Origin: Bdellovibrionota bacterium
GTDB taxonomy: Bacteria; Bdellovibrionota_C; UBA2361; JAAYZI01
Reading direction: 5' to 3'
NCBI GenBank assembly: GCA_050950765.1
Contig: JBMNIF010000002.1
Location: 480,001 to 544,000 of the forward strand
DNA length: 64,000 nt
The translations under genes were made by a program, and so were the position numbers. Positions 1 to 64,000 of this stretch are shown here, piece by piece (position 1 is the first letter of the stretch; each line of letters opens with the position of its first letter). The notes under the pieces were generated by a model that was given only the letters and a program-made list of their open reading frames with translations, had not been told where the DNA came from and ran no database searches.

Positions 1-1085
1 ACACTCAGTAACATACATAAACTAACATCTTCACAAAAAGTGATCGTAAGTTCACGTAAGGCAAAAAAGATAAAAAAGACACCCACGAATGCTAAAATTG
101 CCAGCACCACGCCATCACTTGGAACAGTTTTACTGAAAAAATAGATCGGATAATACACCGTTAGAAGGGGCGCTATCCCGAAATAAGAGTAATAACGCCC
201 TTTATAATAAGCTAAATCCCAAGGATAACTAACCTGCTTTAATTCTCTTTCACTTTTATCATACGGATTATTCAAACTTTTCAACTTCGGATCAGCGGGG
301 TAGTCCAGATGGAATTGCCCCTTTAAAAAAGCATCAAACTGCTGAACATAATATGAATAATGGGATACCGGATTTTTTAAAGGATACTTTATAAAATCTT
401 CAACACCTTGCGAACGGGTTGCAAAAAACACCCCTACGGAGATTAAGAGACAAAAAAGTAATCCGCTAAGTAAAGTTATATTTGAAGAGATACTATGCGG
501 CTCAAATTTAATATCGCTATATTTTACACAGCAAAAGATAAAACACCCCAAACAGAATAACAGCAAGGTTCTCAGATATGAAAAAGAGAAGCCATCAGAT
601 CCATTCAAAATAATACTTTTTACAACAAGTGGTGAAAAATCTTTATTATTAAACTTAAACCTTAACGCCTTCGCCTTCCCGAAACTCCGCACAACAGCAG
701 TTACTTTATTATACCCTCTCTTACTAGCAGGATTATAACTAAACCTCTTGGCAAAATTGTAGACCTCACTAAAAGCGGCATCTTTTAACTCTATTACACC
801 TGTATTGTATTGCTCTGCTCCTGAAAGAGAGACTTCTACCCTATTTATAGGCAGATCAAGTGCTCTAAACTCTATAACCGACTCTCCGTAGGGAAGTACC
901 ATACTTCCTTCTGCATTAAAGAAAAGTTTTTTTTCAGAGATACCTTGACGCAGATCTAATGAAACAGTTTTAAATGATGGATCATGACTTAAAAAAGAGG
1001 CATTAAAGATAAAAAGCTCCGCAACGACTGCCATCAGAAAGATTGCAGACAGAACTAGCCCTCTTTTTTTTAAAAACGTTATCAT
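1..1085 (-). CDS. Multi-pass membrane protein, possibly GT-C glycosyltransferase-like; runs off the window edge
   Basis: ATG at 1085 opens MITFLKKRGLVLSAIFLMAVVAELFIF...; hydrophobic segments and an aromatic motif WDLAYYKGRYYSYFGIAP. Absent from the ORF track because it is truncated. Confidence 0.6.
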   Translation of the reverse strand, partial: MITFLKKRGLVLSAIFLMAVVAELFIFNASFLSHDPSFKTVSLDLRQGISEKKLFFNAEGSMVLPYGESVIEFRALDLPINRVEVSLSGAEQYNTGVIELKDAAFSEVYNFAKRFSYNPASKRGYNKVTAVVRSFGKAKALRFKFNNKDFSPLVVKSIILNGSDGFSFSYLRTLLLFCLGCFIFCCVKYSDIKFEPHSISSNITLLSGLLFCLLISVGVFFATRSQGVEDFIKYPLKNPVSHYSYYVQQFDAFLKGQFHLDYPADPKLKSLNNPYDKSERELKQVSYPWDLAYYKGRYYSYFGIAPLLTVYYPIYFFSKTVPSDGVVLAILAFVGVFFIFFALRELTITFCEDVSLCMLLS

Positions 1086-1132
1086 TTTTGCACTATAAAA
1101 AAAGAAGTGTTTTCTGCAAAGAGAGAATCGGC

Positions 1133-3118
1133 TTATTGAATCTTTGAGGTTGATTTGGGCTTTTCAGATCTATTAGTTTTTTTAGGCTTATTAGACTCAT
1201 CATCTTCAGTCTTTAAAAGTCTCATCGCTAATTCAGGTTTAATATTCGCCTGTTTTAGAACTGCACCTCCTACCTCTTGTAAGATTTGCAGCCTAATCAT
1301 ATTAGCAGATTCCTCTGCAATATCAGCATCCATAATTGTACTGTGAGCAGAATTGATATTTTCTCTGGTAGTGACCAAGACATTATTAGCTGTGTTTAAT
1401 CGACTTTGGAAAGCTCCCAGTTTGCCTCGAATCGCCCCGATAGCATTAAAAGTTACATCCAACATATCTAAAGCGTGCAAAGCTTTATCTACAGTAGTAA
1501 TCTCTAGGCTGATATTATCCATCACAAAAGCAGAAGCTGTTCCGTCTTTTGAGTTAGCTGTTGCGATGTCATCTTTACCGTCACCGTTCATATCACCTAT
1601 GGCGATACCGTTTGGTCCAAGCCCCGCCTTAAAGCTTGTTCCCATCTCAAAGGTTCCATCACCATTTCCTTTAAGGATAGCGACCTCACTATCTACTCCA
1701 GAGGTTGCTGCGATATCTAAAATACCATCGCCATCAAGATCCCCTACGGCGACAGAAGTGATTATATTGCCAGCAGCATAATCCTGCCTATCACTAAAGG
1801 TGCCATCACCATTACCTCTCATAATGGAGACATTATTACCGTTAGCAACAATCATATCCAAATTCCCGTCGCCATCGAGATCCGCCGTAGTTACATCATA
1901 GACAGGTGCTCCCATATTATAATTTGTAGCAGCTCCTAGCGTGCTGGTTCCGTTCGATAGTAAAACAGAAACAGATCCTGTCGTTCTGTTGCCAATGATA
2001 ACATCATCGTAACCGTTAGCGTCGTTGTTAATATTTCCGGTAGCAACAGCAAACGGTCCTCTACCAACAGCCGTTCCTGTACTAGAAGCAGTAAATCCTC
2101 CGGCACCATCTCCCAACTCTACATAAGCATAATACGTTGAGCCACCATTTTTACCGGTGGCAACGATATCTACATTACCATCACCGTTGATATCTCCCGT
2201 AGCCATACCAGTTAAAGTTAAAAGTCCTGGATCAAAAGCATCACCAACAGTAAACGAACCATCACCGTTATTAGTCATTAGATATATCTTATCATCTTGT
2301 TGCGTATTAACTACGATATCAGCCATTCCATCAGAATTAATATCGGCAATAGAGATACCATACGGTCTGGAACATTCTCCCAGTTCATAAACGGCACTCC
2401 TTTCAAAGGTACCGTCACCCCTTCCCATAGCAACTACGGCGGTGCTTGAATAACAGTTTCCATCGATACACTGTGCAGCAGTTCCATAGTCCGTAGTAAT
2501 CATATCCAAGATGCCATCACCATTAAAATCAGCCAAAGCCACCTTGCCGGTAGCACCGTCAGGTTCGATTACTGAATAAGATGATTTTGAAAGCACCCCG
2601 ATATGTCTATTTAAATAAAGCCCTGAAGTAGAATCTCCTAAATCTAAAGTTAGATAGCTATGAGCTGTTTGTATCGTTAAATTATAAAGTCCTTCAGAGA
2701 AGATATTTACTCCGTTGTATTGTGTTGATTCCAAGATCCTTGTCATCTCTTTATCTAGAGCTTGGAATTCATTATTCATCACCTCTCGCTGTTTATCCGT
2801 ATAAGTACCGTTTGCAGCTTGCTCTGCTAACTCTTTTCGTCTAATCGCAATATCAGTTAATGAACTCAAGGCACCATCTGCTATTGAAACAAGTGAGACA
2901 CCATCGTTAATATTGCGAATGCCTTGTGTATAAACGTGTGCATCTTTTCTGAGATCTAAAGATATCGCCAAACCTGCAGCATCATCTGATGCTTTATTAA
3001 TTCTCTGTCCTGAAGAAAGTTTTGTATGAACGTTAGATAGATTAGTAGTGTTGCGAGACAAGTTACGCATTGCCAACAGCGAGGAGATATTTGAGCCTAA
3101 CGAGATGGGAACTGTCAT
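1133..3118 (-). CDS. fliC: Flagellin with central FG-GAP/VCBS repeat domain
   Basis: N-terminal LSSGQRINKASDDAAGLAIS and C-terminal RGKLGAFQSRL...IMDADIAEESANM flagellin motifs, separated by about seven DxNxDG-like repeats. Confidence 0.88.
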   Translation of the reverse strand: MTVPISLGSNISSLLAMRNLSRNTTNLSNVHTKLSSGQRINKASDDAAGLAISLDLRKDAHVYTQGIRNINDGVSLVSIADGALSSLTDIAIRRKELAEQAANGTYTDKQREVMNNEFQALDKEMTRILESTQYNGVNIFSEGLYNLTIQTAHSYLTLDLGDSTSGLYLNRHIGVLSKSSYSVIEPDGATGKVALADFNGDGILDMITTDYGTAAQCIDGNCYSSTAVVAMGRGDGTFERSAVYELGECSRPYGISIADINSDGMADIVVNTQQDDKIYLMTNNGDGSFTVGDAFDPGLLTLTGMATGDINGDGNVDIVATGKNGGSTYYAYVELGDGAGGFTASSTGTAVGRGPFAVATGNINNDANGYDDVIIGNRTTGSVSVLLSNGTSTLGAATNYNMGAPVYDVTTADLDGDGNLDMIVANGNNVSIMRGNGDGTFSDRQDYAAGNIITSVAVGDLDGDGILDIAATSGVDSEVAILKGNGDGTFEMGTSFKAGLGPNGIAIGDMNGDGKDDIATANSKDGTASAFVMDNISLEITTVDKALHALDMLDVTFNAIGAIRGKLGAFQSRLNTANNVLVTTRENINSAHSTIMDADIAEESANMIRLQILQEVGGAVLKQANIKPELAMRLLKTEDDESNKPKKTNRSEKPKSTSKIQ

Positions 3119-3221
3119 AGATCAGCTCTCATGATCATTAAGTACAAACATCTTATGTTGTACTCAGCACTTTTCATTACACACACACACGTGGAAAAAA
3201 GATCCACTTTCCTACTCTGAA

Positions 3222-3248
3222 ATGTCGACCAATTACTTGAAAAACTTA
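3222..3248 (-). promoter_or_regulatory. Putative sigma28 (FliA) promoter of the flagellin
   Basis: Minus strand TAAG-N15-GTCGACAT resembles TAAA-N15-GCCGATAA, ~100 bp upstream of the start. Confidence 0.45.
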
Positions 3249-3450
3249 ATCTTTTTTGAAATTGAGGATCTTTTTTAAAACAAATTTTTATTATTAAAAA
3301 TCAGTAGGTTAGTGCTAAACCCTTGTTTATAATAGGATAAAATATAAACGACGTTTGTTTTTCTTGACTCTTGCCCTTTTTCCCCTCTTAACTCATTGAT
3401 TTTAAAAAAGGTTGTTTATTCTTTGGGGCACTTATATCTATACTTAGGGT

Positions 3451-3984
3451 ATGAAAACTACTCAAAAAGATCAGGCAACTAACGCTACCACACCCACTCC
3501 TTCCCCATACAGTAAGTTAGCTACCTTTTTACTCTGTTTATTTGTTGGATTTTTTGGAGCACACAGAATCTATGTGCGGCGTTACATCACAGCGCTTTTA
3601 ATGATGCTCACCGTCGGATACTGTTTTATCGGTGTCTTCATTGACCTCTGGAACATCCGTCGTAACCGCTTTAAAGATTGGAAGAAGCGACCTGTGGTTA
3701 ATCTTCGTACAAAAAAAGATACACTAGCCATGCTCTTCGCTCTGGTATCACCTTTTTTTACAATAAAAGTCCTCCCCTCCATCATAAGACTCCTTATCTT
3801 ATCTTTTATCTATTTAGCTGAATGGTCAGGGCTAGCAGGACCTGAAGATCTATCCTCTTTGCGACAACTAGCATCAGGAAGTAGCGCTATTCAAACTAAT
3901 ATTCCGGCACCGCAGATCCCAGCACCGGATCTTTCAACAGACAAAGCACCACAAGAAGAGAACAACGCAGAAAAGAAAGACTAG
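3451..3984 (+). CDS. TM2-domain membrane protein
   Basis: LLCLFVGFFGAHRIYV TM2-type motif and several hydrophobic helices. Confidence 0.75.
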   Translation: MKTTQKDQATNATTPTPSPYSKLATFLLCLFVGFFGAHRIYVRRYITALLMMLTVGYCFIGVFIDLWNIRRNRFKDWKKRPVVNLRTKKDTLAMLFALVSPFFTIKVLPSIIRLLILSFIYLAEWSGLAGPEDLSSLRQLASGSSAIQTNIPAPQIPAPDLSTDKAPQEENNAEKKD

Positions 3985-4016
3985 TCCCCTCCTTAAAGCG
4001 TTGTTCCAAATGTTAA

Positions 4017-5129
4017 TTAAAATTCAAGTGAAAGTTGCGCTGTAACTTGATCAACTTCCTGCACATCACTTTCAAAATCACTGTGCAGATACTCAATGGC
4101 TAGGTTTGTGTTCTCAAAGAAACCCCAATTAATTACAGCGCCGTATTCCCTCTCCGAGAGCAGATCGCCACCATCATCCGATCCACCATAACGCGCCGCT
4201 AACTCCAACGTATCGGTAAGCGCAACACCGAACTCCACGTTCCAAGCAGACGGCTTTCTCCCTCGAGTATCGGTCTCAGCATAAATCTCACCTACTTGAA
4301 AGTTATCCAACGCAGCTACGTATTCGCCTATCAATTTAAAACGATCTAAAAATTCATACGTGCCGTAGATGCCCCAGCCATCTACAAGTGAATCTAAATT
4401 ATCTGAATCAACTACGACCTCATTAAAGCCATCGGAACCAGCCAGATTTGATATGTATGATGCACCTAACGCCAAACCTTCGAACGGCTTTACACCCAAA
4501 GCAGCAACAAAGCTATCTATGGTATCATCATCACCAGCTTCTTGGGCTCTACCGTTAAAGGCACCCACTGAGATATCAAGCACCTCATCTTCAAGGCGAT
4601 AACCTGCTACGACCGCCCCTTCATTCGTCTCTCCCAACGTCAATGTAGTGGGGTCTGCAATAAAATGGCTCTCAAACTTTCCAAAAGGAAGATACTGTCG
4701 TCCAGCAATCAGATAGAGTGGAAAGGCTTCGCTACCCGTCAACGTGACAAAGCCTTCATCCACAAAAACATCATCATCACTATATTTAAAGAGAACATGC
4801 CCATCAAGGTGATGGACGATCTTAGCATCCAGCCCCAACTCAACGGTCGTTAAATCGATATCACCTGTTTTATCATCTTCCAAAGTAGGATCATCAAAGT
4901 CAGTTTCTCCATATCCAGCTTCAACCTCAACCAATCCACTAACCTCGATACGGTCATACCACTTCTCCCCTTCTACCTGCTGCCCTACACTCTCCTCTAA
5001 CCTCTTCAAGCGTTCTTCAATACCCTTTGCGCTATCAGAGGATTGATCCGAAAGAGATTCCTCAGCCATAGCGTAAGGGAGTATCCCCACAGATAACGAT
5101 ACTACTAAAAACAGAAACAATCTTTTCAT
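4017..5129 (-). CDS. Outer-membrane beta-barrel porin, LbtU-like, linked to the feo operon
   Basis: Signal peptide, short coiled coil, SGLVEVEA and AGRQYLPFG motifs, C-terminal LSLEF barrel signal. Confidence 0.7.
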   Translation of the reverse strand: MKRLFLFLVVSLSVGILPYAMAEESLSDQSSDSAKGIEERLKRLEESVGQQVEGEKWYDRIEVSGLVEVEAGYGETDFDDPTLEDDKTGDIDLTTVELGLDAKIVHHLDGHVLFKYSDDDVFVDEGFVTLTGSEAFPLYLIAGRQYLPFGKFESHFIADPTTLTLGETNEGAVVAGYRLEDEVLDISVGAFNGRAQEAGDDDTIDSFVAALGVKPFEGLALGASYISNLAGSDGFNEVVVDSDNLDSLVDGWGIYGTYEFLDRFKLIGEYVAALDNFQVGEIYAETDTRGRKPSAWNVEFGVALTDTLELAARYGGSDDGGDLLSEREYGAVINWGFFENTNLAIEYLHSDFESDVQEVDQVTAQLSLEF

Positions 5130-5345
5130 ACCTTACTCTCCTTTATCTTTTTATCAGCCATACGTTTTTATGTAAGTGATAAATGCTACACCTCGCTTTT
5201 TAAGCCTTAGTATTTAAGTAAAAACGTGGTAAGCATTATTTACCAAAAGCTCAAACACGCCTGCTCTCTTACTTTTTTCTCTTCTTTATTAACTAGAGCA
5301 GACATCTTCATTAGTTGAATCTTGACCAAGAGATACCGACCCACC

Positions 5346-5579
5346 TCAACACTTCCATTCATACATTTCTATAACTACTTCATCACAACACCCACAACAC
5401 TTGCAGCACGTCTTGCTACAACCTGTCTGAATATCTGTTTTGATCACCCTACCTTTTCGAATCCATTGCCCCAGCATCCCCCTCATAGCCTCCGGTGCAG
5501 TGTCGAAATGGCAGGCGAGATCATCAAGTGTAGCGCGCTTGTGTTGCATTAAGTATTTTTTAATTTCAGACAATATCAC
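5346..5579 (-). CDS. feoC: FeoC-like winged-helix protein
   Basis: MILSEIKKYL...LGQWIRKGRV plus Cys-rich CSKTCCKCCGC, directly downstream of feoB. Confidence 0.85.
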   Translation of the reverse strand: MILSEIKKYLMQHKRATLDDLACHFDTAPEAMRGMLGQWIRKGRVIKTDIQTGCSKTCCKCCGCCDEVVIEMYEWKC

Positions 5580-5661
5580 GTCTTACTCCTTTTTATTTTT
5601 AACACCTCTCTTGATCTGCAGTGTGTCATGAGGTGCATTTTGTGTATAAACAACACCTCCT

Positions 5662-8004
5662 TCACGCCTTCGCACCATTCGACAGATCTGCCACAACGCA
5701 ACTTTTTTCAGCACCACCCATCTTTCGCATAATCATTAAAACGCCAAGAAAAGCACCACAAATCACCGCAATCCAGACAAGAGATGATACAGGGTGACGA
5801 GTAATGGTAGCTGTCTGATAAAAGAGAACAGCAGCCATATACGCCAAGCCCGTTGTCCAAAGACCGCTAAAGATGGTCCACTTCAAATTAGTTTCTCGAT
5901 ATACAGCAGCGATGGCGGCTACACACGGAAAGTACAACAGAATAAAGAGAAGGTATGCGAATGCTCCGACCTTGCCATCAAATAAAGTTACCATAGCTCC
6001 AAAGGTACCAAGTGCCACCTCCTGTTCTTCAGCAGCGCTCTCCACTGTACTCACATCTCCAATAGAGATCCCCAACGGATCGAGTAGTGTATCAACTACG
6101 CCCTTTAAGTTTTCCGGTATAGTGGCGAAAGATTCATAGATACTGCCCCAGAAATCGAACTTTTCATCTTCACCATCTCCAGCATCAACTTCACTTGCCG
6201 CAACTTCACTGATCTGGGTGTACATAGCATCCAAAGTCCCCACCACCGCTTCCTTAGCGAAGATACCGGTGAAGATACCAACAGTGGCTGGCCAGTTATC
6301 TTGAGTAAGTCCCATAGGAGCGAATACCGGTGTGATTGAGCGTCCAATAGCACTTAAAACTGATCTATCACTATCCTCATTACCGTAGGAGCCATCGGTT
6401 CCTACGGAATTTAAAAAACTCAACACCATCACTACTGGAACGATGACTTTACCGGCTCGAAATATAAAGGTCTTAAGACGATCCCACGCACGTAAAAGCA
6501 CCCCCTTAACCGTCGGCATATGATAAGGCGGAAGCTCCATAATGAATGGAGTAATCTCCCCTTTGAGCAACGTATTTTTCAACACTAAGCCCGTAAGCAC
6601 TGCAAAACCTATTCCCAACAGGTACAATCCAAAAACTAAATTCTGTCCTCCCGTCGGAAAAAATGCAGCTGCGAACAGAGCATAAACCGGCAAACGCGCG
6701 CCGCAGGACATGAACGGGTTCATCATAATAGTCAAGATACGATCACGTTGATTCTCCAAAGTGCGCGTAGCCATGATCGCTGGAACATTACACCCAAATC
6801 CCACTAACATTGGAACAAAGGCTTTACCGGGCAACCCGATCATCCGCATGAAGCGATCCATCACAAAGGCAGCTCGAGCCATATAACCGGAGTCTTCCAG
6901 AAAACAGAGACACAGAAACATAAAACCGATCGGTGGAATAAAGGTGGCTATGGTCTGAATGCCGCCACCGATACCTCCTGCCACGATCGTCGTAAACCAC
7001 TGAGGAGCTCCCAGTGTAGTTAAGACTTCACCGAATCCGTCTACAAAGATGGTACCACTAAAGATATCGAAGAAATCAATAAACGCACCACCGATATTGA
7101 TCGTCACCATGAACATCAGGTACATAGCTACAAAAAAAATTGGGATCCCCAACACGCGATTAAGAACTACGGTATCGATCTTATCCGACAAGGTCTTCTC
7201 CACACGGTTGCTTTTTTTAACCGCCTCCCAAGTCAAGGAGTTAATCAAAGCGTAACGGCTATCGGCTAGTAAAATATCAACCTCTTCTTCAAGCTCAGCC
7301 TCTATTTTTTTCTTATGCTCATCACACTTTTTCAACGCCTCCTTACTTACTAAGTTAGCGATATGATCATCACCCTCCAACACTTTGACTGCCATATAGT
7401 GTGCACTCACCTTCCTGCATGCAGCCACATCTTTTACTAGAGGAACTAAGTCGTCCAACGCCACCTGTATCTCTTCAGGATATGTAACACGAACCTCTGA
7501 AATAGAGCTTGTCTGTACACAACGATTGATCTCATCTTTAAGATCATTGATACCTTTTTCTTGAGAAGCTATTAAAGGGATCACTGGACACCCTAGACGG
7601 TGGCTAAGTAACGGAATATTGATCTCTATCTGTCGTTCCTTAACCATATCCATCATATTCAACGCCACCACTAGCGGAACCTGCATCTCTAGAAGTTGAA
7701 TAGTCAGATATAAATTGCGCTCAATATTGGATCCATCGATGATATTGACGATCAGATCTGCCTCACCTGAAAGGATATAATCCCTCGCCACCTCTTCATC
7801 CAATGAAGCAGCGGAAAGCGAATAGATGCCTGGTAGATCTACTACTTCAATTTTTTTATCCCCATGAGAATACTCACCTGACTTTCGATCCACTGTCACA
7901 CCGGGCCAATTACCCACACGTTGTTTAGTACCAGTTAAAGCGTTAAAAAGTGTCGTCTTGCCGCAGTTAGGGTTACCAACAACTCCGATCACATAGTCAC
8001 TCAT
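5662..8004 (-). CDS. feoB: Ferrous iron transporter FeoB
   Basis: GNPNCGKT, VGNWPGVTV, DLPG and NMMD G-motifs; GFGCNVPA and MSCGARLPVY gate motifs. Confidence 0.97.
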   Translation of the reverse strand: MSDYVIGVVGNPNCGKTTLFNALTGTKQRVGNWPGVTVDRKSGEYSHGDKKIEVVDLPGIYSLSAASLDEEVARDYILSGEADLIVNIIDGSNIERNLYLTIQLLEMQVPLVVALNMMDMVKERQIEINIPLLSHRLGCPVIPLIASQEKGINDLKDEINRCVQTSSISEVRVTYPEEIQVALDDLVPLVKDVAACRKVSAHYMAVKVLEGDDHIANLVSKEALKKCDEHKKKIEAELEEEVDILLADSRYALINSLTWEAVKKSNRVEKTLSDKIDTVVLNRVLGIPIFFVAMYLMFMVTINIGGAFIDFFDIFSGTIFVDGFGEVLTTLGAPQWFTTIVAGGIGGGIQTIATFIPPIGFMFLCLCFLEDSGYMARAAFVMDRFMRMIGLPGKAFVPMLVGFGCNVPAIMATRTLENQRDRILTIMMNPFMSCGARLPVYALFAAAFFPTGGQNLVFGLYLLGIGFAVLTGLVLKNTLLKGEITPFIMELPPYHMPTVKGVLLRAWDRLKTFIFRAGKVIVPVVMVLSFLNSVGTDGSYGNEDSDRSVLSAIGRSITPVFAPMGLTQDNWPATVGIFTGIFAKEAVVGTLDAMYTQISEVAASEVDAGDGEDEKFDFWGSIYESFATIPENLKGVVDTLLDPLGISIGDVSTVESAAEEQEVALGTFGAMVTLFDGKVGAFAYLLFILLYFPCVAAIAAVYRETNLKWTIFSGLWTTGLAYMAAVLFYQTATITRHPVSSLVWIAVICGAFLGVLMIMRKMGGAEKSCVVADLSNGAKA

Positions 8005-8243
8005 CTTTTGCCCTCCCTTTCAACCAGTAACGCAGAGGCTTCGTCCATTCTAAGAGAGAGGGCAAAACCACGTACTTTAATCTCAACAGGATCTCCCATA
8101 GGAGCGATCCGTTCCACAGTGAAGGGGGTACCTTTAGTCAACCCCATAGCTAATAATTTTTCTCGATAGGCAGAGCTCCCTTTGACGTAACCGACCACTG
8201 TGCCGGATTCACCAACCGCCATATCATGCAACCTTGCATTCAT
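8001..8243 (-). CDS. feoA: FeoA
   Basis: KLLAMGLTKG...APMGDPVEIKVRGFALSLR; overlaps the feoB start by 4 nt. Confidence 0.93.
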   Translation of the reverse strand: MNARLHDMAVGESGTVVGYVKGSSAYREKLLAMGLTKGTPFTVERIAPMGDPVEIKVRGFALSLRMDEASALLVEREGKR

Positions 8244-8581
8244 ATATCCTCTCCTTCAATAACAGCTACCTGAATTTTGTGAGCCATACCACCGCCCAGA
8301 TAGAACCGTGCACCTTGATGAGCAAGCAATAATTTATCGTTCATTAAATTTTGTAGAACCTGCACTTCGGCACCAACACGCAAACCCAACCCAGCCAGAC
8401 GTTCATGAAACCCCTTTCCACCGTTAACCGAAACGATCCTGACCCATTCACCCTCTTGCGCTAAACGCAATGAGAAACTCTCTGTATCGTGCGCTTCCTT
8501 CTTCACCATTGCGACCGCTTCATCTCGTCTTTTCTGGCACCGTAATCTGCACTGCCAATCCTTTGAGACACTATTTTCCAC
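8240..8581 (-). CDS. feoA: Second FeoA-family protein
   Basis: RLAGLGLRVGAEVQV...LGGGMAHKIQV. Confidence 0.85.
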   Translation of the reverse strand: MENSVSKDWQCRLRCQKRRDEAVAMVKKEAHDTESFSLRLAQEGEWVRIVSVNGGKGFHERLAGLGLRVGAEVQVLQNLMNDKLLLAHQGARFYLGGGMAHKIQVAVIEGEDI

Positions 8582-8624
8582 TGCGCCACCGTACTAAATA
8601 ACCACAAATGTAAGACTAGTCTTA

Positions 8625-8688
8625 ATAAGATAGATATCTCTAACTTATGAAGCATTGCCTATTTATCTGTCTAATATCTATTTGTCAA
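8625..8688 (-). promoter_or_regulatory. feo operon promoter with putative DtxR-family operator
   Basis: Minus-strand TTGACA at 8688-8683, then 17 nt, then TAAATA; imperfect 24 bp palindrome ATAAGATAGATATCTCTAACTTAT at 8625-8648. Confidence 0.55.
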
Positions 8689-8947
8689 GCTTTTTTTAAG
8701 TTATGAATTTTACTAACTTATTTCTTTTGTTGTATAAAGGTAGCGCCCCCTGTCTAGTATCACCTTCAGATTGAACTTACCTTTCCTTCTAAGGTTGAAG
8801 GGATCACTCGATACCACACTGAAGAGCGAGGTGTGACACCTCGCAAAAAAATTGATCTCAAATTTACGATCGTTAACCTAAAGAGGTCGTCGCCTCCTGC
8901 CCTAACTCTTAAGTGTACAAAAAACTCCTAACTAAACACCTCTTAAG

Positions 8948-9415
8948 TTAATCTTCTTCAAGTAGGTATTCCTTAAAATGCTTCAACCAGTTCTTCCCGA
9001 CACGAGGAGAGGTTTGTACAAATCCCATAAAAGCACTCAGACGATCTAGAGTGTCTGAACTGAGGGTGTGTTCCATTTTGCAAGCTTCAAGATCTGCGAT
9101 CTCAAATTCAATTCCTAAAATTTCCGTCAGAAACTTCAAAAAAACCCCGTGCCGTCGTCGCACCTCCTTTCCGATATCTTCTCCGTCTTTAGTTAGTTCA
9201 ACATATCCGTATCTTTCATACTTCACCAACCCCCTATCATTCAACGTTTTAAGCATACTAGACACGGTCGGCATCTTGACACCCATACGCTTAGCGACAT
9301 CTTTAACTCGAACAAATTTCTTTTCTTGGTTTAAGTCAAAAATGGCTTCCAGATAATCTTCCATAACGGAAGTTAAAGACTTCTCCGCCATACTACCTTT
9401 CTGTGGAGGTGTCAT
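8948..9415 (-). CDS. DtxR/MntR-family metal-dependent repressor
   Basis: MEDYLEAI, HTH DVAKRMGVKMPTVSSMLKTL, EACKMEH metal-binding motif. Confidence 0.93.
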   Translation of the reverse strand: MTPPQKGSMAEKSLTSVMEDYLEAIFDLNQEKKFVRVKDVAKRMGVKMPTVSSMLKTLNDRGLVKYERYGYVELTKDGEDIGKEVRRRHGVFLKFLTEILGIEFEIADLEACKMEHTLSSDTLDRLSAFMGFVQTSPRVGKNWLKHFKEYLLEED

Positions 9416-9447
9416 AATTCAATCCTTTAAGTTAGTTAATGCAAAAT

Positions 9448-9487
9448 ATATTAGAAATTTCTAATATCAGGAATAATCATCTGTCAA
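9448..9487 (-). promoter_or_regulatory. Regulator promoter with a perfect 20 bp palindromic operator
   Basis: ATATTAGAAATTTCTAATAT (9448-9467) overlaps the expected -10 of a minus-strand TTGACA at 9487-9482. Confidence 0.6.
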
Positions 9488-9602
9488 GCTTTTTAAGAAA
9501 AGTGAAGCTCTTCAAGATAAAAGCGATCTCAACAATTACAGTGGAAATGAATTGATAATGATGAAAAACAGAATAGAATAAAAGAATATAACGCAAAAAA
9601 AA

Positions 9603-9678
<76 letters not shown>

Positions 9679-9730
9679 AAACCAATTCGGAGATTGTACT
9701 TATTAAAATATAGAGAAGTCAAGAGATTGA

Positions 9731-9981
9731 ACTTTTTTCATCACAAATTTTCAGCATTTTCTAGTTTTCAAGCGCCACTTTTTTCATCACAAATTTTTAG
9801 CAATATTTATTCTTGAAGTGCCACTTTTTCATCACAAATTTTTAGCATTTTCTAGTTTTTAAGCGCCGTTTTTTTCTTCACAAATTTTCAGCAATATTTA
9901 TTCTTAAAGTGCCGCTTTCTTCTTCACAAATTTTCAGCAATATCTATTCTTAAAATGCCGCTTCCTTCACCATAAATTTTT
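9731..9981. repeat. Degenerate tandem repeat, ~45-46 bp x ~5.5
   Basis: Repeated TTTTTCATCACAAATTTT(C/T)AGCA...AAG(C/T)GCC units. Confidence 0.85.
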
Positions 9982-10005
9982 AAACGCCGATACACCAGAA
10001 AGGGC

Positions 10006-10611
10006 TTATCTTCCAAGCGAAACGCGTCCTGCCAATGCACGAGAAAGGGTCACATCATCCAGATACTCCAACTCTCCCCCTTTAGGCACGCCTTGCGCCG
10101 GACGTGAAACATTAATATTAAAATCCTGCATTAAACGAGCTATATAAAGCGCCGTGGCATCTCCCTCAACAGTAGAAGATGTTGCGATAATCACCTCTTT
10201 TACAACGCCTGCTTCACACCTAGTCATCAACTCTTCTAAACGCATCGAATCAGCACCTTGTCCACGTAAAGGTGCCCACAATCCGTGCAAAACATGATAA
10301 TACCCCTTATATTCACCGGTTCTCTCTACGGAAACCAGATCCACAGGTTTTTCAACAACACACAATAGTGATTCATCCCGTGTCTCATCAGCACAGATAG
10401 GACAAATGTCACTATCAGTTAAAAAAAAGCACCTTTTACACAACTTTATTTCGGAAGCAGCCTTTAATAAAGCTCTAGACATATCTTTTGCTAGATCCTT
10501 TTCATGAACCACAAGGTGATACGCTAAGCGCGTTGCCGACTTCTCTCCGATAGTAGGCAACCTACTTAACTCCGCTATCAACTCCTGCATCTGTTTTGGG
10601 AATATCTGCAT
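10006..10611 (-). CDS. recR: Recombination mediator RecR
   Basis: LPTIGEKSATRLAYHL HhH motif, C4 zinc finger, Toprim EGDATA, ELEYLD. Confidence 0.96.
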   Translation of the reverse strand: MQIFPKQMQELIAELSRLPTIGEKSATRLAYHLVVHEKDLAKDMSRALLKAASEIKLCKRCFFLTDSDICPICADETRDESLLCVVEKPVDLVSVERTGEYKGYYHVLHGLWAPLRGQGADSMRLEELMTRCEAGVVKEVIIATSSTVEGDATALYIARLMQDFNINVSRPAQGVPKGGELEYLDDVTLSRALAGRVSLGR

Positions 10612-10769
10612 AAAAAGCCTTTTTTACACACACCTATCTACACAAAGAAAAACTGTCTAAGCACCTTATGCTGGAATCCTTAGAGGGTGTGTATGCCTTA
10701 ACATAACTTTCAACAACTCTAACTTTGTTTCAACACTAACGCAGAATCAAAAGAAAGATCGGTAAAAAA

Positions 10770-11102
10770 CTACATCAAGCCAGGTATATTAATTCCACCC
10801 GTAACTTTACTAAGCTCGTCCTGCACTGCCTCTTGAACCTTCGTTAAAGCCTCATTAGCAGCAGCTATAATTAAATCTTGCAACATCTCAACATCACTGG
10901 GATCAACTACCTGCTTATCGATAGTTAACTCTGCAATGCGGTTTTCACCATTCACAACAACTTTCACCATGCCACCACCGGAGCTTCCCTCTGCTGTTAA
11001 AAGCTTCGCCTTATCTTGTGCTTTTTGTAGATCTTGCTGCATCTTTTGAGCTTGCTTTAGCATGGCTTGCATATTGCCAGGCACTCCACCGAATTTACCC
11101 AT
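10770..11102 (-). CDS. ybaB: YbaB/EbfC nucleoid-associated protein
   Basis: MLKQAQKMQ...GGGMVKV...DVEMLQDLI; dnaX-ybaB-recR synteny. Confidence 0.95.
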   Translation of the reverse strand: MGKFGGVPGNMQAMLKQAQKMQQDLQKAQDKAKLLTAEGSSGGGMVKVVVNGENRIAELTIDKQVVDPSDVEMLQDLIIAAANEALTKVQEAVQDELSKVTGGINIPGLM

Positions 11103-11132
11103 TTAACATCTCCTTAAATATAAAAAATATTA

Positions 11133-12830
11133 TCATTCTTTAACTTTGATCTGCTCTATCTTACTTCCTGGAAACGCTTCCTGCAAAGCTAAAACAGCTG
11201 GATGCTCTTTTAACCCACTACTTCTCCGTTTCATCTTTTCAGAGCTATTTTTTTTTTCAACATCTCGCAAACTTCCTGGTTCAGCCCCCCCTTCAGTAGC
11301 ACCATTTGTTATAACTATCTTCCAATCTCCACACCGTGTATATGTAGTAAGAACTTCCTTTAACTTAGTCAAAGATTCCGACCGTGTTAAATAAGCCACA
11401 CTAAACTCGGGACCTTTTGCAATCAAGGTGCCCACCTTAAACTCAGTCGGAGAAAGTCGTTTCAACTGCTCTGAAAGAAGAGGAGACCTTACACTACCAA
11501 CAAACCCTGCCCATGAAATATCTTCATCTGTAAGAGGATCTTCTGGCGCACAACCTTCAGCCATTAGTTCTGAAGAGGAATCGTCACTTTTTTCTTTTGC
11601 AACAGATCTATCAGGAATTAAAGTTTTTTTTTGAGAGGGAGGAGAAGCTTTTTGTTGCACCGCTACACCTCCTCCCACCTTAGCTGTATTTAAAACAGTA
11701 CGTAAATTTATCAAAAGGTCTTCAAGATCTTTTACATTCTCCCGATTCGCCATCCGAATAACGAGAGCCTCTAAGGCATATTTCGGTTGCAAACTTCTTA
11801 GGGCTCTATCAGCTCCCTCCCGTCCAAGTTGTGCTAAATCTTGAATGTCCTGTTTACTGCAACCTTCAACCTGCTTTAATAGTTCAGCGGCGTTGTCTTT
11901 ACTAATACCGATCCCTTTTAAAGATCTTTCACCACCAAATTTAGCCAGCAAAAGCTCTCTCCAGTGCGTAGCAAACTCTTTTAAAAAGAGCGCTGGATCT
12001 AACCCCGTAGAAAAAGCCTGCTCTACTAAATCGATCGTTGCCGCACAATCATGCTCTAAAATAGCCTTAGAAAGGTTTAGCAAAACATTTTTATCGACGA
12101 CTCCTAGAACCTGTCCTGCCTCTGCAACAGTTACACTCTCTTCACAAAAAGATTGCACCCTGTCAAAAAGTGATTGTGCATCACGCATCGATCCTTCAGC
12201 CAGCCTCGCTATCATCCGAAAAACTTCCGGCTCAACCTTCAGCCCCTCCTTTTCAGCGATGCCGTGCAAGCAATCCTGAATTTCTTCAAATGTCAGAGAT
12301 CTAAAGTCATACCGTTGACACCGTGAAATAACGGTCTGCGGGATCTTTTGCGGTTCGGTAGTAGCTAAAATAAAGATCGTATTCGGTGGCGGCTCCTCAA
12401 GACTTTTTAATAAAGCATTAAAAGCCGAAATACTTAGCATATGTACTTCATCAATGATGTAGATCTTATTAAGAGATCCTAAAGGTGGAAGTGAACGGAA
12501 AGAATCTATCAGATCCCTAACATCATCAACACTGTTATGCGAAGCACCATCAATCTCTCTTACAGCAAGAGAGGTACCGTCAGTGATCTCTTTACAGTTT
12601 GTACAAACTCCACACGGTGTAGGGGTCGGACCCTCTGCACAATTTAATGCCTTTGCAAAGATCCTCGCTATTGAAGTCTTTCCGACACCTCTCGGACCAC
12701 AGAAGAGATAAGCGTGCGCTATCTTCCCACGCTTGATAGCATTGGCTAAGGTGCGCGTAACATGCTCCTGCCCCGAAACACTCTCAAAAGAAGAAGGACG
12801 ATATTTTCTGGCTAAAACCAAATACGACAT
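11133..12830 (-). CDS. dnaX: DNA polymerase III gamma/tau
   Basis: LARKYRP, GPRGVGKT, IIDEVHML, SRCQ. Confidence 0.97.
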   Translation of the reverse strand: MSYLVLARKYRPSSFESVSGQEHVTRTLANAIKRGKIAHAYLFCGPRGVGKTSIARIFAKALNCAEGPTPTPCGVCTNCKEITDGTSLAVREIDGASHNSVDDVRDLIDSFRSLPPLGSLNKIYIIDEVHMLSISAFNALLKSLEEPPPNTIFILATTEPQKIPQTVISRCQRYDFRSLTFEEIQDCLHGIAEKEGLKVEPEVFRMIARLAEGSMRDAQSLFDRVQSFCEESVTVAEAGQVLGVVDKNVLLNLSKAILEHDCAATIDLVEQAFSTGLDPALFLKEFATHWRELLLAKFGGERSLKGIGISKDNAAELLKQVEGCSKQDIQDLAQLGREGADRALRSLQPKYALEALVIRMANRENVKDLEDLLINLRTVLNTAKVGGGVAVQQKASPPSQKKTLIPDRSVAKEKSDDSSSELMAEGCAPEDPLTDEDISWAGFVGSVRSPLLSEQLKRLSPTEFKVGTLIAKGPEFSVAYLTRSESLTKLKEVLTTYTRCGDWKIVITNGATEGGAEPGSLRDVEKKNSSEKMKRRSSGLKEHPAVLALQEAFPGSKIEQIKVKE

Positions 12831-12883
12831 GACACAAACAAATATGAGGTGTGAAGTAGCAAACAGCTAAAATAAAAAATAGC

Positions 12884-12979
12884 GGCGGTTAAGATCCATA
12901 TCACAGAGAATGATCGCTTACGGCTGCTTCCTTCCGGACCTGACCGATTTCACGGTTCCCTCGCACGGATCATACCGCC
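12884..12979 (-). ncRNA. ffs: Small SRP RNA (4.5S)
   Basis: Minus strand has GGTCAGGTCCGGAAGGAAGCAGCC, paired GGCGGT/ACCGCC ends, and sits upstream of dnaX as usual. Confidence 0.92.
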
Positions 12980-13049
12980 AATTAAATACTATAAAAAATC
13001 CAACAAAAAAGCACTACCCTACAAAATAAACGTTATTTATCAATAAGAT

Positions 13050-13202
13050 CTACTTTTGAGAGAGTAAGTTCCTTATAATTTTTTAGTGGTATTTAACTTT
13101 AGAGAGGAAAAAACTATTGCTGAAGAGAAACTCTACCTTTGAGACAGCGCATCCCTTATAATTTTTTAGTGGCATTTAACTTTAGAGAGGAAAAAACTAT
13201 TT
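13050..13202. repeat. Direct duplication (period 83 bp) overlapping the stop codon of the next gene
   Basis: CCTTATAATTTTTTAGTGG(T/C)ATTTAACTTTAGAGAGGAAAAAACTATT at 13071-13118 and 13154-13201. Confidence 0.85.
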
Positions 13203-14153
13203 TGTCTTAATTAAGCGATCTATTAAAGCGATATCATCATTAACGCGTTTAGCGATCTGTCTTAAATCAACACGCAAAGCTTTTAGAGCTGGCAAGCTCT
13301 TCTCATGCTTAATTCCATACTTTATACTTTCAAGAGTTTTATTATTAGCAGAACGTAAGGAGCTTAATTTAAACTTCACACTCTTCGCTTTAGTTTGATA
13401 CTGACGATATTTAGTATTTCTACGACTGATACTTCTTTGCAACCTATTATATTCTGCCTGCAACTCGCTGCGTAGATTCGTAAAGGCATCAGGCTTAGGC
13501 GGTGCATAACGTGCTTTCGGTTGCGAAGCTACTTGTGAAACAGCTGGTGGTGCTTTTACCGTACGACTCTGCACAGCAGTAGTGGCATTAGCAAGATTAC
13601 TCTTATACCTTTGTATCTCCTTATCCGCAGCTTCGACTTCAGCTCTAAGCTTTAGGATCTCCCCCTTCTCTTCAACGCAGAGGTTGTGAGGTGTCGATTG
13701 AGCACTTCTCAGTTCTGCCGCCTCATTTTGTAACGTGAATATCCTCTGCTCTGCTTCTTGTAACTTTCTCTCAAGCTCTATCGAACGATCGGGTGGACAA
13801 GTGGGGGCTTTTACCTCCTCAACTTTAACACCTTCAACCTGCACCCCTTCTGCGACAACACTATCAACCAGAATATCCTTTTCAACTAAAGCACCATCTT
13901 TTTTTTCTACATCGGCACCTTGTGAACGACGCCCGCCCCTCCTTTCAAGTTCACTTTCCAGATCTTGAATTTGCCGACTTAAATCTTCCACACTAAGCTC
14001 TAATTCAGCAATATAATCAATTATCCTAACACCTTGCGCATCAGTTCTGTAAGCTCTACCATCCGGTAAGCGTCCCCGTAACGGCTCATCTTCAGCCATA
14101 ACAGCCGTAGTACTACAAAGAAGGAGAAGGAGAGTTCGGAAAAGGCACTTCAT
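13197..14153 (-). CDS. Exported coiled-coil hypothetical protein
   Basis: Signal peptide, heptad-rich segments, basic C-terminus. Confidence 0.7.
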   Translation of the reverse strand: MKCLFRTLLLLLCSTTAVMAEDEPLRGRLPDGRAYRTDAQGVRIIDYIAELELSVEDLSRQIQDLESELERRGGRRSQGADVEKKDGALVEKDILVDSVVAEGVQVEGVKVEEVKAPTCPPDRSIELERKLQEAEQRIFTLQNEAAELRSAQSTPHNLCVEEKGEILKLRAEVEAADKEIQRYKSNLANATTAVQSRTVKAPPAVSQVASQPKARYAPPKPDAFTNLRSELQAEYNRLQRSISRRNTKYRQYQTKAKSVKFKLSSLRSANNKTLESIKYGIKHEKSLPALKALRVDLRQIAKRVNDDIALIDRLIKTK

Positions 14154-14351
14154 AAAAATAACTCCTAATAATTACAAGATGTTACAAACCAAAAAGAGAA
14201 CCTTTAGCAGTACTAAAAATAAAAACAGTTTTTTTAAAGAATATTATATAAAAGCAGTGCGCCGCAATAGTTTTTAGGCGCATCGTAAAAGATAGCGCTA
14301 ACATCCAAAGAGGATAATACCCGTTTTTTAAAATATCAACGACATAAAAAC

Positions 14352-15332
14352 ATGGCTGACGAACAAAAACTACGCAATCAAGTTATCTCGCACCGCATGC
14401 TAAACTACCTAAACGGAGCCTTTCAAGGGCAGTTTGCCTTTTACAACATCCTTGCGCAACTAAAGAGCACACACTTTTCGCTCACTACCATCTCTACAAT
14501 AAAAGAAAAGATAACTCGCACTAACGAATTGATAGACAAGTTGTGGGATGGCGAAGTTCTTTTTCTTGAAGAGCGCGCCAGAGATCAGAGTAAAGAAACG
14601 GAAGAAGTTCGAGATATGCTTAAAGAGTTAGTGACTGAAACTCTTAATCTCGCTTACACCACACAACAGATCTTACAAAATCGGGAATATTACAAAGATC
14701 CGGAACAGGTTAAGATCTTAGCGGCTGCATACGGACGGAGCTGCTACTCAAAAGATAATTATATCAGAGGATTTATTAAGTTTGCACAGATCTTCAGCGA
14801 CCGTGATATGGAAGAAGCGTGGCAAAACGACCTGCAACAGGCTCAAGCTGATGTAAAATATGCTAATGAGTTCATTATGGCTCTTAAAAAAGACGAAGAG
14901 AAAGATATCTCGTTTTTTATGCATCTACACTATACAGCGCGCCTTCTACCAGGTGTTTATTCTGCACAGGTGCACGATATATACCAACTCCTATGCGCCG
15001 GTTTCGGAGACTTCAGTTACGAAGCTGCTAAGATAGAGCCGAATGAAGCAAGGCTCTGGGAAAGAATTGATGTTCCAGCTATCGAAGCAGGCTACTGGCG
15101 CGCTTACGGATTTTCACCTGAAAACAGTGTAGTGTGGAAAAAGGAAGGCTTCCTCAATCCGTTACACGCTTGCGAATGGGCAACTATCGGACTAGATCCC
15201 AAAACCTCATCAGATTGGCTTAAATGCAGATTTTCTCCACTGGAAGCTTTAAACTGGTTAGCAGCAAATTATTCTCCAGAGGAAGCTTTGGAATCTATAA
15301 AAAAAGGGGTTTTATCTCCTATTGAAAAATAA
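14352..15332 (+). CDS. Hypothetical protein with C-terminal Trp-containing 13-14 aa repeats
   Basis: 326 aa ORF with repeated W-x3-(F/Y/L)-x-P-x2-A-x2-W units. Confidence 0.7.
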   Translation: MADEQKLRNQVISHRMLNYLNGAFQGQFAFYNILAQLKSTHFSLTTISTIKEKITRTNELIDKLWDGEVLFLEERARDQSKETEEVRDMLKELVTETLNLAYTTQQILQNREYYKDPEQVKILAAAYGRSCYSKDNYIRGFIKFAQIFSDRDMEEAWQNDLQQAQADVKYANEFIMALKKDEEKDISFFMHLHYTARLLPGVYSAQVHDIYQLLCAGFGDFSYEAAKIEPNEARLWERIDVPAIEAGYWRAYGFSPENSVVWKKEGFLNPLHACEWATIGLDPKTSSDWLKCRFSPLEALNWLAANYSPEEALESIKKGVLSPIEK

Positions 15333-15627
15333 AGGAGCTTTTTACCTTAAAATCAAAGTGTCCTTTTCCCCACATAAATAAGCTCCTTTTACCCCTCCAT
15401 AACAAATAGCCTCCTAGTTGCACATAAAAACCCCAACTTTATAAAGAAGTTGAGTCCTTTTTGCGAAACTATCTATCTAATCTGTACTAAGTGCTATTTT
15501 GACAATAACAGCACTTTAATTATTGAAGATAGGGTGTGACGTACAAATCCACTTAAAAAATGCTTAGCCGTTAATTTTGATGTTTATATTACGGAGAGCA
15601 GAAAAACGTTATTGAGGAATAACAAAG

Positions 15628-17709
15628 ATGGTCAACGATACTAAAGAAACACAAAATGAACTTAACCCCCAACTCTCTGAAGAAACATCAAGTGTTAATG
15701 CGGATACGTCTGACATTCCTGATTTCCCTGATATTCATGATGAAGAAAGTAATTTTGAAGATACAGTCCAGATGCCACAAGAGTTGGTGGATGCTTTAGC
15801 AAAAAGTATTGAAAGCACCCCTGATACCCCCTCTTCTTTAACGCCACAAAAAAAGGAAGGACACCCTCTTAGAACTATTATATTACTTATCGTTTTATTA
15901 GGAGTGGGAGGCGGTGCAGTTTGGGCTTATCAAAACAAAGAAGACCTCTCGACATATACCAACGTAGCTATAACAAAAACAACAACTCTTGTTAAAACGA
16001 TCATAGATAAGATCAAAGCTATAACCTCCTCTGAAGAACAGTCAGAAGAAAGTGGTAATGAAGAAGGGTTTTCTGAAGAGTTTCCAGATCTCTCACTATC
16101 AGACGAGAGTACTTCTAAAAGCGACTCTCTCGATACTCCAGAAAGCACCCCTCAACAAAACGTTGCTACTAAAGAGGGATCGGAAGTTGATGACTCTCTT
16201 GCACTAGATCTCCTTGAAGAGGGCGCTATTACTAAAGAGGAGATGGCTGCACACACCACTTTAGGGAGCATTGCTGACGAGGTAAACGAATTTGAAAATT
16301 TATTAAATGATGCAGAAGACACCCTAAATATCCCTCAAGCAAGAGATAATGCAGATATCAAAAATGATACTCCTAGTGACGACCTTAAAAAAATCGAAGA
16401 AGAGGAGAAGGCATTAGGTGCTTCCGATCAAGTTGAGGCACCACTTGAAGGAGGTAATACGGAAGATATCTCTAAAGAATTAGTAGCTGAATCTCTGGAA
16501 GAGGATATTTTAAAAGAGACTTCAGAGCTTGAAGTAGATCAGAGAGAGGAGGCGTCTCAAGAATTAGTAGTTGATTTTACGGAAGAGGATGTTTTAAAAG
16601 AAACTGTCTCTCTGGATAAACCTCTTAATAAAGAAGAACAAGTTATAAAAGATCTGATAGTAACCTACGGCATTGAAGAGAAAGAGGCTCTTTCATTAAC
16701 AAAAATTTTAGGAGAGATGAGTAAAGCTTTTAACCTTGAGCAAGCTTTAGTTACTGCTATCGTTTCTGCAGAGAGCTCTTTTAATGCTTCAATAGTTTCA
16801 AGTAGTGGTAAGATCGGCCTCTTACAACTAACACCGGAGACGGCTCAAATGATCAATCGGCTATCGAAATCTGCCGTTCCTGTAAACGATCTAACAGACC
16901 CGAAGAGTAACCTAACTTTAGGCTTATGGTATATAAAGTTCTTAGGCGAACAATTTCAAGGTGACCTCTGGAAAACTCTTGCCGCTTATGAGATGGGGGT
17001 AACGGAATTCGAAAAAGTACAGGGATCAAAGAGGAACTTACCAACATTCACTAAACGTTACCTTAACAACATTAAACTTATCTATAAAAAACTCACTCAA
17101 AAAGGAGAAGTTGCTGCCGCAGCCGCCTTTAAAAACTCTCTTTCCAAGAGCGTTGTTACGGAAAGTATACCATTAGCTGGCGTAAAAAGTGACAGTGTAA
17201 AAACTTCAACACCTAAAAGAATTGTTTCGGCGAAATCACTTCCTGAGATTATCGCTTCAACTGTTGTTCCTCCTACTATGCGAGATCAGATGGCAACTTT
17301 AGTTGAAGAGGAGGCAAAAGCATTTAATTTAGATCCTTTATTTGTAGCAGCTGTTATTATGTCAGAAAGCTCTTTTAACTCTGGAATCGTTGCTCCTTCT
17401 GAAAAAGTTGGACTCTTACAGGTAGATCCGAATAGAGGAGAAGAGATCGCTAAGTTAACCGGTAAGAGTTGGCGGGGTAAAGAGGCGCTTTTAGAAGCGG
17501 AGTATAACCTTAACTTCGGTCTGGCGTACTTAAACTATTCTCTAAAATTATACCCAAATAATTTAAGAAAGGCGCTACTCACATATAACTTAGGAAGAGA
17601 GGAGGCGGAAAAAGAGATGGTAAAAACCTCTCCACTTGCTGAACGTTATATACAAAACATTCAAACTTACATGAAAGGTTGGGGGGTAAAAAACCCTTAT
17701 CTTGAATAG
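15628..17709 (+). CDS. Membrane-anchored protein with two SLT lytic transglycosylase domains
   Basis: Single TM; AIVSAESSF...GLLQL...AAYEMG and AVIMSESSF...GLLQV...TYNLG. Confidence 0.85.
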   Translation: MVNDTKETQNELNPQLSEETSSVNADTSDIPDFPDIHDEESNFEDTVQMPQELVDALAKSIESTPDTPSSLTPQKKEGHPLRTIILLIVLLGVGGGAVWAYQNKEDLSTYTNVAITKTTTLVKTIIDKIKAITSSEEQSEESGNEEGFSEEFPDLSLSDESTSKSDSLDTPESTPQQNVATKEGSEVDDSLALDLLEEGAITKEEMAAHTTLGSIADEVNEFENLLNDAEDTLNIPQARDNADIKNDTPSDDLKKIEEEEKALGASDQVEAPLEGGNTEDISKELVAESLEEDILKETSELEVDQREEASQELVVDFTEEDVLKETVSLDKPLNKEEQVIKDLIVTYGIEEKEALSLTKILGEMSKAFNLEQALVTAIVSAESSFNASIVSSSGKIGLLQLTPETAQMINRLSKSAVPVNDLTDPKSNLTLGLWYIKFLGEQFQGDLWKTLAAYEMGVTEFEKVQGSKRNLPTFTKRYLNNIKLIYKKLTQKGEVAAAAAFKNSLSKSVVTESIPLAGVKSDSVKTSTPKRIVSAKSLPEIIASTVVPPTMRDQMATLVEEEAKAFNLDPLFVAAVIMSESSFNSGIVAPSEKVGLLQVDPNRGEEIAKLTGKSWRGKEALLEAEYNLNFGLAYLNYSLKLYPNNLRKALLTYNLGREEAEKEMVKTSPLAERYIQNIQTYMKGWGVKNPYLE

Positions 17710-18020
17710 TTTTTCTTACAGTAAGATTGACTTACAGGAGACTTAAGAAATTTAAACTTATAAGGTAAAAAACCTTATCTTGAATAGTTTTTCTTGCAGT
17801 AAGATTGACTTACAGGAAAACTAAGGATTTTAAACTTACAAGGTAAAAACCTTATCTTGAATAGTTTTTCTTACAGTAAGATTGACTTACAAGGATGCTT
17901 AAGAAATTTAAACTTATAAGGTAAAAACCTTATCTTGAATAGTTTTTCTTGCAGTAAGATTGACTTACAGGAGACTTAAGAAATTTAAACTTATAAGGTA
18001 AAAAACCTTACCTTGAATAA
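17685..18020. repeat. Tandem repeat, ~78 bp x 4.3
   Basis: GGTAAAAA(A)CCTTATCTTGAATAGTTTTTCTT(A/G)CAGTAAGATTGACTTACA... starting at about 17685, 17764, 17842, 17920 and 17997. Confidence 0.95.
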
Positions 18021-18033
18021 AGTTTTTTTACCT

Positions 18034-18792
18034 TTAAAACTCGCAAGGCACATCAAAAAACTCGACACTAATTCCGAAACGTTTTGCCAGAAGTTTTCCA
18101 AGATTTATTATGCCCAACTTTTCTGTATTGTAATGTCCGGCATTGATTACATTTAATCCCAACTCTTCAGCCGCTCTAACGACCTTCTCTTTAGCATCAC
18201 CACACAGAAAGGTATCAGCCCCACCTTCTACCGTTTCCAAAAAGCAAGACGACGAACCGCCTGAGATGATGGCAACATCACTAACCTTAGCCGAACCTTT
18301 TGCAACGATAGTAGATTTAACAGAGAGCTTTTTATCTACTGATGAAACGAAAGCTTTTAATGTTTGTGGCTTATCAAGTTTACCGACAAAACCGACTGAA
18401 CACTTTTTTAATTTTTTCACCCCTAATAATTTACACAATGAGGCGTTATTACCGATCTGAGGGTGTGCATCAAGTGGCAAGTGAAATCCAGCCAAGTTAA
18501 TATTATGGCGCAAAAGTTGTGCTAAACGCTTCTTCATAAATCCACTGACTGTAAGATTCGGAGGAGTCCCGAACATATCTCCGAACAAACCGTGATGCAC
18601 TAGAACCATTTCAGCTTCAACCTCAATAGCGTGTTGCACCAACTGCATAGACCAACTTACCCCCGTAACGATCTTAGAGATATCTTCCTTACCTTCAACC
18701 TGCAAACCGTTTACACAATAATCTTGAAACTCTGCAACTTTTAAATAATCACGACAAAACTTTATAAGCTTATCTCGTTTAACACTCTTCAT
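18034..18792 (-). CDS. Nif3/DUF34 dinuclear metal-centre protein
   Basis: DYCVNGLQVEG, VHHG, HLPLDAHP..GNN, GHYNTE. Confidence 0.92.
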   Translation of the reverse strand: MKSVKRDKLIKFCRDYLKVAEFQDYCVNGLQVEGKEDISKIVTGVSWSMQLVQHAIEVEAEMVLVHHGLFGDMFGTPPNLTVSGFMKKRLAQLLRHNINLAGFHLPLDAHPQIGNNASLCKLLGVKKLKKCSVGFVGKLDKPQTLKAFVSSVDKKLSVKSTIVAKGSAKVSDVAIISGGSSSCFLETVEGGADTFLCGDAKEKVVRAAEELGLNVINAGHYNTEKLGIINLGKLLAKRFGISVEFFDVPCEF

Positions 18793-19030
18793 GAAGTTCC
18801 CTCTCTAAAAAATCGTGCTCTATTTTTTTCACACTATTACTATAAAAACTAGGTATCTTTTAACTACGCCACCCCTTATTATATCACCTTCCTGCAATAT
18901 TTTTTACATTTATCACTACGCACCTCGATATATAAACACCGTTTAAAAAAACCGTTTTTCTACAAATCTCAAAAAAAGATAGCACTATCAAGGTATTATA
19001 AAAGATAGCTGAAAATAAACTAACTTTAAG

Positions 19031-20595
19031 CCCAAACTTTTCTGTGATTTACGTAACAATAAAGTAACATATTGTTATAACCTATAGAAATTTTTTAAAA
19101 ATTAACAAAAAAGGGGGTTGACTTTTTTGTTGTTTTGACATACGTATTTAGGTATGGGAAAGAAAGCAAAAATACACCCTGATTGGGCAACAAAATATCG
19201 AGAGAAAGGAAAAGAGGTACGTCTTATCAATGGGAGATATTACCTATATAGCTACAGCTATAAGTATGACCCTGAGAGGAAAAGGAGCGTGAAAGTTACT
19301 GGTAAATTACTTGGACGAATTACAGAAGAGGACGGTTTTATACCAAGTGAGAAGAGAAGCCTTGTACCTGCTGTGAATATTAAGTGCAGAGAGTATGGTT
19401 TATCTCAATTTATCCTCAATCAAAAAACAATTATTGAAAGACTTCGGTGTTATTTTCCAGATAAGTGGAAGGCTATTTTGCTGATGTCATACAGCAGGAT
19501 CAAACATTGCTCTCCTATTAAACGCATGAATGATGATTTTGAAAACAGTATGTTGAGTGAAAAACTTAATTTTCTTCTTAATAAGAAAGCTATTCCGAAT
19601 ATTTTGCAATCGATTGGGAAAGATGAATTTGCTCGTTCTGAATATATGAAGAGTTTTATTCATGGAAAAGATTTTTTGTTAATTGATTCTACATTTCTTA
19701 GAACATCTATGAGAAAGTCGAGTCTTGCTAAAGGAGGATATAATAAAGACCATTTTTGGGAAACGCAGGCGAGTTTGCTTTATATTTACTCTAAAAAATT
19801 GCAACAACCAGTCTATTATAGGTTATTGGCTGGGAATATAAGAGATGTAAAAGCTCTATCTTTAACTATCCAAGAATCAGAAATTGGTGATGCTACTATT
19901 ATTGCAGATAAGGGTTTCTATTCAGAGTCTAACGTTAAAGATCTTATAGAGAATAAACTTAGCTTTGTTATTCCATTGCGTAGAAATAGCTCTCTTATAG
20001 ACTATGATGGAATAGAAACAAGCAGGAACGTTATTGAATATAATAAAACGTACTTAAGATATAAAAAATATAAGATTGGGAATGGATTTATATATCTGTT
20101 TAGAGACCCGTTTTTAGCAGGTGAAGAGGAAAATAACTTAGTTTCATTAACAATATCTCATCCAGAAAAATACAATTTAACAGATGTTGATTTAAAAAAA
20201 GTGAGGCTAGGAACTGTTGCATTCTTTTCAAATTTGGACTCATCCGCAGAAGAAATATACACGTTATACAAAATGCGACTATCTATTGAACAATCTTTTG
20301 ATACGTTAAAAACTGTTTTAAAAGCAGATGCTTCATATATGAGTGATGATGATAAATTTCAGGGATGGATGTTCGTGAATCACATAGCAATACAGTGGAG
20401 CTATGAAATATTAAAAACAATAAAAAAACATAAACTTTCGACTTCAATATCATTAGAAGATGCTATCAGAAGGTTATCTGAAATTAAAAAAGTTAGGCTT
20501 GGGGACTCTTGGTATTTAGCCGAGCAAACTAAAGCAGAGCTAAAAATAGCCGAACTGTTACTTACTTAACATACGTAAAAAGGGGAAAGTTTGGG
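19031..20595 (+). mobile_element. Insertion sequence, IS1634-like (IS4 superfamily DDE), 1565 bp
   Basis: Terminal IRs CCCAAACTTT.../...AAAGTTTGGG; 6 bp target duplication TTTAAG at 19025-19030 and 20596-20601; second copy at 62673. Confidence 0.9.
19154..20569 (+). CDS. DDE transposase, IS1634-like
   Basis: LIDST, IADKGFYS and YKMRLSIEQSF (Y-2-R-3-E) motifs. Confidence 0.9.
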   Translation: MGKKAKIHPDWATKYREKGKEVRLINGRYYLYSYSYKYDPERKRSVKVTGKLLGRITEEDGFIPSEKRSLVPAVNIKCREYGLSQFILNQKTIIERLRCYFPDKWKAILLMSYSRIKHCSPIKRMNDDFENSMLSEKLNFLLNKKAIPNILQSIGKDEFARSEYMKSFIHGKDFLLIDSTFLRTSMRKSSLAKGGYNKDHFWETQASLLYIYSKKLQQPVYYRLLAGNIRDVKALSLTIQESEIGDATIIADKGFYSESNVKDLIENKLSFVIPLRRNSSLIDYDGIETSRNVIEYNKTYLRYKKYKIGNGFIYLFRDPFLAGEEENNLVSLTISHPEKYNLTDVDLKKVRLGTVAFFSNLDSSAEEIYTLYKMRLSIEQSFDTLKTVLKADASYMSDDDKFQGWMFVNHIAIQWSYEILKTIKKHKLSTSISLEDAIRRLSEIKKVRLGDSWYLAEQTKAELKIAELLLT

Positions 20596-20692
20596 TTTAA
20601 GTTATTTATATCATTCTTTTAATTCAAATTGTGCTATAACGGCTTTTTCCCGTCGTAATAGAGAGCTATATGTTGTTATTTAGGAGGTTCGT

Positions 20693-20875
20693 ATGAGTTT
20701 TGAAAATAACACACCGGAAACTATCTCTGTAACCCCATCTACCGCAGAAGAAGCTTTACAGATACGCATTATCCTCAATCAAGAACACTCCAACGAAGAT
20801 GATATTATCTCTATGCCGACCTATATTCCGGAGTACAGTGCAGAATATATCTCTCCTGTCTGTAACTGGGGATAA
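20693..20875 (+). CDS. Small acidic hypothetical protein
   Basis: Strong AGGAGG RBS upstream of the ATG. Confidence 0.5.
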   Translation: MSFENNTPETISVTPSTAEEALQIRIILNQEHSNEDDIISMPTYIPEYSAEYISPVCNWG

Positions 20876-21067
20876 ATTTTTATTAAGCTTCTATTAAGCA
20901 CACCTAAAAGTAACGCTAAAAAATACTTCCGTCTTACAAGGTGCTACCTTAAGGTTTTATAACGTCCTTATCAGATAGCTAAATAAATCTTTTTAGCGGA
21001 TCTATTTTACCACGCAATCGTCATAAAAAACGTTAAACTAACAACCTTCCTAGCGTTACAAAAAAAC

Positions 21068-22228
21068 TTATTTAGCGGACTTACTTACCACTCCGTACTT
21101 ATCCAAAGTCTCCTGACTGATCTGTCCTATATGGATGTTATTATCCACAACAAAAACTGGAGTCCCCTGAATTTGTAAAGCTATCCCAGCATCAATATCT
21201 TTCTTTAGCTCTGCCTCACTCTCTTTAGACTCCATACAGTGCTTTAAACTTTTTACATTTAACTTTAAAGAGGTTGCGATCTTTTCAATACGCTCCTGCA
21301 CGGTGCCATCATAAGCATTAAAATCATATAAAAGATCATTCATCTCCCAGAAGTGACTCTGTTTACCAGCACAGATAGCAGCCTTAGCCATCTCACAGGC
21401 ACCATCATGAAAACTTCCTTGAACGAGAGGATTACAAGCACGATCCAACGGAAAGTGTCGGTGAATCAGGGTGATAGTATCCGGATTATCTTTAATTACT
21501 GTACGTAGATTTTGATGACCTCTCTTACAATGTGAGCACATATAATCGCTAAACTCTTCGACTACCATCTTGCCATCTTCAACCCCAATCCACGGCAACC
21601 CCTGCGCAGTATAACCGTATGTCCCGATCTCTGCAGAGTGTTTCTTGTTCCAATAGTTAGGAAAACCAACAATCATTAAGGTAGTAATTACAATAAATAT
21701 AGCGCTCAAAGAGCTCTCCTGCCCCAAGAAAGAAAACGGTGCAGAAAAAGCCTTTTTTAACGGTATCTTATGCTTCCACCACTCAAGCGCCACTACAATT
21801 AAAAGGATTAGATTAATTCCATACGTTATCGAACAGTAAAGGCAGAACGAACAGATCACGCAGTACGAAATAAGCGCCAAAAAAAGGCTGACTAAAACTG
21901 CAGCACAACAACACAACGCTAAAATAATAAAAGAGGTCTCTGATTTTTTACGATAACAGACAATAAGTAGCGAAAGCATAAAGAGATAACCGATCACCCC
22001 CCAACCCGCTACGGGCACCCCTAGCACCACCGAATACTGACTCTCCGCAACGGTCTCGCAATTAAAAGAGTCACTCATAGCACAAAAGCTTTGAAAGGAC
22101 GGATTGGTATGAACTTGATGATGAAGCCTTGCTAAAGCGATCGCAAAAGCTAAACCCGCCAAACAGAGGCACGCTATTAAAACGGTACTAACGGTACTTA
22201 AAGTAAAAGATTGTGATTTCTGTTGCAT
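21068..22228 (-). CDS. VKOR-DsbA/thioredoxin fusion
   Basis: VKOR CAMSDSFNC and CLYC motifs; thioredoxin CSHC and GTP cis-Pro loop. Confidence 0.9.
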   Translation of the reverse strand: MQQKSQSFTLSTVSTVLIACLCLAGLAFAIALARLHHQVHTNPSFQSFCAMSDSFNCETVAESQYSVVLGVPVAGWGVIGYLFMLSLLIVCYRKKSETSFIILALCCCAAVLVSLFLALISYCVICSFCLYCSITYGINLILLIVVALEWWKHKIPLKKAFSAPFSFLGQESSLSAIFIVITTLMIVGFPNYWNKKHSAEIGTYGYTAQGLPWIGVEDGKMVVEEFSDYMCSHCKRGHQNLRTVIKDNPDTITLIHRHFPLDRACNPLVQGSFHDGACEMAKAAICAGKQSHFWEMNDLLYDFNAYDGTVQERIEKIATSLKLNVKSLKHCMESKESEAELKKDIDAGIALQIQGTPVFVVDNNIHIGQISQETLDKYGVVSKSAK

Positions 22229-22390
22229 TGTATTCTCTAATCTAGAAAAAAACCTAATTCTGCTAAGACTTATAGCACTTAAGTATACTGTCTTAAAACA
22301 GAAAAAATTAAAACTTGGCGATCTTATTACATATTTAGTGCTACCAAACCCTAACGGAAAAACAATTCCTGACTTCCAAGCCTAAACATT

Positions 22391-22606
22391 TTTTACCTCC
22401 GTAGAAACCTAGCCGATTCGTTTTTCAGTATCAGCCCGTTCAAGCGTCCTTAGAGAGTGGCTCCTTTTACCTCCGTAGAAACCTAGCCGATTCGTTTTTT
22501 AGTATCAGCCCGTTCAGTTGTCCTTAAAGAGTTTTTACCTCCGTTAAGATCTAGCCGATTCGCTTTTTAGTATCAGCCCGTTCTAATGTCTCTGAAGGGT
22601 GGCTCC
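22391..22606 (+). repeat. Dispersed intergenic repeat family, 3 tandem copies
   Basis: Core TTTTACCTCCGTAGAAACCTAGCCGATTCGTTTTT(C/T)AGTATCAGCCCGTTC. Confidence 0.9.
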
Positions 22607-22687
22607 TTTATCTCTAAAGACTTAAAAACAGAACTTAATTTAAAAATATAGTAAAATCAATATGTTAAGCTATTAAATTAGCGGCCC

Positions 22688-23116
22688 CTAACGCATCGCC
22701 CTAATTGATCTCGGAGTATCCTTATTAGCAGTAGCACTTAAAACATCGCTAAAGATATCTTTTAACGGAACATCGGTTTCACCCTCTTCTACAACACCAT
22801 CATCTTCAAACTCTTCACGGTGAGGAGGTACCTCCTTATCCTCCAAATCGTTCGCTGCCCCCTCTTCCTCCTTATCTTCCTGATCTAAAACAACTTTACC
22901 CTCCCTAAAACGCACCGATCCATCTTTATAAAACCAAATCGCCTCTCTTTTTACCTCATATTCCCGCTTTTCTTCTGGTGCCCCCAAGAGCGTAATAACC
23001 TCCCCATACGACATCCCTTCCGTTATTTTATCTACGGCTGCACCTTGAGCGGAGCTACTCCAGACAAAACACAAAACGATACAAGCGATAAATACTTTTT
23101 TCTTTAAAGAGACCAT
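22688..23116 (-). CDS. Exported protein with SmpA/OmlA (BamE-like) motif
   Basis: Signal peptide from MVSLKKK; GMSYGEVITLLGAP...WFY. Start moved from 23179 to avoid overlap with the divergent gene. Confidence 0.6.
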   Translation of the reverse strand: MVSLKKKVFIACIVLCFVWSSSAQGAAVDKITEGMSYGEVITLLGAPEEKREYEVKREAIWFYKDGSVRFREGKVVLDQEDKEEEGAANDLEDKEVPPHREEFEDDGVVEEGETDVPLKDIFSDVLSATANKDTPRSIRAMR

Positions 23117-23192
23117 AAAAACCGATCGCTCAAAAACAAGAGTGACGTTATACTTGACGAAAACAGAGCGTACGTACAAGATAGCACCGTTT

Positions 23193-24584
23193 ATGATACA
23201 ACGATGTAGTATTTCAACAAAAGCCCCTTTTGCGGTAATCGCACCTATTGTTGCGATTTTAATACCGCTCTTTATGCCGTTACGCCTTTCACTGGTATAC
23301 GGTGTTCTAATTCCGACACTACTTTTATGGTTTTACACCAATCGCACCACCCTCAAAGAGCGTTATCAGGGAAATCAGATCTTAAAAAGCTTCCACCTTT
23401 TCTTACTAATGACCTTTATAAGTTCATTTTTTGGAATAAACCCGTACCAGAGTTGGCAAGCTCTTTTTAGTCTCTTTTTCTTCTCATTCACCATCTTGCT
23501 ATTTGAAGATTTAACGCACCGCTTCTCCGCTATCTACCTAATAATACCACTACTGTGCGGACAAGCGCTAGCTGCCCTGCACTCCGTTATTGAAGGTGGA
23601 TTGGGGGGTAATTTAAAAAGATTTTTTGTCGGCACTGTTAGCGAATCAGGTCAGATCGCTTTAACATTAACGGTAGGAGTTGCCGTTGCCTATGTTATAT
23701 CAAAACAGAGTAAACAGGCGGGGACTCTTCAGTATTTTTCTCCAATTATATTTTTTATCCTCTCCTCCTTAGTTGCATTTAATCCACAACTAAACACCCC
23801 CTATCCACTTTTCTTAATCGCCGTAGCACTAACCGCTTTTATTACCTTTTACGCCATTTATGTAGCGCTTCGATATCTAATCACCACCGGTCGAAATTTT
23901 AATAAAGGATCTGATGCCACCCCTTTTAATGGCACAAAGACACCCCCAACTTATCCCGTAAAATTAAAGTTAGCCTTAAACACAACTATTTTACCGTTAA
24001 TTACCTGCGCATTACTGGTAAATTTAAAACGGGGTCCGTGGTTCGGTGTCTTAGTAGGGTTAACGATCTTTTTTACTTTTTTTAAACGCCGAATTGTTAT
24101 CCCGTTATTTCTCTTCGCCGTTATCTTACTTCTAGCCATCACCCCGCTACGCACCCGTTTAGGAGATTCCATTCAAGACTTCAACATCTCAGGGGGACGT
24201 AACATTATGTGGAAGATCGGCATGGAGTTATCAACTCGCTATCCACTCGGCATCGGTTTTAACAATAGTGAATACCTACAACGTTTTTCAGCTGAGATCC
24301 CAAAAACGCATCAACACTTTCACAACAATTTTATCAATATCTTAGTAGAGTGCGGTTTTTTTTCATTCTTCTTCTTTTTATATTGGCTTCTTCAAATTTG
24401 TAAAAAAGCCTTTAACTCCAACACTAACTCTAAATACAATAAGGCGCTGCAGGTCGGGCTGGGTTGCGCTTTAATAGCTATGATGAGCGCTGGGCTTGTA
24501 GAGTATAATTTTGGAGATAGTGAGGTGTGTATTCTACTACTTATTTTAACAGGCATCTTATCAGGTATAAAAGACACTCCTTAG
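23193..24584 (+). CDS. O-antigen ligase / Wzy_C family membrane protein
   Basis: Many TM helices; KRGPWFG, GRNIMWK, PLGIG, HFHNNFINILVECG. Start uncertain (23142 or 23193). Confidence 0.85.
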   Translation: MIQRCSISTKAPFAVIAPIVAILIPLFMPLRLSLVYGVLIPTLLLWFYTNRTTLKERYQGNQILKSFHLFLLMTFISSFFGINPYQSWQALFSLFFFSFTILLFEDLTHRFSAIYLIIPLLCGQALAALHSVIEGGLGGNLKRFFVGTVSESGQIALTLTVGVAVAYVISKQSKQAGTLQYFSPIIFFILSSLVAFNPQLNTPYPLFLIAVALTAFITFYAIYVALRYLITTGRNFNKGSDATPFNGTKTPPTYPVKLKLALNTTILPLITCALLVNLKRGPWFGVLVGLTIFFTFFKRRIVIPLFLFAVILLLAITPLRTRLGDSIQDFNISGGRNIMWKIGMELSTRYPLGIGFNNSEYLQRFSAEIPKTHQHFHNNFINILVECGFFSFFFFLYWLLQICKKAFNSNTNSKYNKALQVGLGCALIAMMSAGLVEYNFGDSEVCILLLILTGILSGIKDTP

Positions 24585-24632
24585 CAGTAAGCCGTTTGAA
24601 AAGAATACATTATTTTATTCAATGTAAGGCAC

Positions 24633-26351
24633 CTATTCAGGTAACCCTAACTCTTTTCTAAGTATGAGCACCCTCTCATACGTTTCAGAAAATTCAATAA
24701 ATTTACGGCTATCTTCTTCACTTTGATTAGGATGAGTATCAGGGTGTAACTTTTTAGCTACTCCACGATAGGCAGCTTTTATGGCTTTTGTATCAGCATC
24801 TCTATCCAAGCCAAGCTTATCTAAGCCGTGCAAGTACTCTTGCAAGAGAGGGTTAGTACGTAAGCCAGCAGTTGCCATGCTATCAATAAAAAGTGGACGA
24901 TCAATACTCTCATTATCTTGCAGATGATCTTGCGGGGGGCGCGATTCTTTAGGGTGTGACCTCTTTATCTTAGGATCTTTTATAATACGTAACGTAACTA
25001 CAAAAAGCACAACAAATAAAACTACTAAAAGTAATACCTTCCAACCGGAAAAATAAAATAGAAAGCGGATCTTATCTACAAAGCTAAGGGATGTTTGCAT
25101 TTCAGATCTCTTCCAACGAGCTTCTGGTATCTGATTATTTTTTACAAAGAAACGGATATGCTCCGATCTTAAAGCATCATTTCTTTTATCAGGATCAAGG
25201 CGTAACTGTATAATTGCAGAAAAGAGGTGTTCAGCAGAGGCTCCTCTGTTATCAGCCAAAGCCAAATGAAATTGTAACTCCAAAAAATTTAAGAAGACCT
25301 CCTTTAAAGCTGCATCTTTCAACGCCAAATCTACGAATAAAGCGGTCTCAGTATTATCAATAACAACCGTAAGATTTTTTTTCACGATCTCTTCAAAACA
25401 ATTCTTTGAGAGCAGATGCGTTGTTTCCGTCCTCCATCTCGGATCGATCATAGCTAACACCTTTAAGGCTTCCTTATAATCGTGCCGCGACAAGGCATCT
25501 TCTGCATTATCATGGATAGCAGAAACTAAAAACGGTGTTAAATTCTTCGCTATTTGTTGGTCTTTTTTAGCTAAATCAATTAAGGCATGCAGCGCCAAAA
25601 ACTCTCCATGCCTCATCTGCTCTGAAGCACTTCGAATCTGCTTTAGGATAGTAAGATGCTTTTGATAATTTAAATCATCCTTCCCAAAAACGCTCTCTTC
25701 TAGCCGTAAAATTTTAGTTGCTGCTTTAAAATTTTTATTCTTTACAGCATCTGCATATTCACTGGCGATCACATCTTTTAAACTTTTTGTAACTTGATTA
25801 AGTTGCTTCCCAAAACTCTTTTTAACCCATGCAGAATCTTGCATGCCAACAGAGAGAACTAAATTAGCTGCCAGCATCGGATATTTAAAAAGATCCTTAG
25901 ACGATAAAAGTAGGTACTGATACAACTTAATGAGACCTTTTGCAGCGCTATCATTTAAAGACTTTACAAAACTAATCCCGTCCTCTTCATAAAATGAAGG
26001 GTGCTTAAGATAAGCGTTCATCCCGAGAGCCGCTCTTGTTAACCTTGAAGAGGAAAGGGCGTTATTTATATATTTTTTCAGTTGTAGAACTGTCAGTTCT
26101 TTATCATTTTTAAAATAGAAACTTGCGATATAGTCATCAACATGTTTGGCATTGATAATTTTAGAAATATCGTCAATGGTAACTTTAACAGTACCATCTT
26201 TAAGCTCTACGATCTCATCAACTTCAAAGGGAATGCCTTCAATAATTCGAATCTCTGCCGAAGCCGAAAGAGGAGCTAAAAGAGAGAGGACTCCCCCAAT
26301 AAACATGGAAACAAAGAAAAAAATCTGTAACCGCCGCATTAAGATCCTCAT
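24633..26351 (-). CDS. Membrane protein with C-terminal DnaJ (J) domain
   Basis: Signal peptide, large helical region, TM, then IKAAYRGVAKKLHPD. Confidence 0.8.
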   Translation of the reverse strand: MRILMRRLQIFFFVSMFIGGVLSLLAPLSASAEIRIIEGIPFEVDEIVELKDGTVKVTIDDISKIINAKHVDDYIASFYFKNDKELTVLQLKKYINNALSSSRLTRAALGMNAYLKHPSFYEEDGISFVKSLNDSAAKGLIKLYQYLLLSSKDLFKYPMLAANLVLSVGMQDSAWVKKSFGKQLNQVTKSLKDVIASEYADAVKNKNFKAATKILRLEESVFGKDDLNYQKHLTILKQIRSASEQMRHGEFLALHALIDLAKKDQQIAKNLTPFLVSAIHDNAEDALSRHDYKEALKVLAMIDPRWRTETTHLLSKNCFEEIVKKNLTVVIDNTETALFVDLALKDAALKEVFLNFLELQFHLALADNRGASAEHLFSAIIQLRLDPDKRNDALRSEHIRFFVKNNQIPEARWKRSEMQTSLSFVDKIRFLFYFSGWKVLLLVVLFVVLFVVTLRIIKDPKIKRSHPKESRPPQDHLQDNESIDRPLFIDSMATAGLRTNPLLQEYLHGLDKLGLDRDADTKAIKAAYRGVAKKLHPDTHPNQSEEDSRKFIEFSETYERVLILRKELGLPE

Positions 26352-26451
26352 AACCTATATTTTATGCACCCACTGAGACCTTAAAGCAACGCGTCTCAAG
26401 CATAAAAGATAACCCGTTCATGCCGTTCTGTAAAACCGTAAAAATGCACGA

Positions 26452-27480
26452 TTATCGTTTATTTTTTCTGAGATATCCGAACACCCCAAGAGTCAATTCA
26501 GGTTGCAACTCTGAATCGGTCTCAATATTAAGCGCACCTCGTAATTCTTTTTTTATCCTCTTGGGATCAATCATTACAGTTATCTCGTACTCTTTTCCAG
26601 GTATCAAGGTACGATAGGCGGCTTTGATAGCAGAGCTATCACTATCTAAATCAGTAATACTAACTGGAGTATCGCCGTTATTTTTTAGGTAGATCTTTTT
26701 TACGATAACGCCTGCGGCAACGTTTATAGCGCCCAAAGAGAGAGTTTTACGAGAAAGCTCTAAAGCATTCTTAACCACTGCAAAAGAGGGCAGATTAACG
26801 CTACGTCCACCGTTTAAAGCTATAACAACCCTATCCCTTAATTCACCGATCTTAATATCTTCACTTAAAGAGACAAAAAATGTTTTTTGCGTCTCACTCC
26901 CTTGAATACCTTCAACCACTAAGCCTTTCGAAAAACTTTTTATAGCACCTATCTTTATATTTTCACCTTCCCTAATCGAAACAGTAACCTTTCGTGGCGG
27001 CGGAAGTCTTTCACCTTTTATAACACTTCCCCAATTAAGATAGGCAGGCACAACAGAAACTTTCGGAACGACAACGCCTTTTAAAGTAAAAGTATCATCA
27101 GATCTAACACTCTCATTCGTAAAAACTACCATCTCTCTTTGTACACTTCCGCGCAGACCTGCTGTTTTCAACTGAATAGAGATCGTCGCTGTTTCTCCAG
27201 GTAAGATCGGCGCAGTCGGAACATCTGTTGCGATACAACTACAACCCGCCACTACTCTCTCTATCCTTAAATCAGCATCTCCCACATTTTTTACTGTAAA
27301 GTCGTGGTTGATAACTGCTCCCTCATTAACAACACCGAAATCAAACTCCGTAACGGAGATCACCATTTCCGGTTGAAGAGAGAAAGCCGGTAAGGCAAAA
27401 AAGATCGTAAAAAGAAAGGGGATACTTAATTGGATTTTAGCTCGCTGCATTTTCAGTCTCTGCAAAAACATCGTGTTCAT
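26452..27480 (-). CDS. DUF1573 / Ig-like repeat exported protein
   Basis: FDFGVV...FTVKNVGDADLRI..VVAGCSC..PILPGE; true start possibly ~27450. Confidence 0.8.
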   Translation of the reverse strand: MNTMFLQRLKMQRAKIQLSIPFLFTIFFALPAFSLQPEMVISVTEFDFGVVNEGAVINHDFTVKNVGDADLRIERVVAGCSCIATDVPTAPILPGETATISIQLKTAGLRGSVQREMVVFTNESVRSDDTFTLKGVVVPKVSVVPAYLNWGSVIKGERLPPPRKVTVSIREGENIKIGAIKSFSKGLVVEGIQGSETQKTFFVSLSEDIKIGELRDRVVIALNGGRSVNLPSFAVVKNALELSRKTLSLGAINVAAGVIVKKIYLKNNGDTPVSITDLDSDSSAIKAAYRTLIPGKEYEITVMIDPKRIKKELRGALNIETDSELQPELTLGVFGYLRKNKR

Positions 27481-28816
27481 CTAAAAACTTAGTATAAAAA
27501 GTACCGTTTCTAAAATCAGGATGCATTAAGATGCGTCGATGCAATTCAATATTAGTTTTTATCCCTTCAATGATATACTCATCAAGGGCTACCAACATCT
27601 TCTGAATACAGACATCCCTATTTTCGGCACGCACAATCAACTTTGCTATTAGAGAATCATAAAACGGCAGGACGTGATAACCTTTGTAAACAGCAGAATC
27701 TACCCTGACCCCATGTCCACCAGGGGCGTGATACGATTCTATAACACCTGGTGAAGGAATTCTGGTGTGCGGATCTTCTGCATTTATTCTGGCTTCAATA
27801 GCGTGACCACTAATTCTGATATCGTTCTGAACATACGACAACTCTCGTCCGGCAGCTATTAAGATCTGCTCCTTAACAAGATCAGTATCAGTAACGCACT
27901 CTGTGACGGGGTGTTCAACCTGCAATCTGGTATTCATCTCAATAAAGAAAAACTCTTCGGTTTCAGGATTAACGAGAAACTCCACCGTTCCAAGACTTGA
28001 ATAATTAACAGACTTAGCTAGTTCAATAGCAGCGTTTTGTAACTTATTCACTAACGCTTGTGGCAAACCTGGAGAAGGAGACTCCTCCAAAACCTTCTGA
28101 TACTTGCGCTGCATTGAACAATCACGAACGCCTAAATGAATTACATTTTGAAACCTATCCCCTGCTACCTGCACCTCGACGTGGCGCACCTTCGGCATAT
28201 AACGTTCAATTAAAAGGTGACCATCGCCGAAAGCTGCCGTCACTTCATTAGAGGCTGTTTTAAAAATGGCTGCAAACTCGTCGGAATTCTTTACAATCTT
28301 CATCCCTCTGCCGCCACCACCTGCGCACGCCTTTAAAATTATCGGATACCCCACCTCTTCAGCAATAGGTAAAGCTTCCTCTAACTCCAAAACAGCTTTG
28401 CTGTTACCAGGAATAGTTGGCACCCCGATCTTCTCTGCTGCACGCCGCGCTTTAGCTTTATCTCCCATGATACGCATATTACGCACTGTTGGTCCGATAA
28501 ATGTGATGCCGCAACTACCACACGCCTCTGCAAAAGCTGCATTCTCCGAGAGAAAGCCGTATCCAGGGTGAATAGCCTCAACGCCTGTTGCTACGGCAGC
28601 AGACATAATTGAAGCGGCGTTTAAATAGCTATCTTTAGCTGCCGTTGGTCCAATACAAACAGACTCCGTTGCTAATTTTACATGCAGGGCATCAATATCA
28701 GGCACTGAATGAATGGCAACTGTTTTTATCCCCAACTCATGACAGGCACGAATAATGCGTAGAGCTACCTCACCACGGTTTGCAATAAGAATTTTATTAA
28801 ATGGTGGTTTCGTCAC
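27437..28816 (-). CDS. accC: Biotin carboxylase
   Basis: KILIANRGE, HPGYGFLSEN, GGGGRGM, EMNTRLQVEH. Confidence 0.96.
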   Translation of the reverse strand: MTKPPFNKILIANRGEVALRIIRACHELGIKTVAIHSVPDIDALHVKLATESVCIGPTAAKDSYLNAASIMSAAVATGVEAIHPGYGFLSENAAFAEACGSCGITFIGPTVRNMRIMGDKAKARRAAEKIGVPTIPGNSKAVLELEEALPIAEEVGYPIILKACAGGGGRGMKIVKNSDEFAAIFKTASNEVTAAFGDGHLLIERYMPKVRHVEVQVAGDRFQNVIHLGVRDCSMQRKYQKVLEESPSPGLPQALVNKLQNAAIELAKSVNYSSLGTVEFLVNPETEEFFFIEMNTRLQVEHPVTECVTDTDLVKEQILIAAGRELSYVQNDIRISGHAIEARINAEDPHTRIPSPGVIESYHAPGGHGVRVDSAVYKGYHVLPFYDSLIAKLIVRAENRDVCIQKMLVALDEYIIEGIKTNIELHRRILMHPDFRNGTFYTKFLDEHDVFAETENAAS

Positions 28817-28831
28817 AGAACTTCCTATTTA

Positions 28832-29290
28832 TTAATTAGGACGAATTAAAAACAGAACCTCTCCGTATTCAACAACCTGCCCTTCCGAGAGAAAGATCTT
28901 CTCGATAACGCCATCACTTGGAGCATCTATCTCATTCATAAACTTCATCGCTTCAACGATACACAAAGTATCTCCCTTTTTAACTTGAGAGCCAACCCTC
29001 ACAAAGGGCTCTGCATCGGGCGAAGGACGACTGTAATAATTCCCCACAATAGGAGACTCAACCTTTAGAAGATCGTCATCTTCAACAGAGCTTGCAACAC
29101 CCTCATCAGAGATTAGTTCAGCTGCCTGATCACTTCTAGGCACGTTCCTATCCCGTCTTAATCCAGTAGTAGAAGAGGCACCCACCGCTCGCACAATCCT
29201 AATGTTTGTATCACCGTGCTCCAGAGCGAGCTCTCTAACTGCCGTTTTCTCCAGAATCTGAATTATCTTTTCCAACTCATCAATATTCAT
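28832..29290 (-). CDS. accB: Biotin carboxyl carrier protein
   Basis: EAMKFMNEI biotinylation motif. Confidence 0.95.
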   Translation of the reverse strand: MNIDELEKIIQILEKTAVRELALEHGDTNIRIVRAVGASSTTGLRRDRNVPRSDQAAELISDEGVASSVEDDDLLKVESPIVGNYYSRPSPDAEPFVRVGSQVKKGDTLCIVEAMKFMNEIDAPSDGVIEKIFLSEGQVVEYGEVLFLIRPN

Positions 29291-29467
29291 AAGATTCCAT
29301 TAGTAATTGTTGCTTATAATCATAGAAGCTTCATTATTTTTAAACTTACTAAAAATATCAGCCGCCGGAGTAGTTACTCCTATAAGAATTTAAAAAACAT
29401 AACTTCTCACTTTTACACAGATTTGCAAATATTTCCAGCATCTGCAAAAAAAAGGAAACGGTCATTA

Positions 29468-29833
29468 CTAAACAAGATCTATATCATCGAAATCAAATTC
29501 AGCTTCCGCCAAAACCTCTTCCGCACCCTCTTTAGAAGGCTCTTTTTCCTGCGGTAACGGAGTTATCATAAACTTGTCTCTTAAACTCCTAATAGCGTTA
29601 TTTTCGGGGTAGGCTAACGAGATTTTTTCAATCTCCTCTGCACAAAAGGGAAGTAATTTCAGATCATAATAGATATGCGCTAAAACCAACCGCCCCTGAT
29701 AACAGGAGAAATCCTCACTCAATCCAAAAAGACACGTCATTAACGCCTCTTCTAAGCGACCTTCCTTACGTAACATCTCTGCTTTTTTAGGAAAATCACT
29801 ATCGACTTTTAAGTTTGAATCAAGTTCTGTCAT
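29468..29833 (-). CDS. TPR-like hypothetical protein
   Basis: AEMLRKEGRLEEAL...GRLVLAHIYY helical-repeat pattern. Confidence 0.6.
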   Translation of the reverse strand: MTELDSNLKVDSDFPKKAEMLRKEGRLEEALMTCLFGLSEDFSCYQGRLVLAHIYYDLKLLPFCAEEIEKISLAYPENNAIRSLRDKFMITPLPQEKEPSKEGAEEVLAEAEFDFDDIDLV

Positions 29834-29893
29834 ATCTTAAATTTAACCAATTATCCGATAAAAAACCACAGATTAACGGCATGCCCATCATAC

Positions 29894-29927
29894 AAAAAGG
29901 GGATGCCGTTTCTGACATCCCCCTTTT
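29894..29927 (-). terminator. Intrinsic terminator after the pilQ-lipoprotein genes
   Basis: Minus strand GGGGATGTC-AGAAAC-GGCATCCCC followed by TTTTT. Confidence 0.75.
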
Positions 29928-29990
29928 CTTAAGTTATCTATTATCTAAAAGTGCGGCATCTAAAACCATGCCTCAACACTTTTGAAATAC

Positions 29991-30974
29991 TTACTTAGTA
30001 CAACTATTAAAGTTATCGATACTTACAGAGCTTCCTGCGGAAAGAACGATCTCCTCTCCGAAAGAGTTTTCACCGTAGAGGTAAAACTGGAAGTTCTTAA
30101 AGCCGAACTCTGCTGGAGGAATAGTCTCCGTAGTTCCATAATAACTCTTTCCGCCGTTACGTGCTTTAAGGAAGAGCGCTTTAAACTCAGCAGATCCACC
30201 GTTAGCAACAGCACTACTGGTAACAGAGATTCTAGGTGAAGTATACCCATCAACTGTATAAGCATAACTCGTAATACGAACTAAAGCTGATGAATTGTTT
30301 ACGTACTTAAAGGTAACATAAGCATCTGTAAACGCCTCAGGCTCATTTCCATTTTCTCCACAATTAGCAGAGAACACGGCATCAATGGATGAAGTATTTT
30401 CAAGATTAGCATCGGAGAAAGTAACGCTTGTTATGCGAACAGCGAGACCATCATTATTGCCACCTTGATCTGTTGTGTCGACACCGCCACCGAGCGTTCC
30501 ACCTGCTGCAGCTGGCCAACCGACAAAACCATCAGGTACATTACCTTGACACTTAACTGTTACGAACTTTCTCTTGTTAGCACCTGAAGGCAAGCGGCAT
30601 CCAAATCTGAAACTTCCAGGTGCTTCACAACCGATCACTCCACTCATATGACCGTAATCATCGGTCATCTCTTTTCCTGTCGTAGGTTCAACGATCGCAA
30701 GACCCCTTTCAGAATCACAAAAGACCTCAACATTAGGAACCGCAACTCCATTCGCGTCAAAAACGGAGACCATAAAGGCACTAGATCCACCAATTCCTAA
30801 GGTTGTGTTGTTAACATCTAAATTGATGCCACCACTATTTGCGTCATCAGAAACGAAAACCGAGCCAACATCATCAGCCCCACTTTCTGATGTTCTACTG
30901 CTATCACACCCCGTAAAGGGAATGACAAAAGCAAGCACCAGAGCTATCTTCACCAGGTAGTTTTTGCTATCCAT
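29991..30974 (-). CDS. Lipoprotein, beta-rich/Ig-like, pilQ-associated
   Basis: FTGC lipobox; VFDANGVAVPNVEV Big-1-like strand. Confidence 0.7.
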   Translation of the reverse strand: MDSKNYLVKIALVLAFVIPFTGCDSSRTSESGADDVGSVFVSDDANSGGINLDVNNTTLGIGGSSAFMVSVFDANGVAVPNVEVFCDSERGLAIVEPTTGKEMTDDYGHMSGVIGCEAPGSFRFGCRLPSGANKRKFVTVKCQGNVPDGFVGWPAAAGGTLGGGVDTTDQGGNNDGLAVRITSVTFSDANLENTSSIDAVFSANCGENGNEPEAFTDAYVTFKYVNNSSALVRITSYAYTVDGYTSPRISVTSSAVANGGSAEFKALFLKARNGGKSYYGTTETIPPAEFGFKNFQFYLYGENSFGEEIVLSAGSSVSIDNFNSCTK

Positions 30975-31043
30975 AGTGTCATCCTATCTTAAAAAAATTC
31001 AATCAACTAAAAAACCAAAAAGACATCAAAACGTTTTTACAAA

Positions 31044-31748
31044 CTATTCGAGATTACCATAACCGTCTGCGGCAACATCACCCACAGTAGCTCCTTGAAT
31101 CACAACATCAGGAGTAAAGGTTACATCCAACGAAATAGAATTTGTTACAACTCTTTTTCCCGCTGAAGTAACTCCCTCAGCATACGATGTAACGATCATT
31201 ACAAACGGAAGCTCCGGCATATACTCACGATTCAAGTTGATAAACTCACTGATAGCAGGCGTAATATAAGATGCACCAAAATACCCAACACTCTCCATGC
31301 CACCAGAATTGGTTAAGGTACCAGGAAGGGTAGAAGATACATCTCCAAACTCAGCAGCAAGGTTACCATCAGCAGCACCTAACACACCATTAACAGCAAC
31401 AGATGTGGCAGGCGGTTGCACAGTAGCACCAGGGATATAGTACTCATTAAAGACCCGCTCTAACCTGATAAACTCACCAGCTAAGTTGTTTTGGACACCA
31501 AAATAGGCGTAAGCAGTTCCAGCCCAACCATTCTCATAATCCATGCTAATAGGAAGTTGGATACCAGTTAAACCAACACCACCATCTGAATCAACATACC
31601 ATCCGAAAGCAGTTACACTCACACCTTGATTATTACGCTGACTATCACCGCACCCGATTAGCGCAATCGCCATAAGTGCAGCCAATACCCACGGTCTAAT
31701 ACATTTTGAATAAATAGCATTCATTGCTAAAATCTCCTTATCTTTCAA
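31044..31748 (-). CDS. Lipoprotein, pilQ-associated
   Basis: LIGC lipobox; starts 7 bp after the pilQ stop. Confidence 0.7.
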   Translation of the reverse strand: MKDKEILAMNAIYSKCIRPWVLAALMAIALIGCGDSQRNNQGVSVTAFGWYVDSDGGVGLTGIQLPISMDYENGWAGTAYAYFGVQNNLAGEFIRLERVFNEYYIPGATVQPPATSVAVNGVLGAADGNLAAEFGDVSSTLPGTLTNSGGMESVGYFGASYITPAISEFINLNREYMPELPFVMIVTSYAEGVTSAGKRVVTNSISLDVTFTPDVVIQGATVGDVAADGYGNLE

Positions 31749-31755
31749 AATACTT

Positions 31756-33783
31756 TCAGGACATACCCTTCATAGACGCATCATCAAAGCTACCTTCGAT
31801 AATTCGTGGGGTAATAAAGAATATCAATTCTTCGTCAGAGTCTGTTACATTAGTAGATCTGAAGAGGTAACCAAGGAACGGAATATCCTTAAGCCATGGC
31901 ACACCTTCGATAGAATCAGTCTCACTAATTCTGTAGATACCACCCAATGCAAAGGTCTGACCACTCGAAACAAGTACTGACGAGTTGGTAGATCTCTCAA
32001 TCTCAGGCGGAATATTATCTACACCACGCTCACGGTTACCCAAAGTACTAGACTTGGCGTTGATATCTAAAAGAACGTAATAGTCCGGTGAAGCTTGCGC
32101 CGTCACATTAAGAACGATACCAACTTCAATCGTCTCCGTAGCTGCAGAACCACTTCCAGCAGCAGTAGCACCTTGACCTGTCGCAACACTCACACCACCT
32201 TGAGGAAGTTTAATTCTGATCTTCTCAACGCTCTTAATAACAGCGGGCTCATTATTTGCAACTGCAACTGAAGGTCTCGAAACGACTTTAACCATTCCTT
32301 CCGTTTCAGCTTGAGTGAGTCTAACATCCAAGCCTTTGCTACCATCAGCGCTACCAAAGAGCATACTTAAAGCAGAGCTCTGGTTTGATGACGGGAAGAA
32401 GGAAGCGGCCGGAGATACGCTCGTTAAGTTTCCATCAGAATCAGCAGCAGCAGCAGAACCACCGATCTGCATTGAGTTCGGGAAATTGTATCCGAGTGCA
32501 TTACCCGTTTCAGGTGTACGCATATAGAAGAAACCCAACTCACTACCAAGGGTACGAACAAAATTACGTGTTGCCTCAACGATCTGAGTTTCAATCAAAA
32601 CTTGCGGAGTTCTTAAATCTAACTTCTGAACTAAGACAGTGACGTTTCTCAAACCTTTTGAAATATCCTTAACAATCAACTGATTGGTACGGTCTTCAAA
32701 AGCAACTGTTCCACGCTCGGTAATAACGGACTCAATAAGGGGCTGTAACTCGGAAGCTTTAGCGTAGCTAACACGAATATACTGAACCTTAAGTGGCTCT
32801 AACTCCTCAGCAGCTTGTAAAGATTGACGTAGCTGTTCACGCTCCAACTTTAACTTCTCAACAGGAGCGATACGTACAACGTTCCCCTCTTGAACTTTAT
32901 CAAGACCGTTAGTCTTTAAGATCACATCAAGAGCCTGATCCCAAGGCACATCAATCAAGCGTAAAGTAACTTTACCGGTCACATCACCACTTGCAATAAT
33001 ATTCAGATTAGAAACTTCAGCGATGATCCTAAGGGCATTATCGATATCTGTGTCTTGCAGATCTAAAGAGATTAAGCGCCCTGTATATTGGGATTCTCCG
33101 AGCAACTCACTAAAATCTGCTGCGGTAGCTTCATCAATAGCCCCTCCAGCAATAACATCATCTGCAACCTCTTCAACCCTCTCATCAGTCGCTTGTGCTA
33201 ACACTTCAGAGCGATCTGAAATCGTAGCAGCATCAGCAATGGCCATAACCATCAACTTACTGCCGCGTGCTTCAACCTTTAAAAGGGTATCGGTCTCTGA
33301 AAAGATACGGAGTGCAACATTATCGCCCTCTTGAACAGCACGGACAGAACGAATCTTTCCGTTATCACGTGGAGCTAAAAGTGTGCGTTCGACATCTTCA
33401 GCAATTCCGGCATCCTCAAGAGTTAAGACATATTCTGACGGAGCAGTCTTGTTGAAAGTATAAAATCCGACTGCTTGTAAATCAGCAACAATTGCGTTAC
33501 TGCCGTGTCCTAATTGTTCAAAACGTAGATCCACGAGCGCTGTCTTGTGATCGCTTTCTCCCAACGCAACCGTGTTTAACTCAAGCCCCTTAGACTCGTC
33601 AGCTTCAACTCTTTGATCGTGCACATCAACGATTCCTCGGTCACTCGCAACAATATCTGCAGAATCGCTTTCAGGCATAGTGGTCGGCGCAAATCCTCCA
33701 CAGGCTGATAAACCTAAAATGGAAAGCAAAAACGCTGCCACAACAAAACCGTTAAAGTTCATCTGGTTTGTTTTACCATTCAT
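31756..33783 (-). CDS. pilQ: Type IV pilus secretin PilQ
   Basis: LSAC lipobox; ISLDLQDTDI...VPWDQALDVIL; PQVLIETQIVE; GVPWLKDIPFLGYLF. GGAG RBS precedes the ATG at 33783. Confidence 0.93.
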   Translation of the reverse strand: MNGKTNQMNFNGFVVAAFLLSILGLSACGGFAPTTMPESDSADIVASDRGIVDVHDQRVEADESKGLELNTVALGESDHKTALVDLRFEQLGHGSNAIVADLQAVGFYTFNKTAPSEYVLTLEDAGIAEDVERTLLAPRDNGKIRSVRAVQEGDNVALRIFSETDTLLKVEARGSKLMVMAIADAATISDRSEVLAQATDERVEEVADDVIAGGAIDEATAADFSELLGESQYTGRLISLDLQDTDIDNALRIIAEVSNLNIIASGDVTGKVTLRLIDVPWDQALDVILKTNGLDKVQEGNVVRIAPVEKLKLEREQLRQSLQAAEELEPLKVQYIRVSYAKASELQPLIESVITERGTVAFEDRTNQLIVKDISKGLRNVTVLVQKLDLRTPQVLIETQIVEATRNFVRTLGSELGFFYMRTPETGNALGYNFPNSMQIGGSAAAADSDGNLTSVSPAASFFPSSNQSSALSMLFGSADGSKGLDVRLTQAETEGMVKVVSRPSVAVANNEPAVIKSVEKIRIKLPQGGVSVATGQGATAAGSGSAATETIEVGIVLNVTAQASPDYYVLLDINAKSSTLGNRERGVDNIPPEIERSTNSSVLVSSGQTFALGGIYRISETDSIEGVPWLKDIPFLGYLFRSTNVTDSDEELIFFITPRIIEGSFDDASMKGMS

Positions 33784-34366
33784 GAGGGTTCTCCCTAAAT
33801 ACGAACTTATTAACAAGGCTTCCACAATCCGTTAGGTGTTAAAACTACAACCAAAAACAAAAAACGTAAAAGCCTTTCAAAACTCAAATGCGTGAAGAAA
33901 TTATCAGACACGCATACACCTAATAATCAATTACGGAACCAACAGAGTCAAAAAAAATAATAATTTTTCTATTTTTCTCTGAAGGCAACCTCCCCAGCAG
34001 GATACTAATTTGCCGGACACTCCCTGACAACATAGAAAATTAACCTGCAACAAGAATTTTATGGAGGTGCCTGCACAACCGTATGCGGATAAACACCTCC
34101 TAATAAGACTCCATGAATATGGCAAATAAAGAACTATGTCAACAACCATTTAAAGCAGATCTGAGAGCTATCTATTTGAAATAACAGATGAAAAATAGAT
34201 TTTTGGTAATGTTTTTTCTCTAAGTTATAAGGCTTCAAAAACACAAAATCGAGTGATTTTTTAGGAAATGGAGCGCGCTGCAAAGCTCTGACAGGAGAGC
34301 TTACTCACTTAGATAACAGTAGGAAAATATTACAATATCGTTACAAAAAACGAGTATAACGACGTT

Positions 34367-35002
34367 CTACCTACGCCTTCTCCTCTTTGATTTTGCTTTG
34401 ATAGCATCAGCTTCAGCTTTCGCAATTCTTTCACTTTCATCAAGATAACGGAAAGACGTTATAATGCAGCTACTTCTGACAAGAACTTCCTCCTTACTCT
34501 CTGTGTTGAGATCGATACTTACGGTATCGATATTAACGATTCTGGAGAGGTGCCCCACCTCGTCAAAAAATGTTACTAACTGGTGAAAATTTCCTTCAAC
34601 TTCAAGATACATCGGAACTTCAGCAAAAAAATCTTTAATAACCTCCTGCTGAGGGGTGAACTTAATTACTTCTAAACCGATATCCGTTGCTAACGAAGAA
34701 AGGGATGCTAAGAGAACCTGTATCTCCTTTTTGTCGGGGAGTTGTGCAAAGACCCGTTCTAATTGCGCATCTAGTTTCTCAATATTACTTCGCAAACGGG
34801 GAAGTTGCCGCACCTTACGTTGTGCCGTAGCGATACCGTTACTGAGAGTCTCACTTTTATTATTCAGAGACTCTAACCTTTGCCACTCTCCTTTATAAAA
34901 ATACAACCAGAACACCAGCGCCAGCACTAACAAAGTTCCGCACCATAAAGCGATCTTCTGCGATAACGGACGAGCCTCTATTTTTTCAAAGATAGCGTTC
35001 AT
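34367..35002 (-). CDS. pilO: Type IV pilus PilO
   Basis: TM plus coiled coil; QLPDKKEI; GNFHQLVTFFDEVGHLSRIVNI. Confidence 0.92.
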   Translation of the reverse strand: MNAIFEKIEARPLSQKIALWCGTLLVLALVFWLYFYKGEWQRLESLNNKSETLSNGIATAQRKVRQLPRLRSNIEKLDAQLERVFAQLPDKKEIQVLLASLSSLATDIGLEVIKFTPQQEVIKDFFAEVPMYLEVEGNFHQLVTFFDEVGHLSRIVNIDTVSIDLNTESKEEVLVRSSCIITSFRYLDESERIAKAEADAIKAKSKRRRRR

Positions 35003-35766
35003 ATCTCCTCTTCCTCTTTCTTCTCAGCCTTAACCAAAACGCTATTAAGTTTTCCGGCGTAATTAACCTTAGCCGTAACGGTGAACTCCTTAATTTTAAT
35101 ATTAAACTCATCTAGCGCCGCTTTTCTCGCATTTTCAATATCATTCCGACTTTTCTCTCTGACAGACCACCGCTTGGCAGGTGTGGTGCCTTTTTTGCCG
35201 CCACCTGCTTTTGTAGCACGTTTATCTGAACGTAGAGCCTGTAAATCAGGTGTCGCCTGAACTTGTCCTGTACGCTTAGCGTAATACATCTGATCCGAAG
35301 TGATTAATTCAACAGAGCTGAAGTAATCAGAGTTATCCAGATTCTTCATAAAGATGGATATACTTTCATTATTTAAAGCACGCCCTTTTATAGTAAAGAA
35401 TCCATTTTTCTCAATTACTGAACGTAACCAAACGTGTGACGGAACCGCCAGATTCAGATCATCAAAAACCCTAACAGGTCCTATTTTATTCTGATTAACA
35501 CGTGCGATAACCGCTAATTTTTCATTAAGGAGTTTATCTTTTACCTCCAACTCATCAATCTCCTTAGTCTGTTTCTTTAGATGTTCAAACTGGGCCTCTA
35601 AAGTAGCCACCTGTTGCTCTTTTACTTCAATATCTTTAACGATCCCGCCATACATCACATAAAAAGCGGCGAGTAAACAAAGTATGGAAAGAAAGTAACA
35701 AACAAGCCCTATCCTCCAAGCGAGTTTACTATCACACTCCTCTCCAAGAAGGTTTATCTTTATCAT
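34999..35766 (-). CDS. pilN: Type IV pilus PilN
   Basis: MIKINLL PilM-binding motif, TM, VPSHVWL. Confidence 0.9.
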   Translation of the reverse strand: MIKINLLGEECDSKLAWRIGLVCYFLSILCLLAAFYVMYGGIVKDIEVKEQQVATLEAQFEHLKKQTKEIDELEVKDKLLNEKLAVIARVNQNKIGPVRVFDDLNLAVPSHVWLRSVIEKNGFFTIKGRALNNESISIFMKNLDNSDYFSSVELITSDQMYYAKRTGQVQATPDLQALRSDKRATKAGGGKKGTTPAKRWSVREKSRNDIENARKAALDEFNIKIKEFTVTAKVNYAGKLNSVLVKAEKKEEEEI

Positions 35767-35812
35767 TTTCGACCCCGTTTAATTTCACTCACTCCGGCAT
35801 AACTTGCAGATC

Positions 35813-36895
35813 TTATCTATCTTTATCAAACCTATCCCCGACATGCCTTATCCCCATACCTACTGCTATGGCTAACTTCGTTCTTCTACCCTCATCTAAG
35901 TATGCAGCATCAAGATCGTGATCAATCTTAAGCCCCCTTAAAGGATCGATCCGTTCACACGGCACGCCTGTTTTATCACTAATCTCTTCCAATAAACTCG
36001 GCACAAGAGAGGCACCACCTGTCATAAAGATATTATCAATTCCACCCTCTGCACCGGAAGCGTTCCAAAACATACTCAACTGTCTATTCAACTCAGCTGC
36101 TACCCGCTCCGCTTTTTTATGTAAAACCTCTAAAACTAATTCGGCATCAGCACTACCGACACCCTCTCCCAATTTCTGTCTCTCTGCATCTTCAAAACTA
36201 CCACCAAGCTCCTGCACTAACGCTTCTGAAAAAGTTTTTCCACCAAGAGTCATATCTCCTGTAAAGAGCGATTGTCCTCCTTTGCAGATATTGATACCGG
36301 AGTAACGTGACCCCATATCGATCAAGGTCACCGTTTTTGAAAGGAGCTCTGGATATGCCAATTCAAAACAGTTTTGCAAAGCAAAGTAATCTACATCAAC
36401 CAAGACCACATCAAGCCCTGCTTCAGAAACAGCGTCTATATAACTGTCAACGATCTCGTCTTTTACCGCCACAACCAAGAGGTCATAATTATTTTTGCTT
36501 TTTTCTCCGATGATATGAAAATCTATCTTAACACTACCGACACTAGGCGGAAGAAAGTTGGCTGTCTCCATCTCCAAGCACGCTTTTAATTCGGAATAAG
36601 ATAACTTCGGCATCGTCATCCGTTTTGTAAAGACACTCGGTCCAGGCATAGACACTACCGCCTTATCAGCATCAAAATCTTTTTCTTCTAAAAGCTCTGC
36701 TATTTTTGCTGAAACGTTCTCAGGTTTTACAATGCTGTTATTTACAAACGTATCCGGAGCTAACGCACTCTCTGCCACATTCAGCAACGTATAAGGTGTA
36801 GTTGTAGTATCAAGCTCAACCAACTTAACGGAGCTACTTCCGATATCAACCGCTAACAGATCTTCTTTACTAGAAAACAGACCCCCTATCCCCAT
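35813..36895 (-). CDS. pilM: Type IV pilus PilM
   Basis: AVDIGSSSVKLVEL, IDMG and TGGAS actin-like motifs. Confidence 0.93.
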   Translation of the reverse strand: MGIGGLFSSKEDLLAVDIGSSSVKLVELDTTTTPYTLLNVAESALAPDTFVNNSIVKPENVSAKIAELLEEKDFDADKAVVSMPGPSVFTKRMTMPKLSYSELKACLEMETANFLPPSVGSVKIDFHIIGEKSKNNYDLLVVAVKDEIVDSYIDAVSEAGLDVVLVDVDYFALQNCFELAYPELLSKTVTLIDMGSRYSGINICKGGQSLFTGDMTLGGKTFSEALVQELGGSFEDAERQKLGEGVGSADAELVLEVLHKKAERVAAELNRQLSMFWNASGAEGGIDNIFMTGGASLVPSLLEEISDKTGVPCERIDPLRGLKIDHDLDAAYLDEGRRTKLAIAVGMGIRHVGDRFDKDR

Positions 36896-37141
36896 TTTGA
36901 AATCCCAAAAAAACACAATCAACTAAGAATGATTAGAAACAACACTATAACCGTCGTAAGATCTATCGAAAGAAAAGAGAAATAAATCAACCGAAAAAAT
37001 ACTAATTTTCGGCACAGGCGATCCTACTCAAGCGACCTATTATTTAACTATCTTATTTTATTATATAAAACCAGCCTTAGCGCAACCTCAAGACACTATC
37101 TCTTCTAAGCGGAGTATAAAGCTGTTAGATTTCTCTTCCCT

Positions 37142-39436
37142 TTGTTTAGATTTTACCCGTTGTGTACATTGCGGATTATGTCAGAACGATTTGTAAATAT
37201 CGCTGTTCCACCACTTAAGCAGCTCTTCACCTACTCCGTACCAGATGGGGGCGCTATCGCCATCGGTTCGTGTTTAAGGGTTAGTTTCGGCAAGCAATCA
37301 CGTCTCGGATACGTCATTGAAGAGGTTGAAGCACCTGCAACTACGCATAAAATAAAAGAGCTAAATCTGAATCAAGATATCCGACACTGTTTTTTACCGT
37401 CACAGCTACAATTTCTAAAATGGATCTCAAGTTATTATGGTGTTCCGCTCTCACTTGCAATTGAAACAGCACTCCCAAAAATTACCTCTGCAAAAGAAGA
37501 ACGGTTTATCCGTTTTCTTAAAACCCCTGAAAAAGCGTTGCGCGGAAAGGTGCAGAACGAACTTTTTGAAGAGATTAAGGGAAGAACCGATCTGATCCCT
37601 TATACACAACTTTTAAAAAAACATACCTCTATTCTGCCTGCTTTACGCGCCCTGCAAGAAAAAGGGTTAATCGAGATCTTCACTCAAAAAAAAGAATATA
37701 AAACAACGATCACTCCACCCGCTTGGGCAAAACGTGAAGTCGTTCTTAATGAAGATCAGATCAATGCTTTAAACTGCATAAAAGAGAGTTTACTAATTGC
37801 AAAAAACTATTGCACCACCTGCAACGACGAAAACGGTTCAGCACTTTCAGATCAATCTTTATCAAAACCTATCCCACCTTTTTTAATGCACGGCGTTACA
37901 GGTAGTGGAAAAACGGAGGTTTATATTGAAGCTATCAACGCCGCAAAAGATCTGGGACTAGGATCGTTAGTGATAGTTCCTGAGATCGCTCTTACACCAC
38001 AACTGATTGACCGTTTTACAGCGAGACTCGGTAACGATATAGCTATTTTACACAGTGGCATTTCAGACCGTGAAAGGTGGAGCGCTTGGAGCGCCCTTCT
38101 TGAAGGGAAGATACAGATAGCTATCGGTGCACGATCTGGTATCTTTGCACCGATTCAAAACTTAGGGCTGATCATCGTTGATGAAGAACACGATAGCTCT
38201 TTTAAACAATCTGATGGACTCCGTTATAATGCCAGAGATCTCGCTGTTGTTTTAGCCTCACTACGTCACTGCCCCGTTGTCTTAGGATCTGCCACACCAT
38301 CACTTGAAAGTTATCACAACGCTCTTACAAAAAAATACCGTTACCTTCCGTTACGGAAACGTCACCATTCAGGATCGGATATCGTGGTTTCTATCATTGA
38401 TATGAATAAGAGCAGAGCGGAAGAGCGTCCGTCACCGTCATTATCTAAAGAATTATACACAGCTATTACAGAAAAATTAGCACATAAAGAACAGGTTTTT
38501 ATCCTTTACAATAGACGTGGTTTTGCCTGTTATTTACAGTGCGATAAGTGCAACAAAGTCATAACTTGTCCGAATTGTAGTGTTACTCTAACCATGCACG
38601 CTTCAGACAACACTTTAAAGTGTCACTACTGCGATTATAAAATTCCAGCACCAACCCTATGCCCACACTGCACGGCAGAAGAAGTAGGATCATTAATCCT
38701 TAGAGGCTCCGGCACGGAAAAAGTTTTTGAAGAGATTGCGGATCTTTTTCCTGAAGCGAAACTTTCTCGTCTTGATCGAGATGCGGCAGATAATCCACAA
38801 CAGTACAGACAGATCCTTGATGATGTAAGAAACGGCACAACTGATATCTTAATCGGCACACAGATGATCGCTAAAGGACACGATCTACCAAAGGTAACTT
38901 TAGTTGGTATCGTTGATTGTGATGTCGGACTGAATATGCCTGATTTTCGCGCTTCAGAACGTGTATTTCAACTTTTAACTCAAGCCTCCGGTCGAGCGGG
39001 ACGTGGCACTTTACAGGGGCGTGTTCTCTTACAAACACACATTCCCAATCACCTCAGTTTGCAAAGTACAAAACTTAAAAGTTTTGCAACCTTTGCTAAA
39101 GCAGAATTATCCTCTAGAAAAGAGCTGTTTTATCCCCCCTTTTCACGCATCTTGCGTGTACTTGTTTCCTCAGAAGATCAACAAGAACCTTTTTTAATCT
39201 TGTCGAAGTGGCGAGACCTTAGCGCGAACCTTATCTCAAAACAGAACTTAGCAGTTTCTATACTTGGTCCCTGCCCAACTGCTATCGCTCGTATCCGTAA
39301 CAGATGGCGTTGGCACCTCCTCTTTAAATCAAAAGCCCCCAGCGCTTTAAATATAATAATGAACGCCCTTCAAACTCAAAAAGTAAGCTCCTCCACACGC
39401 ATAGCTTTTGACTTAGACCCACAAGACCTACTTTAA
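37142..39436 (+). CDS. priA: Primosomal protein N'
   Basis: GVTGSGKTEVY, DEEHD, SATPS, double Zn ribbon, GTQMIAKGHD; start possibly 37178. Confidence 0.96.
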   Translation: MFRFYPLCTLRIMSERFVNIAVPPLKQLFTYSVPDGGAIAIGSCLRVSFGKQSRLGYVIEEVEAPATTHKIKELNLNQDIRHCFLPSQLQFLKWISSYYGVPLSLAIETALPKITSAKEERFIRFLKTPEKALRGKVQNELFEEIKGRTDLIPYTQLLKKHTSILPALRALQEKGLIEIFTQKKEYKTTITPPAWAKREVVLNEDQINALNCIKESLLIAKNYCTTCNDENGSALSDQSLSKPIPPFLMHGVTGSGKTEVYIEAINAAKDLGLGSLVIVPEIALTPQLIDRFTARLGNDIAILHSGISDRERWSAWSALLEGKIQIAIGARSGIFAPIQNLGLIIVDEEHDSSFKQSDGLRYNARDLAVVLASLRHCPVVLGSATPSLESYHNALTKKYRYLPLRKRHHSGSDIVVSIIDMNKSRAEERPSPSLSKELYTAITEKLAHKEQVFILYNRRGFACYLQCDKCNKVITCPNCSVTLTMHASDNTLKCHYCDYKIPAPTLCPHCTAEEVGSLILRGSGTEKVFEEIADLFPEAKLSRLDRDAADNPQQYRQILDDVRNGTTDILIGTQMIAKGHDLPKVTLVGIVDCDVGLNMPDFRASERVFQLLTQASGRAGRGTLQGRVLLQTHIPNHLSLQSTKLKSFATFAKAELSSRKELFYPPFSRILRVLVSSEDQQEPFLILSKWRDLSANLISKQNLAVSILGPCPTAIARIRNRWRWHLLFKSKAPSALNIIMNALQTQKVSSSTRIAFDLDPQDLL

Positions 39437-39512
39437 AAAATATACACTTAAAGATAAGAAAGTTTTAAGGTCTACTAAAAAACATCCATAGAGATAAGAA
39501 AGTAATTAAATT

Positions 39513-39637
39513 TTTTTACCACAATAATTCTCTGCTTCTTCGTTACTTTGTAACCTTTTTTACCTCTATGATTCTCTGCTTCCTTCTTATTTTGTAGCCC
39601 CTTTTTACCTCAATAATTCTCTGCTTCCTTTTTATTT
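39513..39637. repeat. Degenerate tandem repeat, ~44 bp x ~2.7
   Basis: TTTTTACC(T/A)C(A/T)AT(A/G)ATTCTCTGCTTC at 39513, 39557 and 39602. Confidence 0.75.
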
Positions 39638-39658
39638 ACACGATTTTTTTAGAACAGA

Positions 39659-40072
39659 TTACCTTCCGCCTCTTGCTTTTTTGCACGCGGCTAAAGCTTC
39701 TTCTGCAAACGTTTCTAGATTTAAGAGCTCTCTATTTTTTGCTTTAATTTTACGTTTTAAATTTCTTTTTTTAGCGGAGTTTTTAGTTTCTTTTCTTTTC
39801 CTCTGTAATTTAACTTTTTCACTCCTTGCTTTCATAATCAGAACGCTAAACGGTTCAAAAACAAGTTTATTCCCCTCTTTAAACATTCCGGCTGTGATAA
39901 CACTTCCCGCTATTCGACAAGCGACATTGGTACCGTCATCCGTCTTAGCAGCAAAGATCTGCCCTGTTGTTTTTGGAAGTGGTCTAGGAGTTGGTCTCGG
40001 TCCACACGCCAAAGCAGGCGTTACAATAAATGCAGATAATCCCAATGCAATTAATAACTTCTGAACCTTCAT
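39659..40072 (-). CDS. Exported, strongly basic hypothetical protein
   Basis: GGAGG RBS, signal peptide, Pro-rich linker, Lys/Arg-rich helix. Confidence 0.7.
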   Translation of the reverse strand: MKVQKLLIALGLSAFIVTPALACGPRPTPRPLPKTTGQIFAAKTDDGTNVACRIAGSVITAGMFKEGNKLVFEPFSVLIMKARSEKVKLQRKRKETKNSAKKRNLKRKIKAKNRELLNLETFAEEALAACKKARGGR

Positions 40073-40214
40073 GGCACCTCCTTCGTTTAACGGACATTTA
40101 ACACACGTTTAACGCAACACTCACATTTTAAGATATCGGTACTTTATTTTTATTGTTAATGTTCTGACGCTAAATCATCCGCTCTAACATAAAATTTTTT
40201 TCCCTACCAATTAC

Positions 40215-40355
40215 CACTCGCTAGGGACAGTAGAACGGGCTGATACTAAAAAATGAATTGGCTAGATATTTACGGAGGTTAAAAACACTCGCTAGGGACA
40301 GTAGAACGGGCTGATACTAAAAAATGAATTAGTTAGGTTTTCACGAAGGTAAAAA
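40215..40355 (-). repeat. Dispersed intergenic repeat family, 2 tandem copies in inverted orientation
   Basis: GAACGGGCTGATACTAAAAAATGAATTGGCTAG...ACGGAGGTTAAAA is the reverse complement of the 22391 core. Confidence 0.9.
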
Positions 40356-40707
40356 GTGTCGCCCTTCAGTGCCGCTAATAATATCAAGATGTTAGCAAAA
40401 GTTTAAGGTTTCGGATCTGGTGCCACCCTTCAGCTAAAAGTGGATGTCCTAATTAGAAGGCTACGGGGGTTAAAACACCCTTCAGTATTGCCTTTAGTGC
40501 TGAAATAATAAAATTTAATAATATCAATACATTACCAAACACTTAGGATTTAATTGAAAGTAAGTCCCCTAAAAAGAAGAAAAGCACTTATATAAAATAA
40601 TTTTATTTCTATATAGAAAAATACTTGAAATGTTCAGATAGTTTTGATATGAAATAAAACTAGAAAGGGGGAAACGTTATAAACAACTTTATTGGAGCGT
40701 CTTTATA

Positions 40708-40907
40708 TGATTACTCAAAATATCTCACTAACTTTAGATATGATGGCTGCTTTTCTTACCGTTATCTATATCGTACACCTACTCGTCAAACGCTACTTTA
40801 ACAAGACACACCTAAGCGGGATCTCATCATACTTTACTTCACCTAGTAGTATTGAAAAGGGGCTTTTAGCGAGACAACACGTCTCTCGCACACCGATATT
40901 TAATTAA
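40708..40907 (+). CDS. Small membrane hypothetical protein
   Basis: GGAG upstream of an in-frame ATG near 40707-40710; one hydrophobic helix; start approximate. Confidence 0.4.
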
Positions 40908-41010
40908 GACATCCCCCAAGCTCAAATTAAGTACACCTTACTTTCAAAAAATACCACCTTATTCAGCGCAATCACTGTACAGAAGGTGTAAAATAAACGA
41001 AATTGGGCAC

Positions 41011-43467
41011 ATGGAAGATTTAACAAAGCCGAAATATTTACAAAGTTTAAACGCCCCACAACTTGAAGCTGTACAACACGTCAACGGTCCAATCCTCGTC
41101 TTAGCAGGTGCCGGTAGTGGTAAAACCCGTGTTTTGACACACCGCATTGCACATTTAATCTTAGCCCATAACGTCAGACCGACCAACATCTTAGCTGTAA
41201 CGTTTACCAACAAAGCGGCAAACGAGATGAAAGAGCGCTTAAAATCTCTTTTGGGGGATGCTGCTAATAGGTTATGGGTAGCGACCTTTCATTCAACGTG
41301 CTTAAGAATTCTTAGACAACACGCCTCCCTCCTCTCCTATCCGAGTAATTTCGTTGTTTATGATGATAACGATAGTAAACACCTCATTAAGCGGGTTATG
41401 TGCGAGCTGCGTATTGATGAGAAGAAAACACCCGCCAACTCCCTTTCTTCACTAATAAGTCGTGCAAAAAACGATTATGTTAGCGCTGAAGAGTTTGCAA
41501 AGGAGGCGGCAGGTCTTACACTAACAACTGCGGCTGAAGTTTATCAACGGTATCAAGAATCCTTAATGGCAGCCGGAGCGATGGACTTCGACGATCTCTT
41601 AACGAATACAGTCACTCTCTTTTCTAAACATCCTGAAGTTCTTGATATTTTTAGGCACTTCTTACACTACATCTTAGTAGATGAGTTTCAAGATACTAAT
41701 AGAGTTCAATACCTCTTTATTAAACAACTAACAGAGCCACGCCGTAATATCTTTGTTGTCGGTGATGACGATCAATCCATCTACGCCTTTAGAGGAGCAA
41801 ATCCAGAAAATATCCTCGCTTTTGAAAAGGATTTTCTAGGCACTAAGGTGGTTACCCTTGAGCAAAATTACCGTTCAACACAAACTATTTTAGAAGCTGC
41901 CTACGCCGTCATTTCAAGAAACACCGACCGCAAAGAAAAGAAACTTTGGACTTCAAAGGGTGCGGGGAGTCAGATCACTTCTTTTGTTGGTTTCGATGAA
42001 GATCAGGAGGGCGACTTTATTGCAAAAGAGATAGCAACTTTAAAGCTCTCAGGCAGATCGTTCTCAGAGGTAGCTATCTTTTATCGTACCAACGCTCAGT
42101 CTCGTGCTTTGGAAGAGGCGCTACTCCGTCACCGTATCCCATATAGAATTTATGGCGGCTTAAAGTTCTATGAACGTAAGGAGATTAAAGATATCTTAGC
42201 TTATTTAAAACTGATAGCGAACGATCTTGATTCGCAATCTTTTCTCCGTGCGATCAACACCCCTCCACGGGGGATCGGTGCTCAAACTTTACAAAAAATC
42301 GCTCAAAAAGCAGAAGAAGAAAAGATCTCCCTTTGGCAGGCAGCTGTGGAGCTCCGTTATAATATCCCTAAGGTTAACGATTTCGTCACACTAATTGAAG
42401 AATTAAAAACTCTTTCAAAGCGGGCAGAGCTTGGCAAACTTATAACAGAGGTTATAAAACGTACCGGTTATGAAGAGAGGCTAAGGGCATTAAAAGAGAT
42501 CGGGAACGACTCTAGGATTGAAAACTTGCGCGAGTTAATCTCCATAGGAAATACAACAGCAGCTTCTGGAGAAACTCCGGAATCAGCCTTACAAACCTTT
42601 CTTGATAAAGTATCACTAACAGCAAGTGATGATCTCTCTACCGATGAGAAGAAACAACTTTTATCAGGAAATAACGTCAAGGTTGATGCTGTCTCATTGA
42701 TGACGTTGCACTTAGCTAAAGGGTTAGAATTTCCCGTTGTGTTTTTAACGGGCATGGAAGAAGGTCTCCTTCCACATTACCGTTCATTAGAATCTGAAGA
42801 TGAAGTAGCAGAGGAGCGTCGTCTCTGTTATGTCGGTATTACACGAGCAAAACAGATCCTCTATTTAACTCGAGCTGCTATACGTGGCATGTTCTCAGCA
42901 GGCGGAGGGTTGAGCTCTGCAACAAATAGCCGCTACCGTATGGTCAGCCGATTTTTTAATGATATCCCCCCTCAATATTTAAACGATAGAAGCACCTTCC
43001 AAGAAGATGAAGATCAACCCTTCGCTAAAGAGACAATAAACACCCCGAGGCAGAGGTCTCGTTTTAATAGCTATTACGAAAACGATGAATATGACCAAAG
43101 TGAAAGCGGCACTACCTTCACTCAAAAGAGAAACCGTTCGGCGACACCCCGTTACAACAAAGTGTTAACGGAGGAAGGATCTCCTCTGCCGCCAACCTTA
43201 ATGCAGAAGTTATCAGGAAATATCTCTATTGCAGATCAAGCACTAGATCTCCCCACGGATGCTCCATTGTTACGAGACCACCCTGAAAAGTTGGTGGTCG
43301 GTCTCTCTGTTTTACACTCAAACTTCGGTCGCGGTAGGATTATTTCAATTAATGAACCTGCCTCTAAAGACCCTAATAAGACAAAGTTAAGGATCTTATT
43401 TGATAATTACGAAAAAGAAAAAACTTTACTACTCGGCAAAGCACGTTTAGCAATCGTAGAAGCGTAG
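41011..43467 (+). CDS. pcrA: UvrD/PcrA SF1 helicase
   Basis: LAGAGSGKT, VDEFQD, GDDDQSIY, HLAKGLEF, YVGITRA. Confidence 0.93.
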   Translation: MEDLTKPKYLQSLNAPQLEAVQHVNGPILVLAGAGSGKTRVLTHRIAHLILAHNVRPTNILAVTFTNKAANEMKERLKSLLGDAANRLWVATFHSTCLRILRQHASLLSYPSNFVVYDDNDSKHLIKRVMCELRIDEKKTPANSLSSLISRAKNDYVSAEEFAKEAAGLTLTTAAEVYQRYQESLMAAGAMDFDDLLTNTVTLFSKHPEVLDIFRHFLHYILVDEFQDTNRVQYLFIKQLTEPRRNIFVVGDDDQSIYAFRGANPENILAFEKDFLGTKVVTLEQNYRSTQTILEAAYAVISRNTDRKEKKLWTSKGAGSQITSFVGFDEDQEGDFIAKEIATLKLSGRSFSEVAIFYRTNAQSRALEEALLRHRIPYRIYGGLKFYERKEIKDILAYLKLIANDLDSQSFLRAINTPPRGIGAQTLQKIAQKAEEEKISLWQAAVELRYNIPKVNDFVTLIEELKTLSKRAELGKLITEVIKRTGYEERLRALKEIGNDSRIENLRELISIGNTTAASGETPESALQTFLDKVSLTASDDLSTDEKKQLLSGNNVKVDAVSLMTLHLAKGLEFPVVFLTGMEEGLLPHYRSLESEDEVAEERRLCYVGITRAKQILYLTRAAIRGMFSAGGGLSSATNSRYRMVSRFFNDIPPQYLNDRSTFQEDEDQPFAKETINTPRQRSRFNSYYENDEYDQSESGTTFTQKRNRSATPRYNKVLTEEGSPLPPTLMQKLSGNISIADQALDLPTDAPLLRDHPEKLVVGLSVLHSNFGRGRIISINEPASKDPNKTKLRILFDNYEKEKTLLLGKARLAIVEA

Positions 43468-43613
43468 ACGTTTTTTCCTCACCTCTAAACGTAGCCTTTT
43501 TCCTAATTTCAGGAGTGTAAATTTCTCTTCCCAATCTCCAAGTATATGTGCTTTTTTGGAATAAATTTTCTTAATCCTACGCTCTCTTCTGATAGTGTCA
43601 AAAAACTTACAGA

Positions 43614-44126
43614 TTAAGTCTTTTTCTCTTTAACTATGGTATTCGCTGGAGTGATCTTTTTAAGGTCAATAATAACTTTTTGAATATAGGTAGCAAGAGC
43701 TTGTGGGTTTCCGATATTGCGGCAGAACATCTCTTCAAAACCAGTAGCCGCCGTAGAGAGTGACAAGGTACCGTAATTAAAGATACGCCCAAGGATCGTT
43801 TGGTAAACTCTACTTTCTCTAATATCAACATATTTAAGTGTCATTCGATTGTACCTAAAAGAAAGTCTACCACCGAAATGCGTGATATCTGTCGGTGTCA
43901 ACGTATAAAGATCATTATAATAACGTCTAACCATCTCTAAGAGCCACAAGATACAGATCACTTTATATATTACGGTAAAACGATATCCAAATAAGGTGGT
44001 GGTGGTATAGACTATAATAATCCGCACAAATAGAAGTGGTAGGACAACTTTAAGGTATGTAATAAATAGAGCAACTACGGACGGTCTCACAGAAAACGTT
44101 TGAGGAGTATCTTCAAAATCTGTCAT
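43614..44126 (-). CDS. Membrane protein with bacterial PH (bPH_2) domain
   Basis: Two TM helices; QTILGRIFNYGTL motif. Confidence 0.75.
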   Translation of the reverse strand: MTDFEDTPQTFSVRPSVVALFITYLKVVLPLLFVRIIIVYTTTTLFGYRFTVIYKVICILWLLEMVRRYYNDLYTLTPTDITHFGGRLSFRYNRMTLKYVDIRESRVYQTILGRIFNYGTLSLSTAATGFEEMFCRNIGNPQALATYIQKVIIDLKKITPANTIVKEKKT

Positions 44127-44229
44127 GATGTTTTTCTCTATAATAATTTTTATCGAAAAATAGCGCTCAATAAAAAAGACGCTCCCCAGTTTGACGGATT
44201 ACCCGAATTTAAGCAATCTCTGATCGTTT

Positions 44230-47200
44230 CTAAAAAACACCTCCGTAAGCCGTTATAATCTCTCCCCACGGAGTTTTTGATTGAGAAATTTCAGCTGGAT
44301 CTCCGTTAAAAATCACCTTTCCGCCACTTTCTCCCGATCCAAGCCCAAGTTCAACCAAATGATCACACCCTAAAATAAAATCCCTATCGTGCTCTATCAC
44401 TAAAACAGAGTGCCCCTGCGCCGTTAAACGTCTAAGGATCTTTATCAATCGTCCTACATCAAAACGGTGCAGCCCTGTGGTCGGCTCGTCAAGAATATAC
44501 AAAACACGCCCTTTACGCCTCTTTGAAAGTTCAGAAACAAGCTTTAACCTCTGACTCTCTCCACCTGAAAGGGTGACACTACTCTGCCCTAAGGAGAGAT
44601 AACCGAGACCTATCTCACAAGCAGTGTGTAGGATGTGGTTAATTTTATAATGATTGGCAAATAATACAGATGCCTCTTCTAACGTCATCTTTAAAACATC
44701 TACGATATTACGCTCCAAGAAACGAACTGATTTAACCTCCTCCGAAAAGCGATCTCCGTGACAATCTTCACACTCAATTGTGGCATCAGCCAGAAAACTC
44801 ATCTTCAATTTAATATCACCACGCCCTTCACAAGTTTTGCACCGCCCCTTACCGGTATTGTAAGAGAAGAACGAGGCATCCCAACCACGAGCTTGAGCTT
44901 CGATAGTTTTTGCAAAAAGACGTCTAATCTCATTCAAAATGCCGAGATACGAAGCAGGTGTTGAACGGGGATTAGCACCGATCGGTTTCTGATCAACCGT
45001 TACGATCCGTTCAAGCGCAGAGCCTAAAGTTATGACCGTATCTCCATATTTAAATCTAGATCTATCAGCGGAAGATGCGCCGTTCTCTAAAACCTCTTTA
45101 ACAATACCGTTTACAAGCGAGCTCTTTCCCGCTCCAGAAACACCAGCGATCGTAACAAAAGATTCAAGTGGAAAAGTTAAATTAAGGTCGTGAATATTAT
45201 TTTTATTACCGTTACTGATAGTAAGCACAGGCTTCTCTTTTTTATCCGCAGTCACTTCACATTCAGGAACGATCTCCCCCCTTAAAGCAGCAGCTGTAAT
45301 AGATTTTTTACTTTTAATAAATTGTGCAAGTGGTAACGACTCTACTATCTTCCCACCATTACGCCCCGCTTCAGGACCAACATCGATAACGTGATCAGCC
45401 GTTAAAATACTCTCCTCATCATGCTCAATCACAATAACCGAATTACCGTTATCTTTTAGACGCTGCATCTCTTTTAAAACTTTACGATTATCATAAGGGT
45501 GTAATCCGGCGCTCGGTTCATCAAAGATATATAAAACTCCACTAAGTGGAGAGCCCATCGCTGTCGCCAGTCTTAAACGTTGCAACTCTCCACTTGAAAG
45601 GGTTGAGCAGTCTCTATCAAGTGTTAAATAATCAAGCCCAAGAGAGATAAGGGCATCAAGCTTTGCAAAAAGTTCACGCAAAATATTTTCTTTAATAAGG
45701 GTAGCTGCTGCATTGAATTGAAAATCAGAGAGGAATGCTTTTAATTTTGAAGGTGTCAGTAAACAGGCTTGATGAATATTTTTTTCACCTAACCTTAAAT
45801 TAGCAGCAACACTGTTGATGCGTGCACCGTTACAACTTTTACAAACATTGCCGTGTTCGTCCTGACCATATCCGCCACAAGTTGGACACACACCACGCTT
45901 TGAATTAAAGGAGAGGTCTTCGGGGTCAGCTTTAAAAAAACCCCGCTTACAGATAGGACAAGTCCTTTCCGTAGAATAGATCGTATCCTTTCCGTCATAA
46001 ACGATTAAAGTACCGTTCCCAAGACTTAGCGCTTGTGTAACGCACTCTCTGATCACCTCAAAAGGTATTTTTTTAGGATCAAACGATCCCACAACGTATT
46101 CTATGGTGTGTGGTTTAGTTTTTGATAAATCATCTACAACTGAAGATGCTTTTACAAAGACGTTATCAACTCGCACTTCGTTTAAATCAATAGCAACAGC
46201 ACGTTCCAGCACACCACGATGCGCCCCTTTTTTCTGTTTTATAACAGGTGCTAGAACTTTAATCCGATCTTTGTACCCCATCACCTCGCGAGCGATATCT
46301 TCCGCTTCTAACGGCGAAATACGGCGATCTGGATGATCTGGACAATACTGTAACGCCGTTTTTGCATATAAGAGGCGTAGATAATTATAAGCTTCAGACA
46401 TACTTGCTATTGTAGAAAGGCGTGACGGTTGAAAGGTGTGTTGATATACACAAACTGTCGGCAAGATATTTGAAATACTACTTACATCTGGACGTTTTAA
46501 TTCCTTAATAAATTGTCGTGCATAAGGAGAAAGACAATCAAGATAACGTCTCTGCCCCTCCGCATATAAGATATCTTTTGCAATGGAAGATTTTCCGGAA
46601 CCAGAAACCCCACATAACGCCACTATCTTATTTAACGGGATATCGATATCAATATTTTGCAGGTTATGCTCCTTAGCTCCTCTAATACCGATAAAAGCAG
46701 GTGCTTCAAACTTCTGCTTAACTTTCTTTAATGCTTTACTCTTTTTGCAATGACTCTCGTTACAATCGGTATTGTTATGATCGTTATAAAAACGGCGTAA
46801 ATGTTGTGCCGTTAAAGAAGGTGGCTCTTCATCTTGCACAAAATCTAACGGAGTCCCCACCCTCACCACCTCTCCACCGTGTTCACCCGCTGCAGGCCCC
46901 AGATCGATAATCCAATCTGCAGCAGAGATAAGACTTAAGTTGTGCTCCACTACCAATAAAGAGTGACCGCGATCACGCAAAGTATAAAAAAGCTCAATTA
47001 ACCTACTTACATCCTTATTGTGCAGACCTGTTGTCGGCTCATCAAAGATTAAAAGCGAGTGGCTCTGATCTGTTTTTTGTAAAAATGGAATGAGTTTTAA
47101 ACGTTGAGCTTCACCCCCTGAAAGTTCACTTAAGGGGTGTCCCAAACTTAAATGCCCCAAACCTAAAGTTTCCAACATTTCACACGTTTGCCAGATAGCA

Positions 47201-49623
47201 AAGTCTTCTTTAAAAAATTCTTTACAGGTGCTGACCGTCATCTGCAGAAAATCATCAACATTTTTACCTTTATATTGAACCTCTAAAACTATCTCTTTAA
47301 ATCTCTTACCGAGACAACTTTCACACGGCAGATAAACATCACTTAAAAACTGCATATCTTCTCTGACAAATCCAGCACCTTTACAAGCAGGGCATCTGCC
47401 TCCATCAACGTTAAAAGAGAAAGCTGACTTAGAGAGTTTGCGAATTTGCGCATCTTCCGTAGCTGCTAAGACACTTCTAATAGTCTCCCAGATCTTACAA
47501 TAAGTGGCGATATTAGCGCGTGGTGCTTTAGTCAGTGCTGATTGATCAACTAAAAAGAGGCGGTCTATACCTTCAAAACCTTCAACTTTAGTAAAAGACG
47601 GCAAACCGTTCTGCAAAGCTTCGTACTCATACTTAATAACTTCCTGTACTAACGTACTTTTGCCACTTCCAGAAACGCCGCTAATACAAACAAAAGCTTG
47701 TAACGGTATTTCAAGATCAATATCTTTTAAATTTCTTGCGCTTGCTCCCTTAATCTTTAACGTTTTTTCGAAGGGTGTAATTTTTTTCTGAAAATGTAAA
47801 AGTTCTCCGATAGAAGAGCTCCACTCAGAAGCACTTCCACAATAAACAACCTCTCCGCCCTTTTCTCCACCTTCCGGTCCAAGCTCTATAATATTATCAG
47901 CCGCCGCAATACAATCCGGATCGTGCTCCACAAGTAAGACGCTATTACCACGCCTCTGCAACTCTCTAATAGAATCAAGTAATCTATCAGTATCGTGCGG
48001 ATGTAATCCGACCGAAGGTTCATCCAGCACAAATTGAGTTGAGGTCAGGTGGCTGCCGAGAGCAGTTACAAGATTAACACGTTGAGTCTCTCCGCCGGAA
48101 AGGGTTCGCGCCTGCCTATCCAGTGTTAAATACGATAGCCCTAATTTTGAAAGAAGAGAGACACGGCTGATAACACCTTCAAAAACATCATTCAGATAAC
48201 GGCTATCACCTGCCCGTGAAAGCACATCAGAAGACGTTGTTTGCAGATAAGTACTGTGCAAATTTTTTAACCAGATAAGTAGTTTTTCTATGGAGAGACT
48301 CCAAAGGTCTGAAATACAGACACCGTTAATGCGGTACGCTAAGGCTTCACGACGTAAACGGGTACCGTTACAAGAGGGGCATATCATCTCCGTTCTATAA
48401 CGTGCCAAGAAAACACGTACGTGCATCTTATAACTTTTTCGTTCTACCTTTTTAAACCAAGTTCTAAGACCGAGATAGCTTTTTGATTTCGCATCAAAGA
48501 TTAGGTCCCGTTCATGCTGCGCCAGATCTTTCCAAGCAACTTTTGTTGAAATACCGTTTTCTTTACAAAACGTCAGGAGTTTTAAGTAATACCGTCTTGT
48601 TGATGGCGTACTCCAACACTGCACCGCCCCTTCTTCAATGGTGAGGTTGTGATCGGGAACACACTTAAGGGGATCCACAGTTAAAATTTTTCCAAAACCT
48701 TGACACTTGGCACAACTACCATTTGGATGATTATATGAGAAAAGAGAGGGTTGTGCATTCGGCAATACAACCTCTCCCTCCGTACAACGTGGATGGTTGT
48801 AAAAATAGTGGGTTTCTAAGGGAGACTTATCTAGATTTTTTTGTGCTTTATTATTTACAATGCGTAAGAACGGTCTGTAATTTTGTACGATCTCTGCTAT
48901 AACAACCGTACCGTGCGCAATACCGAAAGCTTGCTCCAAAGAATCTTGCACCTGTTTAGCAGAAAAGTTATTGGGTCTTATTCTATCCAGTAATAAGAGA
49001 AAGTTATTACCGTTTGCCTTTAAGTTAAGATCATTCAGATCTTCCAGATGTAAAATATCTGCACTAGCAACATCAATACACCGACTAAAACCGAGTGTGA
49101 TAAGGCGCTCAACCTCTTTTTTAAACTGTTTTTTATCACTGCTAAGAAAGGGGGTGCAGATATAGAAAGTGCTCTCTGGCTTTAACTTTTGCCACTTACA
49201 CAACAACTCCGTCAGATCTGCACTACTTTTACCTTCCAACTCAATGCCGCATTCAAGACAGTACGGCTTTGCCAAATTAGCCCAAAGGATCTTTAAATAA
49301 TCAATGATATCTGTCATCGAACCAACGGTCGATCTTGAACTGGTAACCTTAGTGCGCTGCTGAATAGCGATAGCAGCCCTGACATTTTTCAACATGTCCA
49401 CATCAGGCTTTTTAATCTTATCTAAAAATTGTCTAGTATACGGGGAAAATGTTTCAATAAAGCGTCTCTGCCCTTCTGCAAAAACGGTATCAAACGCCAG
49501 TGATGATTTGCCTGATCCGGAAAGCCCCGTTACAACGGTTAAGGTATCGTGCTCAATCTCAAGGTTTAGGTGTTTGAGGTTGTTTTCATGCGCATTTATG
49601 ATCTTAAGAGAGTGTGTATCCAA
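44230..49623 (-). CDS. uvrA: Double-length excinuclease ABC subunit A
   Basis: Four Walker A motifs (GLSGSGKS, GVSGSGKS x2, GVSGAGKS), four signature/DEP sets, two AEGQRR motifs, Zn fingers. Confidence 0.95.
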   Translation of the reverse strand: MDTHSLKIINAHENNLKHLNLEIEHDTLTVVTGLSGSGKSSLAFDTVFAEGQRRFIETFSPYTRQFLDKIKKPDVDMLKNVRAAIAIQQRTKVTSSRSTVGSMTDIIDYLKILWANLAKPYCLECGIELEGKSSADLTELLCKWQKLKPESTFYICTPFLSSDKKQFKKEVERLITLGFSRCIDVASADILHLEDLNDLNLKANGNNFLLLLDRIRPNNFSAKQVQDSLEQAFGIAHGTVVIAEIVQNYRPFLRIVNNKAQKNLDKSPLETHYFYNHPRCTEGEVVLPNAQPSLFSYNHPNGSCAKCQGFGKILTVDPLKCVPDHNLTIEEGAVQCWSTPSTRRYYLKLLTFCKENGISTKVAWKDLAQHERDLIFDAKSKSYLGLRTWFKKVERKSYKMHVRVFLARYRTEMICPSCNGTRLRREALAYRINGVCISDLWSLSIEKLLIWLKNLHSTYLQTTSSDVLSRAGDSRYLNDVFEGVISRVSLLSKLGLSYLTLDRQARTLSGGETQRVNLVTALGSHLTSTQFVLDEPSVGLHPHDTDRLLDSIRELQRRGNSVLLVEHDPDCIAAADNIIELGPEGGEKGGEVVYCGSASEWSSSIGELLHFQKKITPFEKTLKIKGASARNLKDIDLEIPLQAFVCISGVSGSGKSTLVQEVIKYEYEALQNGLPSFTKVEGFEGIDRLFLVDQSALTKAPRANIATYCKIWETIRSVLAATEDAQIRKLSKSAFSFNVDGGRCPACKGAGFVREDMQFLSDVYLPCESCLGKRFKEIVLEVQYKGKNVDDFLQMTVSTCKEFFKEDFAIWQTCEMLETLGLGHLSLGHPLSELSGGEAQRLKLIPFLQKTDQSHSLLIFDEPTTGLHNKDVSRLIELFYTLRDRGHSLLVVEHNLSLISAADWIIDLGPAAGEHGGEVVRVGTPLDFVQDEEPPSLTAQHLRRFYNDHNNTDCNESHCKKSKALKKVKQKFEAPAFIGIRGAKEHNLQNIDIDIPLNKIVALCGVSGSGKSSIAKDILYAEGQRRYLDCLSPYARQFIKELKRPDVSSISNILPTVCVYQHTFQPSRLSTIASMSEAYNYLRLLYAKTALQYCPDHPDRRISPLEAEDIAREVMGYKDRIKVLAPVIKQKKGAHRGVLERAVAIDLNEVRVDNVFVKASSVVDDLSKTKPHTIEYVVGSFDPKKIPFEVIRECVTQALSLGNGTLIVYDGKDTIYSTERTCPICKRGFFKADPEDLSFNSKRGVCPTCGGYGQDEHGNVCKSCNGARINSVAANLRLGEKNIHQACLLTPSKLKAFLSDFQFNAAATLIKENILRELFAKLDALISLGLDYLTLDRDCSTLSSGELQRLRLATAMGSPLSGVLYIFDEPSAGLHPYDNRKVLKEMQRLKDNGNSVIVIEHDEESILTADHVIDVGPEAGRNGGKIVESLPLAQFIKSKKSITAAALRGEIVPECEVTADKKEKPVLTISNGNKNNIHDLNLTFPLESFVTIAGVSGAGKSSLVNGIVKEVLENGASSADRSRFKYGDTVITLGSALERIVTVDQKPIGANPRSTPASYLGILNEIRRLFAKTIEAQARGWDASFFSYNTGKGRCKTCEGRGDIKLKMSFLADATIECEDCHGDRFSEEVKSVRFLERNIVDVLKMTLEEASVLFANHYKINHILHTACEIGLGYLSLGQSSVTLSGGESQRLKLVSELSKRRKGRVLYILDEPTTGLHRFDVGRLIKILRRLTAQGHSVLVIEHDRDFILGCDHLVELGLGSGESGGKVIFNGDPAEISQSKTPWGEIITAYGGVF

Positions 49624-49897
49624 GCTTTTATCACCACTTAGAAAAGAACTAATTAGATTAGAAAGTAATCGTCTTTTAAAATAAATTTGAAGCCTCGATC
49701 ATAATCAATAAAAATAAGGCTGTCGAGAGAAGGTGATATCGTTTAACATAAGTAAAACGGATTTTTTTTATAGCCGTTTGCAGCGATCTTAAAAATTGAT
49801 AAAAACCATCTGACTTTTATCATTACTTTTCTAATTTAAAACATTTTAAAAGTATAACTAGCTGCTCATTTTTAATAAATTATCACAGGTAGTTCAG

Positions 49898-51109
49898 ATG
49901 CTTCGTATCTTAAAAATTTTATTTAGCACCATCCTTATTTCAGCTCTACCTATCACCCCTGTAAAAGCTGAAGAATCTCCCTGCGATATCGCACAGAGCG
50001 CTCTTATGAACGCAGCCAAGTTGCGTCACTTGCAGACAAAACAGGAGGTTCCCTGCGCTGTTTGGAGTAGAGAAAAGATTAGGGAGCACCTCTTGCAAAG
50101 AATAGCAGAAGAGATGCCGGGGGATCAGCCTAAGCAGGAAGGAACAATTTTTCGCGCCATCGGCATGATACCTGAAGACTACAACTATGAACGTGAGATT
50201 GTTGAACTCTACACCAGCCAAATTAGTGGATTTTACAATCAAAAAGATAAATATTTTATTATGGTTGATAATGGCGTACAGCAGATGCAGGTCGCTATCC
50301 ACGAACAAACACACGCCATTCAAGATCAGAACTTCGACCTTGAAAAGTTACTAGACCATAAAAAGTTTTCAGGAGATGAGCTTGCCGCTCGTCTGGCTTT
50401 AGTGGAAGGGGATGCTACTGCCGTGATGCTTGACTTTGCAATGCTCTTTAGTTTTACCAGCCTCAGCAAAACTCCAAATGTAACCGGTATTATCTTACAA
50501 AACATTATCGGCACATACTTTATCCCTGCACTACAAGAAGTTCCGCAAAGCATCATCTTAACTATGCTTTTCCCGTACACAAGTGGATTACGTTTTGTTC
50601 ATCATTTTTTATACAACAAGGACTATTCTGAAATTGATAAACTCTATGCAGCACCTCCGAGGTCTACTGAAGAGATCCTGCATCCTGAAAAATACGGCAC
50701 TGCCGCACCTGATTTTAAAGTTTTTTCTGACGCAGATGTTTTAAAGGCTTTTAAGGTATCTGATCAGAAAGCCCTTTATAGCGATGTGATGGGAGAGTTA
50801 GGGATCTCCGCACTATTGCAAAACCTTAAAGCTCCTAACAGCGCCGCTGCTGCCGCAGGTTGGGGTGGAGATAAAGCCGTTCTTTTAGATTCTGATAATA
50901 CAAAAGACACCGTCTTATGGCTTACTGCTTGGGATACGGAAAGAGATGCTGAGGAGTTTTTATCTGCTTATCTAAAAGGACTTGCCAAAACATATCCGAA
51001 TACCTCACCACAACTCGGAAAAAATAAACTTAGTAAACTTAAAACATTGGAACTTAGTAAAGACGGTAAAAATGTGCTGATTACGGTAGAGCTAGAGAGA
51101 TCTTTTTAA
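49898..51109 (+). CDS. Exported zincin-like metallopeptidase
   Basis: Signal peptide; HEQTHAIQDQ (HExxH), ALVEGDA, STEEILHPEKY, GWGGD. Confidence 0.7.
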   Translation: MLRILKILFSTILISALPITPVKAEESPCDIAQSALMNAAKLRHLQTKQEVPCAVWSREKIREHLLQRIAEEMPGDQPKQEGTIFRAIGMIPEDYNYEREIVELYTSQISGFYNQKDKYFIMVDNGVQQMQVAIHEQTHAIQDQNFDLEKLLDHKKFSGDELAARLALVEGDATAVMLDFAMLFSFTSLSKTPNVTGIILQNIIGTYFIPALQEVPQSIILTMLFPYTSGLRFVHHFLYNKDYSEIDKLYAAPPRSTEEILHPEKYGTAAPDFKVFSDADVLKAFKVSDQKALYSDVMGELGISALLQNLKAPNSAAAAAGWGGDKAVLLDSDNTKDTVLWLTAWDTERDAEEFLSAYLKGLAKTYPNTSPQLGKNKLSKLKTLELSKDGKNVLITVELERSF

Positions 51110-51211
51110 TACTTTTTACTAAAACGCAGCTCGGTAGTAACATTCGATAAAGTGATGGATATTTTATTAGTAGTAAAAAGATCTTTTTAATACTTTTTAC
51201 TAAAACACAGC
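51098..51211. repeat. 33 bp direct repeat (period 81) containing the upstream gene's stop codon
   Basis: AGATCTTTTTAATACTTTTTACTAAAAC(G/A)CAGC at 51098 and 51179. Confidence 0.85.
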
Positions 51212-51232
51212 CGCACTAAAAAAATCGTCTCA

Positions 51233-51895
51233 CTAAACTTTTAAGATCTGTTTTATATAATCAAGGTCGATCTTACTAAAATCGGGGGCAGTTGCTACGG
51301 TCGGTTGTAACATCTCGGCAGTGTGAGATGTCGTAATTCCGATAGCGACCATTCCTGCTGCCTGTGCTGCTTTTAAGCCGAGTAGACTATCTTCAAAAAC
51401 AAGGCAGCACTTTGGAGGAACTTGCAACATTTCAGCTGCTCGTAAAAATATATCAGGAGCAGGCTTTCCGTGTTTAACCTGATCGGCATCAACAACAACA
51501 TTGAAGAGCTCTCTAATCTGCAACCCATCTAAGACCAGATTTACATTTTCTGTCGGCGCTGCAGTTGCCACCGCCATAGGAACTTGGTGCTGCTTTAGAT
51601 CTAAGATCAATTCTTTCAAACCGTTCACAAGAGAGAGGTGCGGCGTATAGATCTCTCTATACAGAACCTCCTTTTCTTCACTCAGTTTTTTCGCTTCTTC
51701 TACCGAAACATCTGGTGAGACGATGTATTGAATTGTCTCCAGATTGGTGCGTCCTGCCAACATTTTATCAAACTCTTCTGCGGAAATGACCTTTTTACGA
51801 CGCAGAGCGAACTCTTGCCACGCTTCTAAGTGATAGCGCATGTCATCTACAATAACGCCATTCATATCAAACAGAACTGCGAATTCTCTATTCAT
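51233..51895 (-). CDS. HAD-IA phosphatase / beta-phosphoglucomutase-like
   Basis: FDMNGV, KPAPDIF, FEDS; AGGAGG RBS before the ATG at 51895. Confidence 0.85.
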   Translation of the reverse strand: MNREFAVLFDMNGVIVDDMRYHLEAWQEFALRRKKVISAEEFDKMLAGRTNLETIQYIVSPDVSVEEAKKLSEEKEVLYREIYTPHLSLVNGLKELILDLKQHQVPMAVATAAPTENVNLVLDGLQIRELFNVVVDADQVKHGKPAPDIFLRAAEMLQVPPKCCLVFEDSLLGLKAAQAAGMVAIGITTSHTAEMLQPTVATAPDFSKIDLDYIKQILKV

Positions 51896-51962
51896 AAGAC
51901 CCTCCTTTTGAGGTAATATCGTAGAAACGTTATTAACTCTCTCTGATAAAGGTAACACACTT

Positions 51963-52415
51963 ATGGTTCAAAGAAGAAAAACAATCCGTCCAAAGGAAAA
52001 TTATAACGAACTTCTCTACTACGGAGACCATTTCTCCCTCCCGATCTTCAGTATCTTTATCTTAGCGCTGGTATCCGTTTCGTTACACGCCTACCTTAAC
52101 GGTTTTGATATCGTTTTACACACTCTACTTTTCGGCGTGGTTATTATACTTTTTTTAGCTTTTTTTAAACTAAAAGTTTTAGTTGATAGAAACTCTATCT
52201 CTCTAATTTACGGGATAGGTTTTTTTGAAGATACTATATTTTTAGGTGAGATCGAAAGTTACGCTATTAAACCTAACCGCTTTATCAGAACTTGGTTCTA
52301 TCTTCCGAATAGCACTTACGTTTTACAGATCCGTTTTAGAGGTGGCGGAAGAGCTTTAATTCCCGCAGAAGAGCCGAAGAAGTTGGCGGCGATGCTTAGA
52401 CTACGTAGCGAATGA
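51963..52415 (+). CDS. Membrane hypothetical protein (two TM plus PH-like domain)
   Basis: Two hydrophobic helices followed by a beta-rich region. Confidence 0.6.
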   Translation: MVQRRKTIRPKENYNELLYYGDHFSLPIFSIFILALVSVSLHAYLNGFDIVLHTLLFGVVIILFLAFFKLKVLVDRNSISLIYGIGFFEDTIFLGEIESYAIKPNRFIRTWFYLPNSTYVLQIRFRGGGRALIPAEEPKKLAAMLRLRSE

Positions 52416-52447
52416 TATTCTTGAATCACTTCTGTTTTTAATAGACC

Positions 52448-53299
52448 TTGCAGATGTTTAATACTGTTTCAAAAAAATTGAAGTTATTATCTACCACCCC
52501 TCCTTGGGAATGGCCGATGGATGTAGATAAAATTTTACTTTCAATTATTACAGATAAAAACACCCCTTTTTCAGACCGTCTGCGTGGAGTAGACCTTGCA
52601 GGAGAGTTATCTGTTATAAATTTAGAACTCGTTCAAGCGCTACAAGATATTATAAGCTCAAAAGATGAATCTTATGAATTGCGTGGTGCTGCCATCTCCT
52701 CCATAGGTGCTATCCTTGAAGAAGTTAGTAGTGCCAATTACCTTAATGAGATAACGTTCATAGACTCTGAAGAAGATCTTATTAAGATTGAAGATCTGCT
52801 AGAGATTAGGGATCTTTTACATAACATCTTTAACGATACTTCTGAATTTGATGAAACTAGACGAAGAGCTTTAGAGAGCGCTGTTCGCACACCAGAGGAG
52901 TGGACTAAAGCCGCAGTAGAAGATGCCTATAAAAGCTCAGACGTTGCTTGGAAAGTAACAGCTCTCTATTGCATGCGTTATTTACCGAACTTTAAAGAGG
53001 AGGTCTTAGCAGAACTAACTTCAATAAATCCCGAGATGAAACGTTACGCTGTTGAAGCCGTAGCGGCACATAAGTTTCAAGAAGCTTGGCCTAAATTAAA
53101 AAGTATTATTTTAAGTGAATACTCAGATAAAGATCTACTTGATAGTGCTATCTATGCAGCCGTTAAAATTAAAGGGTCAACAGATCTCCTTACTGAACTA
53201 CCTGAATTAAACGCTCCTGAACTAAAAGAGATCGTCTTAAGTAGTGCGGCGTTAGAAGACTTTAGTGATACAACAACTTCTGATGCAGATAAGACTTAA
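52448..53299 (+). CDS. HEAT-repeat-like protein
   Basis: ELRGAAISSIG, ETRRRALES, EMKRYAVEAVA repeats. Confidence 0.65.
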   Translation: MQMFNTVSKKLKLLSTTPPWEWPMDVDKILLSIITDKNTPFSDRLRGVDLAGELSVINLELVQALQDIISSKDESYELRGAAISSIGAILEEVSSANYLNEITFIDSEEDLIKIEDLLEIRDLLHNIFNDTSEFDETRRRALESAVRTPEEWTKAAVEDAYKSSDVAWKVTALYCMRYLPNFKEEVLAELTSINPEMKRYAVEAVAAHKFQEAWPKLKSIILSEYSDKDLLDSAIYAAVKIKGSTDLLTELPELNAPELKEIVLSSAALEDFSDTTTSDADKT

Positions 53300-53314
53300 T
53301 CTTTTTCCCTCACC

Positions 53315-53377
53315 TCCAAGCCTAGACGCTTTTAACCTCCGTTAAGATCTAGCCGATTCGTTCCGCAAGTATCAGCC
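53315..53377 (+). repeat. Dispersed intergenic repeat family, single truncated copy
   Basis: TTTAACCTCCGTTAAGATCTAGCCGATTCG...AGTATCAGCC. Confidence 0.8.
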
Positions 53378-53423
53378 ACCTCCAATTTTTTAAGCACTCT
53401 TATCGTCAATTTTAGGTGGCTAG

Positions 53424-54188
53424 TTAGAGAGAGATCTCCAAGCCGTCAAAAGCTGCTCTTGTATTTTCAAAGTCCTGTTTAGCAACTGTTTCCGCTACTT
53501 TTCTTGAAGCAGCATCAGGATAGTGAGTAGGATTAAAGTGCATCAACACCAACTGTTTTGCTCCTGCTTCCTTAGCGATTTTAGCACCATTTTCAGGGCT
53601 AAGGTGTGGCCAATCTCCCACCTCCGGTTGTCCGATAGGGTGTGCGCATTCGGTAAAGAGGAGGTCTGCTCCCTTAGCTAACTTTACACAGTTCTGGCAA
53701 TAGCCTGTATCTGCGACATAAGAGATAACCTTACCTTCCAATTCAATACGGATCCCGATAGTTGGCACTGCATGGCGCAGCGGCTCTACCGTAAAACGAA
53801 AGGGGAAGTCTTCTGTCTTAAACGGTGCTTCAAACACCTTTACATCATAAGGGTATTTTTCAAACTCAACTGAAAAGGGGTATTTAAAGATCTGTTGCAA
53901 TTCGCTTTTTATCCCGCTCTGCCCGAAGATGGTTAACCCTGCCGAAAAATTAAACTTCATTAAAACATTAATGCCGTATATATGATCAAGGTGGGGGTGG
54001 CTGATAAAAAGATAGGTGGGAAGGCTCTGATCGCAATACTTTTCCAAGCGTGAGATGCCGAGTCCAGCATCAAGAACGATAGAAAAACGATCAGTTTTAA
54101 TAAGAAGAGATGTTGTATTACCAGCAGGAGTATCGTACCAACCGTTAGACCCTAATACTAAGGCTTGCACCTGAGCCATATTTCTCAC
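53424..54188 (-). CDS. Metallo-beta-lactamase fold hydrolase, RNase Z-like
   Basis: LDAG, SHPHLDH, YVADT, EC, LVLMHF motifs. Confidence 0.85.
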   Translation of the reverse strand: MRNMAQVQALVLGSNGWYDTPAGNTTSLLIKTDRFSIVLDAGLGISRLEKYCDQSLPTYLFISHPHLDHIYGINVLMKFNFSAGLTIFGQSGIKSELQQIFKYPFSVEFEKYPYDVKVFEAPFKTEDFPFRFTVEPLRHAVPTIGIRIELEGKVISYVADTGYCQNCVKLAKGADLLFTECAHPIGQPEVGDWPHLSPENGAKIAKEAGAKQLVLMHFNPTHYPDAASRKVAETVAKQDFENTRAAFDGLEISL

Positions 54189-54298
54189 CCTTATATTTTA
54201 TTTAAACAACCATATCTTTTACCGTATTTTTTCATAAGAGCAACACTAAAAAATGCTCCTAAAAAAATACGGCGTTATCCAAATTAAAAATCACCGTA

Positions 54299-54793
54299 TT
54301 ATCGATCAGGATACCGTTGAGATCTACTCTTATATTTACTACCGTTTCCGAAGCGTCCACCGGAACTTTTTGCAGGACGTGCTGGATGTTTTTTCTGCGG
54401 CTGCGCCAACTGTTCATGCGACGTTAAAACTGCGCTCTGCCTTGATTCATCAATAGGGAAGGGTAAGTTACGGGGTTGGGACTCATTCCAGAGGTCTTCT
54501 TCAAGTGCAAATTCAATAATTGAAGCGACGTGATCAAGTGGTACAAGTGTAACCTTACCTTCCATGCGATGTCCTTCCTTACCCGTGATCTGTTTTCCCC
54601 TGACGAACTTAGTATCTGCGATAGTAACGATCTCCGGCTCTGTCATGCCGTACCAATGAGAAGATGATTTTGTGTAAAGCATAATAACGGAACCAAGCTT
54701 TACTTCACCTTCTTCCGGAGCTGCCTTTGCAACCTTAGCGGCTGTTTTTGTAGCGGTTTTAGTACCTGTTTTTGCTGTCTTTGCGGCTACCAT
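54299..54793 (-). CDS. Hypothetical protein with Lys/Ala/Thr-rich N-terminus
   Basis: 164 aa ORF with low-complexity basic termini. Confidence 0.65.
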   Translation of the reverse strand: MVAAKTAKTGTKTATKTAAKVAKAAPEEGEVKLGSVIMLYTKSSSHWYGMTEPEIVTIADTKFVRGKQITGKEGHRMEGKVTLVPLDHVASIIEFALEEDLWNESQPRNLPFPIDESRQSAVLTSHEQLAQPQKKHPARPAKSSGGRFGNGSKYKSRSQRYPDR

Positions 54794-54964
54794 AATATCT
54801 GCCTTATTAAATTATTACTAAATTATCACTATTATTTTTATCATTAAATTTATTTCCTCAAGTAGGTAGTGAGGAGTATCAAGATAGGTTTATCGTATAA
54901 GAAGTTATTGAAAATTGAAAGATCTTTGAATTATGCTTTTAATCTAATCAATCTACACCACCTC

Positions 54965-56237
54965 TTAACGTTTTTTTACAAGGAAAAACATTCCTTTGCT
55001 CTGATTATAAGATATCTACTTATAATCGATAAGGTATAGCAGGGAAGGCTCAAACTTTAGATGCGACAGCTGCACTAAGTACAGCCGTCGCATTTCACAT
55101 GGTGTAAGAACTTATCTTCCCTGCTACCGTTCCTTGTTAGGATTCGCATTCCTGCTCGAAGTTAGCACACTCCTTTAAGAGAGTTGCAAGCTCCTTAACT
55201 ACGGAAGGCTTAAGTTTCTTAAGCACTTCTGCATCAATAGTGCGTAGAGCTTTTAAGATCTTTACAAAAGGCTGCAGTACATCTTCTGCCACCTCTTCCG
55301 CAAACTTATTCGCAGAAGTATCTTTGTTGCCGTCTTTAGGAAAAGCTGACGATAGCTTTTTTCCGCAATCCATCAAGGATTCGATTTCAGCCGCGAAGCA
55401 TTCCCCCATATTTAAAGAGGAAAGCTTTTTAAGCAACATAACGAAGTGGCGAATACACTCCAGCAAAGCATCTACAACTTTCCTAGTTGAACTATTTGTA
55501 GGCGCTGAGAGAGCGTCTAAAATCGTCCCTCTAAAACCTTGTAGTGCTTCTGCCCACTTCTCAAAAAGTCCATTCAGAAGAACTCCGCCGTCCTTCTCCT
55601 TTTTCCCTTTTTTGAGAAAATCGAGTATACCTTGAAGAGCGCTATTCAGCTCTTTCTGTGTCACGTTCGGATCTTTCGCTTGTTCAATGATCATTGCGAT
55701 AGAGACTTTGAACCAACAATCACGTTTGGCAATACGTGCAGCTTTGCGCGCATCATCATATGCGCTTTGCCAAGGGGGGGTAGTGATGCTCATAAGAGCA
55801 CCTCCTTTCTATGTTGTAAAACAACCCACAATTTAACTTCGCTCGGTTCGGTAAACCTAGCAAAGTAGGCAGAAAACCTTCTTTATCAACCTTTATCACA
55901 ACACACGTGAAAAGTTTGATATTCTCCCTGCCTTGATGAGGTTAGGAAAACTCTAAAACCATCAAGACAGGAGTTATACCCTTTACATCTACCCTTTAAA
56001 TTGTAAAAAACGGATGCTACTACGTGCTGCTATATGCTATTTACATTAGCAAAATAGTACTTTCGTAAATTAGAACACCTTAACGAGATAAGACACTATA
56101 TTTAAAGCGTCTTTAAACAGTTCCTTATTGTAATCAAGAAAACACCTTTTTTTCAAGTCAGGAAGGGCTTGAAAGGGCTTACCTTTTATTTTGCCTTAAA
56201 TATTTTTGATTGCGTAAAAGGGGTATTTTTAAAGGAA
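54965..56237 (-). repeat. Unit 1 of a tandem ~1.3 kb cassette-like duplication
   Basis: 87 bp identical block (54965-55051 = 56270-56356) and 52 bp identical block (55959-56010 = 57296-57347). Confidence 0.9.
55137..55793 (-). CDS. Uncharacterised helical protein (cassette 1)
   Basis: AGGAGG RBS; MSI...ES; remote paralog of 56443-57168. Confidence 0.8.
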   Translation of the reverse strand: MSITTPPWQSAYDDARKAARIAKRDCWFKVSIAMIIEQAKDPNVTQKELNSALQGILDFLKKGKKEKDGGVLLNGLFEKWAEALQGFRGTILDALSAPTNSSTRKVVDALLECIRHFVMLLKKLSSLNMGECFAAEIESLMDCGKKLSSAFPKDGNKDTSANKFAEEVAEDVLQPFVKILKALRTIDAEVLKKLKPSVVKELATLLKECANFEQECES

Positions 56238-56269
56238 AAAAGCACTATGCTTTTAAGTCATAAGATCTT

Positions 56270-57552
56270 TTAACGTTTTTTTACAAGGAAAAACATTCCT
56301 TTGCTCTGATTATAAGATATCTACTTATAATCGATAAGGTATAGCAGGGAAGGCTCTCAAACTTTAGTTAGGTGCGGCAAGTCACATCTGCAACTTGCCG
56401 CACTTTCCGAAGTGCGAAAACCTCTTCTGCTATCCCTTTTTTTTAGGATTCGCTGGAGTCGTCGTCAGGATCTTCGTAGTCTTCCAATAGATCCTTGAGT
56501 CTCGCTTCCGCGTTGCCTGTGGGATCTTCTACCCCATTAGCTTCACGAAGATACGCTTCAAGACACAAAACGAAACGAAGCATATCTTCCGAGGCATCTA
56601 CGAATTTCTTAACTATAGCAGGATCCGCCGTTTTAAACACGCGTTTCTCGCTGAACAAAGCGCTTAAGAGCCTCTTGAGAGGTTCTACCGTACCTTTTAA
56701 TTCGGTATCCAGAAGCTTCTTAAGCGAAGTTCCTCCCTGATCGCCTTCGCAGTTTTCGAAGAAGCTTTTATACAGCTCCCCATGATAATCCAGCAAGCCT
56801 TTGATCCTCTTTATTGCACTATTCGTGCAGCCTTCTCTCTCAATTACGATTGAGAGAGCATAATCGAAGATCTCCAGCACAGCATCTAAGAACTTCTCGA
56901 CTACTGGAAGAAGGTCAGGCGCATTAAGCGTTTTTTTGTCAGCGAATACAACTTTCCTGATAATTACGCCGAGCTTCTTCAGCTCTTCCGTCATCGCCTT
57001 AAAAAGTCCGTTTACAAGGGCGGTTTCGTTTTCGCTCTTAGCTAACGCTTCGAGGAAGATTGAAATCAATACTTGCAGAGATTTCGTTAGATCGTACGCA
57101 GCTTGAAAAATTCGAGCCTTGTGACACTTACAATTAGGGTCATAAAAACCCTGCTTTTCGATGCTCATATGAGCACCTCCTTCCATAAATTACTTCACTC
57201 GGTAAACCAAGCAAAGAAGACAGAAAACCTTTCACTTCGGTGAAAGTTTAAAGTTTGATATTCCCTGCCTTGATGAAGTTAGAAAAACTCTAAAGCCATC
57301 AAGACAGGAGTTATACCCTTTACATCTACCCTTTAAATTGTAAAAAAACGCACACCCCCTATATATTATCATATCTTAACAAAATAGTGCTTCCGTAAAC
57401 TAGATAAGTCACCTTATTTGGAACATTTTTTAAAATCTCCTCAACTTATTAAATGAGGGAGATCTTTTTTAAGCGCCAAGACCTTGAAAGGATTTACTTT
57501 TAAGTGAGTGTTAAATATCTTCTAATTGTGTCAAAATCATACTTTAAAGGAA
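56270..57552 (-). repeat. Unit 2 of the tandem cassette-like duplication
   Basis: Same conserved flanking blocks as unit 1. Confidence 0.9.
56443..57168 (-). CDS. Uncharacterised helical protein (cassette 2), 241 aa
   Basis: AGGAGG RBS places the start at 57168 (MSIEKQ); shares NGLF and other patches with the cassette 1 protein. Confidence 0.8.
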   Translation of the reverse strand: MSIEKQGFYDPNCKCHKARIFQAAYDLTKSLQVLISIFLEALAKSENETALVNGLFKAMTEELKKLGVIIRKVVFADKKTLNAPDLLPVVEKFLDAVLEIFDYALSIVIEREGCTNSAIKRIKGLLDYHGELYKSFFENCEGDQGGTSLKKLLDTELKGTVEPLKRLLSALFSEKRVFKTADPAIVKKFVDASEDMLRFVLCLEAYLREANGVEDPTGNAEARLKDLLEDYEDPDDDSSES

Positions 57553-57675
57553 CAACGTACGGTCTAAAAACAGACTTTACACCTTCCAGATTGTGATAAT
57601 TTGAATTATTGAAGAGAGCAAGGCGTGCAGCAACCTACTTCGCTTTTATTTTAGAGAGATATAAGGATTTTAATT

Positions 57676-58560
57676 ATGGGAACAGAGAGACATATAAAGA
57701 TCAGGGTCGGCTTAGCTGAAATGTTAAAAGGCGGTGTAATTATGGATGTAGTTACTCCGGAACAGGCTAAGATTGCAGAAAATGCCGGTGCTGCTGCCGT
57801 GATGGCGTTAGAAAGGGTTCCGGCTGATATTAGGAGAGATGGCGGTGTAGCCAGAATGGCTTCAATAGACGTTATTGAAGGGATTAAAAGAGTTGTAACT
57901 ATTCCGGTTATGGCGAAGGTCAGGATCGGTCATTTTGTTGAAGCTCAAGTTTTGCAAGCCTTAGGGGTGGATTTTATAGATGAAAGCGAGGTGCTAACCC
58001 CTGCCGATGATAAATTACACATCGATAAGTTCGCCTTTGATACGCCTTTTGTCTGCGGCGCTAGAGATTTAGGCGAAGCATTAAGACGTATCAGTGAGGG
58101 TGCTGCTATGATTAGAACGAAGGGTGAGGCTGGATCCGGCAACATCGTTGAAGCAGTGCGACATATGCGTACCGTCATGAGTCAGATTAAAGCGTTAAAA
58201 GGCTTAGATGATGCTGAGTTAGTGGTGCGTGCTAAAGAGTTGGGAGCATCATACGACCTTCTTAAAATCGTAGCGGATCAGGGGAAACTACCCGTTCCAA
58301 ACTTTGCAGCGGGAGGAGTGGCAACACCGGCTGACGCCGCTTTGATGATGCAGCTTGGTGCTGAATCTGTTTTTGTCGGTTCCGGCATCTTTAAATCAGA
58401 AGATCCAGAAGCTAGAGCAAAAGCCATTGTAAAAGCCGTAGCACACTATAACGATCCGCAAGTATTGTTAGATGTTTCACGTGGATTACGTGATGCTATG
58501 CACGGAATTGAGATCTCTACCTTAAAGCCAGAAGAAAAACTTCAAGAGCGAGGGTGGTAG
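57676..58560 (+). CDS. pdxS: Pyridoxal 5'-phosphate synthase lyase subunit
   Basis: [44 protein letters not shown]. Confidence 0.97.
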
Positions 58561-58580
58561 AAAGTAAGTTGAAGGGTGTA

Positions 58581-58608
58581 AGCGGCAACCTTTTTTAAAG
58601 TTGCCGCT
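58581..58608. terminator. Hairpin between convergent genes
   Basis: AGCGGCAAC-N10-GTTGCCGCT; no clear U-tract. Confidence 0.55.
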
Positions 58609-58751
58609 GATATACTCCCACCCTACCAACCTAGACGCTTTAAAAACGCTTTAAAAAAACTTCTCTGCTACACAATAAACAAAAATCACCACCACCATGA
58701 CAGTTTTTTAAAAGCTTCGCTTTAAAAAAACTTCTCCAAACTACTCGAAAG

Positions 58752-59639
58752 CTAGGGGCACAGTTGCTGATTTAATATATTCAACAAATTTTTATGCAGC
58801 GCCCCCTTACCATTTGATGCAACGATATAACCTATCCTTGGTTCTATATTATTATAACTAATAGGACGCCCCCTCTCATCAGTCACCTTTCCCCCCGCCT
58901 CTTCTACAAGAAGCGTAGCAAATGCTATATCCCAAACCTTATGTCCGCACATTTTAATAATAGAGCCATCAATATTACCGTTAGCGACAGCAATTAACGA
59001 CTCTGGAGTTTCATCCAACCCCAACTCTTTTACCTTATCTTCCTCCAAACTTTTAAAGGGGGAAGAGGGTAATTCACAAAATACAGTTGCAACTTCTGCT
59101 TTTTTAATATTGCTGATTTTAGAAACTTTAAGCTTTGCATTATTAGCAAAAGATCCACCTCCTTTTATAGCTGTAAAGATAGCCTCAAAAGCAGGTTGCG
59201 CCAGTATGGTATGAGTTGCCTCAAAGTTTTCTAATCTAGTGAGTGAAATAAGATAATACGGATCCCCCTCCACAAAACGTCTAGTATGGTCTAACGGATC
59301 AAGGATCCAAACTGGTTCAGATGGGAACTTTTTACATCTTTTCAGGAAACTAAGATCTTCTTCACTAATACACCCTTCATGCGGATACCGTTCTGATAAA
59401 AAGCGCATAATCTCTTCTGAAGAATATCGATCAGCAACCGTTACACAAGATCCATCTTCTTTCTCTTCGATGGGTAAATTTTTGTGATTTCTCCTCATCA
59501 TCTCTAAGTGTTTAGCAACAACACCGATATGTTCTATCAACTCAGGAAAAGAAGTAGCTACATAGCGCTGCGTATGAAAACAAGCGTTTACTAACTTAGT
59601 AAAAGATGAAGCAGGAATTTGTTTTAAGGAACCCATCAT
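58752..59639 (-). CDS. Inositol monophosphatase / CysQ family phosphatase
   Basis: VTVADR, SEE, WILDPLDHT, WDIA, VEEAGG. Confidence 0.88.
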   Translation of the reverse strand: MMGSLKQIPASSFTKLVNACFHTQRYVATSFPELIEHIGVVAKHLEMMRRNHKNLPIEEKEDGSCVTVADRYSSEEIMRFLSERYPHEGCISEEDLSFLKRCKKFPSEPVWILDPLDHTRRFVEGDPYYLISLTRLENFEATHTILAQPAFEAIFTAIKGGGSFANNAKLKVSKISNIKKAEVATVFCELPSSPFKSLEEDKVKELGLDETPESLIAVANGNIDGSIIKMCGHKVWDIAFATLLVEEAGGKVTDERGRPISYNNIEPRIGYIVASNGKGALHKNLLNILNQQLCP

Positions 59640-59752
59640 ATCTAAACAAGGTATACTAAGGCACAGGCTCTATTATCACCCCTCTTTATAAGTTCATTAC
59701 ATATTTCACGGCAGCTACTTCAAAGGAGTAGCATCTCTTAGAAAAAAAATTA

Positions 59753-61507
59753 TCATACCGCTTCAGCACCTTGAATCTGAAGTTGAATCTCTAAGAGACC
59801 GTTAAAAGAGTTTAGTGTAGGACGACACGCTAAATTAACCACGCCCCCCCGTTTTATAGCAGGATGTGAAGTTTGATTCCAGAGTAACGCCGGAAGGGTG
59901 CGTTTTCCATCCGACACCAGAGCCTTTAAATGTGTGCTTTTTAAGGTAAATGTCTCCACTATACGTAGATTTTTCAATAAGATCACAGGCGCAGGATTGC
60001 CTATGCCGTAAGGGGTAAAGATAGCAAGCTCATCGATAATTTTAGGTGTTAACTCTGATAGATCCGCTACGGTATCAACTTCACAGATCGGAAAAAGATC
60101 ATCGGGGCTAAGTTGTCTTTCTGCTTCATTATTAAAAGCTATACTAAAAGCCGAGATATTTTTTTCATCTAACGAAAACCCTCCGGCACCGACATGACCG
60201 CCGTAACCTAGTAAATAATCCGCACAATTTTTTAAAGCTTCAACAACATTAAAACCTTTAATACCACGACAAGATCCTTTAAAAACTCCATTCTCATCAG
60301 ATCCGATAATAGCAGTCGGACGGTAAAAGGTCTCAGCGATACGTTGTGCTACAATCCCGACTACACCTGTATGAAAACTTTTATCACCTACCACGATACC
60401 GTACGGCAAACGTGTCATTAGCGAGATACGAAAGGCGACCTCTTTTTTTATTTTTTTCTCGAGATCTTGACGTTCAGCATTCAAACGATCAAGTTTATTT
60501 GCTAAAGAATCAGCTCTTTTTCGATCTGATGTTGTTAGAAGTTCAATCACCATCTCGCCGCTCGACATCCTTCCCGCTGCATTGATTCTAGGCCCCACAC
60601 CGAAAGAGATATCAGTAGCGCTAAGATTTTTTTTAACACCACTTACATTTAATAAAGCTCTTAAACCCACCCTCTGTGTAGTGTTTAAACGCTCCATGCC
60701 ACGCTTTGCGATTACTCGATTTGCTCCTAATAGCGGCACCATATCGCAGATCGTTCCCAAGCAGGAGAACTCCAGATAATCTCTAACATCAACAGCGGCA
60801 GCTTGCGGTAAAAAAGTTCTAAGTGCCGCTATAAAATACCACGTTAAACCTGCAGCACATAATTGCAGATCTGAAAAACCGCACCCCTCTTGCTCCGGAT
60901 TTATAAAGCTATCAACCTCAAGTGGCTTTGTCCCGAGGTGATGGTGATCGATAACGATAGTTATTAAGTCACGCTCTTTTGCATAAAGAAGTTCGGAATA
61001 ATTTGTAGAGCCGAAATCAAGAGCTAAAAGGATACCGCAGCCCTCGTCAACTACTTCATCTATCATCCTTTTATTTAAGCCGTAACCTTCTGTAAAACGA
61101 TCAGGCACAAAGACTTTCGCCTCAATCCCGATCTCAGAAAAAAATGTTTTCAACATAGCTCCGCTACTTAAGCCGTCAACATCAAAATCGCAGCAGATAG
61201 CTATGGTTTTCCCACGCTCCAGCCCTTCCTTTAAGATTAGGCAAGCTTCACTAAGATTTTTTAATTTATCAGGATGCGGCAGATCGGAACGTAAAGTTGA
61301 ATCTAAAAATGATCGCAGCTCTTCCCCAGCCTCAAACCCACGTGCTGCCAAAACTCGCGCCGTTAACGGAGAGAAATTAAATTCTTTTTGTATTTTTTCA
61401 ACGGAATCGGTATTTGGTGATTTTACCCTTATTTTTTTTAGAAGGGGCAAAGGCTTTAATACTTCTACCCCTTCAAACACCATCTCTTCACAACAATTAT
61501 TCATCAT
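59753..61507 (-). CDS. recJ: ssDNA exonuclease RecJ
   Basis: DFDVDG, IDHH, GTICDMVPL, PRINAAGR, GGH. Confidence 0.95.
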   Translation of the reverse strand: MMNNCCEEMVFEGVEVLKPLPLLKKIRVKSPNTDSVEKIQKEFNFSPLTARVLAARGFEAGEELRSFLDSTLRSDLPHPDKLKNLSEACLILKEGLERGKTIAICCDFDVDGLSSGAMLKTFFSEIGIEAKVFVPDRFTEGYGLNKRMIDEVVDEGCGILLALDFGSTNYSELLYAKERDLITIVIDHHHLGTKPLEVDSFINPEQEGCGFSDLQLCAAGLTWYFIAALRTFLPQAAAVDVRDYLEFSCLGTICDMVPLLGANRVIAKRGMERLNTTQRVGLRALLNVSGVKKNLSATDISFGVGPRINAAGRMSSGEMVIELLTTSDRKRADSLANKLDRLNAERQDLEKKIKKEVAFRISLMTRLPYGIVVGDKSFHTGVVGIVAQRIAETFYRPTAIIGSDENGVFKGSCRGIKGFNVVEALKNCADYLLGYGGHVGAGGFSLDEKNISAFSIAFNNEAERQLSPDDLFPICEVDTVADLSELTPKIIDELAIFTPYGIGNPAPVILLKNLRIVETFTLKSTHLKALVSDGKRTLPALLWNQTSHPAIKRGGVVNLACRPTLNSFNGLLEIQLQIQGAEAV

Positions 61508-61640
61508 AAGTTATCTTTTAACACAGAACCTCTCCTCGTTCATCTCCTTTACTGACTTCTCTTTCAACTAAATTTCTCCAGTGTGAAAAATCTAAGATAT
61601 TGGAATATAAGAAGAAGTTTTTAAGTATTTTTATCCACTG

Positions 61641-61775
61641 GGGACAGCAGAACGGGCTAATACTGAAAACTGAATTGGCTAGTTTTCTACGAAGGTTAAA
61701 GTGCCGCCCTTCAGGGACGATTGAGCGGTCTGCTACTAAAAACTGAATTAGCTAGATCTTTACGAAGGTCAAAAA
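61641..61775 (-). repeat. Dispersed intergenic repeat family, 2 degenerate tandem copies
   Basis: GGGACAGCAGAACGGGCTAATACTGAAAACTGAATTGGCTAG...ACGAAGGTTAAA and a second diverged copy. Confidence 0.85.
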
Positions 61776-61799
61776 TATTCTTGTACAATCTTGAAAATA

Positions 61800-61834
61800 G
61801 AGCGACATTTTTTGTCGGAGCGACATTTTTTGTC
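61800..61834 (+). promoter_or_regulatory. Putative enhancer (PilR-type) binding sites
   Basis: Exact 17 bp direct repeat GAGCGACATTTTTTGTC x2, each containing GACA-N5-TGTC, ~80-115 bp upstream of a sigma54 site. Confidence 0.65.
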
Positions 61835-61914
61835 ATATTTTCAAGAAAGCTCTTTTTAGGGCTAACCTACTAGAAATACTCATATAAGCAAAAAACACCT
61901 CAAGTATTTTCGTA

Positions 61915-61930
61915 TGGCATCCGAATTGCT
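61915..61930 (+). promoter_or_regulatory. Sigma54 (-24/-12) promoter of the pilin gene
   Basis: TGGCAT-CCGAA-TTGCT matches TGGCAC-N5-TTGC(A/T). Confidence 0.75.
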
Positions 61931-62176
61931 TTCTCGATAGGACGTTGTGAGGAGGCATGCTCAAGAGAGAAAAGCGAGAAGCTTTTCTAAGAGTTGCAGC
62001 ATCATAATTCTCGTTATCTCTTATTATAAAGAGGTTAATATTCTATCACGGATGAGAGTGGCTTTGTATCTGTAAATTTTTCTTAAGAAGAACGGTTGAG
62101 TCTTCTAGGGGTATGGAGTGTTTTTAAGATTTTTTTGCAGATGCGTTTTTTATTGGTTATTTTTTAGGGAGTTATT

Positions 62177-62566
62177 ATGAACGAAAAAGGTTTTACATTG
62201 ATTGAACTCTTAGTTGTTGTTGGAATTATCGGCATCTTAGCTGCTATGGCTATTCCACAATTCGCAGAGTACAGAAAGAACGCTTACAACGCTTCTGCTT
62301 CAAGCGACCTCAGAAATGCCGCCACAGCTGAAGAGGCTTATTATGCGTTAAATGAAGAATACCTATCTTGTGAAAATGATGCTTGTGTTCGTAGCGCTGA
62401 TGGCACCACTGGTCTTCCAGGTGTAAAAGCTATCTCCAGCTCAGTTCAATTAGCTATGGTAGCTGATGGTGATGAGTTTACAGGAACTGCACACTCTGAA
62501 AAAGGTAACAAGCAGTATTCATGGGATAGTGCTAACGGCGGTATGCAGGAGCCTACTGACCTCTAG
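62177..62566 (+). CDS. pilA: Type IVa pilin
   Basis: MNEKG|FTLIELLVVVGIIGILAAMAIPQF class III signal; own promoter and terminator. Confidence 0.88.
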   Translation: MNEKGFTLIELLVVVGIIGILAAMAIPQFAEYRKNAYNASASSDLRNAATAEEAYYALNEEYLSCENDACVRSADGTTGLPGVKAISSSVQLAMVADGDEFTGTAHSEKGNKQYSWDSANGGMQEPTDL

Positions 62567-62636
62567 TAGTATTTAAAAGAAAAGATTTCTTACGGTGAGT
62601 CTCCATAAATAAAAGATACATCGTAATAATATCCAC

Positions 62637-62666
62637 AGCCGAGACCCGAGAGTCTCGGCTTTTTTT
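62637..62666 (+). terminator. Intrinsic terminator of the pilin gene
   Basis: AGCCGAGAC-CCGAGA-GTCTCGGCT followed by a T-run. Confidence 0.9.
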
Positions 62667-62672
62667 ATCTAA

Positions 62673-64000
62673 CCCAAACTTTTCTGTGATTTACGTAACA
62701 ATAAAGTAACATATTGTTATAACCTATAGAAATTTTTTAAAAATTAACAAAAAAGGGGGTTGACTTTTTTGTTGTTTTGACATACGTATTTAGGTATGGG
62801 AAAGAAAGCAAAAATACACCCTGATTGGGCAACAAAATATCGAGAGAAAGGAAAAGAGGTACGTCTTATCAATGGGAGATATTACCTATATAGCTACAGC
62901 TATAAGTATGACCCTGAGAGGAAAAGGAGCGTGAAAGTTACTGGTAAATTACTTGGACGAATTACAGAAGAGGACGGTTTTATACCAAGTGAGAAGAGAA
63001 GCCTTGTACCTGCTGTGAATATTAAGTGCAGAGAGTATGGTTTATCTCAATTTATCCTCAATCAAAAAACAATTATTGAAAGACTTCGGTGTTATTTTCC
63101 AGATAAGTGGAAGGCTATTTTGCTGATGTCATACAGCAGGATCAAACATTGCTCTCCTATTAAACGCATGAATGATGATTTTGAAAACAGTATGTTGAGT
63201 GAAAAACTTAATTTTCTTCTTAATAAGAAAGCTATTCCGAATATTTTGCAATCGATTGGGAAAGATGAATTTGCTCGTTCTGAATATATGAAGAGTTTTA
63301 TTCATGGAAAAGATTTTTTGTTAATTGATTCTACATTTCTTAGAACATCTATGAGAAAGTCGAGTCTTGCTAAAGGAGGATATAATAAAGACCATTTTTG
63401 GGAAACGCAGGCGAGTTTGCTTTATATTTACTCTAAAAAATTGCAACAACCAGTCTATTATAGGTTATTGGCTGGGAATATAAGAGATGTAAAAGCTCTA
63501 TCTTTAACTATCCAAGAATCAGAAATTGGTGATGCTACTATTATTGCAGATAAGGGTTTCTATTCAGAGTCTAACGTTAAAGATCTTATAGAGAATAAAC
63601 TTAGCTTTGTTATTCCATTGCGTAGAAATAGCTCTCTTATAGACTATGATGGAATAGAAACAAGCAGGAACGTTATTGAATATAATAAAACGTACTTAAG
63701 ATATAAAAAATATAAGATTGGGAATGGATTTATATATCTGTTTAGAGACCCGTTTTTAGCAGGTGAAGAGGAAAATAACTTAGTTTCATTAACAATATCT
63801 CATCCAGAAAAATACAATTTAACAGATGTTGATTTAAAAAAAGTGAGGCTAGGAACTGTTGCATTCTTTTCAAATTTGGACTCATCCGCAGAAGAAATAT
63901 ACACGTTATACAAAATGCGACTATCTATTGAACAATCTTTTGATACGTTAAAAACTGTTTTAAAAGCAGATGCTTCATATATGAGTGATGATGATAAATT
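62673..64000 (+). mobile_element. Second copy of the IS1634-like element, cut by the window end
   Basis: Reads the same as the sequence from 19031 onward; transposase ATG at 62796. Confidence 0.92.
62796..64000 (+). CDS. DDE transposase, partial at window edge
   Basis: Same sequence as the 19154 ORF. Confidence 0.9.
   Translation, partial: MGKKAKIHPDWATKYREKGKEVRLINGRYYLYSYSYKYDPERKRSVKVTGKLLGRITEEDGFIPSEKRSLVPAVNIKCREYGLSQFILNQKTIIERLRCYFPDKWKAILLMSYSRIKHCSPIKRMNDDFENSMLSEKLNFLLNKKAIPNILQSIGKDEFARSEYMKSFIHGKDFLLIDSTFLRTSMRKSSLAKGGYNKDHFWETQASLLYIYSKKLQQPVYYRLLAGNIRDVKALSLTIQESEIGDATIIADKGFYSESNVKDLIENKLSFVIPLRRNSSLIDYDGIETSRNVIEYNKTYLRYKKYKIGNGFIYLFRDPFLAGEEENNLVSLTISHPEKYNLTDVDLKKVRLGTVAFFSNLDSSAEEIYTLYKMRLSIEQSFDTLKTVLKADASYMSDDDK

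Follow-up and report, generated by a model that had tools for sequence, protein, structure and literature searches.

A tandem array of two genes in a Bdellovibrionota bacterium combines near-identical non-coding ends with strongly diverged proteins. The array lies in a 64,000-nt stretch of genome (the window; positions are counted from its first letter), and the reading that we favour, at a probability of roughly 0.6, is that of a chromosomal contingency array whose payloads are swapped by homologous recombination between conserved frames. This reading draws on the anatomy of the array, the paralogy of its two proteins, a mosaic allele, an alternative insert in another sequencing run, and the recurrence of the layout in the same genome. 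The array is more than the product of a one-off conversion.

Two tandem units with conserved frames

The units lie head to tail on the minus strand, between a gene for a 164-aa protein and pdxS:

54299..54793, minus strand: left neighbour, 164-aa protein without a Pfam family
54962..56266, minus strand: unit 1 (leader, ORF1, 3' hairpin, tail)
54965..55051, unstranded: 87-bp identical tail, copy 1 (exact match)
55137..55793, minus strand: ORF1 (P0001), 218 aa, soluble helical orphan, pI 8.1
55959..56010, minus strand: 52-bp identical upstream block, unit 1 (exact match)
56040..56262, minus strand: unit 1 distal leader, sharing 69% identity with 57365-57560
56267..57560 (upstream edge approximate), minus strand: unit 2 (leader, ORF2, 3' hairpin, tail)
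56270..56356, unstranded: 87-bp identical tail, copy 2 (exact match)
56443..57168, minus strand: ORF2 (P0002), 241 aa, acidic tail, pI 4.9
57296..57347, minus strand: 52-bp identical upstream block, unit 2 (exact match)
57676..58560, plus strand: right neighbour pdxS (SOR/SNZ), divergent

The neighbours are housekeeping genes unrelated to any toxin or secretion locus, and the array is carried on a 1.25-Mb contig. The window sequence recurs without differences in contigs of sequencing runs other than those flagged as its source: record 29 of run X7 (56158-56722) spans the ORF2-tail-leader junction and record 3 of run X10 (54730-55051) spans the left edge. Because these contigs match the window at both places, the two-unit array is not an assembly artefact.

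An earlier reading made from the sequence only had described the 87-bp and 52-bp identical blocks, the latter within a longer similar leader, along with common RBS/start and stop contexts and ORFs of 218 and 241 aa sharing three short protein patches. Each of these features was recovered. The two blocks are the longest exact matches between the units, and the 52-bp copies are nested in an 86-bp block with 83/86 identical positions. Identity between units 1 and 2 is 69% in the distal leader, 97% in the upstream block, 84% in the proximal leader, 60% in the ORF, 71% in the variable arm of the 3' hairpin and 99% in the tail, with shuffled controls at 55-58%. The inverted conservation that had been claimed, flanks outlasting the coding sequence, is thus plain from the upstream block and tail on one side and the ORF on the other. 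The ORFs, about 650 bp apart (the length of the frame), still align as DNA with a score of 194 versus 144+-13 for shuffled sequences.

A family of two-module helical proteins

The sequence-only reading held that the ORFs align only in patches around an exchangeable payload. The patches are there; the proteins are nevertheless homologous over about 170 aa (25% identity, E=1e-5; 0/1000 shuffles reach the score), and by this alignment the payloads are related to each other, as paralogues that have diverged. Their common N-terminus is limited to three residues. ORF2 comprises two copies of a helical-hairpin module of about 100 aa (residues 51-127 and 152-229), an internal repeat that 0/500 shuffles match and that is not significant in ORF1 (111/500). 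Structure prediction, one of the checks proposed earlier, returned two helical hairpins in the better model (ORF2; pLDDT 62, pTM 0.64).

A single family member was found outside the array among 1.84 billion representatives and 5.8 billion clusters: P0003, a protein of 332 aa present on three short-read contigs, which also has two copies of the module (1/500 shuffles). At the level of the protein it is a mosaic third allele with the last 45 residues of ORF2, matching ORF2 at 43/45 C-terminal residues and at 88/161 residues before them (Fisher p 5e-8). No transmembrane stretch occurs in ORF1, ORF2 or P0003 (maximal 19-residue hydropathy 1.2-1.4). Two further candidates were dropped: P0004 (E 2e-13) is a butterfly repeat protein whose score sums 11 repeats, and the match in G042 contains four stops.

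Membership of the proteins in a known family had been named as part of what would refute the earlier reading, and no family match was obtained. Pfam, PADLOC, PHROGs, NCBIfam and PDB-sequence searches gave no match of weight for ORF1 or ORF2, an Atlas search no feature match at 0.8 or more, and a module-level profile search no match. Foldseek returned nothing at E 0.001 for the payload models; fold searches found generic helical bundles alone (best Z 9.4 with a pLDDT-50 model and 8.0 with the pLDDT-62 model), an outcome that rules out no family. Relatives of the array by DNA or protein were found in 0/60 genomes, with 0 credible in 90; scans of metagenome, viral and genome contigs, whose scope may leave out near-identical records, gave none, nor did phages or plasmids. 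In the literature covered, chiefly papers outside subscription, neither this protein family nor, for this lineage, arrays of this design are described. The ORF1/ORF2 family appears to be undescribed.

Divergence rates and the number of conversion events

At residues conserved between ORF1 and ORF2, 13/20 four-fold sites are identical, close to the identity of the distal leader. Both values (13/20 and 69%) would reflect the neutral rate since duplication. Identical codon positions number 82/193 for first and 111/193 for second positions, and a hand estimate gives about 0.5 synonymous versus 0.6-1.1 non-synonymous changes per site. The dN/dS check asked for earlier thus yields a rough dN at or above dS, a small and alignment-dependent hint from 20 four-fold sites in one alignment. 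It is consistent with positive selection on the payload.

A flank search of the host genome found just two copies of the blocks, as the earlier reading had feared, and the units likewise exist in two copies with no dispersed ones. The accompanying suspicion, that one gene-conversion event explains the flank identity, did not hold: an unhomogenised ORF separates two identical blocks in register. At least two conversion events, or strong selection, are needed, because one tract over both blocks would include the ORF. This bears on the plainest rival, in which a weakly constrained orphan gene was duplicated in tandem long ago and its flanks were kept alike by purifying selection and a few incidental conversions. 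The presence of two copies only and the lack of mobility marks speak for it; it requires at least two separate conversion tracts, both of which spared the ORF. For this and the reasons that follow from other arrays (below), we regard it as unlikely.

Folded control elements of each unit

Both units carry the same series of predicted structures and short motifs:

54965..54991 and 56270-56296, minus strand: 8-codon mini-ORF MFFLVKKR, without a good RBS
55003..55027, unstranded: 9-7-9 perfect palindrome with TATAAT on each strand, copy 1
55037..55126, minus strand: long 3' hairpin, unit 1 (z -8.0 as mRNA, -5.0 for the opposite strand)
55061-55093: inner 15-bp stem of the unit 1 3' hairpin
55785..55807, minus strand: Shine-Dalgarno and 7-bp start-codon hairpin, unit 1 (-10.9 kcal/mol)
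55927..55971, minus strand: 5' leader hairpin, unit 1 (z -4.0)
56156-56127, minus strand: sigma-70-like consensus match in the distal leader of unit 1
56308..56332, unstranded: 9-7-9 perfect palindrome with TATAAT on each strand, copy 2
56342..56432, minus strand: long 3' hairpin, unit 2 (z -9.35 versus -5.75 on the other strand)
56372-56403: inner 14-bp stem of the unit 2 3' hairpin, differing in sequence from unit 1
57160..57182, minus strand: Shine-Dalgarno and 7-bp start-codon hairpin, unit 2 (-10.2 kcal/mol)
57264..57308, minus strand: 5' leader hairpin, unit 2 (z -5.65)

The leader hairpins are 45 nt long. The 7-bp start hairpin takes in the end of a strong Shine-Dalgarno sequence, and the start codon is predicted to span its loop and stem. 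Folding of equal strength occurs in just 2/1705 start contexts of the genome, ORF1 among them, in a survey where ORF2 was entered under an upstream ATG. ORF1 and ORF2 share their first three codons because the start codons sit in this common hairpin, and the sole differing base among those codons falls in the loop. P0003 begins with MGT, which codons compatible with the start hairpin can encode; the same applies to 54/1706 genes.

The 3' hairpins, about 90 nt each, have inner stems of different letters and the same shape, and both trailers are more stable than 250/250 sampled background trailers. In each of the four hairpins tested, the mRNA strand gives the better fold and more G-U pairs. The tail contains the 3' arm of the long hairpin and the 9-7-9 palindrome, which has just these two sites in the genome with one mismatch allowed, and the stop codon of the mini-ORF is the exact end of the 87-bp identical block. 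The palindrome might be an operator or a pair of back-to-back -10 boxes. The 52-bp upstream block carries an 8-bp direct repeat (55977-55997) and a -10-like hexamer, features of a putative promoter; a consensus promoter scan, in which sites were no more frequent than in shuffles, did not call it, and sigma-28 and sigma-54 consensus sequences were absent from the leaders. The promoter, operator and antisense-RNA roles of the frame elements are putative. Given the folded leader, the start hairpin and the long 3' hairpin, each unit is probably under tight post-transcriptional control. An Obelisk-like rod of the whole mRNA was rejected, the ORF bodies folding like background (z -0.78 vs -0.47).

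These structures also invite a reading as a toxin controlled by an RNA antitoxin. The tail palindrome would drive a convergent antisense RNA of about 105 nt over the 3' hairpin, whose variable inner stem would give each cassette its specificity, while the start hairpin would keep a toxic protein untranslated. On the plus strand the hairpin base comes about 7 nt after a TATAAT, the hairpin of unit 2 is followed by a T run, and the start codon is predicted to be sequestered; TxpA/RatA, Fst and AapA are described examples of convergent antitoxins and of Shine-Dalgarno sequestration (PMC8167048). The same source gives type I toxins as typically below 60 aa and hydrophobic, whereas the proteins here have 218-332 aa and are soluble. 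Moreover, the hairpins fold better as mRNA than as antisense RNA, no clean T run is present in unit 1, and pairing between leader and trailer ends, in the same register in both units, does not exceed chance (76/1000 and 252/1000 shuffles). An Rfam search gave no match near threshold and two sub-threshold chance matches. We consider an antitoxin RNA of this kind improbable.

Variation between sequencing runs

Twenty runs hold the stretch, of which four (X7, X10, X14 and X15) were compared. X7 and X10 carry the alleles of the window. In the RNA run X15, the ORF2 leader is linked on a 552-nt contig to the stop context and trailer of ORF2. This contig omits 733 nt of the window sequence and has room for no more than about 420 nt between leader and stop; the full ORF2 is present in the run too. 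The joint and record 19 were taken as one contig because their depth is equal, and the putative insert could represent a deletion form, a paralogue or an unrelated sequence. Contigs of X15 extend over the ORFs and miss the distal leaders, which hints weakly at transcription.

X15 and X14 represent two other studies, and X14, a DNA run, also a different habitat. One contig of X14 shows a unit-2-like leader, 26 other letters, the unit-1 distal leader and a tail, a leader mosaic of unit-2-like and unit-1-like parts. X14 also contains two trailer versions, one with an insertion in the loop of the inner stem, and a change at 56403 is common to one of these versions and the X15 contig. ORF2 differs in 2 of 759 letters in X14, and there is therefore no ongoing point hypermutation; the variation would consist of replacement and mosaicism. 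ORF1 lacks cover in X14, which at a depth of about 5 is no proof of absence. The old-duplication account would put down such differences to neutral copy-number noise with no adaptive swapping, and the identical alleles in two of four runs fit it.

No circle or empty-site joint was found among the joints listed for the four runs, whose contigs drop rare forms. For an empty-site comparison, the left neighbour was not found in five relatives, the only genome of the same family gave no pdxS match, a further search yielded distant taxa only, and no genus-level relative to polarise events was found. The best matches of GyrB are just about 55% identical.

Search for a mobilising enzyme

Part of the original idea was a non-autonomous element mobilised in trans, or a linked mobilising enzyme. 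Neither found support. An RVT_1 search of the genome detected its positive control and no reverse transcriptase, no serine resolvase was found in the genome (94% complete), no target duplication flanks the array, and there is no integrase next to it. Three tyrosine recombinases are encoded, the nearest 64 kb away; with 61, 33 and 20 bits against TIGR02249 (cut-off 265), none of them is an integron integrase. No core-box pair fitting the attC consensus lies within 220 nt of either stop. A diversity-generating retroelement or retron was rejected on the lack of an RVT_1 match and of a template repeat, no second copy of either ORF end existing in the genome; a REP/RAYT repeat or MITE was rejected on copy number, two and not many dispersed.

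An integron-like or non-autonomous cassette, moved at the 9-7-9 palindrome by a recombinase acting in trans, was weighed against these results. The palindrome has what we take to be the shape of a tyrosine-recombinase core site, its copies are direct repeats 1305 bp apart, recombinases of that class are present, and the GC3 of the payloads looks foreign. However, two units have two sites, not three; identity extends 38 and 24 bp past the palindrome on its two sides; and the unit edge (56266/56267) lies outside the palindrome spacer. With neither attC pair nor target duplication, no copies dispersed or on phages, plasmids or viral contigs, recombinases far below the integron-integrase cut-off and no reverse transcriptase or serine resolvase, such a cassette is very unlikely.

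Arrays of similar layout in the same genome

Among 3622 adjacent same-strand gene pairs, both flanks are similar in 20, and 14 of these, in six arrays, encode proteins at most 31% identical. The remaining pairs were left out, namely one of low identity beside a long gene rich in repeats and five with 38% identity or more; the weaker arrays G and H and three members were added by hand from one-flank lists, and a 280-aa membrane protein was excluded at array E. Beyond the present locus there are thus five arrays of similar layout and two hand-picked weaker ones. All 23 array ORFs are at or above the 91st percentile of 836 background genes for GC3 and at or below the 7th for codon adaptation, with normal GC1 and GC2. 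Local duplication alone would not account for this high payload GC3. A strong Shine-Dalgarno sequence precedes 17/23 array ORFs versus 160/827 background genes. The 21 array ORFs outside the present locus have no Pfam match, and ten of them, when looked up, fell into clusters of 1-3 sequences.

No credible protein similarity connects the arrays, and arrays A, E, G and H show no real similarity even among their own members. A leader motif common to the eight arrays was no better than in random sets. The present locus and array H (C1:34-36 kb) have a leader stem in common, at ranks 5 and 12 among 2061; it shows one compensatory pair, a model of it found no further copy in 31 genomes, and it is a weak lead.

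This recurrence argues against an old duplication with incidental conversions: inverted conservation is found in six arrays, compared with 28 ordinary paralogue pairs whose flanks are not alike, four arrays have members without real protein similarity, and atypical codon use is common to 23/23 ORFs. The genome-wide recurrence of the layout appears to be undescribed.

Relation to known systems

The closest parallels are the promoter/stem-loop cassettes (PeSLs) of T4-type phages, where block recombination inserts, deletes and replaces ORFs and no site-specific recombinase is demonstrated (PMC2839356, PMC4122927). As there, orphan ORFs stand between conserved promoter blocks (activity inferred here) and stem-loop blocks, and the X15 and X14 contigs suggest ORF insertion, deletion or replacement between close relatives (the X15 insert being putative). 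Unlike the PeSL hyperplastic regions of those phages, the present array is on a bacterial chromosome without a phage match, has much longer frames and separate upstream and downstream blocks, and holds paralogous payloads, each array having its own frame sequence. PeSL mini-circles have no counterpart among the joints listed here, which come from contigs alone.

The esaG/tipC type VII immunity arrays are tandem paralogues gained and lost by homologous recombination, with homology blocks at either end of the gene and in the intergenic region 3' of it, around a variable middle (PMC9484751). Those are known immunity families beside a toxin locus, and their genes contain an internal conserved block, whereas the present genes have no cognate toxin or family, 25% protein identity and a long structured leader each. 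In the lpl cluster of S. aureus the 3' part of a gene travels with the downstream intergenic region, as P0003 suggests here; recombination there takes place at a central conserved coding block (PMC2568036), while the conserved blocks here are non-coding. The type I modules TxpA/RatA, Fst/RNAII and AapA/IsoA share a (here predicted) sequestered start region, long folded UTRs and a possible convergent RNA (PMC8167048); they differ in that the present proteins are large and soluble, the antisense RNA is putative and end-to-end pairing is not significant.

The array is not a member of the PeSL, esaG/tipC, lpl, integron, DGR, retron or classical type I modules; by analogy, it would work like PeSL shuffling and the esaG/tipC arrays. 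Terminal reassortment of type III effectors, reportedly described by Stavrinides in 2006, is said to reuse a fixed promoter and 5' end with different coding bodies. The present genome has such fixed ends and type III export genes (secretion being putative), and differs in that three N-terminal residues only are shared and a 3' frame is conserved as well. The earlier label of an undescribed system would apply to the protein family and to the recurrent layout and not to the mechanism, block recombination being described for PeSLs and esaG/tipC.

A recombination-swapped array and its possible function

In the contingency array that we propose, local duplication would have produced units that are each a self-contained gene, with promoter region, folded leader, start hairpin and long 3' hairpin. 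The protein would then have diverged at or above the neutral rate, and the upstream block and tail would have remained near-identical as functional elements and usual crossover sites. Ordinary recombination at these blocks and at the ORF 3' end would add, drop and replace payloads, between copies and between strains; the outcome would be alleles of 218, 241 and 332 aa and one of at most about 140 aa. Such swapping could do without a mobilising enzyme of its own and presumably depends on RecA, which the genome encodes. What survives of the cassette idea is fixed ends around a diversifying payload, in keeping with the P0003 mosaic, the X15 insert, the X14 leader and the rough dN at or above dS; mobilisation in trans does not.

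That the payloads are conflict proteins is a guess. A contact-delivered effector and an intracellular immunity or defence protein are both tentative possibilities, to which we give equal weight. The genome has three SctV/FlhA, three SctR/FliP and three SctJ/FliF genes, arranged as one flagellar and two non-flagellar type III export sets (needle and translocon genes not identified), and these two sets make an effector role plausible. Two SctV score best to hrcV, below its cut-off, and one SctV is located inside a Tad cluster. No array adjoins the type III clusters, the present one being 272 kb from the nearest, and type VI and VirB4 matches are absent from the genome. Residues 2-16 of the array ORFs are less hydrophobic (0.24 vs 0.32, p 0.002) and more polar (0.39 vs 0.32, p 0.17), a comparison in which starts are uncertain and array members not independent. 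A bolder and rather doubtful extension is that the roughly 23 unrelated orphans of the six to eight arrays, each in its own RNA-structured frame, are the recombination-shuffled cargo of Tad-linked and stand-alone type III machines in an uncultured contact-dependent predator or parasite, with leader and start hairpin holding translation until contact.

The delivery of toxic effectors by Kil/T3SS* machinery is still a hypothesis according to a 2025 review (PMC12428579). If the payloads are secreted, they would form a short, testable candidate list for that question; if they serve immunity or defence, conserved flanks around Pfam-less, high-GC3 ORFs would be a cheap finder of conflict genes in uncultured lineages. 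The array would add a new two-module helical protein family, and would establish the shuffling of self-contained orphan genes in the manner of PeSLs as a design that recurs along a bacterial chromosome.

Further arrays and isolated ORFs

Arrays of Pfam-less ORFs with high GC3, lying within conserved flanks, occur at seven other loci of the Bdellovibrionota bacterium genome (G000); isolated high-GC3 ORFs at five further locations could belong to this class as lone members.

High-GC3 ORFs in G000 (contig:positions)
Arrays of Pfam-less ORFs, conserved flanks:
C1:347595-351781
C2:625577-628583
C2:1025630-1029430
C2:1157589-1160240
C3:77118-78978
C3:567040-568776
C1:34079-35592
Isolated ORFs:
C1:50910-51650
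C1:353590-354576
C2:49213-51489
C2:195002-195382
C3:682565-686838

Leaders and trailers

Across three units of one array (L086, C1:347595-350650), the start codon in the leader and the first seven codons are identical; in one unit this shared start forms a fusion with the ORF, and in the other two it terminates as a short peptide. A strong RBS with a start codon is present in two of the trailers. At the two-unit locus, an 8-codon mini-ORF (window 54965-54991 and 56270-56296) has as its stop codon the exact end of the identical tail. A leader stem in another array (L085, C1:34651-34734 and 35724-35806) resembles the 5' hairpin of that locus, with one compensatory pair; a search of 31 genomes for further copies of the L085-type stem found none.

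Other elements of the window

Repeats of other kinds and one very long ORF were also observed.

Window positions
19031-20569 and 62673-64000: DDE transposase element present twice, the copies being identical (over 1328 bp inside the window)
22383-22609, 40215-40355, 53308-53362, 61632-61774: dispersed ~70-nt repeat modules
9734-10007: 46-nt tandem array
44230-49623: 1797-aa ORF, resembling by eye a doubled UvrA

Type III export genes

Non-flagellar type III export genes (SctJ, SctQ-like, SctV, SctR and neighbours) are dispersed in the genome, and sigma-factor-like genes adjoin two of the scattered clusters.

Non-flagellar type III export genes in G000
C1:16252-21917
C2:261146-268434
C5:53342-57281

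At C3:601265-616592 (L193, L194), a Tad cluster, which includes the TadA ATPase and two similar genes, one of them scored as CpaB, encloses an SctV-like gene along with Ser/Thr kinase genes. This arrangement is reminiscent of the Kil/T3SS* pairing, described in a 2025 review (PMC12428579) as restricted to Cystobacterinae.
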